From: Oceanispirochaeta sp.
GTDB lineage: Bacteria; Spirochaetota; Spirochaetia; DSM-2461
Direction of reading: 5' to 3'
NCBI GenBank assembly: GCA_963666275.2
Contig: CAXXOA010000001.1
Coordinates: forward strand, 736,001-800,000
DNA: 64,000 bases
The translations under genes were made by a program, and so were the position numbers. Below the pieces are notes generated by a model that had not been told where the DNA came from, did no database searches, and saw nothing but the letters and a program-made list of their open reading frames with translations. Position 1 is the stretch's first letter. Every line of letters begins with the position of its first letter. This document shows positions 1 to 64,000 of the stretch, in pieces.

Positions 1-937
1 GATCCTCAGTATCACACAGGATGGCAACGGCAACATTGTGGCGGCGGATTTTGATGGCAATTCCGTGTCTGTCATGACGGATATGGCGACCCTCTATGCC
101 GGGCTGTTTCTGAGAATCAACAGAGTTGCAACAGGGGAATACCCTCTGGTTCATGTTGACTTTACCGTAGAGGACCGCTGGGGAAAACCAGTGGTGGGAC
201 TGGGGCAGAGAAATTTCTTTCTGCGGGAAAACAGCCTTTCCATCGGAGATTTCGATCTGACCTACACCGGGTATGATAACCGGGAACTGGATGTGGCGGT
301 TCTTGTTGACAACAGCAGTGCCATGAGAAGCCGACAGGGATTGATTCAGGACGGCGTGAGGAGCCTGTTTCAGAATCTTCAGACCGGAGATGAAGCCCAC
401 CTCCTCGCCGTCAGAGACACCCCCCAGGTTCTGCTGGAACCGGGAGATGATCTGCTGGATATTCTTCCGGAACTGACTTCAAGCTGGTCAGATACAACCG
501 ATGTGGCATCGGGAATCCGTCTGGGAGCATCCCAGCTGATCCCCGATAGAAAACGGAAGGCCCTTTTCTTTTTTACAGACGGCCGGATCCATCCCGATAC
601 ATTCGTAAATTACGGTCTTCAGGACATGGCTCAGTATCTGAATAACAACGGAATCAGTTTTTTTCCTGTCTATATGGACCCGGATTTCAGAAATTCCGAG
701 CTTGATTATATTGCCAAGGAAACCGGCGGCGAAGGGGTCTATCTTCTGCAGCCCCGGGGGATTCTTCCTCTTCTGGATAAGGTGCGCAGAGCTGCCAGCG
801 GTTTCTATACACTCAGCTACAACGCTGTGAACCCTACGGACTTCGGTCAGGCCTATATTCCCGTTTCTCTTGAGGTAAACTACATCAGCAAGAGCGGCAG
901 AGATGAGCTGGGCTATTTCGGACCTCTGGAATATTGA
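1..937 (+). CDS. VWA-domain protein, probably with N-terminal NHL/beta-propeller repeats (5'-truncated by window edge)
   Basis: Frame is open back to base 2 (ILSITQDGNGNIVAADFDGNSVSV, NHL-like). VWA motifs VAVLVDNSSAM, FFTDG, IAKETGG. Confidence 0.75.
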   Translation, partial: ILSITQDGNGNIVAADFDGNSVSVMTDMATLYAGLFLRINRVATGEYPLVHVDFTVEDRWGKPVVGLGQRNFFLRENSLSIGDFDLTYTGYDNRELDVAVLVDNSSAMRSRQGLIQDGVRSLFQNLQTGDEAHLLAVRDTPQVLLEPGDDLLDILPELTSSWSDTTDVASGIRLGASQLIPDRKRKALFFFTDGRIHPDTFVNYGLQDMAQYLNNNGISFFPVYMDPDFRNSELDYIAKETGGEGVYLLQPRGILPLLDKVRRAASGFYTLSYNAVNPTDFGQAYIPVSLEVNYISKSGRDELGYFGPLEY

Positions 938-1275
938 TGGGATTGATCAGAAGAGGGTTAAAAGACCGCTGGACCGGAAAATGGGAGAGTTACTGTCACT
1001 GCTGCGGGAAATGCTGTTACGAAAAAGAGTATATTCCCGGAGGTATTCTTATTACCGATTATAATAAACCCTGCCGATTCCTGGATGAGGAATCAAAACG
1101 CTGCCGGGTCTATGTAAACCGCTTCAATGCCTGTAAGGAGTGCCGGAAGGTGACTCTCTGGACAGCTCTGTTCTCTCCGGCCCTTCCGCCGGACTGCGGG
1201 TATGTGGTTCATGTCAGGAAGGTTCTGAAAACGGGGAACCTGAAAAAGTGGTTTCATAAATGGAAAACCCTGTAG
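934..1275 (+). CDS. YkgJ/CxxCxxCC cysteine-cluster protein
   Basis: CHCCGKCC, PCRFLD, CRVYVNRF, LPPDCGY; overlaps the upstream stop codon. Confidence 0.8.
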   Translation: MMGLIRRGLKDRWTGKWESYCHCCGKCCYEKEYIPGGILITDYNKPCRFLDEESKRCRVYVNRFNACKECRKVTLWTALFSPALPPDCGYVVHVRKVLKTGNLKKWFHKWKTL

Positions 1276-1295
1276 GAATCCCTGCAGGGTTTTTT
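1264..1295. terminator. Bidirectional intrinsic terminator
   Basis: AAAACCCTGTAGG-aatc-CCTGCAGGGTTTTTT between convergent genes. Confidence 0.75.
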
Positions 1296-1319
1296 CAATT
1301 CTTAAGGAGATCTTAACTG

Positions 1320-2012
1320 TTATTCCGCATTGATGGCGATAAGCCGCCAGCCTTCTCTGTACTCCCGGAAATAGAAAATGTGGGAAGCTCCGGGAAGCCC
1401 TGTTTTCTCGAAAAACAGTTCAGATCCCAGTTCGGTCATATTGAGTCTGACTGTCCAGGATGAGCCCTCTTTTTTGATAAAGTAACGATTGAAATCATAC
1501 AGGAGGGAAGGATCCGTGGATTCAAGAGGATATTTTTCAAAGGCATATACAAGATATTCCGATACTTCCTCCTTTGTGACTCCCTGATCGTATCCGGGCA
1601 GATAGAGCCTTGTGGATATCAGCGACATCACACCGCTCAGGTCTTCGGCAAAGACGGCTCTCATCAGCTTCGAAAAGAAATACCGGACTGCCGAAGCTTC
1701 CTTGCCGCTCGGTCTGGCCGGGGCGGCTGTCTGGATCTGAGCCGGCTCTGCAGGTGCTGTCACCACGGCGGATCCGGTCTTGCCTGCCTCTCTGGCCGCC
1801 TCGATGTCGGGGTAGACCGCAAGGGCGATGGCCTTGAAGCTTTCGGCTTTATCGTTCTCTCCCAGACGGGCATAATTTTCTGATACGGCAAGATAGGCAT
1901 CAGCAATCATCAGCCGTTCGGTGGCGGGATAGGATTCGTAAAAATTTTCTGCTCCCGCTGCAGATAGCAGACAGCTGAATAGAATGAGTGTTATTAGCAG
2001 TTTCCTGATCAT
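1320..2012 (-). CDS. Exported hypothetical protein (signal peptide, TPR-like helices, Ala/Pro linker, possibly NTF2-like C-terminal domain)
   Basis: N-terminal MIRKLLITLILFSCLLSAAGA; GGAG RBS; C-terminal EGWRLIAI. Confidence 0.65.
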   Translation of the reverse strand: MIRKLLITLILFSCLLSAAGAENFYESYPATERLMIADAYLAVSENYARLGENDKAESFKAIALAVYPDIEAAREAGKTGSAVVTAPAEPAQIQTAAPARPSGKEASAVRYFFSKLMRAVFAEDLSGVMSLISTRLYLPGYDQGVTKEEVSEYLVYAFEKYPLESTDPSLLYDFNRYFIKKEGSSWTVRLNMTELGSELFFEKTGLPGASHIFYFREYREGWRLIAINAE

Positions 2013-2104
2013 CTTCTTCTCCCGTTAATAGGCGTTCTTTTATGTCTCTCTTTACTATAATCCTCCTGTGCTGAAAAGTAAATCATCATAATATCAAGCT
2101 GAGA

Positions 2105-2133
2105 TTGATAGTCCCTTAAAAAATCAGTACATT
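2105..2133 (+). promoter_or_regulatory. Sigma70-type promoter of clpS (probably leaderless)
   Basis: TTGATA-N17-TACATT, 6 nt before ATG 2140, no SD. Confidence 0.55.
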
Positions 2134-2139
2134 AATAGT

Positions 2140-2454
2140 ATGGCAGAGAGACAAAATCACTTTGACGGTGAAATACTTGAGAAAGTGGAAGAAGGATTGA
2201 AAGAACCCGGCATGTACAGGGTTCTTCTTTTGAATGATGATTATACGACACAGGACTTCGTTGTGGAGATCCTGATAACGGTTTTTCATAAGGCCCCGGT
2301 GGACGCCACCAGAATTATGCTGGACGTGCATAAGAAGGGCCGCGGTATTGTGGGGCTTTACCCCTTTGACATTGCCTCCACCAAGGTAAAACAGGTGAAG
2401 GATATGTCCAGGCAGAGGGAATTCCCCCTCAAATGCGTCATGGAGAAGGCCTGA
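2140..2454 (+). CDS. clpS: ATP-dependent Clp protease adaptor ClpS
   Basis: MYRVLLLNDDYTTQDFVV, MLDVHKKG, FPLKC. Confidence 0.97.
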   Translation: MAERQNHFDGEILEKVEEGLKEPGMYRVLLLNDDYTTQDFVVEILITVFHKAPVDATRIMLDVHKKGRGIVGLYPFDIASTKVKQVKDMSRQREFPLKCVMEKA

Positions 2455-2458
2455 GGTT

Positions 2459-4765
2459 ATGAATATAAGTCAGGAATTGCAGATTATTGTAAATACAGCG
2501 TATCAGGAAGCCAGAAGCCGGAATCATGAGTTCTTTACTCCCGAGCATCTTCTGTATACCTCCCTGGATTTCTCCGATCCCAGAGAGATCATGGAATCCT
2601 GCGGAGCCGATCCGGATGAGATTAAAATAGATCTGGAAGAGTATTTCGCCCGGTATCTGACAACCGTAACAGGCATGGAACCGGTACAGACTGAAGGGCT
2701 CCAGAATGTGATTGAGAGGACCATGCTCCAGATGAGCTCCGCCGGAAAGGAATGGATCGATATCGGCGACATCCTGGTCTCTATTCTGGAGGAGCCTGAG
2801 AGCTTCGCCGCCTATTATATGAAAAAATCCGGTGTTACACGGCTGGATCTGCTGACAGCGGTTTCCCATCTGGTTGCCTCCAATCCTGATCTGGATGAAA
2901 TGGATGAGGATGAGTATATGGGGCAGGATGATGAGATGGATGAGGATTTTCATGAATATCAGACCTCTCAGACTGCGGGCAGAAGCAAAAAGAAGAAAAA
3001 GAGCGCCCTGGATGCGTATACGACGAATCTCACTGCTCTGGCGGAGCAGGGCAAACTGGAACCCCTTATCGGCCGGGAGGAAATCCTGGAAAGAACCATA
3101 CAGGTCCTTTCAAGAAGGCTGAAAAACAACCCTGTCCATGTAGGGGATCCCGGTGTGGGAAAAACAGCCATCACCGAAGGTCTGGCCTGGCGGATCCATC
3201 AGGAGGAGGTTCCTGCCTTCCTTAAGGGGGCGAAGATCTTTTCCCTTGACATGGGAAGTCTCCTGGCGGGAACCAGGTTCAGAGGGGATTTCGAAGAGAG
3301 GATCAAGCTGGTTCTGAAAGAGCTGGAAGCCATAGACAATGTTATCCTGTTTATCGATGAAATCCATACGATTATCGGGGCCGGATCCGTTTCCGGCGGC
3401 AGTATGGATGCGGGAAATCTTCTGAAGCCGGCTCTGGTGAGAGGATCCCTCCGCTGTATCGGCTCCACAACCTACGATGAATTCAAGAAACATTTTGAAA
3501 AGGACCATGCTCTGGCAAGGCGTTTTCAGAAAATAGATGTTCCCGAGACAAGCCTTGATGAAACTAGACAGATCCTGAAAGGGCTGCAGAGCGTTTATGA
3601 AGAGCATCACGGTGTGATCTTCACTCCCGAAGCCATAGAGGCCGCGGTGACCCTTTCGGATCAGTATATCAATGAAAAGCATCTTCCCGACAAGGCGATC
3701 GACCTGATTGATGAAGCCGGTGCCTGGAAGAGGCTGAAAGCCGAAAAAGAGGGCACCGCCGGAACAAATCAGACCGTTACGGAACAGGATGTGGAGAAGG
3801 TTGTCGCAACCATAGCCCGGATTCCCGAGAAGAGTGTGTCCGTCAATGAAACGGATAAGCTTAAAACTCTGGATACGGCACTCAAAGCGAACCTTTACGG
3901 TCAGGATGAAGCGGTTGATGCTGTCACCATGGCAATCAGACGGTCCCGTGCGGGATTCCGTCAGCCCGGGAAGCCCATCGCATCCTTTCTGTTTGTTGGA
4001 CCCACCGGAGTGGGGAAAACAGAGCTGGCCCGTCTTCTGGCGGAAGAGCTGGGAGTATCTCTTCACCGGATCGATATGAGTGAGTATCAGGAGAAACATA
4101 CGGTCTCCCGTCTGATAGGATCTCCTCCCGGTTACGTGGGGTATGAAGAGGGAGGCCTGCTGACCGATACCATCCGGAAAAACCCCCATGCGGTGCTTCT
4201 CCTCGATGAAATTGAAAAGGCCCATGCCGATGTATTCAATATTCTCCTGCAGATGATGGATTATGCCACGGTAACGGATAATATGGGACGGAAAGCCGAT
4301 TTCAGGCACGCCGTTATCATTATGACATCCAATGCGGGCGCCCGGGATATGGGCCGGTCTGTCATCGGCTTCGGAGGGGAAACCATCTCTACCGAAGCTG
4401 TGGACGGTGCGGTCAACAGGATCTTCACTCCCGAATTTCGGAACCGGCTTGATAAGATCATTACCTTTCACGGTCTTCCCGATGAGGTGGTTCAGTCCAT
4501 TGTGAGGAAGGAAATCAAAGGTTTCGAGAAACAGCTGAACGAAAAGAATGTCACCCTGGAGGTCAGCGATGAGTGTATCCGCTGGCTGGCCGAGAAGGGG
4601 TACTCCCGGGAGTACGGAGCCAGGAATATTTCCCGGCTTGTGGATGATAAGATCAAGACTTTCTTTGTGGATCAGGTGCTCTTCGGGAATCTCTCCTCAG
4701 GAGGAAAAGCCCGGGCGGATATCAGAGAGGATGATGTTGTCATCGAGGTCCTGAGCAGTGAGTGA
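2459..4765 (+). CDS. clpA: ATP-dependent Clp protease ATP-binding subunit ClpA
   Basis: Two AAA+ modules (GDPGVGKT, FIDEIH; GPTGVGKT, LLDEIEKAH), IGF ClpP-docking loop, no M-domain, follows clpS. Confidence 0.96.
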   Translation: MNISQELQIIVNTAYQEARSRNHEFFTPEHLLYTSLDFSDPREIMESCGADPDEIKIDLEEYFARYLTTVTGMEPVQTEGLQNVIERTMLQMSSAGKEWIDIGDILVSILEEPESFAAYYMKKSGVTRLDLLTAVSHLVASNPDLDEMDEDEYMGQDDEMDEDFHEYQTSQTAGRSKKKKKSALDAYTTNLTALAEQGKLEPLIGREEILERTIQVLSRRLKNNPVHVGDPGVGKTAITEGLAWRIHQEEVPAFLKGAKIFSLDMGSLLAGTRFRGDFEERIKLVLKELEAIDNVILFIDEIHTIIGAGSVSGGSMDAGNLLKPALVRGSLRCIGSTTYDEFKKHFEKDHALARRFQKIDVPETSLDETRQILKGLQSVYEEHHGVIFTPEAIEAAVTLSDQYINEKHLPDKAIDLIDEAGAWKRLKAEKEGTAGTNQTVTEQDVEKVVATIARIPEKSVSVNETDKLKTLDTALKANLYGQDEAVDAVTMAIRRSRAGFRQPGKPIASFLFVGPTGVGKTELARLLAEELGVSLHRIDMSEYQEKHTVSRLIGSPPGYVGYEEGGLLTDTIRKNPHAVLLLDEIEKAHADVFNILLQMMDYATVTDNMGRKADFRHAVIIMTSNAGARDMGRSVIGFGGETISTEAVDGAVNRIFTPEFRNRLDKIITFHGLPDEVVQSIVRKEIKGFEKQLNEKNVTLEVSDECIRWLAEKGYSREYGARNISRLVDDKIKTFFVDQVLFGNLSSGGKARADIREDDVVIEVLSSE

Positions 4766-5507
4766 TCCCGGCTTTCCCTGGCTGGAAGTTCATGATTTTT
4801 TTCCTTTTCCTCCTCCGGAAACATGGGAAGATGATATTGTCGGAGTGGGAGGTAATCTCTCTCCGGGAATGCTTATCTCCGCCTATGCCCAGGGGATCTT
4901 TCCCTGGTTTAACGAGGGGGAGGATATCCTCTGGTGGAGTCTGGATCCCCGGTTTATCCTTTATCCAGAAAATCTGAAGGTCTCCAAAAGTATGAGGAAA
5001 CTCATAAAAGCCGGTCATTTCTCTGTGGTCGTTGACAGGGACTTTGCCGGGATAATGGACGGCTGCGCCTCTATCGTCCGCAAAGGAGAGGAGGGAACCT
5101 GGATCAGCGGTGATATGAAAGAGGCCTACTGCCGCCTCCATGATCTGGGATTTGCCCATTCCGTCGAGGTGTACAGGGAACAGGAGCTGGTGGGGGGCCT
5201 CTACGGCATATCCCTGGGGAGCTGCTTTATAGGAGAATCCATGTTTGCCCGGGAGTCCAATGCCTCCAAAACGGCTCTGATTGCCCTGACCTGGTATCTG
5301 CAGGAAAAAGGGTTTGCCTTTGTAGACTGTCAGCAGCATACGCCGCACCTTGAAACCATGGGAGCGGTGGATGTTTCCCGGGATACCTTTCTGCAGGAGC
5401 TCAAAGCCAGTCTGCGGACACCCACCTACAGAGGAAACTGGGGAGACCTGTTTAAGGATTTTCCCCATTCAGCCAAATGGAAGGCTCTGAGAGGGGCGTC
5501 TCATTGA
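4758..5507 (+). CDS. aat: Leucyl/phenylalanyl-tRNA--protein transferase
   Basis: AYAQGIFPW, GTWI, AHSVEV, LVGGLYG, GESMF, DCQ. Confidence 0.95.
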   Translation: MSDPGFPWLEVHDFFPFPPPETWEDDIVGVGGNLSPGMLISAYAQGIFPWFNEGEDILWWSLDPRFILYPENLKVSKSMRKLIKAGHFSVVVDRDFAGIMDGCASIVRKGEEGTWISGDMKEAYCRLHDLGFAHSVEVYREQELVGGLYGISLGSCFIGESMFARESNASKTALIALTWYLQEKGFAFVDCQQHTPHLETMGAVDVSRDTFLQELKASLRTPTYRGNWGDLFKDFPHSAKWKALRGASH

Positions 5508-6571
5508 AAAAGGGATTTTTGAAGATCCTGTTCCTTCTCCTGTTTTTTCCCCTGTCCGCCCAGATCTCTGAGGGCCCTGCGGATGATCCTCTGGAGAGGC
5601 AGTATCATCTGGATCTGCTCAAGTCCCAGGCGCTGGATGCCATGAGCCGGGGAGATATCGAACAGGCCATAAGGATCCTTGATACAGCCATCGCTATGGC
5701 ACCGGCTAACAGCCAGCTGCTGGATATGAGGAGTTCTCTTATGGAACTGCAGCTCATAAGCCGTGAAAAACTTCCCCCTGAAGATGAAAGCGATACGGAT
5801 AAACCGGAGTTTTATAATCCCGAGGAACCTTCGCCCTCTGTTCCGGAGGAAGAGGAGAATCTGGACGCTCCGGATTTTGAAGAGGAACACTTTGCGGGAA
5901 AGCAGTTTGAAACACCGGCGCTCTACAGGGATTACCTTTCTCTCTCCGCCGGCACGGCTCTCGGCTACTCTCTGCCTGTTTTCCTGGATAATCAGGAGTT
6001 TTATCAGCATCAGAGCAGTGATGAACGCTCTCCTTTCTATAGTGTCTTCGGCGACTTTCAGTACTATTTCCAGGGGGTGGACCGGGCTCTGGGGGTCAAC
6101 ATCCGGTATTACGGGAACCTTGTGAATCCGGACCGGGCGGATCTTCTGGACCACCAGGTGGACCTGGCTCTGCAGATGCGCGGATTTTTCCGGGAATCCG
6201 TGGAAGCCCGGTCGGTCATCGGTGTCAGATTCGGCGTGTCCCTGCTTTTTATGGATGAGTATGTCCGCGAAGATCCCCGTCCGGCCCTGGCCAATGCCCT
6301 GACTTTCGGCGTTTTCTATCATGATGCGCTTTTCCGCCATATCTTCAGCAATTCGGTATTTTTTCAGAAACTTGTCTTCGATGCGGGAGTGAACTACTAC
6401 TATCTGACCCTTACGGAGAACAGCTCCATGATCAGGTACAACGGGGGGATCTCCTATGAGTTTTTCCCCGATGTCCGTATAGGGGTGGTGAGCCGGTTTG
6501 CCAGTACCGACCAGGATATTCAGAGTCTCACTTCCTGGGATACGGGCCTGCAGATCACATACAATCTGTGA
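5504..6571 (+). CDS. Putative outer-membrane protein (signal peptide, TPR helix pair, acidic linker, beta-barrel-like C-terminus)
   Basis: TTG start overlapping the aat stop with GAGGGG RBS; signal ...PLSAQ; alternating beta-strands ending GLQITYNL. Confidence 0.6.
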   Translation: MKKGFLKILFLLLFFPLSAQISEGPADDPLERQYHLDLLKSQALDAMSRGDIEQAIRILDTAIAMAPANSQLLDMRSSLMELQLISREKLPPEDESDTDKPEFYNPEEPSPSVPEEEENLDAPDFEEEHFAGKQFETPALYRDYLSLSAGTALGYSLPVFLDNQEFYQHQSSDERSPFYSVFGDFQYYFQGVDRALGVNIRYYGNLVNPDRADLLDHQVDLALQMRGFFRESVEARSVIGVRFGVSLLFMDEYVREDPRPALANALTFGVFYHDALFRHIFSNSVFFQKLVFDAGVNYYYLTLTENSSMIRYNGGISYEFFPDVRIGVVSRFASTDQDIQSLTSWDTGLQITYNL

Positions 6572-6592
6572 GATCTTTCCTACAGGACTTTC

Positions 6593-8161
6593 TCAGGCGA
6601 TATCCATAAACACTTTTATTCTCCCCGGCTGCGCCCAGTTACAGGTTCCCTGCATTCTCTGTTTCTGAAGAAGGGAGTTTATCAGGGGGTTCTGCAGCTC
6701 TTCCAGTATTTTCAGGGCATCCTCCTTTTTCTGAAAGGAGCAGTAGGCCTGAAGCGCCTGATTGGGGATCCATGGTTTCTCTCTGTATCGGGAAAACATC
6801 CGGGGGAGGAAGTCTTTTTTGCCGTAGGATTCCCATACGATCTTCCAGGGGGCAAAGGTATAGGGCCCGATACCCAGTAGACCCCAGTAGGTCCCGTTTT
6901 TCATCCGGGACTGCATGAGGATTCCCTTCCGGCTTTCCAGGAGCTCTCTGTTTCTCTCTACATAAGCGAAAGCCAGAGGGTAGGCGGCCAGTTCCTCTCT
7001 GCTGAGAATTCTCCCCTCATCTGAGTAGGGCAGGAAGATAAATTTATCCGGAACCGGGGTCTCTTTGAACTGATTTCTGCCTATCAGAGGATAGATGAGC
7101 TCTTCCGGCAGATCGACTGTCCCCTCCCTGTTGCCGACCCGGACGATTCCCGGTTTCAGAGGAAGGCAACTGCTGAAAATGTAGAAACTGTTCCGTCCTC
7201 CCGTATTGATGCCCTGCCGGGGCTGGGAGGATTTCTCTATCTGTATCCGGGGGATTTCCCGGGGGATTTCGCTGCGGTCGGTTTCTACAATATAGGCGCT
7301 GCCGGGAGAGGATATCGGCCGGGCCCACTGCTTTTCCCATCGGGAATTTTCCAGCGTGTAGTAGGGGATCGGTGCTTCGGGTTTCCGGTCCGTCTCGATG
7401 GAGAGGAAACCGCACCTTGTGGAGACATCCTGAAAAATTTCCTGTCCGTTGAAATCCCGGATCTCCCGGATGCGGAAATCTCTCTTTCCCAGGGAACCTT
7501 TTCTGAACCGGTTGTGGGCTCCTTCGTTGAGAATGACCGAAAGGGGGGTGAAGAAGTAGGCCTTCCCCCGGGGATGCAGATTCTCCGACAGGGTTTTCAT
7601 CATTACCAGGGCGGCCAGATCTATGCGGGAGTTTCCCAGGAGCAGCTCCCCCGGGGCGCCCGCCAGTCCATAATGAAGAAAAAGGGGTTTCGCCTTCTCT
7701 TTCTGGGATTCTTCCATGTCGGTAAAGTTCAGCCAGGGGGGATTTCCGAAAAGGATATCGGCCTTACAGGATGCCTGATCATCCAGGATGTCTCCCTGTC
7801 TGATCGTATACTCCGGCAGCCGCAGCCTGTAGCGGCTGCGGATCCTTTCAGTAAAGTCCCGGAAAAACGCGGGTTCCAGTTCAATGCCCCCCAGGGATGA
7901 AAGCATTTTTTCCGTTATGGGGATTTCCTCGTTTAAAGTGGTCCGGATAAGGGATTCCAGAAGGGCTCCGTTCCCGGCTGTCGGGTCGAGAATGACCGCC
8001 CCGTCTGCCCAGTCCCTGTGGATCTGATAGGTACGCACCATGAAATCCGCCTGGTCGGCAGGAGTAAAGAAGGCACCCAGGTTTTTTCGCCTTACTCTTG
8101 TTAGACCCTGTTCTTCCCGGCTGAGGTCTCCTGATGTTTTCTGAAGCTTTTCTGCTCCCAT
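6593..8161 (-). CDS. SAM-dependent N6-adenine DNA methyltransferase (gamma class, TaqI/Eco57I-like), orphan
   Basis: GAFFTP, motif I ILDPTAGNG, motif IV GNPPW, C-terminal TRD-like region; ATG 8161 has an AGGA RBS. Confidence 0.85.
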   Translation of the reverse strand: MGAEKLQKTSGDLSREEQGLTRVRRKNLGAFFTPADQADFMVRTYQIHRDWADGAVILDPTAGNGALLESLIRTTLNEEIPITEKMLSSLGGIELEPAFFRDFTERIRSRYRLRLPEYTIRQGDILDDQASCKADILFGNPPWLNFTDMEESQKEKAKPLFLHYGLAGAPGELLLGNSRIDLAALVMMKTLSENLHPRGKAYFFTPLSVILNEGAHNRFRKGSLGKRDFRIREIRDFNGQEIFQDVSTRCGFLSIETDRKPEAPIPYYTLENSRWEKQWARPISSPGSAYIVETDRSEIPREIPRIQIEKSSQPRQGINTGGRNSFYIFSSCLPLKPGIVRVGNREGTVDLPEELIYPLIGRNQFKETPVPDKFIFLPYSDEGRILSREELAAYPLAFAYVERNRELLESRKGILMQSRMKNGTYWGLLGIGPYTFAPWKIVWESYGKKDFLPRMFSRYREKPWIPNQALQAYCSFQKKEDALKILEELQNPLINSLLQKQRMQGTCNWAQPGRIKVFMDIA

Positions 8162-8264
8162 ACCTGTCCTTTCCCCGGAGGGCTCCAAAGGGGTGGAGTT
8201 GATTATAGGACAGGTTGGGAGGGAAAACAAGCAAGGTTTCAGATCTTGGGGCTCCCTATGGGGG

Positions 8265-9299
8265 TCAGGGAGGGGTTATCTCTCCGTTGATGTCCCAGAG
8301 GTCCTCCCAGGTCTGATTCTCTTTCCAGAGAAAAACCTGCCCTTTGATCAGACGGCAGTCCTTGTCAATTTTTGAAAGTTCTTCCATTTCGGCGTCACTG
8401 AGGGGATCTTCCACAATGGTTTTCAGATTACTCAGGATGTTCCGTCTTTTCGTGGAAAAGGGGATAGGCACCTGTCCGTGCTGAACCCCCCATTTCAGGC
8501 AGACTGAAACAGGATGGATATTATGGGCTTCCGCGATCTTTCTGACAACGGGATCTTCTATATCCACTGTATCCGTAGACGTTCTGTCCCTTTCGGGGCG
8601 GTTGGGGGATCCTATGGGAGAGAATCCAATGGGCTGAATACCCTGTTCCACTACATAGGCAAAGAGTTCGGGCTGCTGAAAATGGGGATGCAGTTCCATT
8701 TCATTGGCCGCCGGCTTTATCCGGCATTCCTGCAGGACTCCCTTAAGCTTGGGAATCGTCATATTGGACGTTCCAATCTGTTTTACAAGACCCCGATCCA
8801 CCAGTTCTTCCATCTGTTTCCATGTTTTCGTGAAATTTTCGAGAATGAAAGGTTTGGCATCGGGGCTCCGGGAATCCACACTGCATCCGGGGGGATGGTA
8901 GTTGGGGAAGGGCCAGTGGACCAGGTAGAGATCCAGATAGTCCAGCTGCAGATCCTTCAGGGTCTGTTCGCAGGATTCGATGACCCTGTCATGCATATCA
9001 TTCCATACTTTTGAAGTCACCCAGAGTTCTTCCCGGGGAATTCCTCCTTTCAGTATGGTCTGGAAAGCCTGACCGATCTCTTTTTCATTGCCGTAAACCG
9101 AGGCACAGTCAAAATGCCTGTATCCCAGTTCTGCTGCTTCGATGACTGCATTGGCGATTTCCACAGCCGAAACGCTGTCTGAACCGAAGGTTCCCAGCCC
9201 CACTGCCGGTATCCGGGCGCCTGTATACAGTTTTTTCCGGGGAACCCGGCCGGGATCTATGCCATCTTCCGCCGGGGAAAAGGTTGTTTTTATATCCAT
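8265..9299 (-). CDS. Aldo/keto reductase
   Basis: GLGTF, GYRHFDCASVYGNE, LDLYLVHWP, IGTSN, EMELHP. Confidence 0.93.
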   Translation of the reverse strand: MDIKTTFSPAEDGIDPGRVPRKKLYTGARIPAVGLGTFGSDSVSAVEIANAVIEAAELGYRHFDCASVYGNEKEIGQAFQTILKGGIPREELWVTSKVWNDMHDRVIESCEQTLKDLQLDYLDLYLVHWPFPNYHPPGCSVDSRSPDAKPFILENFTKTWKQMEELVDRGLVKQIGTSNMTIPKLKGVLQECRIKPAANEMELHPHFQQPELFAYVVEQGIQPIGFSPIGSPNRPERDRTSTDTVDIEDPVVRKIAEAHNIHPVSVCLKWGVQHGQVPIPFSTKRRNILSNLKTIVEDPLSDAEMEELSKIDKDCRLIKGQVFLWKENQTWEDLWDINGEITPP

Positions 9300-9522
9300 G
9301 GTTTTATCCTCTCCTTTGGAGTTTTAGTGTGTTAGAACACTTAGGTTTTCATCCATTTATACTATGGTTTTGTCACTTTGGCAATGGAATTTCGAGGTAT
9401 TTCCCGCCGAATCCGGATTTTGCTGTAAAATAGAAGGGAGATTTCCTCCCCCTTATTGTAAAGGACAGGGGCATCTGATAATAATTAAAAAATAGGGATC
9501 CGTTAACTATTCGAGGTTTTAA

Positions 9523-11238
9523 ATGAACTGGGACTATTCCATTGTAGATGCTGTACAGCTGATGATACCTGCAGCCTGCTCTCTCCTGCTTCTGGCAGTG
9601 ATTATCGCCTATATTTTTCTATATGCCCGCTTCCGGGAAAAGCTCTATCAGGCCGGTTTGATCATTAGCGTCTGTGCGGCGCTGTATGTCCTTTTTGAGT
9701 TCCTTGTCATTGTTACGGGCTGGACAGGGAATGTTCAGACCGGAAGGATCTTCCACCGACTGGGACAGCTGACAGGGGCTTTTTTCCTCTACGGCGTCAT
9801 GAACTTCACTTCCTGTGTGGTTCCCGAAGGGAGCCGGCTTGAGAGACTGAGCCGGGGTATGGCCCGTTTCGGCCTGGCCGCAGCGGTGGTTATTTCTGTA
9901 CTCGCGTTTGTCCTGCCCGATTCATTTATCTCCGTGACAAACGGGATTGTAAGACCGGCAATTTCCCCCGGAGATCTGGGGCGGGGAAGAGTCGGGATTC
10001 TCTACTCCCTGAGGGATGCCATGCTGGGTGTCTATCTGAGCTGCATGATTATTTTTTCAACGATTTCTCTGTTAAAGAATCACAGGGATCCCAAATATTT
10101 CATTATTGTGACCGGGACCATACTTGCGGCGGTTTCAGCAATCGATGATATCCTTTTCTACCAGTTCGGCCATAATCTCTTTCTCAATGCCTTCCGTTAT
10201 TCCCGCCTGTCCGTGGGACTCTCACTGATGATCCTTTTTATCATGACGGCTATTGTGAATGAGTTTTTCAGAACCCATGAAGAGCTGAATAAAACCCACA
10301 GGAAACTCTCGGATACCTACGGGGAGCTTCAGGATACCTACAGGAAGCTGAAAACCTCTGAAAGGAAGTACAGACACCTGTCAGAGGGGGCGGACCAGGC
10401 GATTTTCTCTCTCTCTCCGGGAATGCGCTTCATGTCTATGAATCAGAAAGCCCGGTCCTATTTCGCCCTTTCAAGAGAGAGTGAAAACAAACATTTCATC
10501 GATGTAATAAACCACTCCCACGGCGGAGACTCCCGGGTTTCCCGGCAGATTATGAACGAAAATCTGAGGCAGCTCAGCAATGATAAAGAGTCTGTTACTT
10601 TTCATACCATTGTGGATGATCCCCGGACGGGAGAGCCCGAAGAGTATGAGTTTCACTTCGATTATCTGGAAACAGATGAGCAGGAAGTGGAATATATCGG
10701 ACGGGCCACAAAGATGAAGACCTCCAGGCTGATGCGGAGCATCGAATATGAAAAGCTGAAACTCACAATTGAAAACTATATCATTGCCATCGATGATGTC
10801 GCCACCAGGCTGACTCAGACTCTGAATAAGTATATTGATCAGGGAACGGTCCTGATGGTGAAGATGGGACTTCAGGAGATCATTATCAATGCGATTGAAC
10901 ACGGAAATCTGAACATTACTTTTGATGAGAAAACCAGGGCCATGTCAGAGGGAAGGTATCTGGATTTCATCAGGGAGCGTCAGCAGGATCCCCGCTACAG
11001 GGACAGAAGGGTCTGTATCGACTATGTTCTGACAGAAGAGAGTGTTCAGTATATGGTGACCGACCAGGGATGCGGGTTTGACTTTGAATCCACCATGAAC
11101 AAGGTGGACAAAACAGTTGAAAAGGACATGCTTACCCATGGACGGGGAATCAATATGACAAGGGTTCTTTTTGATCAGGTGAAATACAATAAAAAGGGCA
11201 ATCAGGTTCTTCTTGTGAAGAATCTCAAAACTGCTTGA
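9523..11238 (+). CDS. Multi-TM sensor with coiled coil, PAS-like domain and RsbW/anti-sigma-type HATPase
   Basis: About 7 hydrophobic segments; heptad repeat; C-terminal GLQEIIINAIEHGN, VTDQGCGFD, HGRGI, YNKKGN; no HisKA H-box. Confidence 0.8.
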   Translation: MNWDYSIVDAVQLMIPAACSLLLLAVIIAYIFLYARFREKLYQAGLIISVCAALYVLFEFLVIVTGWTGNVQTGRIFHRLGQLTGAFFLYGVMNFTSCVVPEGSRLERLSRGMARFGLAAAVVISVLAFVLPDSFISVTNGIVRPAISPGDLGRGRVGILYSLRDAMLGVYLSCMIIFSTISLLKNHRDPKYFIIVTGTILAAVSAIDDILFYQFGHNLFLNAFRYSRLSVGLSLMILFIMTAIVNEFFRTHEELNKTHRKLSDTYGELQDTYRKLKTSERKYRHLSEGADQAIFSLSPGMRFMSMNQKARSYFALSRESENKHFIDVINHSHGGDSRVSRQIMNENLRQLSNDKESVTFHTIVDDPRTGEPEEYEFHFDYLETDEQEVEYIGRATKMKTSRLMRSIEYEKLKLTIENYIIAIDDVATRLTQTLNKYIDQGTVLMVKMGLQEIIINAIEHGNLNITFDEKTRAMSEGRYLDFIRERQQDPRYRDRRVCIDYVLTEESVQYMVTDQGCGFDFESTMNKVDKTVEKDMLTHGRGINMTRVLFDQVKYNKKGNQVLLVKNLKTA

Positions 11239-11302
11239 GTTTTCTGTCCCTTGAAAAAGATAGACCTCTCCCGGGACAGGTCCCGTTTCTGGTGCTACCG
11301 GG

Positions 11303-11536
11303 TCAGGCCAGCAGATCCACTTTCACTCCCATGTAATAGGGAATATCCGCTCTGTCCGATTCCCTGTATGCCTTCTTTTCTCTCTCTTTCTCCAGCCGGT
11401 TTTTCTCCTGCTCTCTTTCCTTTTCCAGCCGGCGTCCTTCATACAGCTCTTTCCGGTAGCGTTCCGCTTCCAGTTCTTCCAGGGGCCTGTTCTGTTGAAT
11501 TTCCTGAACTGGAAGCACAGTGCTTACAGCCATCAT
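11303..11536 (-). CDS. Small charged coiled-coil protein with C-terminal GxxVDxxA motif
   Basis: Own promoter TTGCAA-N17-TAAAAT (11585-11557), AGAGGT RBS, E/K/R-rich helix, ends MGVKVDLLA. Confidence 0.7.
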   Translation of the reverse strand: MMAVSTVLPVQEIQQNRPLEELEAERYRKELYEGRRLEKEREQEKNRLEKEREKKAYRESDRADIPYYMGVKVDLLA

Positions 11537-11654
11537 AACAGACCTCTATACTGGGAATTTTAATGCTTCCGATGGGAAATTGCAAAGGGGAAGGACCCGG
11601 TCCGGATCCCAGGACGGGGGAGCCTGTATCACAGCCCCGGTATGGAAATGGTTC

Positions 11655-12830
11655 TCAGCGGATTTTAAAACCGAAATTTTCCGGTATCATCCTGCGGCGG
11701 AAATCCTCATTGAAATAGCGGTCGGTCATATTGGCAATATAGTCTACGGCAATCCTTTCCGGAGGGGTCTGCTGTCTGTATTCAAGGCTCATCTTTTCTG
11801 TGGTCCACCGGTAGATATAGCTTGAGCTGTTTCTGGAATTCAGTTCATTCAGATAGGTCCGGAAAAGATAGCGGAACATATTTTCAATCTTCTCATCTTC
11901 AGATTTTTTATCCGGGTTCTGATAGATCATCCTGTAGTTGAACTCCATCTGGGATTTCAGGGCTTTGAAGATGCGGGAAGAGAAACTGAGAAAAGGCTTT
12001 GCGAAGCTCTGTTCTATCAGGTCGTATGCCAGAGTCTGAATGATATGGTCGTTCCGGTCACCCAGGACGGACTTTGTCTCTCCGGGAAGATCCTCCCGTC
12101 TTATCATGCCGATTGTGATGGCGTCTTCGATGTCTCGGCCTATATAGGCTATGATATCGGATATCCTGACGACACAGCCCTCCAGAGTCATGGGACGGAT
12201 TTTCCGGGAAGCCTTCTCGATTGTAAAGCAGCTGTTATACTCTTCCAGCAGCTGTTCCCGGGTTTTGTTTCTGTCCGGAGCGTATTCCTGCTCCAGAAGT
12301 TCTCCGTTGTGGCTGAGTATTCCGTCGAGTACCTGGATCGTCAGATTCAGCCCTCTGCCGTGGTTTTCCAGAGCGATCAGGGTTCTCATGCTCTGGGCGT
12401 TGTGGACAAAAAGACCGCAGCCCGCCTCCCGGCAGATACTGTTCAGATATTTTTCTCCGTCATGCCCATAGGGAACATGGCCCAGATCGTGACCCAGGGC
12501 GATGGCTTCTATAAGATCTTCGTTCAGCTGAAGCGACCTTCCAATCATCCTGGCAATTTTTGAAACCAGCTGGACATGGAGAACCCTGTGGGTGATGTGG
12601 TCGTTCTGAAACAGGGAAAAAACCTGAGTCTTATCGATGTAACGGGTATAGGAGTGGGAGTGGATGATCCGGTCCGTATCCCGGGAGAAGGAGGAACGGA
12701 TATCCGGAAGGGCCTTTTTTTCCGGATTCAGGCGGATTCCCCTGCTGCTGGGACAGGCCTGGGGGGAGAGGGTCATCTCCTCCCTCCTTTTATTGTGAGC
12801 TACTATGTCGGATATCAGTTTCGCCTTCAT
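11655..12830 (-). CDS. HD-domain dNTP triphosphohydrolase (dGTPase-like)
   Basis: FSRDTDRIIHS, DKTQVF, HRVLH, GHDLGHVPYGHDGE, SDIIAY; true start MKAKL at 12830 (ATGA overlap). Confidence 0.9.
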   Translation of the reverse strand: MKAKLISDIVAHNKRREEMTLSPQACPSSRGIRLNPEKKALPDIRSSFSRDTDRIIHSHSYTRYIDKTQVFSLFQNDHITHRVLHVQLVSKIARMIGRSLQLNEDLIEAIALGHDLGHVPYGHDGEKYLNSICREAGCGLFVHNAQSMRTLIALENHGRGLNLTIQVLDGILSHNGELLEQEYAPDRNKTREQLLEEYNSCFTIEKASRKIRPMTLEGCVVRISDIIAYIGRDIEDAITIGMIRREDLPGETKSVLGDRNDHIIQTLAYDLIEQSFAKPFLSFSSRIFKALKSQMEFNYRMIYQNPDKKSEDEKIENMFRYLFRTYLNELNSRNSSSYIYRWTTEKMSLEYRQQTPPERIAVDYIANMTDRYFNEDFRRRMIPENFGFKIR

Positions 12831-13543
12831 CGGCCGCCTCTCGCCTTGTTGATTTCTTCCCGGTAGAGTGTAAGGAATTCTTCCTTCCGCTTCAATCGGT
12901 ACTGCATGATCCACCGGGGGTGGGGAAGGGGGCGTATCTCTTTGAAAAAATGATGCTCCCTGTTGAGCTCCTGCAGGATCCTGTAGTTTTTTCCCTGCCC
13001 CAGACAGAAGGCTGTATTCCGGTCGGCTCCCAGTGCCAGCTGCTGCCGGAAGGTTTCCAGGATCCAGGGTTTCAGGGTATTCCACAGGCCGGGCGTATCG
13101 TAATAGTTGCGGTTCTTTCCCTTCCATGTGAACCCCAGAGGGGAAAAGGCAGTCAGGAAAACATGGCTGTAGAACAGATCCGCCCCACCGTAGCTTTCTA
13201 TCATCTCATAAATAAAACGCGAGGAGAGCTCATGAGTCTTGGGAAAGGGATTGGCAATGCCGCAGCTTTCCTCCAGATAGACCGGATCTGTAAAGGCCAG
13301 GCCTGTGACTCCTCCGCCGAATCGTCCCGGATTGATTCCTATCAGGAAAATCCGGGGATTGTTATCCCTGAAATATTTGTCAAAAAAACTGTGGATCATC
13401 TTCTGTACGGTTTCATCTGCGTAGGGATAGATGACTTCCGTTTCGTCAGGCAGATTCTTCAGAGGGGGAAGATCCCGGAGGAAGCGATAGTACCGTTCCG
13501 AGAAAAAGTCCTCCCGGCTTTCATTGGAAATTTCATTGACCAT
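12827..13543 (-). CDS. SMUG2/DUF4918-type uracil-DNA glycosylase family protein
   Basis: GINPGRFGGGVTGLAFTDP, HELSSRFIY, NYYD, LPHPRWIMQY; GGAGG RBS before MVNEIS. Confidence 0.88.
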   Translation of the reverse strand: MVNEISNESREDFFSERYYRFLRDLPPLKNLPDETEVIYPYADETVQKMIHSFFDKYFRDNNPRIFLIGINPGRFGGGVTGLAFTDPVYLEESCGIANPFPKTHELSSRFIYEMIESYGGADLFYSHVFLTAFSPLGFTWKGKNRNYYDTPGLWNTLKPWILETFRQQLALGADRNTAFCLGQGKNYRILQELNREHHFFKEIRPLPHPRWIMQYRLKRKEEFLTLYREEINKARGGR

Positions 13544-13640
13544 GTAACAACCTCCCGGGGAAGTCCCCCTTTTGAATTTACTCCCAAAAAAAAGGAGAAT
13601 GATAGACATTCTCCTTATGATTCAGAAACAGCGGATGAAC

Positions 13641-14762
13641 TCAGCTGTTCAGATATTCAAGGGTTATCTGAAGCATCCGGCGCACCGGTTCTGCGGCTCC
13701 CCACAGAAGCTGGTCGCCCACAGTAAAGGCCGTCAGATATTCAGGGCCCATATTCAGTTTTCTGACACGGCCCACAGGGACATTCATTGTTCCCGAAACA
13801 GCGGCGGGGGCAAGTTCCTTCAGTGTGATCTCTTTGCTGTTGGGGACGAACTTCGCCCAGTCTGTACTGGAGGCGATGATATCCTCCACTTCGCTGAGGG
13901 CGACATCTTTTGTCAGCTTGATCGTCAAAGCCTGGCTGTGGCAGCGCATGGCGCCGATTCTCACACAAAGTCCGTCTATGGGAACCATCGGATCGTTCAT
14001 CAGAATCTTGTTGGTTTCTGCAAATCCTTTCCACTCTTCCTTGGTCATGCCGTTATCCATGGGTTTATCAATCCAGGGAATCAGGGACCCTGCCAGGGGA
14101 GCACCGAACTGCTGTGTCGGATAGCTGTCCGACCGGAGGGTTTCGGTTATTTTTCGGTCAAGGTCCAGTATGGCACTGGAAGGATCCATCAATCCCTTTC
14201 CGGCCTGTCCGAGAACTCCCATCTGGGAAATAAGTTCCCGCATATTCTGAGCTCCCGCACCGGAAGCAGCCTGATAGGTCATGGAGGTCATCCATTCCAC
14301 CAGATTTTCTCTGAACAGTCCTCCCAGACCCATAAGCATCAGGCTGACAGTGCAGTTTCCGCCGGCAAAGGTTTTGATCCCTTTCGCCAGGCCCTGATCA
14401 ATCACGTTTCTGTTGACCGGATCAAGAACAATAAGACTGTCATCTGCCATTCTCAGTGTGGAAGCGGCATCGATCCAGTAGCCTTTCCATCCGGATTTTT
14501 TCAGTTCAGGATAGACTTTTTCTGTATAAGAACCGCCCTGGCATGTGAGGATTATATCCTGTCCCATCAGGGTTTCCAGGTTATAGGCATCTGCCAGAGG
14601 AGGCAGCTCTCTTCCGACTTCCGGAGCTTTCTGTCCGGCCTGGGATGTGGAGAAAAACAGAGGCTCCATATCTTTTGATTTCAGGTCACCTTCGGCAATC
14701 ATCCTCTCCATAAGGACCGAACCAACCATACCTCTCCATCCGATAATCCCGACTTTTTTCAC
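13641..14762 (-). CDS. asd: Aspartate-semialdehyde dehydrogenase (E. coli/gammaproteobacterial-type)
   Basis: [62 protein letters not shown]. Confidence 0.97.
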
Positions 14763-14976
14763 GGTTCTCTCCTAGTTCTTTCCATGGCTTGAAGCCATTT
14801 TATGTTTTAAAAAATATAGCGGAATATAAGGGCTCTGTAAATGCAGTGAAACATTCACTAGTGTAAAAATAGTCCTCTCTTCATTATGAAAACACAGGGA
14901 ATACAGATAAAATTCTTTGACGAACAGAGGAAATTAAGGCATTATTAGGAAGGTATCACATGTAAAAACAGGAGAA

Positions 14977-16653
14977 ATGAAAATGTCTGATATACTTCAG
15001 AAGCTGACACTGGCCGAAGGATGGAACAGGAGTCGTAATCTTTATGGAGAGAAAGCTTTCCTGGGATATGCCGACGGGCAATCAGTCAGTTATGAAGAAT
15101 CCGGTAGGATCATTAGTCTTATACAGCAGTTCCTTGATGAAAAAGGGATAAGACCGGGAGATAAAGTCAGCCTTATCAGCGAAAGCCGCCCCGAGTGGGG
15201 ACTTGTTTATCTGGCACTGACGACCATGGGAGTCGTCGCTGTCCCTGTCATGGTGGATTTCTCAGCAGAACAGATACAGAATATACTCGATCATTCGGAA
15301 GCTTCCTTCCTTTTTGTTTCAGAAAAAGTTCTTGCCAGGATGGGGGAGTCTCCTCTGGTGAAGGATAAAAAGTATGTTCTTCTGAAAGAGCTGTCCCTCC
15401 TTTTCGAACCTGAGTCCAGGGATTTTATCCAGGAGATCCTGGGCGGAGATTCCTCCGGTGTCTCCCGTCTTGATAATCTGGAATTCCCCGAAGAAGATAC
15501 CATGGCGGCAATCCTGTATACTTCAGGGACAACCGGATCCTCCAAAGGGGTCATGCTGTCTCATAAAAATATTACCCATAATGCCATGGTCGGCATTGAT
15601 GTCGGTCACATTCGTCCGGGAGACAGTTTCCTTTCGGTTCTGCCCCTGGCCCATACCTATGAATGTACCATCGGTCTGATCCTTCCCATGCTGTCGGGAG
15701 CAGAAATCCGTTATCTCAAAGGGGCTCCCACACCCCGGATTATGCTCTCCGCCCTTTCTGTTGTCAGACCGACCCATATGCTGACTGTTCCTCTTCTGAT
15801 AGAGAAAATATACCGTTCCAGTATCCTTCCGAAGCTGACCGCTTCTCCGGTGCTGAAAACTCTCTATAATATTCCCTTCACCCGTTTCCTCCTTCACAGA
15901 TTTGTTGCGGGAAAGAAACTGAAAGAGCTTTTCGGAGGAAATATCCGGTTCTTCGGAATCGGCGGGGCTCCCCTGGGGCCGGATGTGGAGAAATTCCTCA
16001 GAGATGCGAAATTTCCCTACTCCATCGGTTACGGCCTGACGGAAACAGCTCCCTGTCTTGCAGGCGCCAAACCGGAAGAAACAGTCTACAGGTCTATCGG
16101 TCCCGCTTTCAGGGATGTGGAACTGAGGATTGCCGATATCAATCCTGAAACAGGTCATGGTGAGGTTCAGGCCAAAGGTCCCAATATCATGTTGGGGTAC
16201 TACAAAGAGCCGAAGAAAACCGCTCAGGTTTTCACGGAAGACGGATGGTTTAAAACAGGAGACCTCGGTTTTCTCAGTAAGCAGGGCGTTCTGTTTATCA
16301 AGGGAAGGCTGAAAAATATGATCCTCGGTCCCAACGGAGAGAATATCTACCCCGAAGAGATCGAAGCTGTGATCAACAGAGATCCTTTTGTTCTGGAATC
16401 GCTCGTGGTCCGAATGGGCAACAGCCTTGTCGCAAGGGTTCAGCTGAACAGTGAAAGGATTGATGAGTTTGTCAATAATCTCAAAGGATCTCCGGAAGAG
16501 CTCATGAGAATGAAGAAGGAAATTCTGGAGTCTATCCGCAAAAAAGCCAATGAAAGTCTGAGTGTTCTTTCCAGGCTGAGCGAGCTGATTGAGCAGGTGG
16601 AACCCTTTGAAAAAACACCATCTTTGAAAATTAAGCGCTTTCTCTACACCTGA
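14977..16653 (+). CDS. Long-chain fatty acid--CoA ligase (AMP-binding)
   Basis: YTSGTTGSSKG, GYGLTE, FKTGDLG, GENIYPEEIE. Confidence 0.92.
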   Translation: MKMSDILQKLTLAEGWNRSRNLYGEKAFLGYADGQSVSYEESGRIISLIQQFLDEKGIRPGDKVSLISESRPEWGLVYLALTTMGVVAVPVMVDFSAEQIQNILDHSEASFLFVSEKVLARMGESPLVKDKKYVLLKELSLLFEPESRDFIQEILGGDSSGVSRLDNLEFPEEDTMAAILYTSGTTGSSKGVMLSHKNITHNAMVGIDVGHIRPGDSFLSVLPLAHTYECTIGLILPMLSGAEIRYLKGAPTPRIMLSALSVVRPTHMLTVPLLIEKIYRSSILPKLTASPVLKTLYNIPFTRFLLHRFVAGKKLKELFGGNIRFFGIGGAPLGPDVEKFLRDAKFPYSIGYGLTETAPCLAGAKPEETVYRSIGPAFRDVELRIADINPETGHGEVQAKGPNIMLGYYKEPKKTAQVFTEDGWFKTGDLGFLSKQGVLFIKGRLKNMILGPNGENIYPEEIEAVINRDPFVLESLVVRMGNSLVARVQLNSERIDEFVNNLKGSPEELMRMKKEILESIRKKANESLSVLSRLSELIEQVEPFEKTPSLKIKRFLYT

Positions 16654-16674
16654 TGCCTATGATAGAATACGCTT

Positions 16675-17064
16675 ATGATCGATATAAGTCCCTTTGAAAT
16701 AGCGAATGATACTCTCGCTGATCTCAGATTAAGTGCCCGGATTGAGGAGGTTTCCTCCCGGGAACGTATTATCATTTCTATGGAGGGAGTCCTCAGTCAC
16801 ACCAACACGGCGGAATTTACAGACTGCATTATAGGATTCTTCCAGACCGACTGGAAGGGCGCTGTTATCGTTCTGGAACTGTCCGGGCTTCAGTATATCT
16901 CTTCTAGCGGTATCGGGGCATTTACGACTATCCGCATGCAGGCAGATCTGAAGGACAGCGATCTCTACCTTCTGAATATGAATGCCAAAGTCCGAAAAGT
17001 CTTTGATCAGCTCGGATTTACGGCTTTTTTCAAACTCATCGACAGTTTTGAGGATATTCCGTGA
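16675..17064 (+). CDS. STAS-domain anti-sigma-factor antagonist
   Basis: LELSGLQYISSSGIG (phosphorylatable Ser), KVRKVFDQLGF. Confidence 0.9.
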   Translation: MIDISPFEIANDTLADLRLSARIEEVSSRERIIISMEGVLSHTNTAEFTDCIIGFFQTDWKGAVIVLELSGLQYISSSGIGAFTTIRMQADLKDSDLYLLNMNAKVRKVFDQLGFTAFFKLIDSFEDIP

Positions 17065-17065
17065 T

Positions 17066-17680
17066 ATGAGTGATTCAGGCGTACCTGAAAGCAAAAACTG
17101 GCGTCATGATATGAGGTCCTCCCTGAACGGGATCATCTGTATGGGGAGTTTGCTTGAAGATACGGATCTGAATGGAGAGCAGCTGGATCTGCTCCGGTAT
17201 ATGATGGAATCCGCCCGGAAAGCTCTGGGAATCCTGGAGGACAAATCCGGTACTGAAACGCTCTCCCAAGGACCTGCGGAAGAAAATTTAACGTCTCTTC
17301 TATCCCCTGAAAAATTTCATGTTCTTGTCGCGGAAGACGATGAAATCAACCGACTCTATCTCACCACAATTCTCAAACGCCAGAACTGGGAGATCTCTCA
17401 GGCTGTCGATGGGTTTCAGGCTGTTGAATCCTGCCGGAGACACTCTTTTAATATTATACTGATGGATGTGAGCATGCCCGGGCTGGATGGCATTCAGGCT
17501 GCCCAGAGAATCCGTGAGGCCGGGATAGAATGCCCGATCATTGTCATTACAGCCCATAGTATACTGGATTTTCAGGAGGATTTTGTGCAGTCCTCCATAG
17601 ATGCGGTCCTCAGGAAACCCTTTGATGAAGAACAGCTTATACAGACCATCGGCAGGCTGACGGATCAGGAAGTCTCCTGA
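17066..17680 (+). CDS. HisKA(DHp)-receiver protein lacking a HATPase domain
   Basis: H-box RHDMRSSLNGI followed after about 25 aa of linker by REC (VAEDD, ILMDVSMPGLDG, ITAH, KPF). Confidence 0.8.
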   Translation: MSDSGVPESKNWRHDMRSSLNGIICMGSLLEDTDLNGEQLDLLRYMMESARKALGILEDKSGTETLSQGPAEENLTSLLSPEKFHVLVAEDDEINRLYLTTILKRQNWEISQAVDGFQAVESCRRHSFNIILMDVSMPGLDGIQAAQRIREAGIECPIIVITAHSILDFQEDFVQSSIDAVLRKPFDEEQLIQTIGRLTDQEVS

Positions 17681-17682
17681 AT

Positions 17683-17716
17683 AAAAAAAAGGCTCTCACA
17701 ACGTAAGAGCCTTTTT
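17683..17716. terminator. Bidirectional intrinsic terminator
   Basis: A8-GGCTCT...AGAGCC-T5. Confidence 0.85.
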
Positions 17717-17930
17717 AAAAATGGAGAAAGTAAAATGAAAAATCTTCAACCAGTAATAATCTGTCTTAAAACTTCTGAAGCTTTTAATTAACAAACATCA
17801 GCAACTGGCCTATGTTACAAAAATAATTTGGAAGTGTGTCAATTTCTTGTTTCAGGAATGAATACTTTGTATTTGTTTTTGCCATTCCTGTGTGGACAAG
17901 TTGCTGGAACCTCCAGATCCACCTGTTTTG

Positions 17931-18698
17931 TCAGTACTTCCGGGGGATGAATCTCTGATGTTCCAGGGGGGGGCGTTTGTAATTCCCCTTTGTTTTCGGG
18001 GGGAGTTCAATCTTTTCCCGGGGTATCTCTTCATAGGGGATCAGGGAGAGCAGATGGCTGATACAGTTCAGCCTGGCTTCCTTTTTGCTGTCAGCGGGAA
18101 CGACATACCAGGGAGAGTCCTCGGTGTCGCAAAAGCTGAACATGATGTCCTTGGCCCGGGAGTATTCCTCCCAGAGCTCCCTGGATTTCAGATCCATGGG
18201 ACTTATTTTCCATCTTTTGGTGGGATTATCAATCCGGCTCTGAAATCGCTTTTCCTGCTCCCTGTCAGAGACGGAAAACCAGTATTTTACAAGGATGATT
18301 CCGGACCGGATGAGCATCCTTTCAAACTCCGGACAGGATATGTAGAATTCCTCCCACTGATCGGGAGTTGTGAATCCCATGACTCTGTCCACACCCACAC
18401 AGTTGTACCAGCTTCTGTCAAACAGTACCATTTCACCTTCTGCCGGTAGGTAGGGCACATAACGCTGGAAGTACCACTGGCTTTCCTCTCTGTCGGTCGG
18501 TTTTCCCAGGGCTGCAATATGGCAGAAACGGGGATTCAAAGATTCTGTTATTCTTTTTATAACCCCGCCCTTTCCCGCGGCATCTCTTCCCTCAAACAGA
18601 ACGACAACTTTAAGTTTCCTGTATTTGATCCACTCCTGAAGTTTAACCAGTTCTATCTGCAGACCGGCCAGTTCCTTTTCATAGAGTTTTCTGTTCAT
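17931..18698 (-). CDS. ppk2: Polyphosphate kinase 2
   Basis: FEGRDAAGKGG, WYFQRY, FDRSWYN, WKISPMD. Confidence 0.96.
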   Translation of the reverse strand: MNRKLYEKELAGLQIELVKLQEWIKYRKLKVVVLFEGRDAAGKGGVIKRITESLNPRFCHIAALGKPTDREESQWYFQRYVPYLPAEGEMVLFDRSWYNCVGVDRVMGFTTPDQWEEFYISCPEFERMLIRSGIILVKYWFSVSDREQEKRFQSRIDNPTKRWKISPMDLKSRELWEEYSRAKDIMFSFCDTEDSPWYVVPADSKKEARLNCISHLLSLIPYEEIPREKIELPPKTKGNYKRPPLEHQRFIPRKY

Positions 18699-18714
18699 AC
18701 AGTTTCACCTCATT

Positions 18715-19317
18715 TTATAGATTGCGGCCAAGCAGGACCGTTTTAACGAGTCGTCCGGCCAGTTCCCTTGTCTGATTGAGTGTTTCTTTCTGTTCTTTCA
18801 CTTCTCCGGCTTTAAAAGCATGAAGTACCTTCTGATTAAAAACAATCCGGTAACCCAGGGAGGAGAAAGCCGCCTGCATGGCATCTGCTGTAAAACCAAG
18901 GTTGTCTTCAGTGGTCTGCTCGCAGATGGAGATGAGGCCCGCATAACGGGCCGGGCTTCCCTCCAGTTCGCTGACCCAGGCGGATCTGTCGGTTCTGTCA
19001 AAGGACGTGAAGCAGTAGCAGCGGTCTATGAAGCGTTTCATGTCACTGCTCATATTGTAAAAGTAGGTGGGAGAGCCTGCCAGAAGAACTTCTGATTCCC
19101 GTATAAAGCGGTAGGCATCCTGCATGTCGTCCTGAATAATACAGCGGTTGGTTTTCGCACAGCCTTCGCAGCCGCGGCAGCCTTCAAAGTCCATATCCCC
19201 CAGGTAGAGAATCTGCGTTTCAAAGCCTTCGTCTGAGAAAACCTGAAGGGCTTCTTTCAGGAGGTACGCGGTATTCCCGGTTTTCCTCCTGCTGCCGCAG
19301 ACTGCCAGGGCTTTCAT
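18715..19317 (-). CDS. Iron-sulfur flavoprotein / NADPH-dependent FMN reductase family
   Basis: GSRRKTGNT, CRGCEGC..C..DDM, GSPTYF, KRFIDR. Confidence 0.88.
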   Translation of the reverse strand: MKALAVCGSRRKTGNTAYLLKEALQVFSDEGFETQILYLGDMDFEGCRGCEGCAKTNRCIIQDDMQDAYRFIRESEVLLAGSPTYFYNMSSDMKRFIDRCYCFTSFDRTDRSAWVSELEGSPARYAGLISICEQTTEDNLGFTADAMQAAFSSLGYRIVFNQKVLHAFKAGEVKEQKETLNQTRELAGRLVKTVLLGRNL

Positions 19318-19857
19318 TTATTTGTCCTTTTTACCGTAGAGGACATCTTCCGTCAGATAGCTGTGTTCATGCTGATAGGGCGATTCAATAGTCCCGCTGA
19401 CAAGGACCGGATGAACCGGTATGGACTCAGCTTTCATCAATTCGGCAAGGCGTTTGAGAGAGGATAGGATCATATACTTTTCCCATTCCTGGAGTTTTCC
19501 CAGTTGATCGGTAAACTCCTCCTGCAGAAATGAGGGGTTGGTGGCAAGGATCGTTTCAGCTTTCTCGGTAAGAGTAATATGAACTTTTCTTTTGTCTACG
19601 GAACTTCTTTTCCGGGAGGCGAAGCCCTGCTGTTCCAGCCTGTCCAGAATACTTGTGACAGTGGCCTGTGAGAGGCTGACCTGCTGGGAAATCTTCGATA
19701 TGGGTTTATCGGGATATTTTTTTATCTCTTTCAGAACGATGAGCTGCGGACCTGTGAGGCCGAACTTCTTGGTCAGTTTTTTCGACTGGAGGTCTATGGC
19801 TCTGATTATCTGTCTGAGTGTTGATATTATTTCATCTGCTGTTTCGTTTTTATCCAT
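19318..19857 (-). CDS. MarR-family regulator, EctR/CosR-like
   Basis: LRQIIRAID..SKKL..GLTGPQL, SLSQATVTSILDRLE, DKRKV, LQEWE; divergent from an osmolyte ABC operon. Confidence 0.88.
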   Translation of the reverse strand: MDKNETADEIISTLRQIIRAIDLQSKKLTKKFGLTGPQLIVLKEIKKYPDKPISKISQQVSLSQATVTSILDRLEQQGFASRKRSSVDKRKVHITLTEKAETILATNPSFLQEEFTDQLGKLQEWEKYMILSSLKRLAELMKAESIPVHPVLVSGTIESPYQHEHSYLTEDVLYGKKDK

Positions 19858-20059
19858 GCCCTGTCTCCTATGGGAGAATTTTCCTTACAATAACATTTTT
19901 TCTTCCATAAAGTAAAGAATTCTAATCATTATGGCACTAATTATTATGGCAGGAATGGAAATATACCAGAAAAAATGAAAAAATCTTTTTTAGAACAATC
20001 ATAAAAGAATATGCATGAGAATAGAAGATTAGTGAGAGATTGGAAATGCTTTAATTAAT

Positions 20060-20094
20060 TTGACATAATCCGTTATAAAGATTAGAGTACTAAT
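20060..20094 (+). promoter_or_regulatory. proXVW promoter with overlapping palindromic MarR operator
   Basis: TTGACA-N17-TAGAGT; ATTAGAGTACTAAT overlaps the -10; related ATTATGGCACTAAT at 19928-19941. Confidence 0.65.
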
Positions 20095-20123
20095 AAAAGT
20101 ATTCCAAATAAAAAGAGGTTAGT

Positions 20124-21073
20124 ATGCGCAAAATTTTCGTTCTATTAATGGTTATGCTTATGTCCTTGAGTTTTTCCATTTCTGCAGAGGGACAGCAGGA
20201 TAGTGAAGTCACAACAATTGTCTTCGGAGATGTGTCCTGGGACAGTGTTCAGGTCCATAACAGGATTATGGCATTTATCATTGAAAACGGCCTGGAAGGC
20301 TATAAGGCTGACTTTATCGCTGGTGATACCCTGCCCATTGCCAATGGTCTTATCCAGGGGGATGTGGATGTGGATATGGAATCCTGGCACTCAAACTGGC
20401 AGGAAGTTTACGATAAAGCTATCGCTTCGGGAGACATGATCGACCTGGGAAAAAACCTCCCCGACGGTCCACAGGGCTGGTGGATACCCCGTTATGTAGT
20501 AGAAGGACCCGATGCTATGGCTCCGGGACTGAAAACTGTGGCTGATCTTCCAAGTACGCTCATCTTTTCAAAGATCCGGAAGACCCCGATAAGGGTGTTG
20601 TCTACGGTGGAGTGGCCGGCTGGTCACAGATGAAGATTTCTGAAGCCATTTTTGAAGAGAACGGACTCGGTGATACTTTCAATCTTGGCATTGCCGGTTC
20701 CGGTGCAGCTCTTGCCGGTACTATGGTGGGAGCCTATCAGAAGGGCGAAGCCTGGTGCGGCTACTACTGGGCACCTACTGCGGTTCTGGGAAAACTGGAT
20801 ATGATCCGTCTGAAAGGCAGCGAGTATGAACCTGCGGATGTGAACATTCTGATCAACAAAGGGATGCTTGAAAAAGCCCCGGATGTAGTTGAAATCCTGA
20901 AAAAGTATGAGACTTCCGTCGATGATAACAACGAATTCCTTGCCAAAATGGATTCTGAAGACTGGGATACGACTCAGGCTGCCGAATGGTTTCTGAAAAA
21001 CAAAGAACAGGTCTGGACCAAATGGGTCAGCCCCGAAGTTGCCGAGAAAGTCAAAGCGGCTCTACAGGGTTAG
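20124..21073 (+). pseudogene. proX: Glycine betaine/proline ABC substrate-binding protein, split by a 1-bp deletion near 20550 (pseudogene or sequencing error)
   Basis: Adding one C restores ADLP-KYAHLFKDPEDPDKG joining ORFs 20124-20633 and 20612-21073; WDS, ESW, GYYWAP motifs. Confidence 0.85.
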
Positions 21074-21076
21074 TCA

Positions 21077-22336
21077 ATGGCAGAATTAAACCATGAAAAT
21101 GGCCCCTCCGGGGGCCTTTCTGAGTCTGCTGCGGGACCCCAGATTGTTATAAAAGATCTATGGAAAGTCTACGGCAGGGATCCTAAGAGGGTTCTGAAAA
21201 AAGATCTCAGAGAAAAAAGCAAAGAAGAGATCCAGAAAAAAACCGGCTGCATCGTGGGAATGAGAAATATCAATCTCACAGTGGAAAAAGGGCAGTTCTA
21301 TATCCTTATGGGACTTTCAGGGAGCGGAAAGTCCACACTGGTCAGAAATCTGATCCGACTTGTGAATCCCACCTCCGGTACGATAACCATCAATAATGAA
21401 AATATTACCAAAATGAGTCATGACCAGCTGCTGCAGTTCAGACGAAAGACCTTCGGAATGGTTTTTCAGCACTATGGTCTGCTCCCTCATTTAACAGTAT
21501 TGGACAATGCCGCCTATGGTTTGAAAGTCAAAGGCCTGCCCAAGGGGGAGCGCTATGCCAAGGCGATGCAGACTCTGGAAACTGTAGGCCTCAAAGGCTG
21601 GGAGGATTACTATCCGGGATCTCTCAGCGGGGGGATGCAGCAGAGAGTGGGGCTTGCAAGAGCTCTGGCCAATGACCCTGAAATCCTTCTGATGGATGAG
21701 CCCTTCAGCGGGCTGGACCCTCTTATCCGGCGGCAGATGCAGGATGAGCTCGTAGAGCTGCAGGATAAACTTCAGAAAACCATTATTTTTGTTACCCATG
21801 ACCTTCATGAGGCCCTTAAACTGGGTGACAGAATCGCCATCATGCGAAACGGAGAGGTGGTACAGGAGGGAACTCCTGAAGAAATCGTAACCCAGCCGGC
21901 GGATGATTATGTTCAGGAGTTTGTCCGGGATGCCTCTCCGGCTAAAGTTCTGACCGCAGGCAGCATCATGGAACCCCCGAAAGTTCTTCTTTACGGATGG
22001 GAAGGTCCCAAAACAGCATTGACCCTTCTGCGGTCCAATAAACGTAACGCCGCATTTGTGGTAACCAAAGGGCATAAACTTCTGGGGGTCGCCCAGGACA
22101 AGAAACTTGAAAATCTTCTTGAAAAAGGGGAGGCTTCCGGAGGAATCCCTGAGAGTATTCTCAGGAAAGTTCCCACCGTATCGGAAGATACCATTCTGGA
22201 GGATATGTTTTCCATTATTTCCGAGAATCCCTATCCTGTCCCTGTGGTGGATGATACGGGAAAGCTGAAAGGGGTTGTGACTACCGACCATATTTTTGAG
22301 TCCATTTCCCCACTGGAAGGAGATGAGAATGATTGA
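21077..22336 (+). CDS. proV: Glycine betaine/proline ABC ATP-binding protein with CBS pair
   Basis: [46 protein letters not shown]-terminal CBS domains. Confidence 0.93.
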
Positions 22337-23174
22337 ATTTCCTGAAATATTAAATATCCCTCTGGCGGACTGGATCGATGGTGCCATGACCTGGCTTCTG
22401 CAGAATCTGGACGCTTTCTTTGATGCCATAGGGTTTATCATTCTGCAGGTAGTGAACGGCTTCGAGGCTTTTTTCCTCTTTCTGCCCTGGTTCATTCTGA
22501 TTCCCCTGGTAGGGCTTGCAGGATGGAAGCTCATAGGAAAAATCAGGACGGGAATTGTCTTTATGATCCTTATGGTGATCATAGGTTCCTTCGGATACTG
22601 GGAACTGGCTATGAGAACTCTCAGCCTTGTGATCGCTTCGGTTTTCTTCTCTCTGCTTATAGGAATTCCCATGGGAATCAATATGGCGCGGAATGACAGA
22701 ACCCAGATGATCCTGAAACCTGTTCTGGATATGATGCAGACCATGCCGAGTTTTGTCTATCTCATACCGGCTCTTATGTTTTTCGGAATGGGAAAGGTTC
22801 CTGCCATGTTTGCAACAATTATCTATGCTGTTCCTCCTGTGATCCGTCTGACCAATGTGGGGATCAGAACAGTAGATATAGAAGCCGTGGAAGCCTCCAA
22901 AGCCTTTGGAGCCACTCCCCGGCAGGTGCTCTTTGATGTGCAGCTGCCCCTGGCAAAGCCGTCTATCATGGTGGGGATCAACCAGACCACAATGATGGCT
23001 CTGGCTATGGTGGTTATCGGTTCCATGATCGGAGCCAAGGGGCTGGGAATGGAAGTCCTTCTTGCCATCAGCCGAATCGAGGTTGGTCAGGGATTCGAAG
23101 CGGGGATTTCCATTGTTTTCCTGGCGATCATCATTGACCGTATTACCTACTCTTTTTCTGAAAAACACAAATAA
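22329..23174 (+). CDS. proW: Glycine betaine/proline ABC permease
   Basis: LDMMQTMPSFVYLIP, IRLTNVGIR, GINQTTMMALAMVVI. Confidence 0.93.
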   Translation: MIEFPEILNIPLADWIDGAMTWLLQNLDAFFDAIGFIILQVVNGFEAFFLFLPWFILIPLVGLAGWKLIGKIRTGIVFMILMVIIGSFGYWELAMRTLSLVIASVFFSLLIGIPMGINMARNDRTQMILKPVLDMMQTMPSFVYLIPALMFFGMGKVPAMFATIIYAVPPVIRLTNVGIRTVDIEAVEASKAFGATPRQVLFDVQLPLAKPSIMVGINQTTMMALAMVVIGSMIGAKGLGMEVLLAISRIEVGQGFEAGISIVFLAIIIDRITYSFSEKHK

Positions 23175-23185
23175 AACAGCAACAT

Positions 23186-23214
23186 TCCCCGGCAGCTGCC
23201 GGGGATCTTTTTTT
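23186..23214 (+). terminator. Intrinsic terminator after proW
   Basis: Perfect palindrome TCCCCGGCAGCTGCCGGGGA followed by a T tract. Confidence 0.85.
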
Positions 23215-23264
23215 CTTCTTACCACCGGCATGACAAAATCCTTTTAAGCGAATACAATACTCTG

Positions 23265-24629
23265 ATGCACCTGGGGTTTTCTTTCAGAGGCAGGGAAACA
23301 TTGAAACCGCTGACGCTTATCGCCTTCCCTGTAATGCTTGCCAATATCGTAGAAACTCTTTATAACCTGACGGATACCTGGTTCCTTGGAAAACTGGGGC
23401 CCCGGGAACTGGCGGCACCCTCGGTCTCTTTCAATTTTATTATGCTCATAATGCTGATGGGGACAGGACTTTCCTCTGCGGGGACTACCCTGATTGCCAG
23501 GGCTGTGGGACGCCGGGATCAGGGGAGAGTCAATTTCTATCTGGGACAGCTGACTCTTCTGCTCCTGTTTTTTTCTCTTCTCACAGGCAGTCTGGGGTAC
23601 TTTCTCTCAGACTTTTTTCTGAATCTTATCAATACCCCCGGGGATATGATGGTTCAGACCGGGGACTATCTGAGGATTATCAGCCTGGGGGTTCCCTTTA
23701 TGTATGGTTTTTTTATCCTCCAGGCGACCATGCAGGGGGTGGGAGATACAGCGGTGCCTCTCAGAATTCAGCTTTTTGCCACTGCTGTGAATATTCCCCT
23801 GGATGCCCTGCTCATATTCGGTGCCGGGCCGGTTCCCTCCATGGGGGTTCACGGGGCGGCACTGGCAACGGTGAGCGCCAGGGCCCTGGCCTGTGCCGCC
23901 GGTTTTGTCATTCTTATCAGAGGGAGAAAGGGGGTCCGCCTTCAAAAGCGCTACCTTAGGATTTCCCTCGGGGGGATGAAAAATATACTGAAGATCGGAT
24001 TGCCCTCGGCGGTGAGCCATATGGGATCCTCCCTGGGGTTTACGGTCATGCATGGCATGGTGAATCTCTACGGGACATCTGTTATCGCGGCGTTCGGGGT
24101 TGTCAATAAAGTTCATGCCGTCTTCTATATGCCAGTACAGGGGCTGGCCAAAGGGGTGACCACCATGGTGGGGCAGTCTCTGGGAGCGGAAAACAGGAAC
24201 CGCGCAGTCCAGAGCGTCCATACGGGGATTTTCCTGGCTCTGATATTTATAATCCCCTCAATGGCTTTCTGCTACTGGGGAGGAGAGGGGCTGATAAGAT
24301 TGTTTATTACTGAGCCGGATGTTATTATTCAGGGGGCATATATTTTTAGAATCATATCGCCTTCGGTAGTCATATTTGCTATTTTTATGATATATGTGGG
24401 AGCCTTTCAGGGGGCTGGTGATACCCGTTCCATTATGATCATGCATATGGGGCGTCTCTGGGCTATCCGTCTTCCGATAGCCTGGTTTCTGACGACCCGG
24501 GCCCGGATGGGATCCGAAGGGATATGGTATGCCATGTTCCTGTCCAATCTTATGATAACTCTGATTGGGCATATCCGCTTTCTGCGGGGAAAATGGGTTG
24601 ATGCTCTCAATAACGATAAGGATTTATAG
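23265..24629 (+). CDS. MATE family efflux transporter
   Basis: LYNLTDTWFLG, QGVGDT..P, NIPLDALLIFG, about 12 TM; promoter ATGACA-N17-TACAAT 6 nt upstream. Confidence 0.92.
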   Translation: MHLGFSFRGRETLKPLTLIAFPVMLANIVETLYNLTDTWFLGKLGPRELAAPSVSFNFIMLIMLMGTGLSSAGTTLIARAVGRRDQGRVNFYLGQLTLLLLFFSLLTGSLGYFLSDFFLNLINTPGDMMVQTGDYLRIISLGVPFMYGFFILQATMQGVGDTAVPLRIQLFATAVNIPLDALLIFGAGPVPSMGVHGAALATVSARALACAAGFVILIRGRKGVRLQKRYLRISLGGMKNILKIGLPSAVSHMGSSLGFTVMHGMVNLYGTSVIAAFGVVNKVHAVFYMPVQGLAKGVTTMVGQSLGAENRNRAVQSVHTGIFLALIFIIPSMAFCYWGGEGLIRLFITEPDVIIQGAYIFRIISPSVVIFAIFMIYVGAFQGAGDTRSIMIMHMGRLWAIRLPIAWFLTTRARMGSEGIWYAMFLSNLMITLIGHIRFLRGKWVDALNNDKDL

Positions 24630-24638
24630 GACCGCTAA

Positions 24639-27600
24639 GTGAAGATTCTCCCCGAGAACCTGTGGGAACAGAAACAATTTCAGTCTCATCTGCCCGAAGC
24701 CCGTGCCTTTCTGAAAGAGAACCGTGTTTATAATCTCAAAGTCAGAGAGGGGGAGCTGCGGGGGTATGTTCTGGGAGATGAACCCCTTCCCCGGGAAGTT
24801 CTGCTTCAGTACAGGGAGGAGAATAAAGGGGAGAACCGTATCTTCTGGAGCTGCGAATGCGGGGATGAAGAGTTCTGTGTTCACCTGGCGGCTCTGGTGC
24901 TGCGTATTGAGGGGCCGGGGCAGGAATTCGGTCCCTGGAAAACCAGACTGGCCTGTCCCGAGGGAGCCGCTGCTGTTTCGGGCAAGCCCTCCTATTCAGA
25001 CGATGGGGACGCCGATCTTTTCGGAGGAGATCTTTTTTCCGCCCCCGCTGTGACAGAGCGGGCTTCTTCCGCTCCTGCCGCGTCGGCTGACTATCAGGAT
25101 GATATCCCTCTCTTTCGGGATTTGAGCGAAGAGGACCTGCTCCTTCACCACGATCCTCCCCGGTATGATCTTATTTTTACTCTTTCCGTCTCCCGGGGGG
25201 AGGGAATTCTTGTCAGGCCGGCCCTTATCCGCCTGAGAGAGGGGGTTCGAAGCGGTAGTCTGGCCAGGTATAAAAGGGAGCGGCCGGTTTCTGTTCTGAG
25301 ACCCGAACAGCAGGATCTGCTGAACAGTCTCATGTCCACGGAAGAGGAAAGTCTTCCTCTGGAGGAGTGTCTCGGTGATGTGCTGAAACAGTCGGAGCTC
25401 TTTACCACAGCAAAAAGTATCCTTGAGGTCTACCATTCCTCCCGGGTTGAAATCTCTTTCCATTTTCAGGAACTCCTGGGAGATGACAGACCCTTATACT
25501 ATCCTGAGTACAGGTTTTTTCACGATCGGGGGGATGAAGCCATCACAGGCATGTCCGGAGGGCTCATTATCCGAGGAGGAAAGGTCTTCTATCTGGATGA
25601 GAAGAAAGCGATTCTGATCCTTCTGAAAGAGGACTCGAATGCCTCCTTTTTTCTGAACCTCCTTCAGTCCAAGAATCAGGGTTTTCTTGCCGCCGATATC
25701 AGAGGACTTCTGCGGCTGGGAAAGAGCCTTTCCGGTTCGGTTGTGGATATCTGTGAAGACTATCCCCCTGTTTCCATCAGAAAAGCGGATCCTGACATTG
25801 TCCTTAAAATGCGCAGCCGCCAGGACAGAACGGAGCTTTTTTTCTTTTTCCGGTACGGAAGTTCAGATGTGGCTTATCAGGATCCGGTCTACTGGCTGCC
25901 TCCGGGCGAACCGGAGGGGGCGGGCGTCCTGATCATTGAGAAGAGGAACAGGGAAAAAGAGTCGGAACTTGTCAAACAGGTTGTAGAAAAGTTTTCGGAT
26001 AATCTGAGTTTTGAAAAAGGCTATTACGCTCGGCTTGTCAATGAAAACAGGGACGGAGATCTCAGGCTGGATATGACTCTGGAAGAGTTTCTGGCCTCCT
26101 ATGCGCGCTCTCTCAAAGAGATCGGCGTGGAGCTGCAGCTGGAGGAGAGGAAGATCAGCTCTGCCGGAAACATCAGATTCAATGTGAAAGGAAAGACAGA
26201 CTGGCTGGAAGTGGATGCCATGATGGAAGATCCCGATACCCAGGAGCTGAAGTCCCTCTTTCTGGATGATCACTATCAGACTCTGGGACTTATCAGCACG
26301 GGAAGCAGCTACATTAAGCTCAACGAGCTCCAGCTGCGGCAGCTGGAGTATCTGCAGCGTCAGGGGATGGATGAAGAGGGGAAAATAAAAGTTTCTCCCT
26401 CAAATTTTTCTCTGGTTGACAGTATCTATGAACAGGTCATAGAAAAGGAGGGCTCTCCTATTGAGGATGCGGCTCTTCAGGCCAGGGAATTCCGGAATGC
26501 CTTCAACAGTGAAAATCTTTCTCCACCCGAAAGGATTAATGCCACTCTGCGTCCCTATCAGCTGAGCGGATATAACTGGCTCAGGACCCTTCACAACCTG
26601 GGCTACGCGGGCTGTCTGGCCGATGATATGGGGCTGGGAAAAACCCTGCAGACCCTCAGTCTGCTTCAGTCTCTTAAAGAGTCCGGAGATCTGCAGACCT
26701 CTCTCCTGGTCGCTCCCGTCGTGACTCTGGCCAACTGGGAAAGGGAAATGGACAAGTTTACTCCCGAACTCTCCTACTACAGACACGCCGGCAGTGAGCG
26801 CCACGATGATGCGGATCTGTTTGGCAGGTATGACCTTGTCATTGTCAGTTATCATACCCTCAGGAATGATGTGGATCTATTCCTGGACCGGGTATTTGAC
26901 TATATCATTCTGGATGAGGCCCATTATATAAAAAATGCCTCCTCCATTATTTTCAAGTCCATACGATCCCTGAAAAGCCGCCATAGACTCTCTCTGACGG
27001 GGACTCCCATCGAGAACAATACAATGGAGCTCTGGTCGCAGTTCAATTTTCTGAATTCAGGTCTGCTGGGTTCTCAGAAGGACTTTATAAGCCGCTTTGC
27101 CAATCCTATTGAGAAAAAGCAGGACAGGGTCGCTCTGGATCTTCTGAAGGAACGGGTTTCTCCCTTTATCCTGCGCCGGAAAAAAGAGGATGTCCTGGAT
27201 GACCTTCCTCCCAAGGAGATCATTGTCAATTATTGTGAAATGGGTGAGACCCAGTCGGCTCTCTATAACAAGTACAGAGATTACTACCGGGCCCGTGTGA
27301 AAGGGCTTCTCGATGAGAAGGGTGTCGCCGGATCCTCTATGGAAATCTTCCAGTTTATTCTTAAGCTCAGGCAGATCGCCATATTCCCGCCCATGTCGGG
27401 GAATGAAGGAAAATCTGTGGCTTCCTGTAAGATGGATGCTCTGTTCTCCCTGCTGGATGAAGTTCTGGAAGAGGACCACAAAATCCTGATTTTCTCCCAG
27501 TTCCTGGGGTCTCTCCGGGCTATGGAGGAGCACTGCCGGGTTCAGCACTGGGACTATTCTTTTATTACGGGACAGACTTCTGACCGGGAAGAGCAGATAA

Positions 27601-27929
27601 GACGGTTTCAGGAAGAGGAAGATGTGAAAGTCTTTCTCCTCAGCCTGAAAGCCGGAGGTGTGGGAATCAATCTCACGGCTGCGGATTACGTGGTCCTCTT
27701 TGATCCCTGGTGGAATCCGGCAGCAGAAAGACAGGCCATAGACAGGGCTCATAGAATGGGGCAGAAAAGGAAGGTCCTCTCCTATAAAATGATTGCCCGG
27801 GATACCATAGAAGAGAAGATCCTGAAAATGCAGGAAGAGAAAACAGCTCTGCTGGAGGGTGTTATATCTGAAGATTCCGGTTTCTTCGGATCTCTTCAGG
27901 AAGATGAGATCGTAGACTTATTCAATTAG
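24639..27929 (+). CDS. SWIM-zinc-finger SNF2-family helicase
   Basis: SWIM CECGDEEFCVH; LADDMGLGKT, DEAH, LTGTP, FDPWWNPA, QAIDRAHRMGQ. Confidence 0.93.
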   Translation: MKILPENLWEQKQFQSHLPEARAFLKENRVYNLKVREGELRGYVLGDEPLPREVLLQYREENKGENRIFWSCECGDEEFCVHLAALVLRIEGPGQEFGPWKTRLACPEGAAAVSGKPSYSDDGDADLFGGDLFSAPAVTERASSAPAASADYQDDIPLFRDLSEEDLLLHHDPPRYDLIFTLSVSRGEGILVRPALIRLREGVRSGSLARYKRERPVSVLRPEQQDLLNSLMSTEEESLPLEECLGDVLKQSELFTTAKSILEVYHSSRVEISFHFQELLGDDRPLYYPEYRFFHDRGDEAITGMSGGLIIRGGKVFYLDEKKAILILLKEDSNASFFLNLLQSKNQGFLAADIRGLLRLGKSLSGSVVDICEDYPPVSIRKADPDIVLKMRSRQDRTELFFFFRYGSSDVAYQDPVYWLPPGEPEGAGVLIIEKRNREKESELVKQVVEKFSDNLSFEKGYYARLVNENRDGDLRLDMTLEEFLASYARSLKEIGVELQLEERKISSAGNIRFNVKGKTDWLEVDAMMEDPDTQELKSLFLDDHYQTLGLISTGSSYIKLNELQLRQLEYLQRQGMDEEGKIKVSPSNFSLVDSIYEQVIEKEGSPIEDAALQAREFRNAFNSENLSPPERINATLRPYQLSGYNWLRTLHNLGYAGCLADDMGLGKTLQTLSLLQSLKESGDLQTSLLVAPVVTLANWEREMDKFTPELSYYRHAGSERHDDADLFGRYDLVIVSYHTLRNDVDLFLDRVFDYIILDEAHYIKNASSIIFKSIRSLKSRHRLSLTGTPIENNTMELWSQFNFLNSGLLGSQKDFISRFANPIEKKQDRVALDLLKERVSPFILRRKKEDVLDDLPPKEIIVNYCEMGETQSALYNKYRDYYRARVKGLLDEKGVAGSSMEIFQFILKLRQIAIFPPMSGNEGKSVASCKMDALFSLLDEVLEEDHKILIFSQFLGSLRAMEEHCRVQHWDYSFITGQTSDREEQIRRFQEEEDVKVFLLSLKAGGVGINLTAADYVVLFDPWWNPAAERQAIDRAHRMGQKRKVLSYKMIARDTIEEKILKMQEEKTALLEGVISEDSGFFGSLQEDEIVDLFN

Positions 27930-27956
27930 TGTGGATTGTTTCCCCAGTTCTCACAG

Positions 27957-27986
27957 AAAAAAAAAGCACCCTCCGGAGAGGATGCT
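27957..27986 (-). terminator. Intrinsic terminator of lipoprotein gene
   Basis: AGCATCCTCTCCGGAGGGTGCT + T9 on minus strand. Confidence 0.7.
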
Positions 27987-28009
27987 GCTTTTATAAGTGA
28001 AAATGTCTC

Positions 28010-28399
28010 TTAGTTGTATTTGATGACAACACCGGAAACATGAGCTGTCGCGGGAGCATAGAGTCCCCAGGTCAGTCCGTTCAGGATCAGATCCACAACA
28101 GAGGCTTCATAACGGATCTCAACATTTACTGCTGCATCACCGGTATATTTCTGAATCTCTCTCTGGATCGCATCGTAAATTTCAGTATCCATGGCATCGG
28201 CACTGACATTAAGCAGGTTGGCACCGCCGGCTGATCCAAGAAATTCGTTCACTTTGATGGAAATATCAAAGTCTCCCACAGCTGAGTAGGAGGGGATCTC
28301 TTTGGTTACCTGAGCACCGGACATCTGAAATGTGGTACAGGATGTCAGAGCAACGGCAACAAGAAGCAGAAGCGCTGCAATTTTGACAGTATTTTTCAT
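28010..28399 (-). CDS. Small spirochaetal lipoprotein, unknown function
   Basis: Signal MKNTVKIAALLLLVAVALTS-C; GGAG RBS. Confidence 0.8.
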   Translation of the reverse strand: MKNTVKIAALLLLVAVALTSCTTFQMSGAQVTKEIPSYSAVGDFDISIKVNEFLGSAGGANLLNVSADAMDTEIYDAIQREIQKYTGDAAVNVEIRYEASVVDLILNGLTWGLYAPATAHVSGVVIKYN

Positions 28400-28513
28400 T
28401 TTTTTCTCTCCATAAAATAAAATTCAATAAGATAAAATATAGGCTTATTTTCCGGGAATCACAAATAAAAAGCAATATCAATTCCAGAAAAAATAAACAT
28501 GTATATACGAAAT

Positions 28514-29008
28514 TTACATGTGTCTGCTTATGAATTTGACTATTATGGGCATCAGGACCACAACACAGATAATTCTGAGGGTATGCATAAGCGCCACGAT
28601 ATGGGCCTGTGCCCCGTAGGCTTCGGAAATGATGACAATGTTGGATAAACCACCGGGAGAAGAACTGAACAGCGCCGTCAGGAGGTCCATACCTGTCAAC
28701 CGGGAGATCAGCCAGCCCATAAGAAGGCTGAAAACCATCAGACCTGCCACCATAATAACCGCAGATACCATGACAGACCCCAGCCCTTTGATATTGGCCA
28801 TATTAAAGTTCAATCCGATCGCCGTGCCTATGGCAATCTGCAGGATGGTATTGACCTGGGGAGGAACATACCCAGCATCCGTAACCAGATTATATACAGC
28901 AGAAAAAAGCATCGCTCCGAAAAGGGAGCCCGCCGGGATTTTGAGTTTCATTCCCAGTATTCCGCCCAGTGTACCAATCAGTATTGTGGTGATAAATTTT
29001 ACCAGCAT
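28514..29008 (-). CDS. AbrB-family membrane protein (single-repeat, half-size)
   Basis: KIPAGSLFGAM, QIAIG..IG, SSPGGLS, HTLRI. Confidence 0.85.
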   Translation of the reverse strand: MLVKFITTILIGTLGGILGMKLKIPAGSLFGAMLFSAVYNLVTDAGYVPPQVNTILQIAIGTAIGLNFNMANIKGLGSVMVSAVIMVAGLMVFSLLMGWLISRLTGMDLLTALFSSSPGGLSNIVIISEAYGAQAHIVALMHTLRIICVVVLMPIIVKFISRHM

Positions 29009-29092
29009 AGAGCAACCTCCGGTTTTTATGAGAGATAGATTTAAATCTCCCCTTTTTGGACCCGGGGAGAAAGGGGTAGGGATATCTTCGTG

Positions 29093-29476
29093 TTATCTGC
29101 TGATATGTTCCCGGACTTTCCTGAGAATGTCATCATTCCGGAAAGGTTTTTTTATAAACCCGATATGATCGGATTTCTCCAGTCCCTGCATATACTGCTC
29201 CTGAAAATATCCGGACATGAAAAGGATGTTAATATCAGGACAAATACTCTTTATCGCTTCATAACTGTTGATTCCGGACATTTCAGGCATGACCATATCC
29301 ATAATAATAAGGTTGAACAGGTCCGGATTCTTTTTGATCATAAACAGGGCTTCTTTTCCGTTTTCCACAGTGGTTACCTGGTAATCCTCTTTTGAAAGCA
29401 GTTCAAAAAGGAGGTCTCTCAGGATCGGTTCATCATCAACTAGGAGAATATTGAATGTATTATTTTTATCTGACAT
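29093..29476 (-). CDS. Single-domain response regulator (REC)
   Basis: ILLVDDE, IMDMVMPEMSG, MSGY, KPF; GAGGT RBS. Confidence 0.9.
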   Translation of the reverse strand: MSDKNNTFNILLVDDEPILRDLLFELLSKEDYQVTTVENGKEALFMIKKNPDLFNLIIMDMVMPEMSGINSYEAIKSICPDINILFMSGYFQEQYMQGLEKSDHIGFIKKPFRNDDILRKVREHISR

Positions 29477-29639
29477 GAACAGGGCTACCTCAATCCAGTA
29501 CAAAATTTATCTCAAAGGACAGTCATCTGTGATTGCCTTTTACCGTTTTGATTGGAGTTTTGCAAATCAAAACACGTTTATATCTTCCTTCTATTGTAAT
29601 ACTTTCTGCTCTTCTGGGGCATCCTTTTTTTTGAAAAAA

Positions 29640-30506
29640 CTACCTTTCGACACAGATCAGGCTCATCTGGGGAACCTTCAGACTTGCGGCAACTGGTTCG
29701 CATTTGGCCATAAACAGCAGAAACACATCCCGTCGATCCACAGTATTGAGGGTTTCATAATTTCCCTGTCCTTTGGAAATGACTAGATCGGAGTTGTAGA
29801 AATGTTCCCGGAATAGGGCTGATGTGGCTGAAAGAAGAGTTCCGGGAGTACTGTCTCCGTTGGAAATGACTTCAACAATTTTATCCAGGCCGCACTGCCG
29901 GGCATCTTCCATGGTGACATCGTTGATGATGGGAACTCCTCTCACGGCATAACGGATTGTTAATCCCGGATAATTTTCTTTCAGGTATTGAATGAACACT
30001 TTATCAAAGACAATCTCACCGCAGTTATCTCCCAGGTAGAGCAGTGTTTCCGCATTTTCCAGGGCGGATTTCAGCCTGCCGCTGTCATCTAGGAGTATGG
30101 GTTTTTCTTCTACAGTGGCCACCTGATTCAGAATGATGTCTCTGCTGATCCTGTGATGTGTACCGAAATCGATTATGTTTCCCGATATTGCCAGTTTCAA
30201 GGCTGTGATGAAGCTGTCCGGTCCTTTGCTGATCATCTCAGAAAGTTCGTCTTCCAGGTCGAGTATAATTGCGTTGTATTGTTTTTTTATCTCTCTGTAG
30301 GGGTCCTGGTTATCCATCTCTCTGTAGAGCATGGCGTAAAGATCTTTTGCCACCCCCGGAGGAGTGCCGGCCCAGGATGTGTCGGCGAGAAAACTCAGCG
30401 CTTTCCGGGTAAGGAGCTCATTGCGCTCCGGCGGAAGTTTGACAAGCTCTGTTGTTTTCTGGACCTGTTTCATAAGACAGGGAATACAGTCATTTGTAAT
30501 TATCAT
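29640..30506 (-). CDS. DUF89/ARMT1-like damage-control phosphatase
   Basis: CIPC, DPY, GNIIDFG, GDNCGEIVFD, PIINDVT, SKGQGNYE, KC. Confidence 0.93.
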   Translation of the reverse strand: MIITNDCIPCLMKQVQKTTELVKLPPERNELLTRKALSFLADTSWAGTPPGVAKDLYAMLYREMDNQDPYREIKKQYNAIILDLEDELSEMISKGPDSFITALKLAISGNIIDFGTHHRISRDIILNQVATVEEKPILLDDSGRLKSALENAETLLYLGDNCGEIVFDKVFIQYLKENYPGLTIRYAVRGVPIINDVTMEDARQCGLDKIVEVISNGDSTPGTLLSATSALFREHFYNSDLVISKGQGNYETLNTVDRRDVFLLFMAKCEPVAASLKVPQMSLICVER

Positions 30507-30608
30507 TCTCTGAGTATAAATAGAAATGTAGGAATCATAAACGGGATTCCTCAGGAAAAAACGTTACAGAGATTGAATCATAGGAAAAAATAAACATAAT
30601 TATATACT

Positions 30609-30923
30609 ATGGAGCATACAGACCTTTTAGAAATAATAGTAGATAACAATTTTTCAGAGATGGAGATGGCAATTCATCCCAACGATGGAGAGGATCTTGA
30701 TCTATATACACTGGATCATAATCTGATTTTTTATTCGGGGAGTTCTCTGGAGAAATTCAAAAGCGGGGAAGGTCAGCTGGGCGAGGGGACTCTGCGTCTA
30801 CTTAATAACTGCCAGCTGGGAACTTTATCAATTTCCAGTTATCTACTGGGCCGTCTTCAGTATTGTGAAAAAGCCCTTCTGATCCGGGATAAAAATAAAC
30901 TGTTTGTCACCTATCGGGAATAA
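30609..30923 (+). CDS. Hypothetical protein
   Basis: 104-aa ORF filling a gap, followed by a terminator; no recognisable motif. Confidence 0.6.
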   Translation: MEHTDLLEIIVDNNFSEMEMAIHPNDGEDLDLYTLDHNLIFYSGSSLEKFKSGEGQLGEGTLRLLNNCQLGTLSISSYLLGRLQYCEKALLIRDKNKLFVTYRE

Positions 30924-30946
30924 CCCCCTGCAGACTGACTTGAAAT

Positions 30947-31000
30947 AAAAAAAGAGTTGCCATCCAGTGGTATGCACTGAAGAGGGACAACTCTTTTTTT
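30947..31000. terminator. Bidirectional terminator
   Basis: A7-GAGTTG...CAACTC-T7 between convergent genes. Confidence 0.8.
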
Positions 31001-31020
31001 ATTGTCAGGACTATTTCCTT

Positions 31021-31878
31021 CTATCCTTTTACAGCACCCAGAGTTAAACCTTTCACAAGAGATTTCTGTGTTATCCAGCCCAGGATGACCGCTGGCAGGA
31101 CAGCTACCATTGAGGAGGCTGACAGCTGGGCCACAAACATCCCCTGCTGTTCCCTGAATCTTGCCATGTACACAGCCAGTGTGGCTGTATCATTACCTGT
31201 CAGGTTGAAGGCCAGAAAGAACTCATTCCAGACAAAAATGGCGACGAGAAGACCGGAAGATATAATCCCCGTTCTGACCAGAGGTAGAGCGATGGATATG
31301 AGCTGTTTGAAACGGGAGCATCCGTCGATTTCCGATGCCTCAATGATGGACTTGGGGACATCCGTAAAGAAGGAATGAAGCATCCATACCACTATGGGAA
31401 CATGAAATCCTATATAGGCAATCAGAAGTCCCAGAGGGGATTTGATCAGGTTGAATTTCTGATACCATGTATACAGGGGAATTATGACGGCAACCGGAGG
31501 AAGCAGGATTGTCGTAATGAACCACACATAGACATTCTCACCGGTTGTTTTCTTTTTAAACTTGCCGAACACGAGAGCGAAAGAAGCGGGGACCGCAAGA
31601 ACCAGGCAGAAAAACGTGGTAAAGAAAACCTGGAACAGGGAGTTTTTCAGATACCCGAACATGTTTTTATCACTGAGCACCATTTTGATGGTTTCCATGG
31701 TAGGTTTGAAAAAAAGCTTCGGCATGACCGCCTGGTGTTCTGTTTTAAAAGCAGACAGGAACATGTAGAGAATCGGTGAAAAGTAAAAAATGGCAATCCC
31801 GAAAATAAGGATTGTCAGGATTGTTGATTTTGTTCTTCGTTTTATCTTGTGCTTCTGTTCTATCGATAAATTACTCAT
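31021..31878 (-). CDS. Carbohydrate (CUT1) ABC permease, MalG-like
   Basis: EASEIDGCS EAA loop, WNEFF, VLPAVILGW. Confidence 0.92.
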   Translation of the reverse strand: MSNLSIEQKHKIKRRTKSTILTILIFGIAIFYFSPILYMFLSAFKTEHQAVMPKLFFKPTMETIKMVLSDKNMFGYLKNSLFQVFFTTFFCLVLAVPASFALVFGKFKKKTTGENVYVWFITTILLPPVAVIIPLYTWYQKFNLIKSPLGLLIAYIGFHVPIVVWMLHSFFTDVPKSIIEASEIDGCSRFKQLISIALPLVRTGIISSGLLVAIFVWNEFFLAFNLTGNDTATLAVYMARFREQQGMFVAQLSASSMVAVLPAVILGWITQKSLVKGLTLGAVKG

Positions 31879-31892
31879 TTTTTTCCTCTTTT

Positions 31893-32780
31893 TTATTCAA
31901 AAGCCGCTTTGCGTTTCCGGATCATCCTGTAAAGAACATTGACGGAAATCAGGGTAATAATAACAGTCATGGCAGCCAGAGCACCCGCACGGCCCACCTG
32001 AGAACCATTGAATATTTCCATATATACCGCATAGGGGAGGTTGTAGGAACGCGTTCCCGGACCACCGGCTGTTGTCACCAGGATCAAACCGATCTCTTTG
32101 ACGATAAAAATGAGACCCAGCATAATCGCAACCATCATATGCTGGGAAATCATAGGGAGCTTGATTTCAAATGTCGCTCTGAACCAGTTTGCCCCGTCCA
32201 CTTTCATACTGTCTTCCACATCCTGGGGAATGCCCTGGAGGCCTGCCAGGATGATCAGGACGAAAAACGGGATCCACTGCCAGGAAAAGAGGAATATTAT
32301 GACCGACAGGGGCCTATAGCTGAGCAGGTCTATCGGATTGAGTCCGAGATTTTTGAATATCACCCCATACCACCCGAAGGAGGTATTCAGAATGGTTGTT
32401 TTCCAGATAACACCGCTGGCTGTGGACATAACAAAAAAAGGCCCCATTATAAGGGTCCTGGCGATGTTTATACCCGGAACAGAATGATCCAGCAGAATAG
32501 AAAAGAGGAATCCCATCACGGAACATATGAGAAGAGTTGCAAGAGTCAATACTATTGTCTGTCCTAGAATCGTATAGAATTCGGGGAGGCTTGAGAAATC
32601 GTCTATTTTCAGGAAATAGGTGTAGTTTTTCAGGCCGTTGAATGTAATACCAAGGTCGGGCCTGGTCAGGTTCCATTTCAGCGTTGAATAAATCAGGGTC
32701 AGAAGAAACGGAATCTGTGTCATGACAGCCACAACAATTACAGCAGGTAAGAGAAATAGCCAGTCTTTTTCCTTTTTCAT
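31893..32780 (-). CDS. Carbohydrate (CUT1) ABC permease, MalF-like
   Basis: WQWIPF, AGLQGIP, VDGA, TAGGPG. Confidence 0.92.
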   Translation of the reverse strand: MKKEKDWLFLLPAVIVVAVMTQIPFLLTLIYSTLKWNLTRPDLGITFNGLKNYTYFLKIDDFSSLPEFYTILGQTIVLTLATLLICSVMGFLFSILLDHSVPGINIARTLIMGPFFVMSTASGVIWKTTILNTSFGWYGVIFKNLGLNPIDLLSYRPLSVIIFLFSWQWIPFFVLIILAGLQGIPQDVEDSMKVDGANWFRATFEIKLPMISQHMMVAIMLGLIFIVKEIGLILVTTAGGPGTRSYNLPYAVYMEIFNGSQVGRAGALAAMTVIITLISVNVLYRMIRKRKAAFE

Positions 32781-32867
32781 TGGGAATTCCTTAAATAACT
32801 GTGGTTCTTTTAATAATTATAATGCCATATGGGATAGTGTCAAAACAAAAAATAATTACTGATTTTT

Positions 32868-32899
32868 TAAAAACCCGAACCGCCGCAGCGGTCCGGGTC
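32868..32899 (-). terminator. Stem-loop/terminator between SBP and permeases
   Basis: ACCCGGACCGCTGCGGCGGTTCGGGT followed by a T tract on the minus strand. Confidence 0.65.
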
Positions 32900-32930
32900 A
32901 ATTTATTGTCTGTTGAATAAGATGCGGTTA

Positions 32931-34313
32931 TTACCTGTAACCACCGTCAATTGCTACCTGGTTGAAGACATCCTGAGTTTTCTTGATGGCTTCATCAAGA
33001 GAGATCTTGTCTACCACATAGTCAGCCAGATACTGGGTCATCTTTGTTCCCGCATCGGCAAACTCGGGTATGGCAATATACTGAAGTCCTACATAGGGAA
33101 CAGGATCCATAGTGGGTTTGGTGAAATCGGTAGATTCCAGAGTTTTCAGGGTCATTTCTGCATAGGGAGCAGATTTGTACGCTGCCAGTTCATAGGTTGA
33201 TGAGCGGGAAGCCGGAGGTGTCAGAGCACCGGAGGGATCCAGTTCAGTTGTCATTTTGATGTAATCCTTGCTGGTCGCCCAGAGCATGAAATCAAATGCA
33301 GCCTGTTTTTTCGCATCAGTTGTATTGGGGTTGATACCCATGGCCCAGTTCCACAGCCATGCTGTATTGGTTTTCATCTTCTGATGAGGAGGCATGACAT
33401 ATCCCATCTTTCCCTGTACAGCGGAGCCGTCAGATTCAAGAGGAGGTGCAATGGAGGTTGCATCATAGTAGATTCCGCATTTTCCGGACTGCATCAGAGC
33501 TATACATTCATTGTATGTATAGGAAAGGATGTCTTCCTGTCCGGCTTCTTTCAGGATCTTTTTATACATCTGCCAGGCCGCTCTCTGTTCGGGAGTATCG
33601 ATTGTGGCATTCCAATTCATATCGTAGAATCTTCCGCCGAAGGCATTTACGATCGTTACAAAGGGAGCACCGCTCATACCCCAGCCGGGAGCACCGCGCA
33701 TAGTCATACCGACGATTCCGTTTGCCGGATCATGGATGGCTTTTGCCAGTTCGTAGATCTCGTCCCAGGTGGGTTCGTCGGGCATTGTCAGGCCTTTCTG
33801 TTCAAAGAGCTCTTTGTTGTACATGATAAAGGAACTTTCACCGTAGAAGGGAAGAGCATAGGAATCACCATTAAGGGAGAGGGATCCGACCATACCCTGA
33901 ATAAGATCGTCTCTGTCATACCAGGATGCCTGGGAGGAGCTCATCTTATCAAAATAGGGTTCCAGATTTTCCAGCCAGCCGAATTTGGCCCAGTTGGTTG
34001 CCTCATAAGGTCCTATAACAAAGATATCATAGGTATCACCACCGGTTGATGCTTCAGTGGTCAGTTTCTGTCTCAGGTCGTTTTCGGGAAGTACAGCAAT
34101 CTGTACCTGAACGCCTTCAGCAGAGTAGTTGTCTCTTGCAATTCTTTCAAGAGCCTGATTGATCGGGTTGTTGGGAAGAGCTATATTGACTATAGTCGTA
34201 CCGCTTCCACCGCCTGACGGTGCAGCTTCCTCCTGCTGACCGCCCGCAAACGCCATTGATCCTGCCATGAACAGACATAACAGAACAGCCACTGCCTTAC
34301 GATTCTTTTTCAT
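32931..34313 (-). CDS. Polyol (sorbitol/mannitol SmoE-like) ABC substrate-binding protein
   Basis: LPENDLRQK, IGPYE, PFYGESS, MRGAPGWG, WLWNWA, PYVGLQYIAIPEF. Confidence 0.85.
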   Translation of the reverse strand: MKKNRKAVAVLLCLFMAGSMAFAGGQQEEAAPSGGGSGTTIVNIALPNNPINQALERIARDNYSAEGVQVQIAVLPENDLRQKLTTEASTGGDTYDIFVIGPYEATNWAKFGWLENLEPYFDKMSSSQASWYDRDDLIQGMVGSLSLNGDSYALPFYGESSFIMYNKELFEQKGLTMPDEPTWDEIYELAKAIHDPANGIVGMTMRGAPGWGMSGAPFVTIVNAFGGRFYDMNWNATIDTPEQRAAWQMYKKILKEAGQEDILSYTYNECIALMQSGKCGIYYDATSIAPPLESDGSAVQGKMGYVMPPHQKMKTNTAWLWNWAMGINPNTTDAKKQAAFDFMLWATSKDYIKMTTELDPSGALTPPASRSSTYELAAYKSAPYAEMTLKTLESTDFTKPTMDPVPYVGLQYIAIPEFADAGTKMTQYLADYVVDKISLDEAIKKTQDVFNQVAIDGGYR

Positions 34314-34407
34314 TAGAATCCTCCTTTTTGGATATACAAAATATTTGGTTTCCCAAAATATTCAGACAAGTTCACCAATCGGGGGTGATTAGTCCCCTTT
34401 AAAACAG

Positions 34408-34433
34408 GTTAATCCATTACGTAAACGATTAAC
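34408..34433. promoter_or_regulatory. Tandem LacI-type operator, copy 1
   Basis: GTTAATCCATTACGTAAACGATTAAC upstream of the polyol SBP. Confidence 0.7.
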
Positions 34434-34535
34434 ATTAGTTGGAAGAATGGTAACATGGAAAAAAACAGCCGTCAATGAATAATAATCTATCGATATTTTA
34501 TTAGCTACTAACGTTTTAACGGCCATATTCATCCT

Positions 34536-35570
34536 CTATTTCAGCTCTATCTGGACCTTTACCGCATTAGATCGGGGATCGGAAGCATATTCATAGGCGG
34601 CAATGCTTTCATCAAAGGGGTAAATCCTGCTGATCAGGGGGGGTACATTAATATCCCCCGAGGCAATCAGCCTGATGGCCCTGTCGTATTTATGGGCATA
34701 CCGGAAAACAGACTGAGTGCTCAATTCCTTTGCCTGCAGTCCTGTTATGCTTAACTGTCCCATTCCGTCCGCGGGAATACCAACAAGTATAATGCATCCT
34801 CCCGGAGAAGCAAATTCATGTATGTTTCTGAAAACGGCACCGCTTCCTGTGGCTTCGAATACCCTTTCAACTCCCCATCCGTCTGTTTCTTTCATAATCC
34901 GTTCCACAGGATCTTCTTTTGTGGAATCTATAGGAATAATGTTGGGAAAATGCTCCGTGATCGCCAGCTTCTCCGAATTGATATCGCTTATAAATACGCG
35001 GCTGCAGCCTCCGGCCAGAGCGGAGAGGGCTGTGAGTATGCCGATGGTTCCGCACCCGGTCACCAGGGCTGTATCTCCCGGGGATATGCCGGCTTTGTCT
35101 GCCGCCTGCAGTCCTATGGCCAGGGGTTCAACCATGGCTCCTTCTGCATAACTGACATTTTCGGGAAGTTTAAACGTATAGGCTTCCGGATGGACAACAG
35201 ATTCGCAGAGGCATCCGTGAATAGGAGGGGTCGCCCAGAATCTCACATCCGGATCCAGATTGTACATCCCCATCCTCGTCACTTTGCTGTTACCGGGAAT
35301 CCCCGGTTCCATACAGACCCGGTCTCCTTTTTTCAGATTCTTCACATTTTTACCGGTTTCTATGACTTCTCCCGAAGCTTCATGCCCCAGAACCATGGGG
35401 TCTCTGACAATATAGGGGCCGATACCACCATGCTGATAGTAGTGGACATCGCTGCCGCAAATTCCCACATTCCTGATGGCGATTCTCACGTCATCGTCTC
35501 CGCAGACACCGTAGATATCCATATCTCGGATCTGAAGTTTTTTTTGGCTTTCCAGCACCAGGGCTTTCAT
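34536..35570 (-). CDS. Zn-dependent polyol dehydrogenase (xylitol/sorbitol, D-xylulose reductase-like)
   Basis: [42 protein letters not shown]; lacks the structural-Zn Cys cluster. Confidence 0.88.
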
Positions 35571-35641
35571 ATTTCCTCCAGAGGAATAGTTTGTATAAAT
35601 TTTGATAATAATAGTATCAGACAGGTTATTGAAAGGAAAAC

Positions 35642-35667
35642 TTTAATCGATTGCGTAAACGATTAAA
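35642..35667. promoter_or_regulatory. Tandem LacI-type operator, copy 2
   Basis: TTTAATCGATTGCGTAAACGATTAAA in the divergent dehydrogenase/lacI interval; single site GTTAATCGATTAC at 35783. Confidence 0.7.
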
Positions 35668-35816
35668 TTATCTTAAAGGTTCAGGACCGTTCTGTCAAAT
35701 AAAAAAGCAGAAAAAAGTGTTTTTTACGGATTTTCATATATTTTCTTGACGGCTCCGGTGACAGGGGTGTATTCTGTCTTCTGTTAATCGATTACGTGTC
35801 CCCTGAGGAGTGTACA

Positions 35817-36842
35817 ATGGGCGCCTCAATGAAGGATGTCGCACGTCTTGCCGATGTTTCCACCGCTACCGTTTCGCATGTTATAAACAATACAAGAAAT
35901 GTGAACCCCGAAACCAGGCGGAAAGTTTTAAAAGCAATTGATGACCTGCGGTACAATGTGAATCCTGTTGCCAGAAATCTGAGAAGCGGCAGTTCCGGAA
36001 TGATCGGCTATGTGGTTTCCAATCTGGCAAACTATTTTTTTATGGATATTGCTCTGGTCATTGATGAAATACTCAGCAGTCATGGCTATCACCTTATCTA
36101 TATCAATTCCAGAGAGAGCTCTGAAAAAGAGCGGGACAACATTGAAAGTCTGATTATGCAGAATGTAGACGGTCTGATTATCGCTCCCGTCGGGGATGAC
36201 TGCGCCTATATGAACAGCATCATAGGGAATAAATGCCCCAGTGTCCTCTTTGACCGTCAGCCCCGGGGTTTTGAGAGAGATGTTGTGATGTCTTCCAATG
36301 CGGAGGGAAGCTATACAGGGACCAGCTGTCTGATCAGGAGCGGATACAGGAAAATCGGTTTTGTGGGTTCCCGGTTTGATACCACTATGCAGGAAAGGAT
36401 GGAAGGGTATCGTAAAGCTCTGCTGGAAAACAATCTGATCGCCAGTGATGAGCTTGTGAGATGGGGGGAGGGGATACCCCATTCCATGAATGAACAGAGG
36501 TACGGGGACTCCTATGAAAATGCAGAATTTCTTGTGGAAAAGTGCGGTGTTGATGCCATATTTGCCGGGAATGCCCTGGCCATGGTGGGAGTCTTCAGTT
36601 ATCTCCACGAAAAGGGATGCCGTATTCCCCGGGACTACGGGCTTGTCTCTTTCGATGATACCTTCTGGCTTACCATGTCAAATCCGGGCATTACGGCGGT
36701 GAATCAGGACAAAATACGGATAGGGCGGGAAGTGTCGGAAATCCTTCTCCGCAGAATAGAGGGGGACCGGAGGGAGTATCAGACTCTCCGGATCCCCACG
36801 AACCTTATTGAAAGGTATTCAACAAAATGCGGAAGTTCTTGA
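35817..36842 (+). CDS. LacI-family transcriptional regulator
   Basis: SMKDVARLADVSTATVSHVIN, YNVNPVARNL; GAGGAG RBS. Confidence 0.95.
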   Translation: MGASMKDVARLADVSTATVSHVINNTRNVNPETRRKVLKAIDDLRYNVNPVARNLRSGSSGMIGYVVSNLANYFFMDIALVIDEILSSHGYHLIYINSRESSEKERDNIESLIMQNVDGLIIAPVGDDCAYMNSIIGNKCPSVLFDRQPRGFERDVVMSSNAEGSYTGTSCLIRSGYRKIGFVGSRFDTTMQERMEGYRKALLENNLIASDELVRWGEGIPHSMNEQRYGDSYENAEFLVEKCGVDAIFAGNALAMVGVFSYLHEKGCRIPRDYGLVSFDDTFWLTMSNPGITAVNQDKIRIGREVSEILLRRIEGDRREYQTLRIPTNLIERYSTKCGSS

Positions 36843-36942
36843 TAAATACCGATTTTTCAGCCTATTATGAAACTAGGTTGTCAATCCGGAAAATTCAGGG
36901 ATCTATTGCGTAAACGAAATCTGAAATTGCAAAGGATTGTAT

Positions 36943-37701
36943 ATGGGAACCTTAAGATTAGAAAAGAAAACCGCTTACGTGACAGGCGGAGCCAGAGGAA
37001 TCGGTAAAGCTGTCGCGCTGGGTCTGGCCGAAAACGGGGCAGATGTGGCTATTGTCGATATCGACATGGAAGCAGCCGCCTCCGTTGTCAGTGAAATAGA
37101 AAGCATGGGAAGACGTTCCATGGCTGTTTCCTGCGATGTTACCGATCCTGCCGATGTGGCTGCCATGGTAGATAAAATCGTATCTGCCTGGGGCAGACTG
37201 GATATCGCCTTCAACAATGCGGGTATCTGTATCAATATTGATGCTCAGGAGATGACTTTTGAACAGTGGAAAAAAGTCATTGATATCAATCTGACAGGAG
37301 TCTTCCTCACTTCCCAGGCTGCGGGAAAGGTCATGATAAAACAGAAAGGCGGTGTGATTATCAATACCGCTTCCATGTCGGGCCATATTGTAAATGTTCC
37401 CCAGCCCCAGTGTGCCTATAATGCCTCGAAAGCCGGGGTAATCCAGTTAACAAAATCACTCGCCGTGGAATGGGCTCCCTACAATGTGAGAGTCAACAGC
37501 CTCAGTCCCGGCTATATCGCCACAGAGATGACCCTGAAAGCTCCTGAAGAGTGGAAAAACCGCTGGGTAGATCTGACTCCCGCAGGCAGGATGGGCAATC
37601 CAGAAGAGCTTGTCAGTGCTATCCTCTATATGGCCGATGATTCCTCCTCCTATACAACAGGAATGGATCTGGTTGTCGACGGCGCCTTTACCTGCATGTA
37701 G
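36943..37701 (+). CDS. SDR oxidoreductase (arabitol/mannitol dehydrogenase, L-xylulose reductase-like)
   Basis: TGGARGIG, NNAGI, ASMSGHIVNVPQPQCAYNASK, VNSLSPGYI. Confidence 0.88.
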   Translation: MGTLRLEKKTAYVTGGARGIGKAVALGLAENGADVAIVDIDMEAAASVVSEIESMGRRSMAVSCDVTDPADVAAMVDKIVSAWGRLDIAFNNAGICINIDAQEMTFEQWKKVIDINLTGVFLTSQAAGKVMIKQKGGVIINTASMSGHIVNVPQPQCAYNASKAGVIQLTKSLAVEWAPYNVRVNSLSPGYIATEMTLKAPEEWKNRWVDLTPAGRMGNPEELVSAILYMADDSSSYTTGMDLVVDGAFTCM

Positions 37702-37714
37702 GAACTGAGACCTT

Positions 37715-39247
37715 ATGCCCGATTATATTCTAACCTACGACATAGGTACGACCGGAAACAAGTGTACTGTTTTCAGCACTGACGGCAGAACTCTTGCTTC
37801 CGTCACCATTCCATACGAAACGGATTATCCCAAACCGGGATGGTCCCAGCAGAACCCTGAACAGTACTGGAAAAGTGTTGTTCAGGGGACCAGGGAGCTG
37901 GTGGATTCCGTACCGGAGCTGACCGGAAATATAAGCTGTATAGGATTGAGCGGGCATATGAACGGTATGCTTCCTGTCGATCCGGAAGGAAATCCCGTTT
38001 TTCCCGAGATTATCCATTCGGATAACAGAAGCGCCTCGTTCTGTCCGCTCATTCAGGAAAGGATCGATGACTGGTCATTTTATGAAATCACAGGGAACAG
38101 GATTGATTCCCATCTTTCCCTTCCCAAGATTCTCTGGTTCAGGGATAACTGCCCGGATGAGTACAGGCGGACAAAGTGGATCCTTCAGAGTAAGGACTAT
38201 GTTGCGGGAAAGCTGACAGGGAACTGGGGCACCACCGATTATTCGGATGCCTCTCTGACCTGTGTTCTGGATCTGAAAAAAAAGGAGTGGTCTCCCCGAA
38301 TTCTGGAGGAGATGGGGCTGGAGGGGAGTAAATTCCCCCGGCCTGTCCACTCTCATGACAGGGTGGGAACTCTCCATGCTTCCGCAGCAGAGCTGCTGGG
38401 CATTGCAGGCGGAATTCCTGTCTTCGCCGGGGCCGGGGATGCCGCCTGTTCCGCAAGAGGCGCGGGAATTGCCGATTACTCTACAGCCCAGAACTATATA
38501 GGAAGCAGTTCCTGGATTTCAGTACTGGCTCCGGAGCCTCTGGCGGACAAAGGCAGGAGGATCCAGAACTTTTATGACCTTGACGGAGAGAGCATCAATG
38601 TCTGCGGTACTGTTCAGTGTGCCGGGATAGCCATAGACTGGATGATGAAGGAGCTGGCCGGTTATGAGGACGGCTCTTTTGACTACAGGAAAGTGGAAGA
38701 ACTGGCGGCTCTCTCTCCTCCCGGAGCCTCGGGAATCTTCTTTCTGCCCTATCTTATGGGCGAAAGGACTCCCCACTGGAGCTCTGACCTGAAAGGGAGT
38801 TTTCTGGGATTGACTCTCAGTCACAATAGAAATGATCTGTACAGGGCTGTCCTTGAAGGGGTGGCACTGGCTCTGAAAGATGTGATTCAGGTTTTCCATG
38901 AAAACGGTATTGTTCTGAAAGACCTTTCACTCACAGGAGGAGGGGCTCTTTCTCCCTTCTGGAACAGCATGATGAGCAGCATCTACGGATATCCCGTCAA
39001 AATCCCTGATTCGCCCAAACAGGCCACCAGCCTGGGAGCGGCCATTGCGGCAGGTGTGGGAGCAGGACTGTTTGACTCCTATGAATCGGCCGCTCAGATG
39101 GTGAGTTTCAGCAGGACAATTCAGAGTGACCCTGCTGAGAGGCGTATCTATGAACGGGTTCATCAGGTTTTTCACGGAATCTATGAGAATTATGAACCCC
39201 TTTCGTCCCGCCTCGCTTCCTATCAGAAGGAAGTGTTCGGTGAATGA
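37715..39247 (+). CDS. xylB: FGGY-family sugar kinase, xylulokinase-like
   Basis: DIGTTGNK, SGHMNG, DYSDAS, GAGDAA, PYLMGERTP, AVLEGV. Confidence 0.8.
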   Translation: MPDYILTYDIGTTGNKCTVFSTDGRTLASVTIPYETDYPKPGWSQQNPEQYWKSVVQGTRELVDSVPELTGNISCIGLSGHMNGMLPVDPEGNPVFPEIIHSDNRSASFCPLIQERIDDWSFYEITGNRIDSHLSLPKILWFRDNCPDEYRRTKWILQSKDYVAGKLTGNWGTTDYSDASLTCVLDLKKKEWSPRILEEMGLEGSKFPRPVHSHDRVGTLHASAAELLGIAGGIPVFAGAGDAACSARGAGIADYSTAQNYIGSSSWISVLAPEPLADKGRRIQNFYDLDGESINVCGTVQCAGIAIDWMMKELAGYEDGSFDYRKVEELAALSPPGASGIFFLPYLMGERTPHWSSDLKGSFLGLTLSHNRNDLYRAVLEGVALALKDVIQVFHENGIVLKDLSLTGGGALSPFWNSMMSSIYGYPVKIPDSPKQATSLGAAIAAGVGAGLFDSYESAAQMVSFSRTIQSDPAERRIYERVHQVFHGIYENYEPLSSRLASYQKEVFGE

Positions 39248-39309
39248 TTGAGAAGGGACAATTTTTAAAAAAAATCAGTATTTAGTATTTAATATAAGGA
39301 GATTGTAAA

Positions 39310-40314
39310 ATGAAAATGAAAGCAGCTGTGATCGAGCAGAAAAATATATTGAAGACCCTGGAGGTGGATGTTCCCGAGCCCCTGGAGAATGAGGTTCTGA
39401 TCGAAGTGTATGCCAGCGGTATATGCGGTACGGACCTTCATATCTATCAGGGGGATTACAAGGGAACTTATCCCATCATTCCGGGGCATGAGTTTTCCGG
39501 TGTTGTCCGGAAGGCCGGTAGCAAAGTCCGGAATTTCAAAGAGGGAGACCGGGTCGCTGTGGAGCCCAACCTCTCCTGCGGGGTCTGTTACGACTGCCTC
39601 AATAACCGTCAGCATTTCTGTGAAAATGTTCAGGCCGTCGGGGTTACCCGTCAGGGCGGATTCGCCCAGTTTGTCTGTGCCCCGGAAGGAGCAGTATTTC
39701 CCATAGGAGATCTCAGTTTTGAAGAGGCCGCCTTTATGGAGCCACTTTCCTGTGTTCTTCACGGGGTAGAAGAGGTACAGCCCGATCTGGCGGACAAAGT
39801 CCTTCTGATTGGAGCCGGGCCCATAGGACTGCTTCTGCTGCAGAGTTTTCTTGTCAAAGGCTGTTCGGAAATTACAGTGGTGGACCGTGACAGCTCCCGT
39901 CTGGATCTGGCCAGGGAGCTGGGTGCAGCGATTGTGACCACGGATCTGCAGTCTCTGGAGAAAGAAGCCTATCATATTGTCTGCGATGCCACGGGAGTAA
40001 CCGCTGTGATAGAGCTGACGCTGGATTATGTACGACCTTCGGGAAAAATCCTCTGGTTTGCAGTTCCCCATAAAGATGCGGTGGCGCAGGTTCCTCTTTT
40101 CAGAATGTTTGAGAAGGAAATCTCTATCTATTCTTCCTATACCTCTCTGCGGAACTCCTGGCAGGCTATACACCTCCTTCAGAACAGGAGAATCCGGGTG
40201 GATAAACTGATCTCTCATAAACTGCCCCTGGAGGAGTTTGAAAAGGGACTGAAGATCATTGAAACCCATAGCGAACCGGCCATGAAGATCCTGTGCATCC
40301 CCCGGGAGTCCTGA
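39310..40314 (+). CDS. Zn-dependent alcohol/polyol dehydrogenase
   Basis: GICGTDLH, PGHEFSG, CGVCYDC...C, EPLSC, GAGPIG. Confidence 0.9.
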   Translation: MKMKAAVIEQKNILKTLEVDVPEPLENEVLIEVYASGICGTDLHIYQGDYKGTYPIIPGHEFSGVVRKAGSKVRNFKEGDRVAVEPNLSCGVCYDCLNNRQHFCENVQAVGVTRQGGFAQFVCAPEGAVFPIGDLSFEEAAFMEPLSCVLHGVEEVQPDLADKVLLIGAGPIGLLLLQSFLVKGCSEITVVDRDSSRLDLARELGAAIVTTDLQSLEKEAYHIVCDATGVTAVIELTLDYVRPSGKILWFAVPHKDAVAQVPLFRMFEKEISIYSSYTSLRNSWQAIHLLQNRRIRVDKLISHKLPLEEFEKGLKIIETHSEPAMKILCIPRES

Positions 40315-40361
40315 AGGGGAATGGGATAGTTTTTTTTGTATTTGAATAGAGGAGGAATGAT

Positions 40362-41234
40362 ATGCGGCCTGTAGGAATTTATTATGCTTACTGGACTCAA
40401 CAGTGGGATGCGGATTTTTTTCCCTTTGTGAAAAAAGTGAAAGCCCTGGGGTTTGATCAGCTGGAAATCAACGGCGGCGCCCTGGTGCTTATGGCGGATG
40501 ATAAAAAGCTTGCTTTAAAAGAAGAAGCGGAAAAAGAGGGCATCCGTCTGAGCTACGGGATCGGCCTTACCCCGGATCATGATGTTTCCTCTCTGGATGA
40601 AAATATCCGGAAGAGCGGACTGGCCTTTATGAAAGACATGATCCAATCCGTGGCCTTTATGGGGGGCGGTATGATCGGCGGAACCGTACACAGCTACTGG
40701 CCCGCTGTCTCTCCTCAGGATATGGATGAGAAAAAACGGATTCTAGAGCAGAGTCTGAAAAGCATGAGGGAGCTTGTGAAACCGGCGGAGGATTCTGCTG
40801 TGGTCCTGAATGTGGAAGTGATCAACCGGTTTGAACAGTTCCTTCTCAATACCTGTGCGGAAGCCGTTGAGTATGTGAAAGAGATCGACAGCCCCTCCTG
40901 CCGGATCCTTCTGGATACTTTTCATATGAACATAGAGGAAGATTCCTTCGGCAATGCCATCAGACAGGCCGGCTCCTACCTTTCAGCCCTCCATCTGGGG
41001 GAAACCAACAGGAAACCTCCGGGAATGGGGCGAATGCCCTGGCTGGAAATCCGGAAAGCCCTGGATGACATCGAGTTTGAAGGGCCTCTTGTGATGGAGC
41101 CCTTTGTCAGGACCGGAGGCCAGGTCGGACGGGACATCGGTGTCTGGAGAGAGCTGCTGAAGGCGGATGAGCTGGATCAGGAAGCTGCCAATGCGGCCGC
41201 TTTTGTGAAGAAAACTCTGGCAGGCGTGGACTGA
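40362..41234 (+). CDS. D-psicose/D-tagatose/L-ribulose 3-epimerase family
   Basis: GIYYAYW, EVINRFE, LDTFHMNIEE, HLGETNRK, MEPF (Glu-Asp-His-Glu metal site). Confidence 0.9.
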   Translation: MRPVGIYYAYWTQQWDADFFPFVKKVKALGFDQLEINGGALVLMADDKKLALKEEAEKEGIRLSYGIGLTPDHDVSSLDENIRKSGLAFMKDMIQSVAFMGGGMIGGTVHSYWPAVSPQDMDEKKRILEQSLKSMRELVKPAEDSAVVLNVEVINRFEQFLLNTCAEAVEYVKEIDSPSCRILLDTFHMNIEEDSFGNAIRQAGSYLSALHLGETNRKPPGMGRMPWLEIRKALDDIEFEGPLVMEPFVRTGGQVGRDIGVWRELLKADELDQEAANAAAFVKKTLAGVD

Positions 41235-41308
41235 GAGAAATCCGGAGCTCTCTCTGTGGAGGGAAATCCGGATTTCCTTTTGAAGAAAATACGTGTACAA
41301 TCCCCATT

Positions 41309-42493
41309 ATGTCCCATGGTCCTTCTGAACCCAGCAAAAAGAAACATGCCCTAATGAAAGATTTTCATTCCGCCCTGGAAGAGTGTCTGATGGAAGGCCT
41401 TTCTTTCAGGCAGGGACTGAACCTTTTTATACCTCTCCTGTGTCATTTTCTGGGGACGGGATGTGCCCTTATCCGGTTCACTGATGAAAAGGGTAAACAG
41501 GTCTCCCTCAAAACCAGTGATTTCAGACCTGAGTGGTCGCAGCATATTCCCGGGAATTTTCCAGAGGGCGAAGAAGCGGCTCAGATCCTTGAAATCGATC
41601 AGTCTCTCCTTATTGCTGTTTCCCTGAAAGATTCGGAGAGTTATTTCGGTCTGTGTTGTTTTGTCTTCACCCCCGGGGAGGGGAAAGGAGGAGAAAAGAC
41701 TCTGATCGCTCTTGCCGAGTATGCTTCCTCCCTGATCGGAACCGGGGCAATGATCCTGAGCCCGGAGATCCTGGAGAAAAACCGGCTGAGAAAAGCTTTA
41801 TCCCGGCAGTTCAGTCGGGGGCATATTGAAAAACTGCTTTCTGAAAAAGAACCTTTCCTGCCAGTCCGGAAAGAGGAGGCGGTGATTCTCCGCTGCGAAC
41901 TGACTTCTTTCATTCCCCTCTGTGAGCAAATCCTGAGAACTCCCCGGCGGGTTGATAAGTTTCTCACCCTCTGGACGGAGGCTCTCAGAAAAACAGTCTA
42001 CCACTACGGAGGAGTCTTTCTTCAGAGAACCGGTCCCTCTGTTCAATGCCTGTTCGGTCCCCCTTTTTTTGAATCCACCCCGGAAGATCTGGTGAACAGA
42101 GCCATTCTGGCCTCCAGGGATATCCTGGAAAGAATCCGCCTTCTGGGGGAGCAGCCTGGAATTCAGGAGAATCTTCCTCTTACGGACGCGGGGGAGGGGG
42201 TAAAGGGGGCATGTGTCATTCACTGCGGCCCAGCTGTTCTCGGATTTTTCGGTCCCTTTCATGAGTATTCCGGAGAAGGCCGTGCCATGATTCAGGCCGA
42301 AAGGCTTAAGTCCCATGCCGCCGGAGGGAGTGTTCTTATCACAGAGGCCGCTCTGTCCCATGTTCCCGGCGGTCCTCTGGGTATACAGATCTCTCCATCG
42401 GAATCTGTAGACTTCGAAGGCCCCCGGATGATCGTCACAGATGATGTGACGGAACCTATGGATTATTACCGCTGTGTTTTCAGCAGCGTGTAG
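41309..42493 (+). CDS. GAF-like + class III nucleotide cyclase-like protein, catalytically degenerate
   Basis: Cyclase layout AVILRCELTSF / GGVFLQRTGPSVQCLFG / IHCGPAVLG / AERL, with the metal-binding Asp residues replaced. Confidence 0.7.
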   Translation: MSHGPSEPSKKKHALMKDFHSALEECLMEGLSFRQGLNLFIPLLCHFLGTGCALIRFTDEKGKQVSLKTSDFRPEWSQHIPGNFPEGEEAAQILEIDQSLLIAVSLKDSESYFGLCCFVFTPGEGKGGEKTLIALAEYASSLIGTGAMILSPEILEKNRLRKALSRQFSRGHIEKLLSEKEPFLPVRKEEAVILRCELTSFIPLCEQILRTPRRVDKFLTLWTEALRKTVYHYGGVFLQRTGPSVQCLFGPPFFESTPEDLVNRAILASRDILERIRLLGEQPGIQENLPLTDAGEGVKGACVIHCGPAVLGFFGPFHEYSGEGRAMIQAERLKSHAAGGSVLITEAALSHVPGGPLGIQISPSESVDFEGPRMIVTDDVTEPMDYYRCVFSSV

Positions 42494-43565
42494 ATTCTCT
42501 TTCTATAAGCTGACCATCCAGTAGAAGTTTTTTCGGAGCAGATGAGGGAGTCGCCAGGCGCATCTTCATAAGTTCCACAGCCATATGCCCGATTTCCTCC
42601 CAGTCTATACTGACAGAAGAGAGAGAAACTTTCAGATGCCTGGCGTAACGGGTATTTCCGAAACCACCGATCTGAATGTCTTCGGGAATCCTCACATCCC
42701 GGTCGAGAAATTCGGTCATGAGATCGGCTGCCAGAGAATCGGAAGTACAGAACAGGGCATCAATATTCCGGGACAGGAATAAATCAATTTCTTCCCGGTA
42801 GTTGCGTTTCTCCCTTTCCAGAACGAAACTGTCGCAGGCAAAGCCTTTCTCCTGTGCCGCATCCATAAAACCTTTGATCATCAGCGTATTCAGAACGGGA
42901 CTTTCCCTATCCCAGCAGATGGCTGGATGAGTTGCCCCGTTCTGCAGGAGAGTCCGTCCGATTCTGTATCCGATGGTAAAGCTGTCAATTCCCACAAAAT
43001 CGTGATCAGACTCATGGGGAAAAGCTGACAAATATTGATAAAGTATCTGGACAGGTATGCCTGCCTCCTGAAACAGACGGATCATCTCAAGGTACTTCTC
43101 TACGGGGATGTCAGAAGCGGGATAAAGGAAAATCCCCGCCACTTTTTGACGAATATATTTCCTGCAGAAATCGAAAGACTGCTGGATCCTTTCTTCTACA
43201 GAACCAATCAGAGCGCCAGACCATATCAGGGTATAATCCATAGATTCGCAGGATCGAGCTATCTGGGAATAGAGAGGTTCAAGCATCTCATTACGCCCGA
43301 TATCCGGGACAAGAAGGGCCATAAAGCGTTCCTGTTGTTCCTGTGGTACTTTTTTGACAAAGGTCCCCACTCCCACTTTCCGTTCTATAAGCCCCTCTTC
43401 CTGCAGGTCATTCAGAGCTTTTGCCACTGTCGGACGGGATATCCCGTACTCTTCCACAAGCATGAATTCCGTAGGGAGTTTTTCTCCCTTTCTGTACTGC
43501 CCTGTCTGGATTTTTTTTAAGAGGTCATTGTATATTATTCTGTTTTTAGACTCTTTGCTGCTCAT
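42480..43565 (-). CDS. GntR-HTH + LacI-type effector domain regulator (AraR-like)
   Basis: KLPTE, ISRPTVAKAL, GVGTFV; C-terminal IPEDIQIGGF, LIERES. Confidence 0.9.
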   Translation of the reverse strand: MSSKESKNRIIYNDLLKKIQTGQYRKGEKLPTEFMLVEEYGISRPTVAKALNDLQEEGLIERKVGVGTFVKKVPQEQQERFMALLVPDIGRNEMLEPLYSQIARSCESMDYTLIWSGALIGSVEERIQQSFDFCRKYIRQKVAGIFLYPASDIPVEKYLEMIRLFQEAGIPVQILYQYLSAFPHESDHDFVGIDSFTIGYRIGRTLLQNGATHPAICWDRESPVLNTLMIKGFMDAAQEKGFACDSFVLEREKRNYREEIDLFLSRNIDALFCTSDSLAADLMTEFLDRDVRIPEDIQIGGFGNTRYARHLKVSLSSVSIDWEEIGHMAVELMKMRLATPSSAPKKLLLDGQLIERESTRC

Positions 43566-43639
43566 TAGCTAATATGCCTTTCTAAGTTATCAATTAATTT
43601 GACAAATGAATAGGGTCCATTTAATATTGTCACCAGCTT

Positions 43640-45160
43640 ATGGAACCTGTCCTGTCCATTTCACATATCTCCAAATCCTACGGTACTGTTAAGGTACTGG
43701 ATAACCTCTCTCTTGATTTTAGTTTAGGAGAAATCCACTCCATTGTAGGAGAAAACGGAGCAGGAAAAACCACTCTGGTCCACATTATAAGCGGTCTTGT
43801 AAAACCTGACAATGGAGAAATCCGGGTATCCGGAAGGAACTGGTCTTCCCTCTCCTATCAGACAGCTCTGAAAATGGGGATACTTATTGTCAGACAGGAT
43901 CTGGTCATGCCCGAAAGATCCTCCCTGGCGGAGTACATTTTCCTCGGCAGAGAGCCTGGGCCTCCGGGGCTGGTGGACTACAGGGAGATGGAAGCGCAGA
44001 CCAGGAATATTCTGGAAAGACTGGAACTTGATCTCTCGCCCTCTACTATCGTGGGAAAGCTGAATCTTGCTGAAAAACGGATGATAGCTATAGCCAGGGC
44101 TGTTTCCCTTTCTCCGGAAGTATTAATTCTGGATGAAGCGACCAATTTTTTTTCATCCGCAGAAGAAGACAGATTCCTACGACTGATTAAAATACTCAGA
44201 GATGAGGGAATGTGCATCATTCACATCAGTCATAAACTGGATGAGGTTCTGAAAATCTCGGACAGGATCACGATTCTGAGAGAGGGAAGGCATATCCTTT
44301 CGAGTCCTTCCCACCTTCTCAGCCGGGATGACATCATTACCAGGATGGTTGGACGGGATCATACCCATGTATATTACTGGATTCCCCACTATCCTTCGGG
44401 AGATACACTCCTGGAGGTGAACTCACTGAATCTGGGGAAGAGACTCCGGGATATCAGTTTTTCCCTGAAAGAGGGGGAGGTGCTGGGACTGGCCGGCCTG
44501 GTTGGCTCTGGAAGAACGACTCTGGGAAAGATTCTATTCGGATTAGAGAAGTCTGAGAGCGGCACTATCAGGATGAAAGGGGAAGATCTGAAGATTAACC
44601 GTCCTTATGATGCTCTGAAGGCAGGCATCGCCTATATTTCCGATGACCGCCATAAATACGGAATCCTGGAGAAACAGTCCCTCGGGTTCAACTTGACTAT
44701 AAATATCCTCAATAATATAAGCCGGTATTTCCGGGTGGTCAAAAAAAAGGAACGGTCGGCCATCTCTGATGCGATGGAAAAATTTGTCCTCAGAAAATAT
44801 AGACCCGAGCAGTTAGTGGAGACTTTAAGCGGTGGTACTCAGCAGAAGGTGGCATTTGCAAGAAGTACCGGGGAGATGCCTTCTCTTCTGATCGTGGATG
44901 AACCGACCCGGGAGATCGATATAGAAGGGCAGAAAGAGCTTTATGCAATTATAAATAATCTGGCAGCGGAAAAGGTGGGGGTTATATTGATTTCTTCCAT
45001 TCTGGGGGATCTTATTAATAACTGCGACCGTATACTGGTTCTCAAAGAGGGACGAATTGTCAGGGAATTGAGAAAAACAGAATTCAATGAAGAGATGATA
45101 ATGCATTATGCTATTGATTCCCGTCCTCAAGAGGCGGCTGGAAGGGGTTTGACTCCATGA
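43640..45160 (+). CDS. Monosaccharide (CUT2) ABC ATP-binding protein
   Basis: GENGAGKTT, ISHKLDE, LSGGTQQK, DEPT; tandem ABC domains. Confidence 0.92.
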   Translation: MEPVLSISHISKSYGTVKVLDNLSLDFSLGEIHSIVGENGAGKTTLVHIISGLVKPDNGEIRVSGRNWSSLSYQTALKMGILIVRQDLVMPERSSLAEYIFLGREPGPPGLVDYREMEAQTRNILERLELDLSPSTIVGKLNLAEKRMIAIARAVSLSPEVLILDEATNFFSSAEEDRFLRLIKILRDEGMCIIHISHKLDEVLKISDRITILREGRHILSSPSHLLSRDDIITRMVGRDHTHVYYWIPHYPSGDTLLEVNSLNLGKRLRDISFSLKEGEVLGLAGLVGSGRTTLGKILFGLEKSESGTIRMKGEDLKINRPYDALKAGIAYISDDRHKYGILEKQSLGFNLTINILNNISRYFRVVKKKERSAISDAMEKFVLRKYRPEQLVETLSGGTQQKVAFARSTGEMPSLLIVDEPTREIDIEGQKELYAIINNLAAEKVGVILISSILGDLINNCDRILVLKEGRIVRELRKTEFNEEMIMHYAIDSRPQEAAGRGLTP

Positions 45161-46083
45161 GAAAAATTTTAATTTTTCAGTTCCTGTTTTTATCTGCCTG
45201 TCTCTACTGTTCCGGAGACAGTGAGTTCCGGGGAAGGACATTTGCTTCAACCTATATGACCTTGAACAATTCTTTTTTTGTGGCCCTGGACAACAGCATC
45301 AGGAACTCCTGTGAAGCAAGAGGAGACCGGCTCATATCCTATAATCCTGATTTTGACCAGGTCCGTCAGAACAATCAGATTCAGGATATGATTTCCCAGG
45401 GGGTAGACGGTATTTTTCTTAATCCTGTGGACTGGAAAGGCGTCCGACCTGCACTTGAAGAGGCGGGAAGGGCAGGAATTCCTGTATTTGTTGTGGATGC
45501 TCCTGTTTTCGATAGTGACCTTGTGGTTTCCACGATTGCCTCTGACAACTGGAAGGCCGGCCAGCTGATTGCCCTGGATCTGCTGGCCAGAAGAGACCGG
45601 GCCAGAATTGTTGTTTTGGATCATCCGACGAATAAACCCTCCATAGACCGTCTGGCAGGAATCATGGATACCCTGAAGGGGCATGAAGGGATGGAGGTCG
45701 TAGCCACATACGGAGCATTCGGAACCCTGGAGGGAGCTTATCCTCTGATGGAAAATATACTTCAGTCACGGAGCGACATTACCGTGGTTATGGGGACCAA
45801 TGATCCTACTTCGATAGGGGCTATCGGTGCAATTGAAGCGGCAAAAAAGCTGGATTCCATTCTGGTTTACAGCATTGACGGATCTCCGGAAGGGCAGGCT
45901 ATGGTCAGGCAGGAGAAGATGATGGCGACGGCTGCCCAGTCTCCCGGCAGGATTGGCTCTACTGCCGTGGATATCGCCTATAAATATCTTCAGGGAGAAG
46001 AAGTTCCGGAAGAAATCCTGATCCCGGTAACTCTTATCAATAGGGGCAATGTCCATAAGAATCCGGACAATCTCTGGCAGTAA
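45157..46083 (+). CDS. CUT2 sugar ABC substrate-binding protein (RbsB-like)
   Basis: NNSFF, LNPVD, SDNWKAG, NDPTSIGA, IDGSPE, AAQSP. Confidence 0.9.
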   Translation: MRKILIFQFLFLSACLYCSGDSEFRGRTFASTYMTLNNSFFVALDNSIRNSCEARGDRLISYNPDFDQVRQNNQIQDMISQGVDGIFLNPVDWKGVRPALEEAGRAGIPVFVVDAPVFDSDLVVSTIASDNWKAGQLIALDLLARRDRARIVVLDHPTNKPSIDRLAGIMDTLKGHEGMEVVATYGAFGTLEGAYPLMENILQSRSDITVVMGTNDPTSIGAIGAIEAAKKLDSILVYSIDGSPEGQAMVRQEKMMATAAQSPGRIGSTAVDIAYKYLQGEEVPEEILIPVTLINRGNVHKNPDNLWQ

Positions 46084-46102
46084 AGAATCGGGAGGTTCTG
46101 AT

Positions 46103-47098
46103 TTGAAAATTCTATGGCAGAATATGGCGGGAGATCCTTTTTCTCTGAGGAGTTTCAGCCGGGATATTTCTGAAACATTCCGTCGATACACCGGCCCCCT
46201 TGCCGGTCTTTTTGCGATCAGTCTGGTTATGACATTTCTGAGTCCGGCGTTTATGACAACCGGGAATATCATGAATATTCTGAGACAGGTTTCCACGAAC
46301 GGTCTTCTGGCCATGGCGATGACTTTTGTCATGATTACCGGAGGAATTGATCTTTCCGTGGGATCGGTTATGGCTGTTTCGGGAACTATTGCCGCAGGGA
46401 TGATCTCCCAGTCGGGGCTTCCGGTTCCTCTTGCGGTCATACTGGCTCTTCTGGCCGGCGGGTTTTTCGGAGCATTCAACGGAAGTATAGTGGCAGTGAC
46501 CAGTATCGCCCCTTTTATTGTTACCCTTGCAACAATGAATATCGCCCGGGGCATTGGTTATATCTATACGGGCGGTCTTCCCGTCGGTGCTGTCTCGAAG
46601 GGGTATAACTGGATAGGTCTGGGGTATCTGGGACCTGTGCCGAACCCTGTTCTCTATTTGATTTTTTTCTATTTTCTGCTGAATTTTCTTCTGAGAAGAA
46701 CGACCTTCGGCCGTCATGTCTATGCTGTAGGAGACAGTACGGATGCCGCTTTTTTTGCAGGTATCAAAGTCAACCGTGTCCGGTTCCTGGTCTATACTCT
46801 TTCCGGATTTATAACGGCTTTTGCAGGAATTGTCCTGTCATCAAGAATGTATTCGGGGCAGCCGACAGCCGGACAGGGTTTTGAACTGGATGCTGTGGCT
46901 GCCTGTGTTCTGGGGGGAGTCAGTATGTCCGGCGGATCCGGACGTCTGGCGGGAACTCTTCTGGGAGCTATGATTATAGGTGTTTTGAATAACGGGCTGA
47001 ATCTTCTGCATATCAATTCATTCTGGCAGCTTGTGGTGAAGGGCATTGTTATCCTGGTGGCTGTCTATCTGGATGATCTAAAAAAAAATAAAGCGTGA
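46103..47098 (+). CDS. CUT2 sugar ABC permease (RbsC-like)
   Basis: ITGGIDLSVGS, PFIVTLA, FELDAVAACVLGG; GGAGG RBS before TTG 46103. Confidence 0.92.
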   Translation: MKILWQNMAGDPFSLRSFSRDISETFRRYTGPLAGLFAISLVMTFLSPAFMTTGNIMNILRQVSTNGLLAMAMTFVMITGGIDLSVGSVMAVSGTIAAGMISQSGLPVPLAVILALLAGGFFGAFNGSIVAVTSIAPFIVTLATMNIARGIGYIYTGGLPVGAVSKGYNWIGLGYLGPVPNPVLYLIFFYFLLNFLLRRTTFGRHVYAVGDSTDAAFFAGIKVNRVRFLVYTLSGFITAFAGIVLSSRMYSGQPTAGQGFELDAVAACVLGGVSMSGGSGRLAGTLLGAMIIGVLNNGLNLLHINSFWQLVVKGIVILVAVYLDDLKKNKA

Positions 47099-47142
47099 CT
47101 GGAAGGGGTTTTCGGGCCCTTCCAGAATAAGATCTTATCAGA

Positions 47143-48099
47143 TCAGTGCCGCATTTTGGCTGTTCGGAACTTATCAATTATGACTGCAATTATTATAACG
47201 ATTCCACGGATAACCAGCTGCCAGAAGTAGGATATATTCATAATGGTCAATCCATTATTCAGGAAAGCGATAATAAGGGCTCCCACAAGGGTTCCGAAGA
47301 TACCGCCCAGACCACCTGTCATACTGGTACCTCCCAGAATAACTGCTGCAATGGCATCCAGTTCATAGGTTTGACCCAGGAGGCCGTTGGCACTGTATAG
47401 GCGGCTGGAAAGCATTACCCCTGCCAGTCCCGAAAGGAGACCGCTCAATCCATAGACAATCAGCATGATCTGCCAGGTTTTGATTCCGGTAAGTTTGGCG
47501 GCTTCTTCGTTTCCCCCAACCGCATAGATCCTGACTCCCGTCACAGTGCGGCGGAGAAGGTACCAGACTGCCAGTATCACCATAAGAGCAATAAGGGTCA
47601 GCCAGGGAACCGGACCGAGGTAATCATTTCCAACCCAGGCATAATTCAGATCATTATTTATGACTGTCGTTCCATTTGCCAGGAGATAGGCAGCCCCCCT
47701 GAAAGCGGTCATGCTTCCCAGGGTAACTATAAAAGGCGGGAGGCCCACAAATGAAATGAGAGCTCCATTGACAATTCCGATAACCAGTCCGAAAAGCAGA
47801 CCCATGGGGATGGCAATCGGAGCAAGTACAGGGTGCAGTGAGACCGAAATGGCAATGACAGACGATGTAGCCAGGATGGATCCTACCGAAAGATCGATTC
47901 CGCCAGTCAGAATAACTAGTGTCATTCCCGAAGCCAGTACTATGTTGATAGATGCCTGACGGAGTACATTGGTCATATTATGAGAGGAAAGAAAGTTTTC
48001 ATTCAGGAATGAGAACAAAAGAATAATAAGTATCAGAATGGGGAAAATCCCTAAATTTTTCATAGCTTTGCTGTTGTTCAGCTTATTGATAAGAGTCAT
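47143..48099 (-). CDS. CUT2 sugar ABC permease (RbsC-like)
   Basis: LTGGIDLSVGS, PPFIVTLG, YELDAIAAVILGGTS. Confidence 0.93.
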   Translation of the reverse strand: MTLINKLNNSKAMKNLGIFPILILIILLFSFLNENFLSSHNMTNVLRQASINIVLASGMTLVILTGGIDLSVGSILATSSVIAISVSLHPVLAPIAIPMGLLFGLVIGIVNGALISFVGLPPFIVTLGSMTAFRGAAYLLANGTTVINNDLNYAWVGNDYLGPVPWLTLIALMVILAVWYLLRRTVTGVRIYAVGGNEEAAKLTGIKTWQIMLIVYGLSGLLSGLAGVMLSSRLYSANGLLGQTYELDAIAAVILGGTSMTGGLGGIFGTLVGALIIAFLNNGLTIMNISYFWQLVIRGIVIIIAVIIDKFRTAKMRH

Positions 48100-49637
48100 A
48101 CGCTCTGTCCTCCTTTGGCAAAATGGTAATCCGGCTCTTTTACTCCGGTGGCATAGGATATGATGTTTTCCTGGGTAATCTCCTTTTTGTCCGGAATTTC
48201 CCCGACTATCACCCCTTCCCGCATAATCAGAACTCTCTGGGCTATTCCCACAACCTCCGGAAGTTCACTGGAAATGAATATTACTGCCACACCCCGGGAT
48301 GCCAGTTCTCCAATGATCCTGTAAATTTCACTTTTCGCTCCCACGTCCACTCCTCTGGTGGGTTCATCTAGAATAAGAACCCGGGGATTGATAGCCAGCC
48401 ACCTGGCCAGAAGAACTTTCTGCTGGTTTCCTCCTGAAAGGGAGAGGACTTTTGTTCCGGGAGATGCGGTTTTTATATTCAGTTTGCCGATGGGATCTTT
48501 AGAGAATCTGTCATTGGCTCCTCTGGGGAGAAATCCACCTTTCCGTGATATACGGCTGAGTACATTCATGCTGATATTGTCGCTGACGCTCATATCCAGA
48601 AAGAGTCCCTGAGACTTTCTGTCTTCCGGAACATAGCCGATATTGTGATGGATTGCATCCGTGGGATTGTTTACCCTGATTTCTTCCCCGTCCAGATACA
48701 AGCTTCCCGAGACAGGTCTGTCAATTCCGAATATCATCCGTGCCAGTTCTGTTCTTCCTGCTCCCACAAGTCCGGCAATTCCCAGGATTTCTCCGGCTCC
48801 GACTTCAAAAGATATATTTTTTACCATATCGTCATCAGAAAAATCCTCAACTATGAATGTCCCTTTTCTGACATTGGTATTTACTTCGTGTTTATAAAAA
48901 TCCTCCAGAGAACGCCCGACCATCATTGATACAATTCGCGAAGGGTCTATTTCATCCTTTTCCAGGGTACCAATATACTGTCCGTCACGTAGCACACTGA
49001 CCCGGTCGGCAATACGGGCCACCTCATTCATTCTGTGGCTGATATAGATCACGGAAATCCCCTGTTTTTTCAGAGAAAGGACGACTTCGAAAAGTTTGTC
49101 GGTCTCTCTGTCGCTCAATGCAGCTGTAGGTTCATCCATTATCAGAACTTTGCTCTCATGATTCAGAGCCCGGGCGATTTCTATCTGCTGCTGTTCTGCA
49201 ATACTCAATGCTCCTGCAGAAGTGTCGGGAGAAAAAACGGCTCCGAGGGTTTTCAATATTTCAGTTGAACGTTTTTCCTGGGCTTTTCTATCTACCCGGC
49301 CTCTCCGGGACAGTTCACTTCCCATGAAAATGTTTTCTGCCACTGTCAGATTGGGGGCTATACTCAATTCCTGATATATTAGGTTGACTCCCTGGTGAAT
49401 GGCATCTAGAGGGCTGATTATGACCGCTTCTTTTCCCGAAAGCAGTATCCGGCCTTCGTCTGCTGTATAAACCCCCGCAAGAATTTTCATCAGAGTACTC
49501 TTGCCGGCTCCGTTTTCTCCCATCAGGACATGGACTTCACCTTTAAGAACTTCCAGATCTACTTTATCCAGAGCTTTTACCCCGGGAAACTCTTTGCTGA
49601 GCCCTATCATCTGCAGGGCTGTTTCGCTGTTGTTCAT
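48096..49637 (-). CDS. CUT2 sugar ABC ATP-binding protein (RbsA-like)
   Basis: GENGAGKSTL, MDEPT, PEDRK, LSGGNQQK, DEPTRGVDVGAK. Confidence 0.95.
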   Translation of the reverse strand: MNNSETALQMIGLSKEFPGVKALDKVDLEVLKGEVHVLMGENGAGKSTLMKILAGVYTADEGRILLSGKEAVIISPLDAIHQGVNLIYQELSIAPNLTVAENIFMGSELSRRGRVDRKAQEKRSTEILKTLGAVFSPDTSAGALSIAEQQQIEIARALNHESKVLIMDEPTAALSDRETDKLFEVVLSLKKQGISVIYISHRMNEVARIADRVSVLRDGQYIGTLEKDEIDPSRIVSMMVGRSLEDFYKHEVNTNVRKGTFIVEDFSDDDMVKNISFEVGAGEILGIAGLVGAGRTELARMIFGIDRPVSGSLYLDGEEIRVNNPTDAIHHNIGYVPEDRKSQGLFLDMSVSDNISMNVLSRISRKGGFLPRGANDRFSKDPIGKLNIKTASPGTKVLSLSGGNQQKVLLARWLAINPRVLILDEPTRGVDVGAKSEIYRIIGELASRGVAVIFISSELPEVVGIAQRVLIMREGVIVGEIPDKKEITQENIISYATGVKEPDYHFAKGGQSV

Positions 49638-49651
49638 TGTTATTACCTCAT

Positions 49652-49690
49652 AAAAAGGGCTGCCTCTTCCTCAGGAAAGAAGACAGCCCT
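49652..49690 (-). terminator. Stem-loop after SBP gene
   Basis: AGGGCTGTC...GCAGCCCT followed by TTT on the minus strand. Confidence 0.6.
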
Positions 49691-49705
49691 GATCGGCTGA
49701 AGGGA

Positions 49706-50674
49706 TTATTTACTTGTCCATCCCTGATAGCTGTTCACATTCTCTTTGGTAATCAGTTCCACCGGAATAAGAATCAGGTCCTCCGCAGGTTTATTTCCAC
49801 GGATTATATCCCATCCGATCTCAACAGCAGTCTGAGCCATTGTATAAGGATCCTGTGCGGGAGTCGCTTCAAAAATACTGGCACTGTCCTGAAGGACTAC
49901 CTCTGCATCAGGAGAGCCGTCAACCCCAACAATAAACATTTCATTCTGTCTTTTTGCCTGTTTAATTGCCAGTTCACATCCGATACCCGTGGGATCATTG
50001 ATGGCGAAAACGGCATCTACTTCATCAAATGCAGTCAACAGGTCAGTCATAACCCTCAAACCGCCGTCACGGCTTCCGCCGGCATTCTGATTTTCCGAAA
50101 GAATATTGATTCCCGGATTTTTGGCAAAAACCTCTTTGGCCCCGTTGACTCTGTCAAAGACCGCAGTTACGGGAGGTCCGTTTACAATGATGACATTTCC
50201 TTCTCCGCCGAGTTTGCTGACAATATACTCACCGGCCTGAACTCCCGCCTGATAGTTATTGGATGTTACTGTTGCATCAACACCACCTTCTGCTCCTACA
50301 TCTGCAGCGACCACAATAACACCGGCCTGTTTGGCCCGTCGGACTGCTGGTGCAATACCGGCGAAATCTACAGCATTAAGAACAATAATCTGAACACCGT
50401 TGGCTATGAAGTTATCAATCTGATTGACCTGTTTATTTAAATCATACTGGGCGGATTCAATATAAACTTTTACTTTTTCTCCTCCAATGGACATAGCCGC
50501 TGCCTTTGCGCCTTCTCCCATTTGATAGAAAAAGGGATTTCCGATATCACCCAGGGTTACACCAACCGCCTTAAGTTCTGCCGGTCCGTCCGCTACCGCC
50601 GCGTCTTGCTTTCCATTTGCAAATACGCTGAAAGTCATTGTTGCAATCAGGAGAATTGTTAATAATTTCTTCAC
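49706..50674 (-). CDS. CUT2 sugar/polyol ABC substrate-binding protein
   Basis: GNPFF, YDLNKQVNQIDNFI, SNNYQAG, INDPTGIG, GVDGSP; AGGAGG RBS, GTG start. Confidence 0.92.
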   Translation of the reverse strand: MKKLLTILLIATMTFSVFANGKQDAAVADGPAELKAVGVTLGDIGNPFFYQMGEGAKAAAMSIGGEKVKVYIESAQYDLNKQVNQIDNFIANGVQIIVLNAVDFAGIAPAVRRAKQAGVIVVAADVGAEGGVDATVTSNNYQAGVQAGEYIVSKLGGEGNVIIVNGPPVTAVFDRVNGAKEVFAKNPGINILSENQNAGGSRDGGLRVMTDLLTAFDEVDAVFAINDPTGIGCELAIKQAKRQNEMFIVGVDGSPDAEVVLQDSASIFEATPAQDPYTMAQTAVEIGWDIIRGNKPAEDLILIPVELITKENVNSYQGWTSK

Positions 50675-50913
50675 CTGTGCCTCCTTTATATGTGATTGAT
50701 TTGTAATTTAATTGTAAAATAGAATTTGCATATGTCAACTTATAAATTTACAAATAAGCCGGTAAATGACAAATAATCTGGAGTAAATGTAAAGTTATTG
50801 GAGCGTAACTGTCGCTGAGGAAGGAATTTGGCTATGGTCGCTCGTAAGATTCTTTTTTATGAGAAAGTAATTCTTATGATTTGTAAAATAATTGTAAAAA
50901 TTAAGGAAGGACG

Positions 50914-50947
50914 ACTTTCCGGAAACCCGAAGAGTTTCCGGAAAAGT
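50914..50947 (-). terminator. Hairpin after MATE gene
   Basis: TTTCCGGAAAC-ccgaaga-GTTTCCGGAAA inverted repeat. Confidence 0.65.
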
Positions 50948-50953
50948 GCCGGA

Positions 50954-52303
50954 TCAGGCAGAAGCGGTCAGTTTCCGGATATAGTAGTGATTCAGAATAT
51001 TGCATACCGGTCCCATCACTGCATAGGAAATGGGAAGAGCCAGGAATATTCCTGTGATTCCCCAGAACCGGGAGCCCAGGAGTGCCAGGGGGATATAGAT
51101 CCCGAACATCTGAAGCAGATTCAGAAGAGCCGACTCCAGGGGTTTTTTCAGCACATTCATGGTCGTCACAGCTATGAGCATCATTCCCTGAAGACCATAG
51201 GCCAGAGGTACCAGACGGATATAGAGAAGAGCCGTTTCCAGTACCATAGGATCGCTGTTGAAGAGCCTTATCACAGGTTTGCCCAGCGCCAGAAGGAGAA
51301 GATACATTCCCGCTCCGTAAAGGAGGGAAAACCGGTTGGCCCTGTTGAGCCCTCTGTTGACCCTGCCAGTCTGACCGGCCCCCCAGTTCTGTCCGACAAA
51401 GATAGGAAGCACCGTAACCATAGCCTGAATCAGTACCAGAGCAAACATCTCAATCCGGGATGCCACACCGAATCCCGCCACGGCTTCCCGTCCGAACGAG
51501 GCGATCAGGCTTGTTATGATTCCCGCCCCCAGGGGGATTATCAGTTTTGAGAGGATATTGGGGAGTCCCACATAGAGGATCTCATGCCAGGCGGAAAATA
51601 TTTTAGACAGGCTTGCGTTTCTGAAGGATATAACCTTTTCCCTGTGGATAAGGATAAAAAGGGTTACGACTAGTGTCACAATCCTGGACAGAACCGTGGA
51701 AAGAGCCGCCCCGGCTACCCCCATGGCGGGGAAAGGACCCAGGCCGAATATAAGAACCGGATCCATGATGGCATTGATAATGGCGGCTATAATCATCACT
51801 CTGGCAGGAGTTTTCGTATCTCCCAGGCCGCGGATGGCAGAATTTCCCGTCATGGGGATAATAACTGTCATGACAGCCCAGTACCAGATTTCCATATACT
51901 CTCTTATGGGCACCAGAGTGGCACTGTCCGCTCCCAGCATGGTAAAGACAGCGCCAATGGTAAGCTGTCCTGTGAGGGACACAATGGCCGCAATCCCTAT
52001 GGCCAGAAGAAGCCCCCAGGTGATAAGGTTGGTCAATGCTTCTTTATCCTGCCGACCGGCAGCTTTGGAGACTGCCGCGGTTAAACCGACTCCCAGTCCC
52101 AGGGCTATGCTGGAAACGGTCATAACCACAGGAAAAGTGAAGGACAGAGCCGCCAGTTCCTTTGTTCCCAGACGGCCGACAAAATAGGTATCTACAAGGT
52201 TGAATATGATCATTCCCAGGATACCCAGAACCATGGGGCCCGTGAGCCTTGCCAGGACAAGGCTTTCTCTATCCTTTGTGATCATTTCCCTGTTTTTATT
52301 CAT
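50954..52303 (-). CDS. MATE family efflux transporter
   Basis: FNLVDTYFVGRLG, RGLGDTKTP, DPVLIFG, GQNWGA. Confidence 0.93.
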   Translation of the reverse strand: MNKNREMITKDRESLVLARLTGPMVLGILGMIIFNLVDTYFVGRLGTKELAALSFTFPVVMTVSSIALGLGVGLTAAVSKAAGRQDKEALTNLITWGLLLAIGIAAIVSLTGQLTIGAVFTMLGADSATLVPIREYMEIWYWAVMTVIIPMTGNSAIRGLGDTKTPARVMIIAAIINAIMDPVLIFGLGPFPAMGVAGAALSTVLSRIVTLVVTLFILIHREKVISFRNASLSKIFSAWHEILYVGLPNILSKLIIPLGAGIITSLIASFGREAVAGFGVASRIEMFALVLIQAMVTVLPIFVGQNWGAGQTGRVNRGLNRANRFSLLYGAGMYLLLLALGKPVIRLFNSDPMVLETALLYIRLVPLAYGLQGMMLIAVTTMNVLKKPLESALLNLLQMFGIYIPLALLGSRFWGITGIFLALPISYAVMGPVCNILNHYYIRKLTASA

Positions 52304-52746
52304 ATATTTCTCCTGTTATGCTCAATATGATCGGTTAAGTTGAGAAACATCTTTTCCAGAGACTGAAAGGTCCTTTCGACTTCTTCTCTGTCCATTCCCT
52401 TTCCCAGAATTTCCGTAATTCCCTTCATTATGGCATTGGTCCGCGGGAGAATCTCCTCTCCCTTTTCTGTAAGGTACAGCCGGTGACACCTTTTGTCATT
52501 CCGGTCCAGTTCCATCCGTATATATCCCAGATCCAGCAGCTTCTTGACAGCTTTGGCCGTGGTGGCTTTATCAATCAGAAGTTTGTTGCTTAATTCTTTT
52601 TGTGTTAATCCCTTATTTTTAGAGATGTGATGAAAGAACAGGCATTGGCCGCTGCCGAATCCCAGGGAAGAAAACTCCTGGTTCATATGTATCTGGAGAT
52701 GCCTGTAAATGATGGATACCGCATGACCCAGTGACTTGTTTTTCAT
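52300..52746 (-). CDS. MarR-family regulator
   Basis: GLTQKEL, DKATTAKAVKKL, DKR, LTEKG; coupled to the MATE gene. Confidence 0.92.
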   Translation of the reverse strand: MKNKSLGHAVSIIYRHLQIHMNQEFSSLGFGSGQCLFFHHISKNKGLTQKELSNKLLIDKATTAKAVKKLLDLGYIRMELDRNDKRCHRLYLTEKGEEILPRTNAIMKGITEILGKGMDREEVERTFQSLEKMFLNLTDHIEHNRRNI

Positions 52747-52904
52747 TCCTGTTCTTCTCCTTATCCCTCAATATTTCCCCTGCCGGGAGAGGCTGCATTC
52801 AAATCTGGTAAATAGATGGTCATCGCAACTGATTTTTTATCAAAATAGTAGGTTATGGCAACTAATTCAAGAAGGGAGAGGAAAAAAATCCCCCAGAATC
52901 TGTA

Positions 52905-52933
52905 TTGACAAAAAAAATCTTCCCCGCTAATGT
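52905..52933 (+). promoter_or_regulatory. Sigma70 promoter of rib operon
   Basis: TTGACA-N17-TAATGT. Confidence 0.75.
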
Positions 52934-52948
52934 TTCTTCAAAACATGA

Positions 52949-53074
52949 ATCTTCGGGGCAGGGTGAGTCTTTTAAAGGCAATTCCCTACCGGCGGTGAAA
53001 GCCCGCGAGTCAGCGCAAGCTGATTGAACTGGTGTAATTCCAGTGCCGACGGTATAGTCCGGACGAGAGAAGAT
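52949..53074 (+). ncRNA. FMN riboswitch (RFN element)
   Basis: ATCTTCGGGGCAGGGTG..ATTCCC.ACCGGCGGT..AGCCCGCGA..CTGGTGTAATTCCAGTGCCGACGGTATAGTCCGGA.GAGAGAAGAT upstream of ribD. Confidence 0.96.
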
Positions 53075-53096
53075 AAACGTAAAGTGGATAACCATG

Positions 53097-53131
53097 CCCC
53101 GGACAGGTCCAATCTGTTCGGGGTTTTTTTT
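53097..53131 (+). terminator. Riboswitch expression-platform terminator
   Basis: CCCCGGACAG-gtccaat-CTGTTCGGGG-T8 between aptamer and ribD. Confidence 0.85.
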
Positions 53132-53219
53132 ATCTGTTCCGGTATTGCCGGATTTGGATAAAATCCTCATTTGCTTTTCTTTTTTTGCGTCACAGCCCCG
53201 TTTCCGGGGAGGAATTTTG

Positions 53220-54332
53220 ATGCATTCATCAGATGAACACTATATGCACAGAGCTCTGAATCTTGCCGCGAAAGGGGAGGGTCGGGTACTTCCGAATCCC
53301 ATGGTAGGGGCCGTTATTGTCCGGGATGGAAAAATCCTGGGAGAAGGATATCACGCCCGGTACGGGGGCATTCATGCGGAGGTGGCGGCTCTCCGGGACT
53401 GCGGGGAAAAGCCCTCGGGAGCAACTCTGTTTGTGACCCTGGAGCCCTGCTGCCACAGGGGGGCGGGGAAGCACAATCCTCCCTGTACGGAGGCCATACT
53501 CGGTTCGGGAATCCGCCGGGTAGTGATTGCCCGTCCTGATCCGAACCGTAAGGTTTCCGGCAGGGGAATCAGAGTTCTCAGAGATCACGGCATTGAGGTG
53601 AACACAGGGGTTCTGGAAAAAGAAGCTGCCGGTCTTAACAGGGTCTACGAAGTGATGATCCGGGAAGAGAGGCCCTATGTGCATCTGAAGGCTGCTGTTT
53701 CTCTGGACGGGTTTCTGGCGGCGGCAGACGGCACATCCAGATGGATCAGCGGCAGTGAATCCCGGGAGAAGGTTATGCAGTTCCGCCGGCATTCCGACGG
53801 TATCCTGACAGGAAGGGGGACTCTCTATGCAGATCTTCCCTCCCTGACCGTCCGGGAGGGGAATGAAGATATTCCCGGGGAGTTCCAGCCGGCTCGAATC
53901 TTTCTGAGTTCCCGGGGAACTTTACCCGGAAACTGGCGGAAAAAGGGCGGACCCGTATTCCTGTACCACAGTCAGAACCACAGTTCAGTTGGTTCTGTAG
54001 ATCCTCAGGTGCATTTTAAACCTGTACCGGAGGATTCCGAAGGCCTGTCGGTTTCTCATATTCTCAAGGATCTTCACAGTCAGAAAATCTACAGACTTCT
54101 TGTGGAAGGAGGTTCCCGGGTGTATGGCTCTTTCCTGCGCAGAGGACTCTGGGACAGACTGACCCTTTTTGTCGCTCCTGTGCTGCTGGGCAGGGGGGTC
54201 CCCTTTTCCGACGGCCTGGAGATCCCGTCCATTGCCTCTAAGCTGCATCTGCAGGATGTATCCTCCTCTGTGAGCGGCAAGGACCTTATGGTGGATGGTT
54301 ACAGGGAGGAGATCAGATGTTTACCGGCCTGA
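53220..54332 (+). CDS. ribD: Bifunctional riboflavin deaminase/reductase
   Basis: PNPMVGAV, HAE, TLEPC, PPC, SLDG, LVEGG. Confidence 0.95.
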   Translation: MHSSDEHYMHRALNLAAKGEGRVLPNPMVGAVIVRDGKILGEGYHARYGGIHAEVAALRDCGEKPSGATLFVTLEPCCHRGAGKHNPPCTEAILGSGIRRVVIARPDPNRKVSGRGIRVLRDHGIEVNTGVLEKEAAGLNRVYEVMIREERPYVHLKAAVSLDGFLAAADGTSRWISGSESREKVMQFRRHSDGILTGRGTLYADLPSLTVREGNEDIPGEFQPARIFLSSRGTLPGNWRKKGGPVFLYHSQNHSSVGSVDPQVHFKPVPEDSEGLSVSHILKDLHSQKIYRLLVEGGSRVYGSFLRRGLWDRLTLFVAPVLLGRGVPFSDGLEIPSIASKLHLQDVSSSVSGKDLMVDGYREEIRCLPA

Positions 54333-54946
54333 TTCAGAATCTGGGACGTCTGGAGGGACGGAGGTCCATACCAGGCGGGGAACTCCTGAGAATCCGTCAC
54401 GGCTTTAAAGAGCCCCTGGCTGAAGGAGCTTCGGTGGCAGTGAACGGGGTATGCCTGACTGTCACGGAAGACAGAAACGCTGTGTTCTCCGCCGAGTGCT
54501 ATTACGAAACAATCCGGAAGACGGCACTTCCTTTCCTGAAAACGGGAGATCCCATCAATCTGGAGCCGGCTCTGGCTGTGAACGGGATACTGGAAGGACA
54601 TCTGGTACAGGGGCATGTCTCCGCGGTGGTCCGGGTGGTGCAGGCTGTCAAAAAGGGCCGGGGACTGAAACTGACGGTTTCACTGCCGGAGAACCGTAAG
54701 GGTCTTATACAGGAAGGATCTGTGGCTCTGGACGGAGTGAGTCTAACCATCGCCTCTCTCGGTGCTGACCGCCTGTCGGTACAGCTCATCGGAGAGACTC
54801 TGGAAAGGACAACACTGCAGTTCCGCAAGCCCGGTGATCCTGTGAATCTTGAAAGCGATCTTCTCCTGCGGGGACAGCAGGAACAGATAGAACAGAAAAA
54901 AGAAACATTGACAATGGGCCGTCTGGCTCAATGGGGGTATGTATGA
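54317..54946 (+). CDS. ribE: Riboflavin synthase (alpha chain)
   Basis: MFTGLI, SVAVNGVCLT, GHLVQGH, DGVSLT, VNLESD. Confidence 0.95.
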   Translation: MFTGLIQNLGRLEGRRSIPGGELLRIRHGFKEPLAEGASVAVNGVCLTVTEDRNAVFSAECYYETIRKTALPFLKTGDPINLEPALAVNGILEGHLVQGHVSAVVRVVQAVKKGRGLKLTVSLPENRKGLIQEGSVALDGVSLTIASLGADRLSVQLIGETLERTTLQFRKPGDPVNLESDLLLRGQQEQIEQKKETLTMGRLAQWGYV

Positions 54947-56169
54947 AATCCGTGAAATTAACAGTGGAAGAAGCGATCCGGATCATTGCCGACGGGGGAA
55001 TGATCATTATGACCGATGATGAAAACAGGGAGAACGAGGGGGATCTGGTGGGTGCGCTCCGTTATGCGGAACCTGATATGGTGAACTTTATGGCTTCCCG
55101 GGCTAAGGGGCTCATCTGCTGCGCCCTGGAGGAGAGTCTCTGCCGGAGAGCCGGTCTGGCTCCTCTTGATACCAATGCGGGGCCCGATGCAATTCACGGG
55201 ACGAAGTTCTGTACTCCCATAGATGCCATTGAAGGGTGCAGTACCGGAATCAGTGCCCATGACCGGTCGGTGACCCTGAAAAGGCTTGTGTCTGATAACT
55301 GCCAACCGGAAGATTTCGCCCGTCCGGGGCATATGTTTCCCTGTATGGAAGCCCAGGGGGGGCTGAAAGCCCGGCAGGGGCATACGGAAGCCACTGTGGA
55401 ACTCTGCCGTCAGGCCGGCCTGGAGGGGGCCGCTGCCATCTGCGAGATCATGGATGATGACGGCACAATGGCCCGGTGGGACCGTCTGAATGAAATGGCC
55501 CGGGAATGGGGTCTTGGGATTCTGACGATTGCGGATCTGATGGCCTGGCTGGAAAAAAAAGAAGAGGCCCAGGCGGCGCCTGTACGGCTTCCCACAGAAG
55601 ATGGACTTTTCCGGATGGACTTTCCCCAACCGGCGGAAGAAGACTCCAGTACCGGAGGGGATCATGTCTGTCTGATCAGAAAGAGCGATGATGCCGATTC
55701 CAAACCCCATCCGGAGGGCCCTCTGGTAAGGATCCACTCGGAATGCCTGACAGGGGATCTTTTCGGTTCACTGCGATGCGACTGCGGTCGCCAGCTGGAA
55801 GAGTCCAGGAATCTGATCGCCCGTGAGGATGAGGGGTATCTGATATACCTTCGTCAGGAAGGACGGGGCATCGGGTTGAAAGCGAAAGCCGCCGCCTATC
55901 ATCTCCAGGATCAGGGACTGGATACACTGGAAGCCAATCTCCGTCTGGGGTACGAAGAGGACCTGAGAAGCTATAAAACAGCAGCCCGGTATCTGAAAAA
56001 GAAGGGAATAGACAGGATCCGTCTGCTCACTAACAATCCCGATAAAATTGAACAGATGGAAAAAGAGGGGTTCTGTGTGACCCGGGTGCCTCTGATTATT
56101 GAATCCCACAGAGAAAATGAATTCTATATGAAAACCAAACAGGAAAAAATGGGCCATCTGTCGGCCTGA
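54943..56169 (+). CDS. ribBA: Bifunctional DHBP synthase / GTP cyclohydrolase II
   Basis: DDENRENEGD, RPGH, GHTEA; RIHSECLTGD, RCDCG, QEGRGIGL, LTNNPDK. Confidence 0.96.
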   Translation: MKSVKLTVEEAIRIIADGGMIIMTDDENRENEGDLVGALRYAEPDMVNFMASRAKGLICCALEESLCRRAGLAPLDTNAGPDAIHGTKFCTPIDAIEGCSTGISAHDRSVTLKRLVSDNCQPEDFARPGHMFPCMEAQGGLKARQGHTEATVELCRQAGLEGAAAICEIMDDDGTMARWDRLNEMAREWGLGILTIADLMAWLEKKEEAQAAPVRLPTEDGLFRMDFPQPAEEDSSTGGDHVCLIRKSDDADSKPHPEGPLVRIHSECLTGDLFGSLRCDCGRQLEESRNLIAREDEGYLIYLRQEGRGIGLKAKAAAYHLQDQGLDTLEANLRLGYEEDLRSYKTAARYLKKKGIDRIRLLTNNPDKIEQMEKEGFCVTRVPLIIESHRENEFYMKTKQEKMGHLSA

Positions 56170-56199
56170 ACGATATACTGACAAGGAGATTATAAGAGT

Positions 56200-56682
56200 A
56201 TGAGTGAAATGGAAAGAGTTATAGAAGGGCAGTTAAATGGAGAAGGTCTGAAATTCACCCTTGTGGTGAGCCGTTTCAATGATCTGATTACCTCCCGTCT
56301 GGAAGGGGGAGCTCTTGACTGTCTGGTCCGTCACGGGGTCAAACGGAAGGATCTTAAGATATTGCGGGTTCCGGGAGCTTTTGAGGTTCCTCTGGCTGCA
56401 GGATGGGCGGCGGAAGAAAAACCCGACGGGGTGATCTGTCTGGGGGCGGTTATCCGGGGAGGGACTCCTCACTTTGATTATGTCTGCGCAGAAGTCTCCA
56501 AAGGTATCGCGGCAGTGACAATGGAGAAAAAACTCCCTGTGGGGTTCGGTATCCTTACCTGTGATACCCTGGAGCAGGCTCTGGAAAGGGCCGGCAGCAA
56601 AGGGGGAAACAAAGGATGGGAAGCCGCCGTTTCCACCCTGGAAATGGCTGTTCTGAAGAAAAATCTTACACAGGAAGTCTAA
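56200..56682 (+). CDS. ribH: 6,7-dimethyl-8-ribityllumazine synthase
   Basis: [28 protein letters not shown]. Confidence 0.97.
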
Positions 56683-56744
56683 GGTTTTCACAATGCCTTA
56701 TGAGGCCCTGAATCCGATGGTTCGGGGTTTCAGAGGGGTTCCTT

Positions 56745-57455
56745 TCAATAGAATGTGATTGTATGGGTTGTGGGAATACTGTTTGCCACCGCAACATCCG
56801 TAACATTCGCCACAGCTGTACTGGAAGCTGTGGCTCCCACATTATTCAGAGTGCCTGTGGTTGTTCCGATGGAAGTCATTCCGGCGTCCAGGACGTCAAA
56901 AGAGACAGTCACCTGGTCAATGGCTACAGCAGCCGTACTGGTAACATGGTAGCTGATTTCGAGCAGGGTGGAGCTTGTTCCCAGAGCCGCCCAGGAGTCC
57001 ACTGTCACAGTAATATCCCCTGCGGTCACGCTGCCTTTGGGGTTAGTGACGATAGAGAAGGCGGCGTTGATCAGGTTGCTCTCATTCCCTTCCGTATCCA
57101 CCGCCTGCAGTTCCAGTGTATAACTGCCCGCGGCAAGGGCTGCCCCGTCTATGACAAATTCCCATGCGGTCCCTTCGTGAATGAAAGTGGATTCGATGGT
57201 ATCGCTGTAGGCTGTATTGCCTGCAGCATCGTAAACCGTCACATCCAGGGATTCCGGATCATCATCCGGATCATCCACAGTCACGGAAATATAAATATCA
57301 TCTCCCAGGTAGACCGTTTCCGAATAGCTTCGAAAGGAGTAACTGGTTATGGAAAAGCCCGATAGTGCAGGATCCTTTCCTGCGGTGCTGTCGCTGATCT
57401 CACAGGACAGAAAAAGAGCGGGCAATAGAAATAGAATCCAGATACACCTGTTCAT
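56745..57455 (-). CDS. Lipoprotein with Ig-like beta-rich domains
   Basis: Spirochaetal lipobox LFLS-C; DPDDD, GSYTLELQAVDTEGNES; T/V/S-rich. Confidence 0.75.
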   Translation of the reverse strand: MNRCIWILFLLPALFLSCEISDSTAGKDPALSGFSITSYSFRSYSETVYLGDDIYISVTVDDPDDDPESLDVTVYDAAGNTAYSDTIESTFIHEGTAWEFVIDGAALAAGSYTLELQAVDTEGNESNLINAAFSIVTNPKGSVTAGDITVTVDSWAALGTSSTLLEISYHVTSTAAVAIDQVTVSFDVLDAGMTSIGTTTGTLNNVGATASSTAVANVTDVAVANSIPTTHTITFY

Positions 57456-57512
57456 ACATATAATTATACATCCAGTCGAATAATATGCCGGTTTTTTTTA
57501 AAAAAATATGAG

Positions 57513-57730
57513 TTCCCATCGTTTCAGCTCTATTGGGATATGATTTATTTGAGCGCCCGATGGGAAACCTCTCATGTCGCAGCCATCCTGTCTGCTTCCT
57601 GCGAGCCGCCTCCAGGACTATTCCGGCGTCCCTGCCGGAATACGCTCCATGTATTCGCGTCGTCCTTCCGGTTCGATTCCCATCGTTTCAGCTCTATTGG
57701 GATATGATTTATTTGAGCGCCCGATGGGAA
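57513..57730. repeat. Two exact 54-bp direct repeats (57513-57566, 57677-57730) containing the tRNA-Gly 3' end
   Basis: TTCCCATCGTTTCAGCTCTATTGGGATATGATTTATTTGAGCGCCCGATGGGAA x2, separated by a 110-bp structured spacer. Confidence 0.95.
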
Positions 57731-57787
57731 TCGAACCCACGTCTCCAGCTTGGGAAGCTGGGGTAATAGCCATTATACGACGGGCGC
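57716..57787 (-). tRNA. tRNA-Gly (anticodon CCC); CCA not encoded
   Basis: Acceptor stem GCGCCCG/CGGGCGC, anticodon arm CCAGC-TTCCCAA-GCTGG, T arm GTGGG-TTCGATT-CCCAT, discriminator T. Confidence 0.96.
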
Positions 57788-57987
57788 TGGTTCAGTATTC
57801 AGAATAGCCCCTATAATGGAGCAGGTCAAATAATTTTCTTTTTCAGAATGGGTTTTGTAACAGGGAAATCCCGGGATGGTTTTAACTGTAAGTCTGGAAA
57901 TTGCAAAGATTTTCGCATAAATTTCTGTTTTCCATTGTATGCTAATGTTAACGGCGGTCATTTTTTACAGTTTTAAGGTGGATCAGT

Positions 57988-59778
57988 TTGAAGGCATTTA
58001 ATAATGAAATATATCATCACGCCATTATGAATCTTAATCCTGACGGATTTTTTATAATCTCCACAAAAGGGGAAATCCTGGAGGTGAACAATACCTACTG
58101 CCTTATGTCCGGATACTCCCGGGAGGAACTGATCGGTCAGAAGCTTCAAATCCTGGATGATTTCAATATGAAAGACCTGTTAAGCAAATCCCGGAAAGAG
58201 GCGCTCTACAGGGGAGATGCCGTGCGTTTCAACCGTACCCATACAAAGAAGGACGGCTCGGATCTTCCTGTGGAAATCTCCGCCAGATTTGTAGACCCTA
58301 ATGACAGAGAATACCTGGCGGCTTTCTGCAGGGATCTGACTGAAGTCACGCTCTGCCGGGAGAGAATTCAAAAGCAGGATCAGATCATGAACAATCTGTT
58401 TGATCAGATTCCTGCGGCGGCCTATGAGATCCTTTCCTGCCCTGACGGATCCATCAGGATGCCCTTTGCTTCAAAAAACTTCCGGGATCTCTACGGTCTG
58501 AAAAGCGATGTGAATATCACGGAGGATGCCACCATTGCCTTTCAGACTATTCACCCTGAGGATCTGGACCGGGTTATGGCATCCATGAACCAGGCTATCG
58601 AGGATTACAGCTTCTGGAAATGCGACTTCAGAATCTGCCCTCCGGGGAATGATCTCCGCTGGATACGGGGGCAGGCCACACCGCAGAGGCAGAGCGACGG
58701 CTGCATCCTCTGGAGCGGATTTATGATGGATGTGACGGATCTGAAAGAGACCCACCGGAAGCTTGAAGAACTTTCTGCCCGGCAGAACAGCATTATAGAG
58801 GGGACAGGTGCGGGAACCTGGGAGTGGAATGTTCAGACCGGCGAAGTGATCATCAATCCCCGGGGGGCTGAAATCCTGGGGTATTCTCTCAGTGAAATCG
58901 GCAGGGTAGCGTATAAAACTAATATCTGGACTGATATGGCTTATCTGGAGGATCAGGACAAAGTCGTAACGGTCCTGAATGAACATCTGGAGGCAAAGTC
59001 GGATTTTCTGGACCTGGACTGCCGTATGAGGCATAGAAACGGAACTCCCGTCTGGGTGAACATCAGAGGCAAGGTTATCTCCCGGACAGTGGACGGGGAG
59101 CCTCTGTGGATGTATGGAACAACAGCAGACATCAGCAGAAGAAAAAGTCTGGAGCTTGCCATTCAACAGGGGCTGGAAGAGAAACAGATCCTCCTGAAAG
59201 AGCTCAAGCACAGGGTTGTGAACTCCTTTACTGTGATTCACAGTATGATTTCTATTCTTAAATATTCGGAGAATTCGGGCAGGGAAATGTCAGGCCTTGA
59301 AAAGATTGAGAATAAAATATCCTCTATAGCTCTGATGTACGATCTTCTTTATGCAACGGGCAGTGTGAATTCTGTTTCCCTCGATGAGTATCTGCAGAGA
59401 GTTCTGGATACTTTTCCGGAAGACTTCGGAAGGATCACACTGCTTTCCCGGCTGGATCCCCTGGAGATCGGGGTCGATCAGGCCGTGGCTGTGGGTATCA
59501 TTGTGAATGAACTGCTTACCAACTCCTATAAATACGCTTTTCCGGAAAAAGCACAGGGAATGATTCAGGTCACCATGAAAAAAACAGGAGATTCAGTGGA
59601 GGTTTCTGTTTCTGATGACGGGATCGGTTTTGATCTGAAGCAGGTGCAGAATGAAGGTTCCTTCGGTCAGACTATGATTATGGCTCTTTTAAAACAGCTG
59701 AATGCGGAACTGGAAGTTCAGTACAGCAGGGGAACTTTTGTGAAGTTTGAATTTCCTCTGGAGAAAATAGACAGGTAG
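57988..59778 (+). CDS. Cytoplasmic multi-PAS sensor histidine kinase (HisKA_2-type)
   Basis: Three PAS/PAC domains; LLKELKHRVVN; NELLTNSYKYAF, DDGIG, SFG. Confidence 0.9.
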   Translation: MKAFNNEIYHHAIMNLNPDGFFIISTKGEILEVNNTYCLMSGYSREELIGQKLQILDDFNMKDLLSKSRKEALYRGDAVRFNRTHTKKDGSDLPVEISARFVDPNDREYLAAFCRDLTEVTLCRERIQKQDQIMNNLFDQIPAAAYEILSCPDGSIRMPFASKNFRDLYGLKSDVNITEDATIAFQTIHPEDLDRVMASMNQAIEDYSFWKCDFRICPPGNDLRWIRGQATPQRQSDGCILWSGFMMDVTDLKETHRKLEELSARQNSIIEGTGAGTWEWNVQTGEVIINPRGAEILGYSLSEIGRVAYKTNIWTDMAYLEDQDKVVTVLNEHLEAKSDFLDLDCRMRHRNGTPVWVNIRGKVISRTVDGEPLWMYGTTADISRRKSLELAIQQGLEEKQILLKELKHRVVNSFTVIHSMISILKYSENSGREMSGLEKIENKISSIALMYDLLYATGSVNSVSLDEYLQRVLDTFPEDFGRITLLSRLDPLEIGVDQAVAVGIIVNELLTNSYKYAFPEKAQGMIQVTMKKTGDSVEVSVSDDGIGFDLKQVQNEGSFGQTMIMALLKQLNAELEVQYSRGTFVKFEFPLEKIDR

Positions 59779-59780
59779 AG

Positions 59781-61913
59781 ATGATGGAACAGAAAACAAT
59801 CCTGCTGGTGGAAGATGACAATCTGATAGCTCTGAGAGAACAAAGGGTTCTGGAACAGAACGGATATCGGGTTATCCATGTCCCGGATGGGGATACCGCC
59901 GTAAAGGAGGGAGCAGGTAATGTTTCTGTAGACCTTATTCTTATGGATATCAATCTCGGAACAGGAAAGATGGATGGAACCGAAGCGGCACAGATGATCC
60001 TGGCTTCCCGGGAAATCCCCATCCTGTTCCTTTCGTCCCATTCAGAAAAAGAGGTCGTTGAAAAAACCCAGGAGATCTCCTCGTATGGTTATATCACTAA
60101 AAACTCTGGAAACACTGTTCTTCTGGCATCCATACAGATGGCCTTCCGCCTCTTTCAGGCCCATCAGGATCTGAAGAGGAACAATACGTTTATACAGTCC
60201 CTGCTTGAAACATCTCCCGACGGTGTCTGGATTGTTTCGGAGGATGGATTGATTATCGACACAAATGAGACCTACTGCAGGATGTCGGGATACACCAGAG
60301 ATGAGCTTATGGGTAAAGATATTTCCGAACTGGATCTGCAGGATTCCTCCTCTGATGTCAGAAACAGGATTCAGGACATAAAGAAAAGAGAACTGGAAAG
60401 GTTTAAATCTCTCCATCTTCGAAAAGACGGCTCCATTCTCCCTGTGGACGTCTCCAGCCAGTTCATTACAAATAATGATGAGAGTTCCTGCATTGTATTC
60501 TGCCGGGATCTCTCCCTGCAGGAGGATCTTACAAGGCGGCTGCAGCAGAGCCGGGACCGGTTTGAACTGGTTCTGAAATCCATTCAGGATACGGTATTCT
60601 CTCTGGACAGGGAAAGGCGGTTTACAGAACTGTACAGTCCCTTCAGCAGAGAGCTGGGCCTGGATGAGCAGGATGTGATTGGAAAGACCTTTGAGGAAGT
60701 GAGCGCTGATCAGCATCTGGCTCAGATCCATAAAAGGCAGTTTGAAAAGGTGATGCAGGGAGATCCCTGTCTCTATCACTGGCAGTTCGGATTCAGGGGC
60801 AGAAAATTCTACAGACAGACCTCTCTGTCTCCCATAAAAGATGAGGTCGGCAACATTATCGGAGCCGCCGGAGTTGATCGGGATCTGACAGACCTCATTG
60901 TGGCCGAGAAAGAGCTGAAAAATCAGAAAGAGCTTCAGAGAACCCTTTTTCAGGAAGTTCCCGGAGCGATCTATCAGTATCAGTTGTTTCCCGACGGGAG
61001 ATCCTGCTTTCCTTTTGCTTCGGAAAATATTGAGAATGTGTATGAGGTGGTCCCCGAGCAGGTCAGAAAAGATGCTTCCCCGGTTTTCAGCCGGATCCAC
61101 CCGGACGATCTGGACCGGGTCAACGCCTCCATAGAAGAGTCACGGAGTAAACTGACAATCTGGACCAGCGACTACAGAGTCAACCTTCCCCTGAGGGGAC
61201 TCCGTTGGGTCAGAGGACGGGCCACTCCTCAGAGGCTGCCCGACCAGAGCACTCTCTGGCATGGCTACATCATGGATATTACAGATCTGAAAGAGGTGGA
61301 AAGGACTATTCAGAGAGGCCTGGAAGAGAAGAAAACGCTTCTCAAAGAGATGCAGCACCGGGTTATGAATACATTCACAATCATCAACAGTATGATTTCC
61401 CTTCTGATGAGCACCGAATCCTCCGCTGATGCGGTTAATGCACTGGGCAGAATTGAAGAGAAAATCCGGTCCATTGCGGCTATTTATGATCTCCTTTATG
61501 ACAGCGGCAATGTGCAGACCCTGTTTCTGGACGAATACCTTCTGGATGTGGCCCGGATGTACCATACCGATTTCGGTAACATCCAGCTGATTCCGACTCT
61601 GGACAGGATTGAAGTCAGTGTCAAACTGGCGATCCCTGTGGGGATTATTGTCAATGAGATCCTCACCAACGCCTATAAATATGCCTTTCCTGATTCCAGG
61701 GCGGGGGTCATCAGGATCAGCATGAAACAGAGCAAGGATTCCGCTCTGATCTGTATTGAAGATAACGGTGTGGGGGTCCGGAATCCTGATCATCCCGGGG
61801 AGTCATCTTTCGGTCATATCATGATGAAAGCCATGCTGGAACAGATCTCCGGTGATATGTCGATTGAAAACAGAGACGGCACTGCCGTAGAGATCCGTTT
61901 TCCCCTCTTTTGA
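59781..61913 (+). CDS. REC-multi-PAS-HisKA_2 hybrid histidine kinase
   Basis: N-terminal REC (LLVEDD, LMDINL); three PAS; LLKEMQHRVMN; NEILTNAYKYAF, DNGVG. Confidence 0.9.
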   Translation: MMEQKTILLVEDDNLIALREQRVLEQNGYRVIHVPDGDTAVKEGAGNVSVDLILMDINLGTGKMDGTEAAQMILASREIPILFLSSHSEKEVVEKTQEISSYGYITKNSGNTVLLASIQMAFRLFQAHQDLKRNNTFIQSLLETSPDGVWIVSEDGLIIDTNETYCRMSGYTRDELMGKDISELDLQDSSSDVRNRIQDIKKRELERFKSLHLRKDGSILPVDVSSQFITNNDESSCIVFCRDLSLQEDLTRRLQQSRDRFELVLKSIQDTVFSLDRERRFTELYSPFSRELGLDEQDVIGKTFEEVSADQHLAQIHKRQFEKVMQGDPCLYHWQFGFRGRKFYRQTSLSPIKDEVGNIIGAAGVDRDLTDLIVAEKELKNQKELQRTLFQEVPGAIYQYQLFPDGRSCFPFASENIENVYEVVPEQVRKDASPVFSRIHPDDLDRVNASIEESRSKLTIWTSDYRVNLPLRGLRWVRGRATPQRLPDQSTLWHGYIMDITDLKEVERTIQRGLEEKKTLLKEMQHRVMNTFTIINSMISLLMSTESSADAVNALGRIEEKIRSIAAIYDLLYDSGNVQTLFLDEYLLDVARMYHTDFGNIQLIPTLDRIEVSVKLAIPVGIIVNEILTNAYKYAFPDSRAGVIRISMKQSKDSALICIEDNGVGVRNPDHPGESSFGHIMMKAMLEQISGDMSIENRDGTAVEIRFPLF

Positions 61914-62153
61914 AACGGATCCTGTATTCTTTTATCGATCCGATCATATCCGGGTGTTTTTATTTGCATTTGAATGAAATATCCCTGAGAATTTCAGTCA
62001 GGAACCGATGGTCAGCAGAGGCAGTCGGGGTTTTTACTCCTTTTAACCGGTATAACGGCTGCCTCTTTATTCCGGTGCGTTCTACCGGGGAGTTTAAGAG
62101 ACTTTCCGTCAGGTATGACATAGCGGGGTGCTTCTTCTTTCAGAGGAGATTTT

Positions 62154-62221
62154 TGTAGGACTGATCCTACAGAAAATGACGTTATGATCCTACTTACAGC
62201 TCCTATAGGCCGGGTGACAAT
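62154..62221 (+). promoter_or_regulatory. Candidate operator and promoter of the cit operon
   Basis: TGTAGGA-ctga-TCCTACA palindrome; TGATCCTAC repeated 23 bp later; CTTACA-N17-GACAAT 6 nt before the citC ATG. Confidence 0.5.
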
Positions 62222-62227
62222 GCCCCT

Positions 62228-63268
62228 ATGTCTGCAGAATTATATGAAGTAAGAACATTGAATCTGGATCGTTCTTCTGATCTGGAAAAACTGGAGGCCT
62301 TTCTGAACCGGGAGGGTCTGTCTCTGGAATCCGATCTGGATTATGCCCTCTGTCTCATGGATGGAGAAACGATCGTGGCTTCCGGCTGTGCCTCGGGGAA
62401 TGTCCTGAAGTGCATTGCCGTAGACGGGAGTTATCAGGGCCAGTCTCTGACAAACAAGGTTATCACCTATCTTCGTCTCAGAGCCTATCATAAGGGATTT
62501 TCCTCGCTTTTTCTGTTTACCAAGCCGGGAAATACAGGGATCTTCGAGGATCTTGGATTTTTCTCTGTGGCCGAATCTCCCGATGCGGTCCTTATGGAAA
62601 ACAGACCGGACGGAGTTGAACATTATATATCCTCTCTGGAAAAACCGGAGGATAATGCGCCCTCAGCGGCCCTGGTGATGAACTGTAATCCCTTTACCCT
62701 GGGCCACAGGTATCTTATTGAAAAGGCCTGCCGGGAAAATGCGGTGGTCCACCTGTTTGCAGTGAGCGAAGATCTTTCCGTTTTTCCCTTCGAAGACAGA
62801 ATCCGGATGATCCGGCAGGGGACGGAGGATCTTAAAAATCTCTACATACATGAAGGCCGGGAATATATCATTTCCCGCGCCACCTTTCCCACCTATTTTA
62901 TCAAAGAGAAGAAAATCCTTGATGAATCCCATGCCCGGCTGGATCTGGACCTGTTCGGAAAGAAAATCGGTCCGGCATTGAACATCCGTAAACGCTATGT
63001 GGGAGAAGAACCTTTCTGTCCGGTCACATCCCTTTACAACTCGCTGATGCAGGAAATTCTTCCTCCTCTGGGGATGGAGGTGGAAGTCATTCCCCGTATG
63101 ACGGGAAAGGGCGGAGCGGTCAGTGCAACTAAAGTGCGGAAAGCCATGGCGGATGGAGCTCTGGAGGACCTGAAAGAGTGGGTTCCTCCTTCAACATATG
63201 ACTTCCTTGTCTCAGAGGAAGGGCGGAACATTGCAGAAAAAATCAGGCAGTATGCAGATGCATCGTAG
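62228..63268 (+). CDS. citC: [Citrate (pro-3S)-lyase] ligase
   Basis: GNAT-like N-terminus (KCIAV, FTKP); MNCNPFTLGH, YIISRATFPTYF, VGEEP, SATKVR. Confidence 0.96.
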   Translation: MSAELYEVRTLNLDRSSDLEKLEAFLNREGLSLESDLDYALCLMDGETIVASGCASGNVLKCIAVDGSYQGQSLTNKVITYLRLRAYHKGFSSLFLFTKPGNTGIFEDLGFFSVAESPDAVLMENRPDGVEHYISSLEKPEDNAPSAALVMNCNPFTLGHRYLIEKACRENAVVHLFAVSEDLSVFPFEDRIRMIRQGTEDLKNLYIHEGREYIISRATFPTYFIKEKKILDESHARLDLDLFGKKIGPALNIRKRYVGEEPFCPVTSLYNSLMQEILPPLGMEVEVIPRMTGKGGAVSATKVRKAMADGALEDLKEWVPPSTYDFLVSEEGRNIAEKIRQYADAS

Positions 63269-63291
63269 TGTATCAAGGAGTTGAAAGAAAC

Positions 63292-63588
63292 ATGAAGATT
63301 GTAAAGACAGGATTAGCGGGTTCTCTGGAATCCAGTGATGTTCTGATTACCGTAGACAGCAACCATGGAAAGGGTCGGGAAATCAGTCTGACCAGTATTG
63401 TAAAACGCCAGTATGGAAAGCAGATCCAGAAGGTGGTGGAAGATACTCTGGATAAACTGGACGTGGGTGATGTGAAAGTCCGTCTTGAAGATAAAGGGGC
63501 CCTGGACTGTACCATAAGAGCCCGTCTGGAAGCGGCTGTCTACAGGGCTTCCGGAAGCAACACCTACCCCTGGGAGAAGCTTGTATGA
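63292..63588 (+). CDS. citD: Citrate lyase acyl carrier protein (gamma)
   Basis: AGSLESSD, DKGALDC. Confidence 0.96.
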   Translation: MKIVKTGLAGSLESSDVLITVDSNHGKGREISLTSIVKRQYGKQIQKVVEDTLDKLDVGDVKVRLEDKGALDCTIRARLEAAVYRASGSNTYPWEKLV

Positions 63589-64000
63589 AACTGAGAAGAA
63601 CCATGCTCTATGTTCCAGGCAACAATGCGGGAATGATGAAAGATGCCCATATCTACCGTTCCGATTCGGTTATGTTTGATCTGGAAGATTCTGTTTCGCT
63701 CAATGAGAAAGATACAGCCCGATTTCTTGTATTCAATGCCCTGAGCACTCTGAATTACGAAGGGATCGAAACTGTCGTCAGAATCAACGGCCTTGAGACT
63801 CCCTACGGAGAAGAAGATATTAAAGCCATGGTCAGAGCCCGTCCGGATGTGATCCGGCTACCCAAGACCGAAACCGCTCAGGATGTTCTGGATGTGGAAG
63901 CCCTGATCGCAAGAGAGGAGGAAGCTTCGGGACTGGAAGTGGGAACCATCAGAATGATGGCCGCCATCGAAGGGCCCCTGGGAGTTCTCAATGCCTACGA
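63585..64000 (+). CDS. citE: Citrate lyase beta subunit (3'-truncated by window edge)
   Basis: Own translation: MKLRRTMLYVPGNNAGMM..FDLEDSV..EKDTAR..VRINGL..RLPK..AAIE; ATGA overlap with citD. Confidence 0.95.
   Translation, partial: MKLRRTMLYVPGNNAGMMKDAHIYRSDSVMFDLEDSVSLNEKDTARFLVFNALSTLNYEGIETVVRINGLETPYGEEDIKAMVRARPDVIRLPKTETAQDVLDVEALIAREEEASGLEVGTIRMMAAIEGPLGVLNAY

Follow-up and report, generated by a model that had tools for sequence, protein, structure and literature searches.

What is the trailer of a tRNA-Gly gene on the minus strand of an Oceanispirochaeta genome, in which parts of the tRNA recur around a GGA-rich block? The initial annotation of the window (the whole stretch of 64,000 nucleotides that was analysed) described a tRNA-Gly, a spacer of about 30 nt, a 16-nt antisense copy of the tRNA T-arm and acceptor, a block with 8 GGA triplets, a second copy of the tRNA 3′ end and a closing hairpin with a U tract, and read them as an RNA sponge for CsrA. 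Our analysis confirmed the observation. The tRNA gene is on the minus strand and has a CCC anticodon, the antisense copy is perfect, the spacer measures 29–30 nt according to the tRNA end chosen, and 8 GGA triplets were counted in a core of 110 nt. The second tRNA 3′ copy and the U tract are also present, the former within a larger direct repeat of 54 nt (Table 1). The interpretation was supported only in part. By structural class the feature is a tRNA-linked repeat (TLR), with a likely but optional CsrA-binding hairpin.

Along the minus strand, a promoter-like site is followed by the tRNA-Gly(CCC) gene, the spacer, the antisense arm, the GGA-rich core, the second tRNA 3′ end and the U tract. 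The element contains no gene. The 54-nt direct repeat is perfect, has a spacing of 164, flanks the core and holds the 16 nt of the tRNA that are duplicated here. The 54 nt form a unitig at a depth of 11.9 and 14.7 against 5–9 for its flanks (1.5 to 2 times; contigs from two runs of one sample, probably the source sample). This raised depth in both runs indicates that the duplication is real and rules out an assembly artefact as its source. Folding of the 293-nt region gave a z of −4.3. Of the pairs in the closing hairpin of the initial annotation, 9 are owed to the duplication; the interior of this hairpin measures 36 nt and it was not called as a terminator.

Table 1. Parts of the tRNA-Gly(CCC) locus, in minus-strand order (window positions).
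Part	Position	Strand	Remarks
Promoter-like site, sigma-70-type	57801..57829	-	9/12 matches, 14 nt ahead of the tRNA gene; a consensus match only, 4 such sites found against 1.8 in shuffles
Host tRNA-Gly(CCC) gene	57715-57787	-	Rfam span 57716-57787
54-nt direct repeat, copy 1	57677..57730	-	tRNA 3′ 16 nt, 29-nt spacer and first 9 nt of the antisense arm
Host-derived antisense arm	57670..57685	-	Antisense to 57722-57737 (T-loop, T-stem, first part of the acceptor strand); its partner in the family fold is the direct copy downstream
Conserved core of the tRNA-linked element, 110 nt	57567..57676	-	130.7 bits; this copy belongs to the model's seed
First hairpin, 4-bp helix, 11-nt loop ending in GGA	57642..57660	-	GGA in 55/86 copies
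Middle hairpin, 9-bp stem, ANGGAX hexaloop at 57628-57633	57619..57642	-	Predicted CsrA site
Third hairpin, AGGAX pentaloop, mismatch under the closing pair	57579..57595	-	GGA/CGA toggle in the family
54-nt direct repeat, copy 2	57513..57566	-	Includes, at 57551-57566, the directly repeated tRNA 3′ end, which begins within the T-loop
5-nt extension complementary to the end of the core, then 7-U tract	57500..57512	-	Predicted paired; possible weak terminator, not called by the terminator scan

Directly behind the element lies an ORF of 236 aa (window 56745-57455, minus strand), which has no Pfam match and whose N-terminus resembles that of a lipoprotein. Two tandem multi-PAS histidine kinases are encoded at 57988-61913 of the window (plus strand). 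The second of them has an N-terminal receiver-like domain, and the first, the only one scanned, is of the HisKA_2/HWE type. An FMN riboswitch (Rfam, 101 bits) precedes four riboflavin-operon-like ORFs at 52945-56682 of the window (plus strand), which by eye are ribD, ribE, ribBA and ribH.

The trailer is not a one-off, and the multicopy, host-adaptable TLR family to which it belongs had been missed in the initial annotation. A search of the genome with the core gave 11 homologues, and a unique trailer was ruled out by those located behind other stable-RNA genes. BLAST and profile searches of the genome showed 10 full-length copies and one divergent copy, and all 11 lie 39–261 nt behind the 3′ end of a tRNA or tmRNA gene, on the same strand. 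The hosts are tRNA-Met (four units at two genes), tRNA-Asp (two), tRNA-Gly-GCC, tRNA-Gly-CCC, tRNA-Leu-CAG, a second CAT-anticodon tRNA and tmRNA. At each of these loci the antisense arm matches its own host, as does the direct copy where it is still left.

A covariance model built from the 10 full-length copies (R1) had matches in 27 out of 29 genomes of the family and in 48 out of 151 sampled genomes of the class. A second covariance model matched 13 out of 151 genomes in a draw from the phylum, and it found 19 and 12 copies in two Nitrospinota genomes. One of the carriers is Breznakiella homolactica (L103), which is cultured and non-pathogenic. A covariance model was needed for this, since none of the 24 relatives' loci found by BLAST, mostly through tRNA matches, matched the core profile. 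A pattern scan over all genomes gave 78 stretches. Of these, 19 loci were confirmed by the models (16 in spirochaetes and three in Nitrospinota), and the rest were chance matches. The pattern demanded a GGA loop and was therefore blind to motif-less relatives, and the Nitrospinota genomes were reached through a pattern demanding the motif in three copies.

Among 94 family hits taken as loci, 80 had a tRNA within 1.5 kb upstream. An antisense match of at least 9 nt was found in 68 of these 80 and a direct copy of at least 12 nt in 63, the length being 16–19 nt in most intact copies. The other 14 hits had no called upstream tRNA; some of them follow cut or masked genes and a few are orphans. The hosts of 50 first units fell into 15 types. 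Copy number varied from 1 to 25 within the genus, and tandem arrays reached about ten units. Orthologous trailers without conserved GGA loops were named in the initial annotation as something that would refute its reading, and the element was not found behind three same-genus tRNA-Gly(CCC) genes (not necessarily syntenic). Position behind a stable-RNA gene, a host-copied 3′ end, and dispersed copies with tandem units and a conserved folded core are the features of the TLR class, and all are present in this family.

TLRs of E. coli have reportedly been known since 1978, and the earlier studies are said to be those of Egan and Landy in 1978, Rudd in 1999 and Sze in 2011. According to the accessible part of PMC8144298, there are 22 of them, their ends are 18–19 bp of the upstream gene, and they have no known function. 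The tyrT/tyrV units of 178 bp (RtT, RF00391) and rrA/rrB/rrF are, as far as these sources describe them, like our element in lying behind stable-RNA genes, in carrying a host 3′ copy, in forming tandem units and in size. The tyrT unit even has the same order of parts, with an antisense copy of the host 3′ end before the core. The rrB element lies behind a terminator and has GGA-looped hairpins that bind CsrA (PMC8144298, in the part seen).

The likeness does not extend to the RtT model (cut-off 45 bits), which gave no match on our own copies (up to E 10) or on the loci of seven relatives (up to E 1), while it scored four E. coli units at 133–138 bits. With model R2, E. coli rrB gave 14 bits (E 0.0024 over 4 kb) with the GGA hairpin aligned, which is a weak score. 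There are two further differences. The duplication here measures 54 nt and reaches into the spacer and the arm, and tRNA-linked copies here carry the CsrA motif, whereas the 19 tRNA-linked TLRs of E. coli are given scores below 0.01 as CsrA binders in the text seen of PMC8144298. No function is known for TLRs in that text, and that work, the sole study to connect TLRs with CsrA, dealt with just three rRNA-linked copies in Enterobacterales. Our literature search, with most subscription journals outside it, found no spirochaete TLR family and no hairpin loss accompanying that of csrA. The same design occurs across the spirochaete class and in two Nitrospinota genomes with strong covariation, and this offers many natural variants for study.

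The T-loop is a site used by tRNA-targeting integrases, and tyrosine-integrase islands use this tRNA site. The element resembles such integrative elements in that a duplicated target 3′ end flanks the insert, starts in the T-loop and restores the gene. It differs from them in lacking an integrase, transposase or cargo gene within it, in its added inverted copy of the host end, and in its use of many tRNA genes per genome. In the window its neighbours are the ORF that had no Pfam match and one of the PAS histidine kinases. The contigs, which drop rare variants, showed neither a joint nor an excised form. At two loci of the genome the last repeat ends with an arm but no core, which is what gain and loss of units between direct repeats would leave. 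In the window's family, core identity was 0.64 between different hosts in one genome (19 pairs) against 0.60 across genomes. This excess is small, and gene conversion or shared ancestry could be the alternative cause. The same comparison in family f13 gave 0.75 (33 pairs, maximum 0.94) against 0.64. Judging from these sequence patterns, the element likely spreads between tRNA and tmRNA genes.

The fold of the family was supported by covariation. In an alignment of 86 distinct copies fitted to the structure model, 89% of cells are paired and two-sided changes occur in 37 of 40 pairs. None of 500 shuffles reached this, and slid controls were 26–43% paired. A MAFFT alignment of the 10 seed copies alone showed two-sided changes in 27 of the 40 pairs. 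The closing helices covary, and the element is closed by the antisense arm and the downstream direct copy. Inside this closure, two hairpins sit on a stem with internal loops and the third on another stem. Two GGAs opposed across an internal loop would form tandem G-A pairs. The arm pyrimidine tracks the purine of the host T-loop in 99 of 102 scored cases (8 unscorable), and in most cases the direct copy begins at the tracked base or after it. This indicates that the arm is copied from the host gene.

Two hairpins had been listed before, and they are mutually exclusive because bases 57638-57642 are common to both. The middle hairpin with its 9-bp stem is backed by the family covariation, but for the first hairpin a different helix was supported. 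Of the 8 triplets, only three lie in hairpin loops in the family fold; two are in stems and two face each other across the internal loop.

The arm might also act as a switch on tRNA maturation or turnover, by misfolding the pre-tRNA or exposing it; a coupling of this kind, through competition of the antisense segment with tRNA folding, had been proposed in the initial annotation. Once the arm is transcribed, its pairing with the T-arm is favoured over the cloverleaf by 8–16 kcal/mol, and no terminator was called before the arm at the tRNA-Gly(CCC) locus. These are secondary-structure energies, however, which ignore tertiary structure, the order of folding and the head start of the tRNA. As a family rule the coupling fails, since a crude scan that misses some terminators called one between tRNA and arm at 38 of 50 first units, to which this locus is an exception. 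Most copies would thus be made only by read-through. The arm moreover covaries with the downstream copy, and tRNA-Gly(CCC) genes of the same genus do without the element. We regard the switch as very improbable. With terminators elsewhere and a covarying downstream partner for the arm, competition with tRNA folding would at most be a local side effect.

The number of GGA triplets is itself mildly above chance only. The count of 8 compares with a mean of 5.06 in dinucleotide shuffles, 4% of which reach 8, and the three triplets in predicted hairpin loops compare with 0.61 (1.7% reach 3). At least 8 GGAs occur in 0.9% of random 110-mers of the genome. All of these figures are post hoc, since the region was chosen for its GGAs. 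Over the 86 copies the 8 triplets are conserved in 73, 55, 43, 43, 30, 6, 5 and 1, so that only one is kept in more than 80% of them. Four of the 8 lie in stems or the internal loop, and the many accessible sites that mark Csr/Rsm sponges are not seen here.

This one triplet is in the loop of the middle hairpin. In the accessible text of PMC4005645, a high-affinity Csr/Rsm site consists of a hexaloop, ANGGAX, whose stem is closed by a C-G pair; X may be any base, and N can be missing at the cost of lower affinity. The middle hairpin fits the high-affinity form. Its loop has GGA in 73–75 of 86 copies, 31 of them with N, and varies as A(N)GGAX allows. The presence of csrA, on which the initial annotation depended, was confirmed: the gene, at C1:1735573 onward, lies directly behind fliW in the order flgL-fliW-csrA, flgL being a flagellin-family gene. 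The four flagellin leaders of the genome (G000 C1:1662732, 1984549, 1744759 and 1743658) each have two ANGGAX hairpins, one over the ribosome-binding site, and the stem of one leader is nearly the same as that of the element's middle hairpin. Hexaloop hairpins with stems of at least 6 bp number 14 in the genome; three of them are family copies and three are flagellin leaders. According to the part seen of PMC12327847, flagellin leaders are an established CsrA target in spirochaetes. The middle hairpin, by its predicted form, likely binds CsrA.

The element was also compared with known GGA-looped RNAs. CsrB, CsrC, RsmY and RsmZ share A(N)GGAX loops on C-G-closed stems with the element (PMC4005645, as far as seen). 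Unlike them, the element has one to three accessible sites and no own promoter that could be seen, is multicopy and host-adapted, and occurs in a host with FliW. TwoAYGGAY (RF01731) is also a multicopy structured RNA with AYGGAY-type loops and tandem G-A motifs, for which CsrA binding (PMC4333381) and a mobile-like nature (bioRxiv 10.64898/2026.09.22.753630) have been proposed, both in the text accessible to us. No tRNA link or host-derived ends are described for it in these sources. The Rfam models of the Csr/Rsm clan, RtT and TwoAYGGAY had no match at the locus, and the best Csr/Rsm score anywhere was 16.6 bits for PrrB_RsmZ against a cut-off of 44, on another copy of the family. Termite-flg (RF01729) and spirochaete flagellin leaders have a GGA hexaloop or pentaloop hairpin like the element but, unlike it, are 5′ leaders of flagellin mRNAs. 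RF01729 had no match over its cut-off in the genome and one sub-threshold match, elsewhere than at this locus. Two short words and the GGA hairpin are common to Termite-flg and the element's core, in the portion seen of the supplement of PMC2864571.

We then compared genomes with and without csrA. In the class sample no csrA match was found in 27 of 151 genomes. Of the 48 element-positive genomes 47 had csrA, but 77 of the 124 csrA-positive genomes had no element at the filter used. Elements in family f13 were found by a more sensitive model, and a short-form model gave matches in f13 genomes (14/151), with up to 12 copies each. In none of the 15 f13 carriers, all at least 93% complete, was csrA found, and flagellin was found in neither of the two f13 genomes tested; from this lack of flagella the family would seem to be Sphaerochaeta-like.

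The short forms of f13 retain the arm, basal stem, first hairpin and direct copy, but have lost the middle hairpin and carry a different third loop. The GGA of the first hairpin is retained in many copies from csrA-less genomes. One full-length copy was found in f13, in genome G208, and in its intact middle stem GGA has changed to GUA. An A(N)GGAX hairpin was present in 0 of 43 distinct f13 copies (a part of all f13 matches), against 65 of 85 (one partial match shorter than 80 nt was dropped), 21 of 30 (Nitrospinota) and 20 of 32 in csrA-positive sets. In a rough tree of 111 columns the G208 copy stands apart from the short forms, so the hairpin was probably lost twice within f13. A separate loss is seen in genome G142: csrA is present there, but its six short units lack the middle hairpin, and every gene in a tRNA-Ser cluster of this genome is followed by a short unit.

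The csrA-less carriers are all from a single family, so these counts are not independent and amount to about two motif losses. Genomes G001 and G012 had no csrA match but do have flagellin genes. They were treated as assembly gaps and their copies kept in the csrA-positive set; the G001 assembly is 85% complete, and a flagellin leader of G012 still has hairpins of the CsrA type. No element was found in the other csrA-negative families f7, f18 (genus g23), f20, f21, f25 and f38 (20 of the 27 negatives searched, and 0 of 6 in a second search), and two complete csrA-negative genomes showed no TLR architecture behind 36 and 37 tRNAs. These lineages therefore provide no independent contrast. A weak model match in G030 was dropped, as it is not behind a tRNA.

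The persistence of the element in csrA-less f13 indicates that it does not need CsrA. A sponge would occur only where CsrA exists, but 15 csrA-less f13 genomes carry the motif-less element. The comparison separates what serves propagation, namely the scaffold with its host-copied ends, from a possible benefit to the host, the CsrA-binding loop. In the csrA-less lineage the CsrA-type hairpin has been deleted or point-mutated while the scaffold keeps spreading.

These results bear on the proposal that the trailer is a CsrA-titrating RNA. The genome does have csrA and the element a hairpin of the high-affinity type, as this proposal implied, but only one GGA is well conserved and the element thrives without csrA. 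In its strong form, the family would consist of distributed, true titrating RNAs under host selection, with the 11 copies tying free CsrA and flagellin synthesis to stable-RNA transcription. The tolerated variation of the middle loop would agree with this, as would the occurrence of the same hairpin in flagellin leaders, its loss from all csrA-less copies, the presence of csrA in nearly all element-positive genomes of the class sample and the binding of CsrA by RrB, an E. coli TLR, which occurs in vitro at about 100 nM (PMC8144298, in the part seen). Yet each copy offers one to three accessible sites against about 18 in CsrB, and the phenotypes of RrB are slight and in the same direction for deletion and overexpression (both from that text). 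Most copies also lie behind a terminator, the element reaches 12 copies per genome where csrA is missing, and G142 is a counter-example. In the portion seen of PMC4682653, it is proposed that spirochaetes, as a FliW-type lineage, use FliW rather than sRNAs, and the question is left open there. We find such titrating RNAs unlikely. The single well-conserved GGA, the hairpin loss in a csrA-positive genome and the many csrA-positive genomes without the element all argue against a CsrB-type sponge. The element is probably not a dedicated one and would at most be RrB-like.

The opposite position would be that the element is purely selfish or neutral, its loops serving its own propagation machinery and their likeness to CsrA sites being incidental. 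The third loop is informative here. It has GGA in 43 and CGA in 37 of the 86 copies with C-A-x-G-A-x-G retained, and in Nitrospinota it is mostly of the GUGA type, which indicates that similar loops are kept without GGA. A patchy distribution, the tandem arrays and the rise of short forms both with and without csrA would suit a selfish element as well. Against this, GGA is better kept in the middle loop than in the third (73 against 43 of 86), the sole full-length copy found without csrA has GUA for GGA in an intact stem, and the occurrence of G-U pairs and tolerated bulges suggests that the constraint acts on the RNA. A purely selfish or neutral element is, in our estimate, still more doubtful than the titrating RNAs.

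The reading we favour, and consider rather probable, is that of a tRNA-linked repeat, a folded cassette of about 130 nt whose ends are copied from the host, which likely spreads, and whose middle hairpin is likely an optional CsrA-binding module. A unit would be gained by recombination in the T-loop of a tRNA gene, by which the 3′ end and the sequence behind it are duplicated, and the host gene itself would be the template for the antisense arm, with fold-back template switching as a plausible mechanism. The unit would be transcribed together with the tRNA, directly at the tRNA-Gly(CCC) locus and by terminator read-through at most others; such read-through is reported for E. coli rrB (PMC8144298, in the part seen). 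The arm and the downstream 3′ copy would then pair to give a multibranched RNA that ends like the host tRNA and may be released by tRNA-processing enzymes. The released RNA would bind CsrA modestly, through a single strong A(N)GGAX site and one or two weak ones. Its effect would at most be a fine-tuning of flagellin translation on top of FliW control, as with RrB in E. coli, and not that of a CsrB-type sponge.

A wider proposal, to which we give a small chance though a slightly better one than to the titrating RNAs, is that TLRs are self-spreading structured RNAs that tailor their ends to their hosts, and that flagellated spirochaetes and Nitrospinota have come to use them as distributed CsrA-binding RNAs. 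If so, FliW-type lineages, for which no such RNA is established, would have RNA modulators of CsrA, and flagellin synthesis would be linked to tRNA transcription. The CsrA hairpin would then be a module that decays after csrA loss, and a general role for the TLRs of E. coli could be tested. Were binding confirmed in vivo, CsrA would have an RNA input in bacteria that are presumed to depend on FliW.

Several other arrangements were observed beside the family. In this genome, a different trailer follows tRNA-Gly(GCC) at G000 C2:974700-975023 (L009); in it, 15 nt of the tRNA end recur in direct orientation about 137 nt further on, and the family models do not match it. Genome G024 (L056) gave 27 weak model matches, several with equal scores; one that was examined is not behind a tRNA, and they are possibly a dispersed repeat that shares the family hairpins. 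Variant arrangements were seen at L249 of G183, L085, L277 and L336, with micro-repeats of arm and end behind tmRNA and elements 2–4 nt behind tRNA-Ser. Two apparent relics were found in the Oceanispirochaeta genome: a terminator, a short antisense arm and the first core bases behind tRNA-Arg CCG (G000 C1:2236649 onward), and a partial core behind tRNA-Cys (G000 C1:129003-129051).
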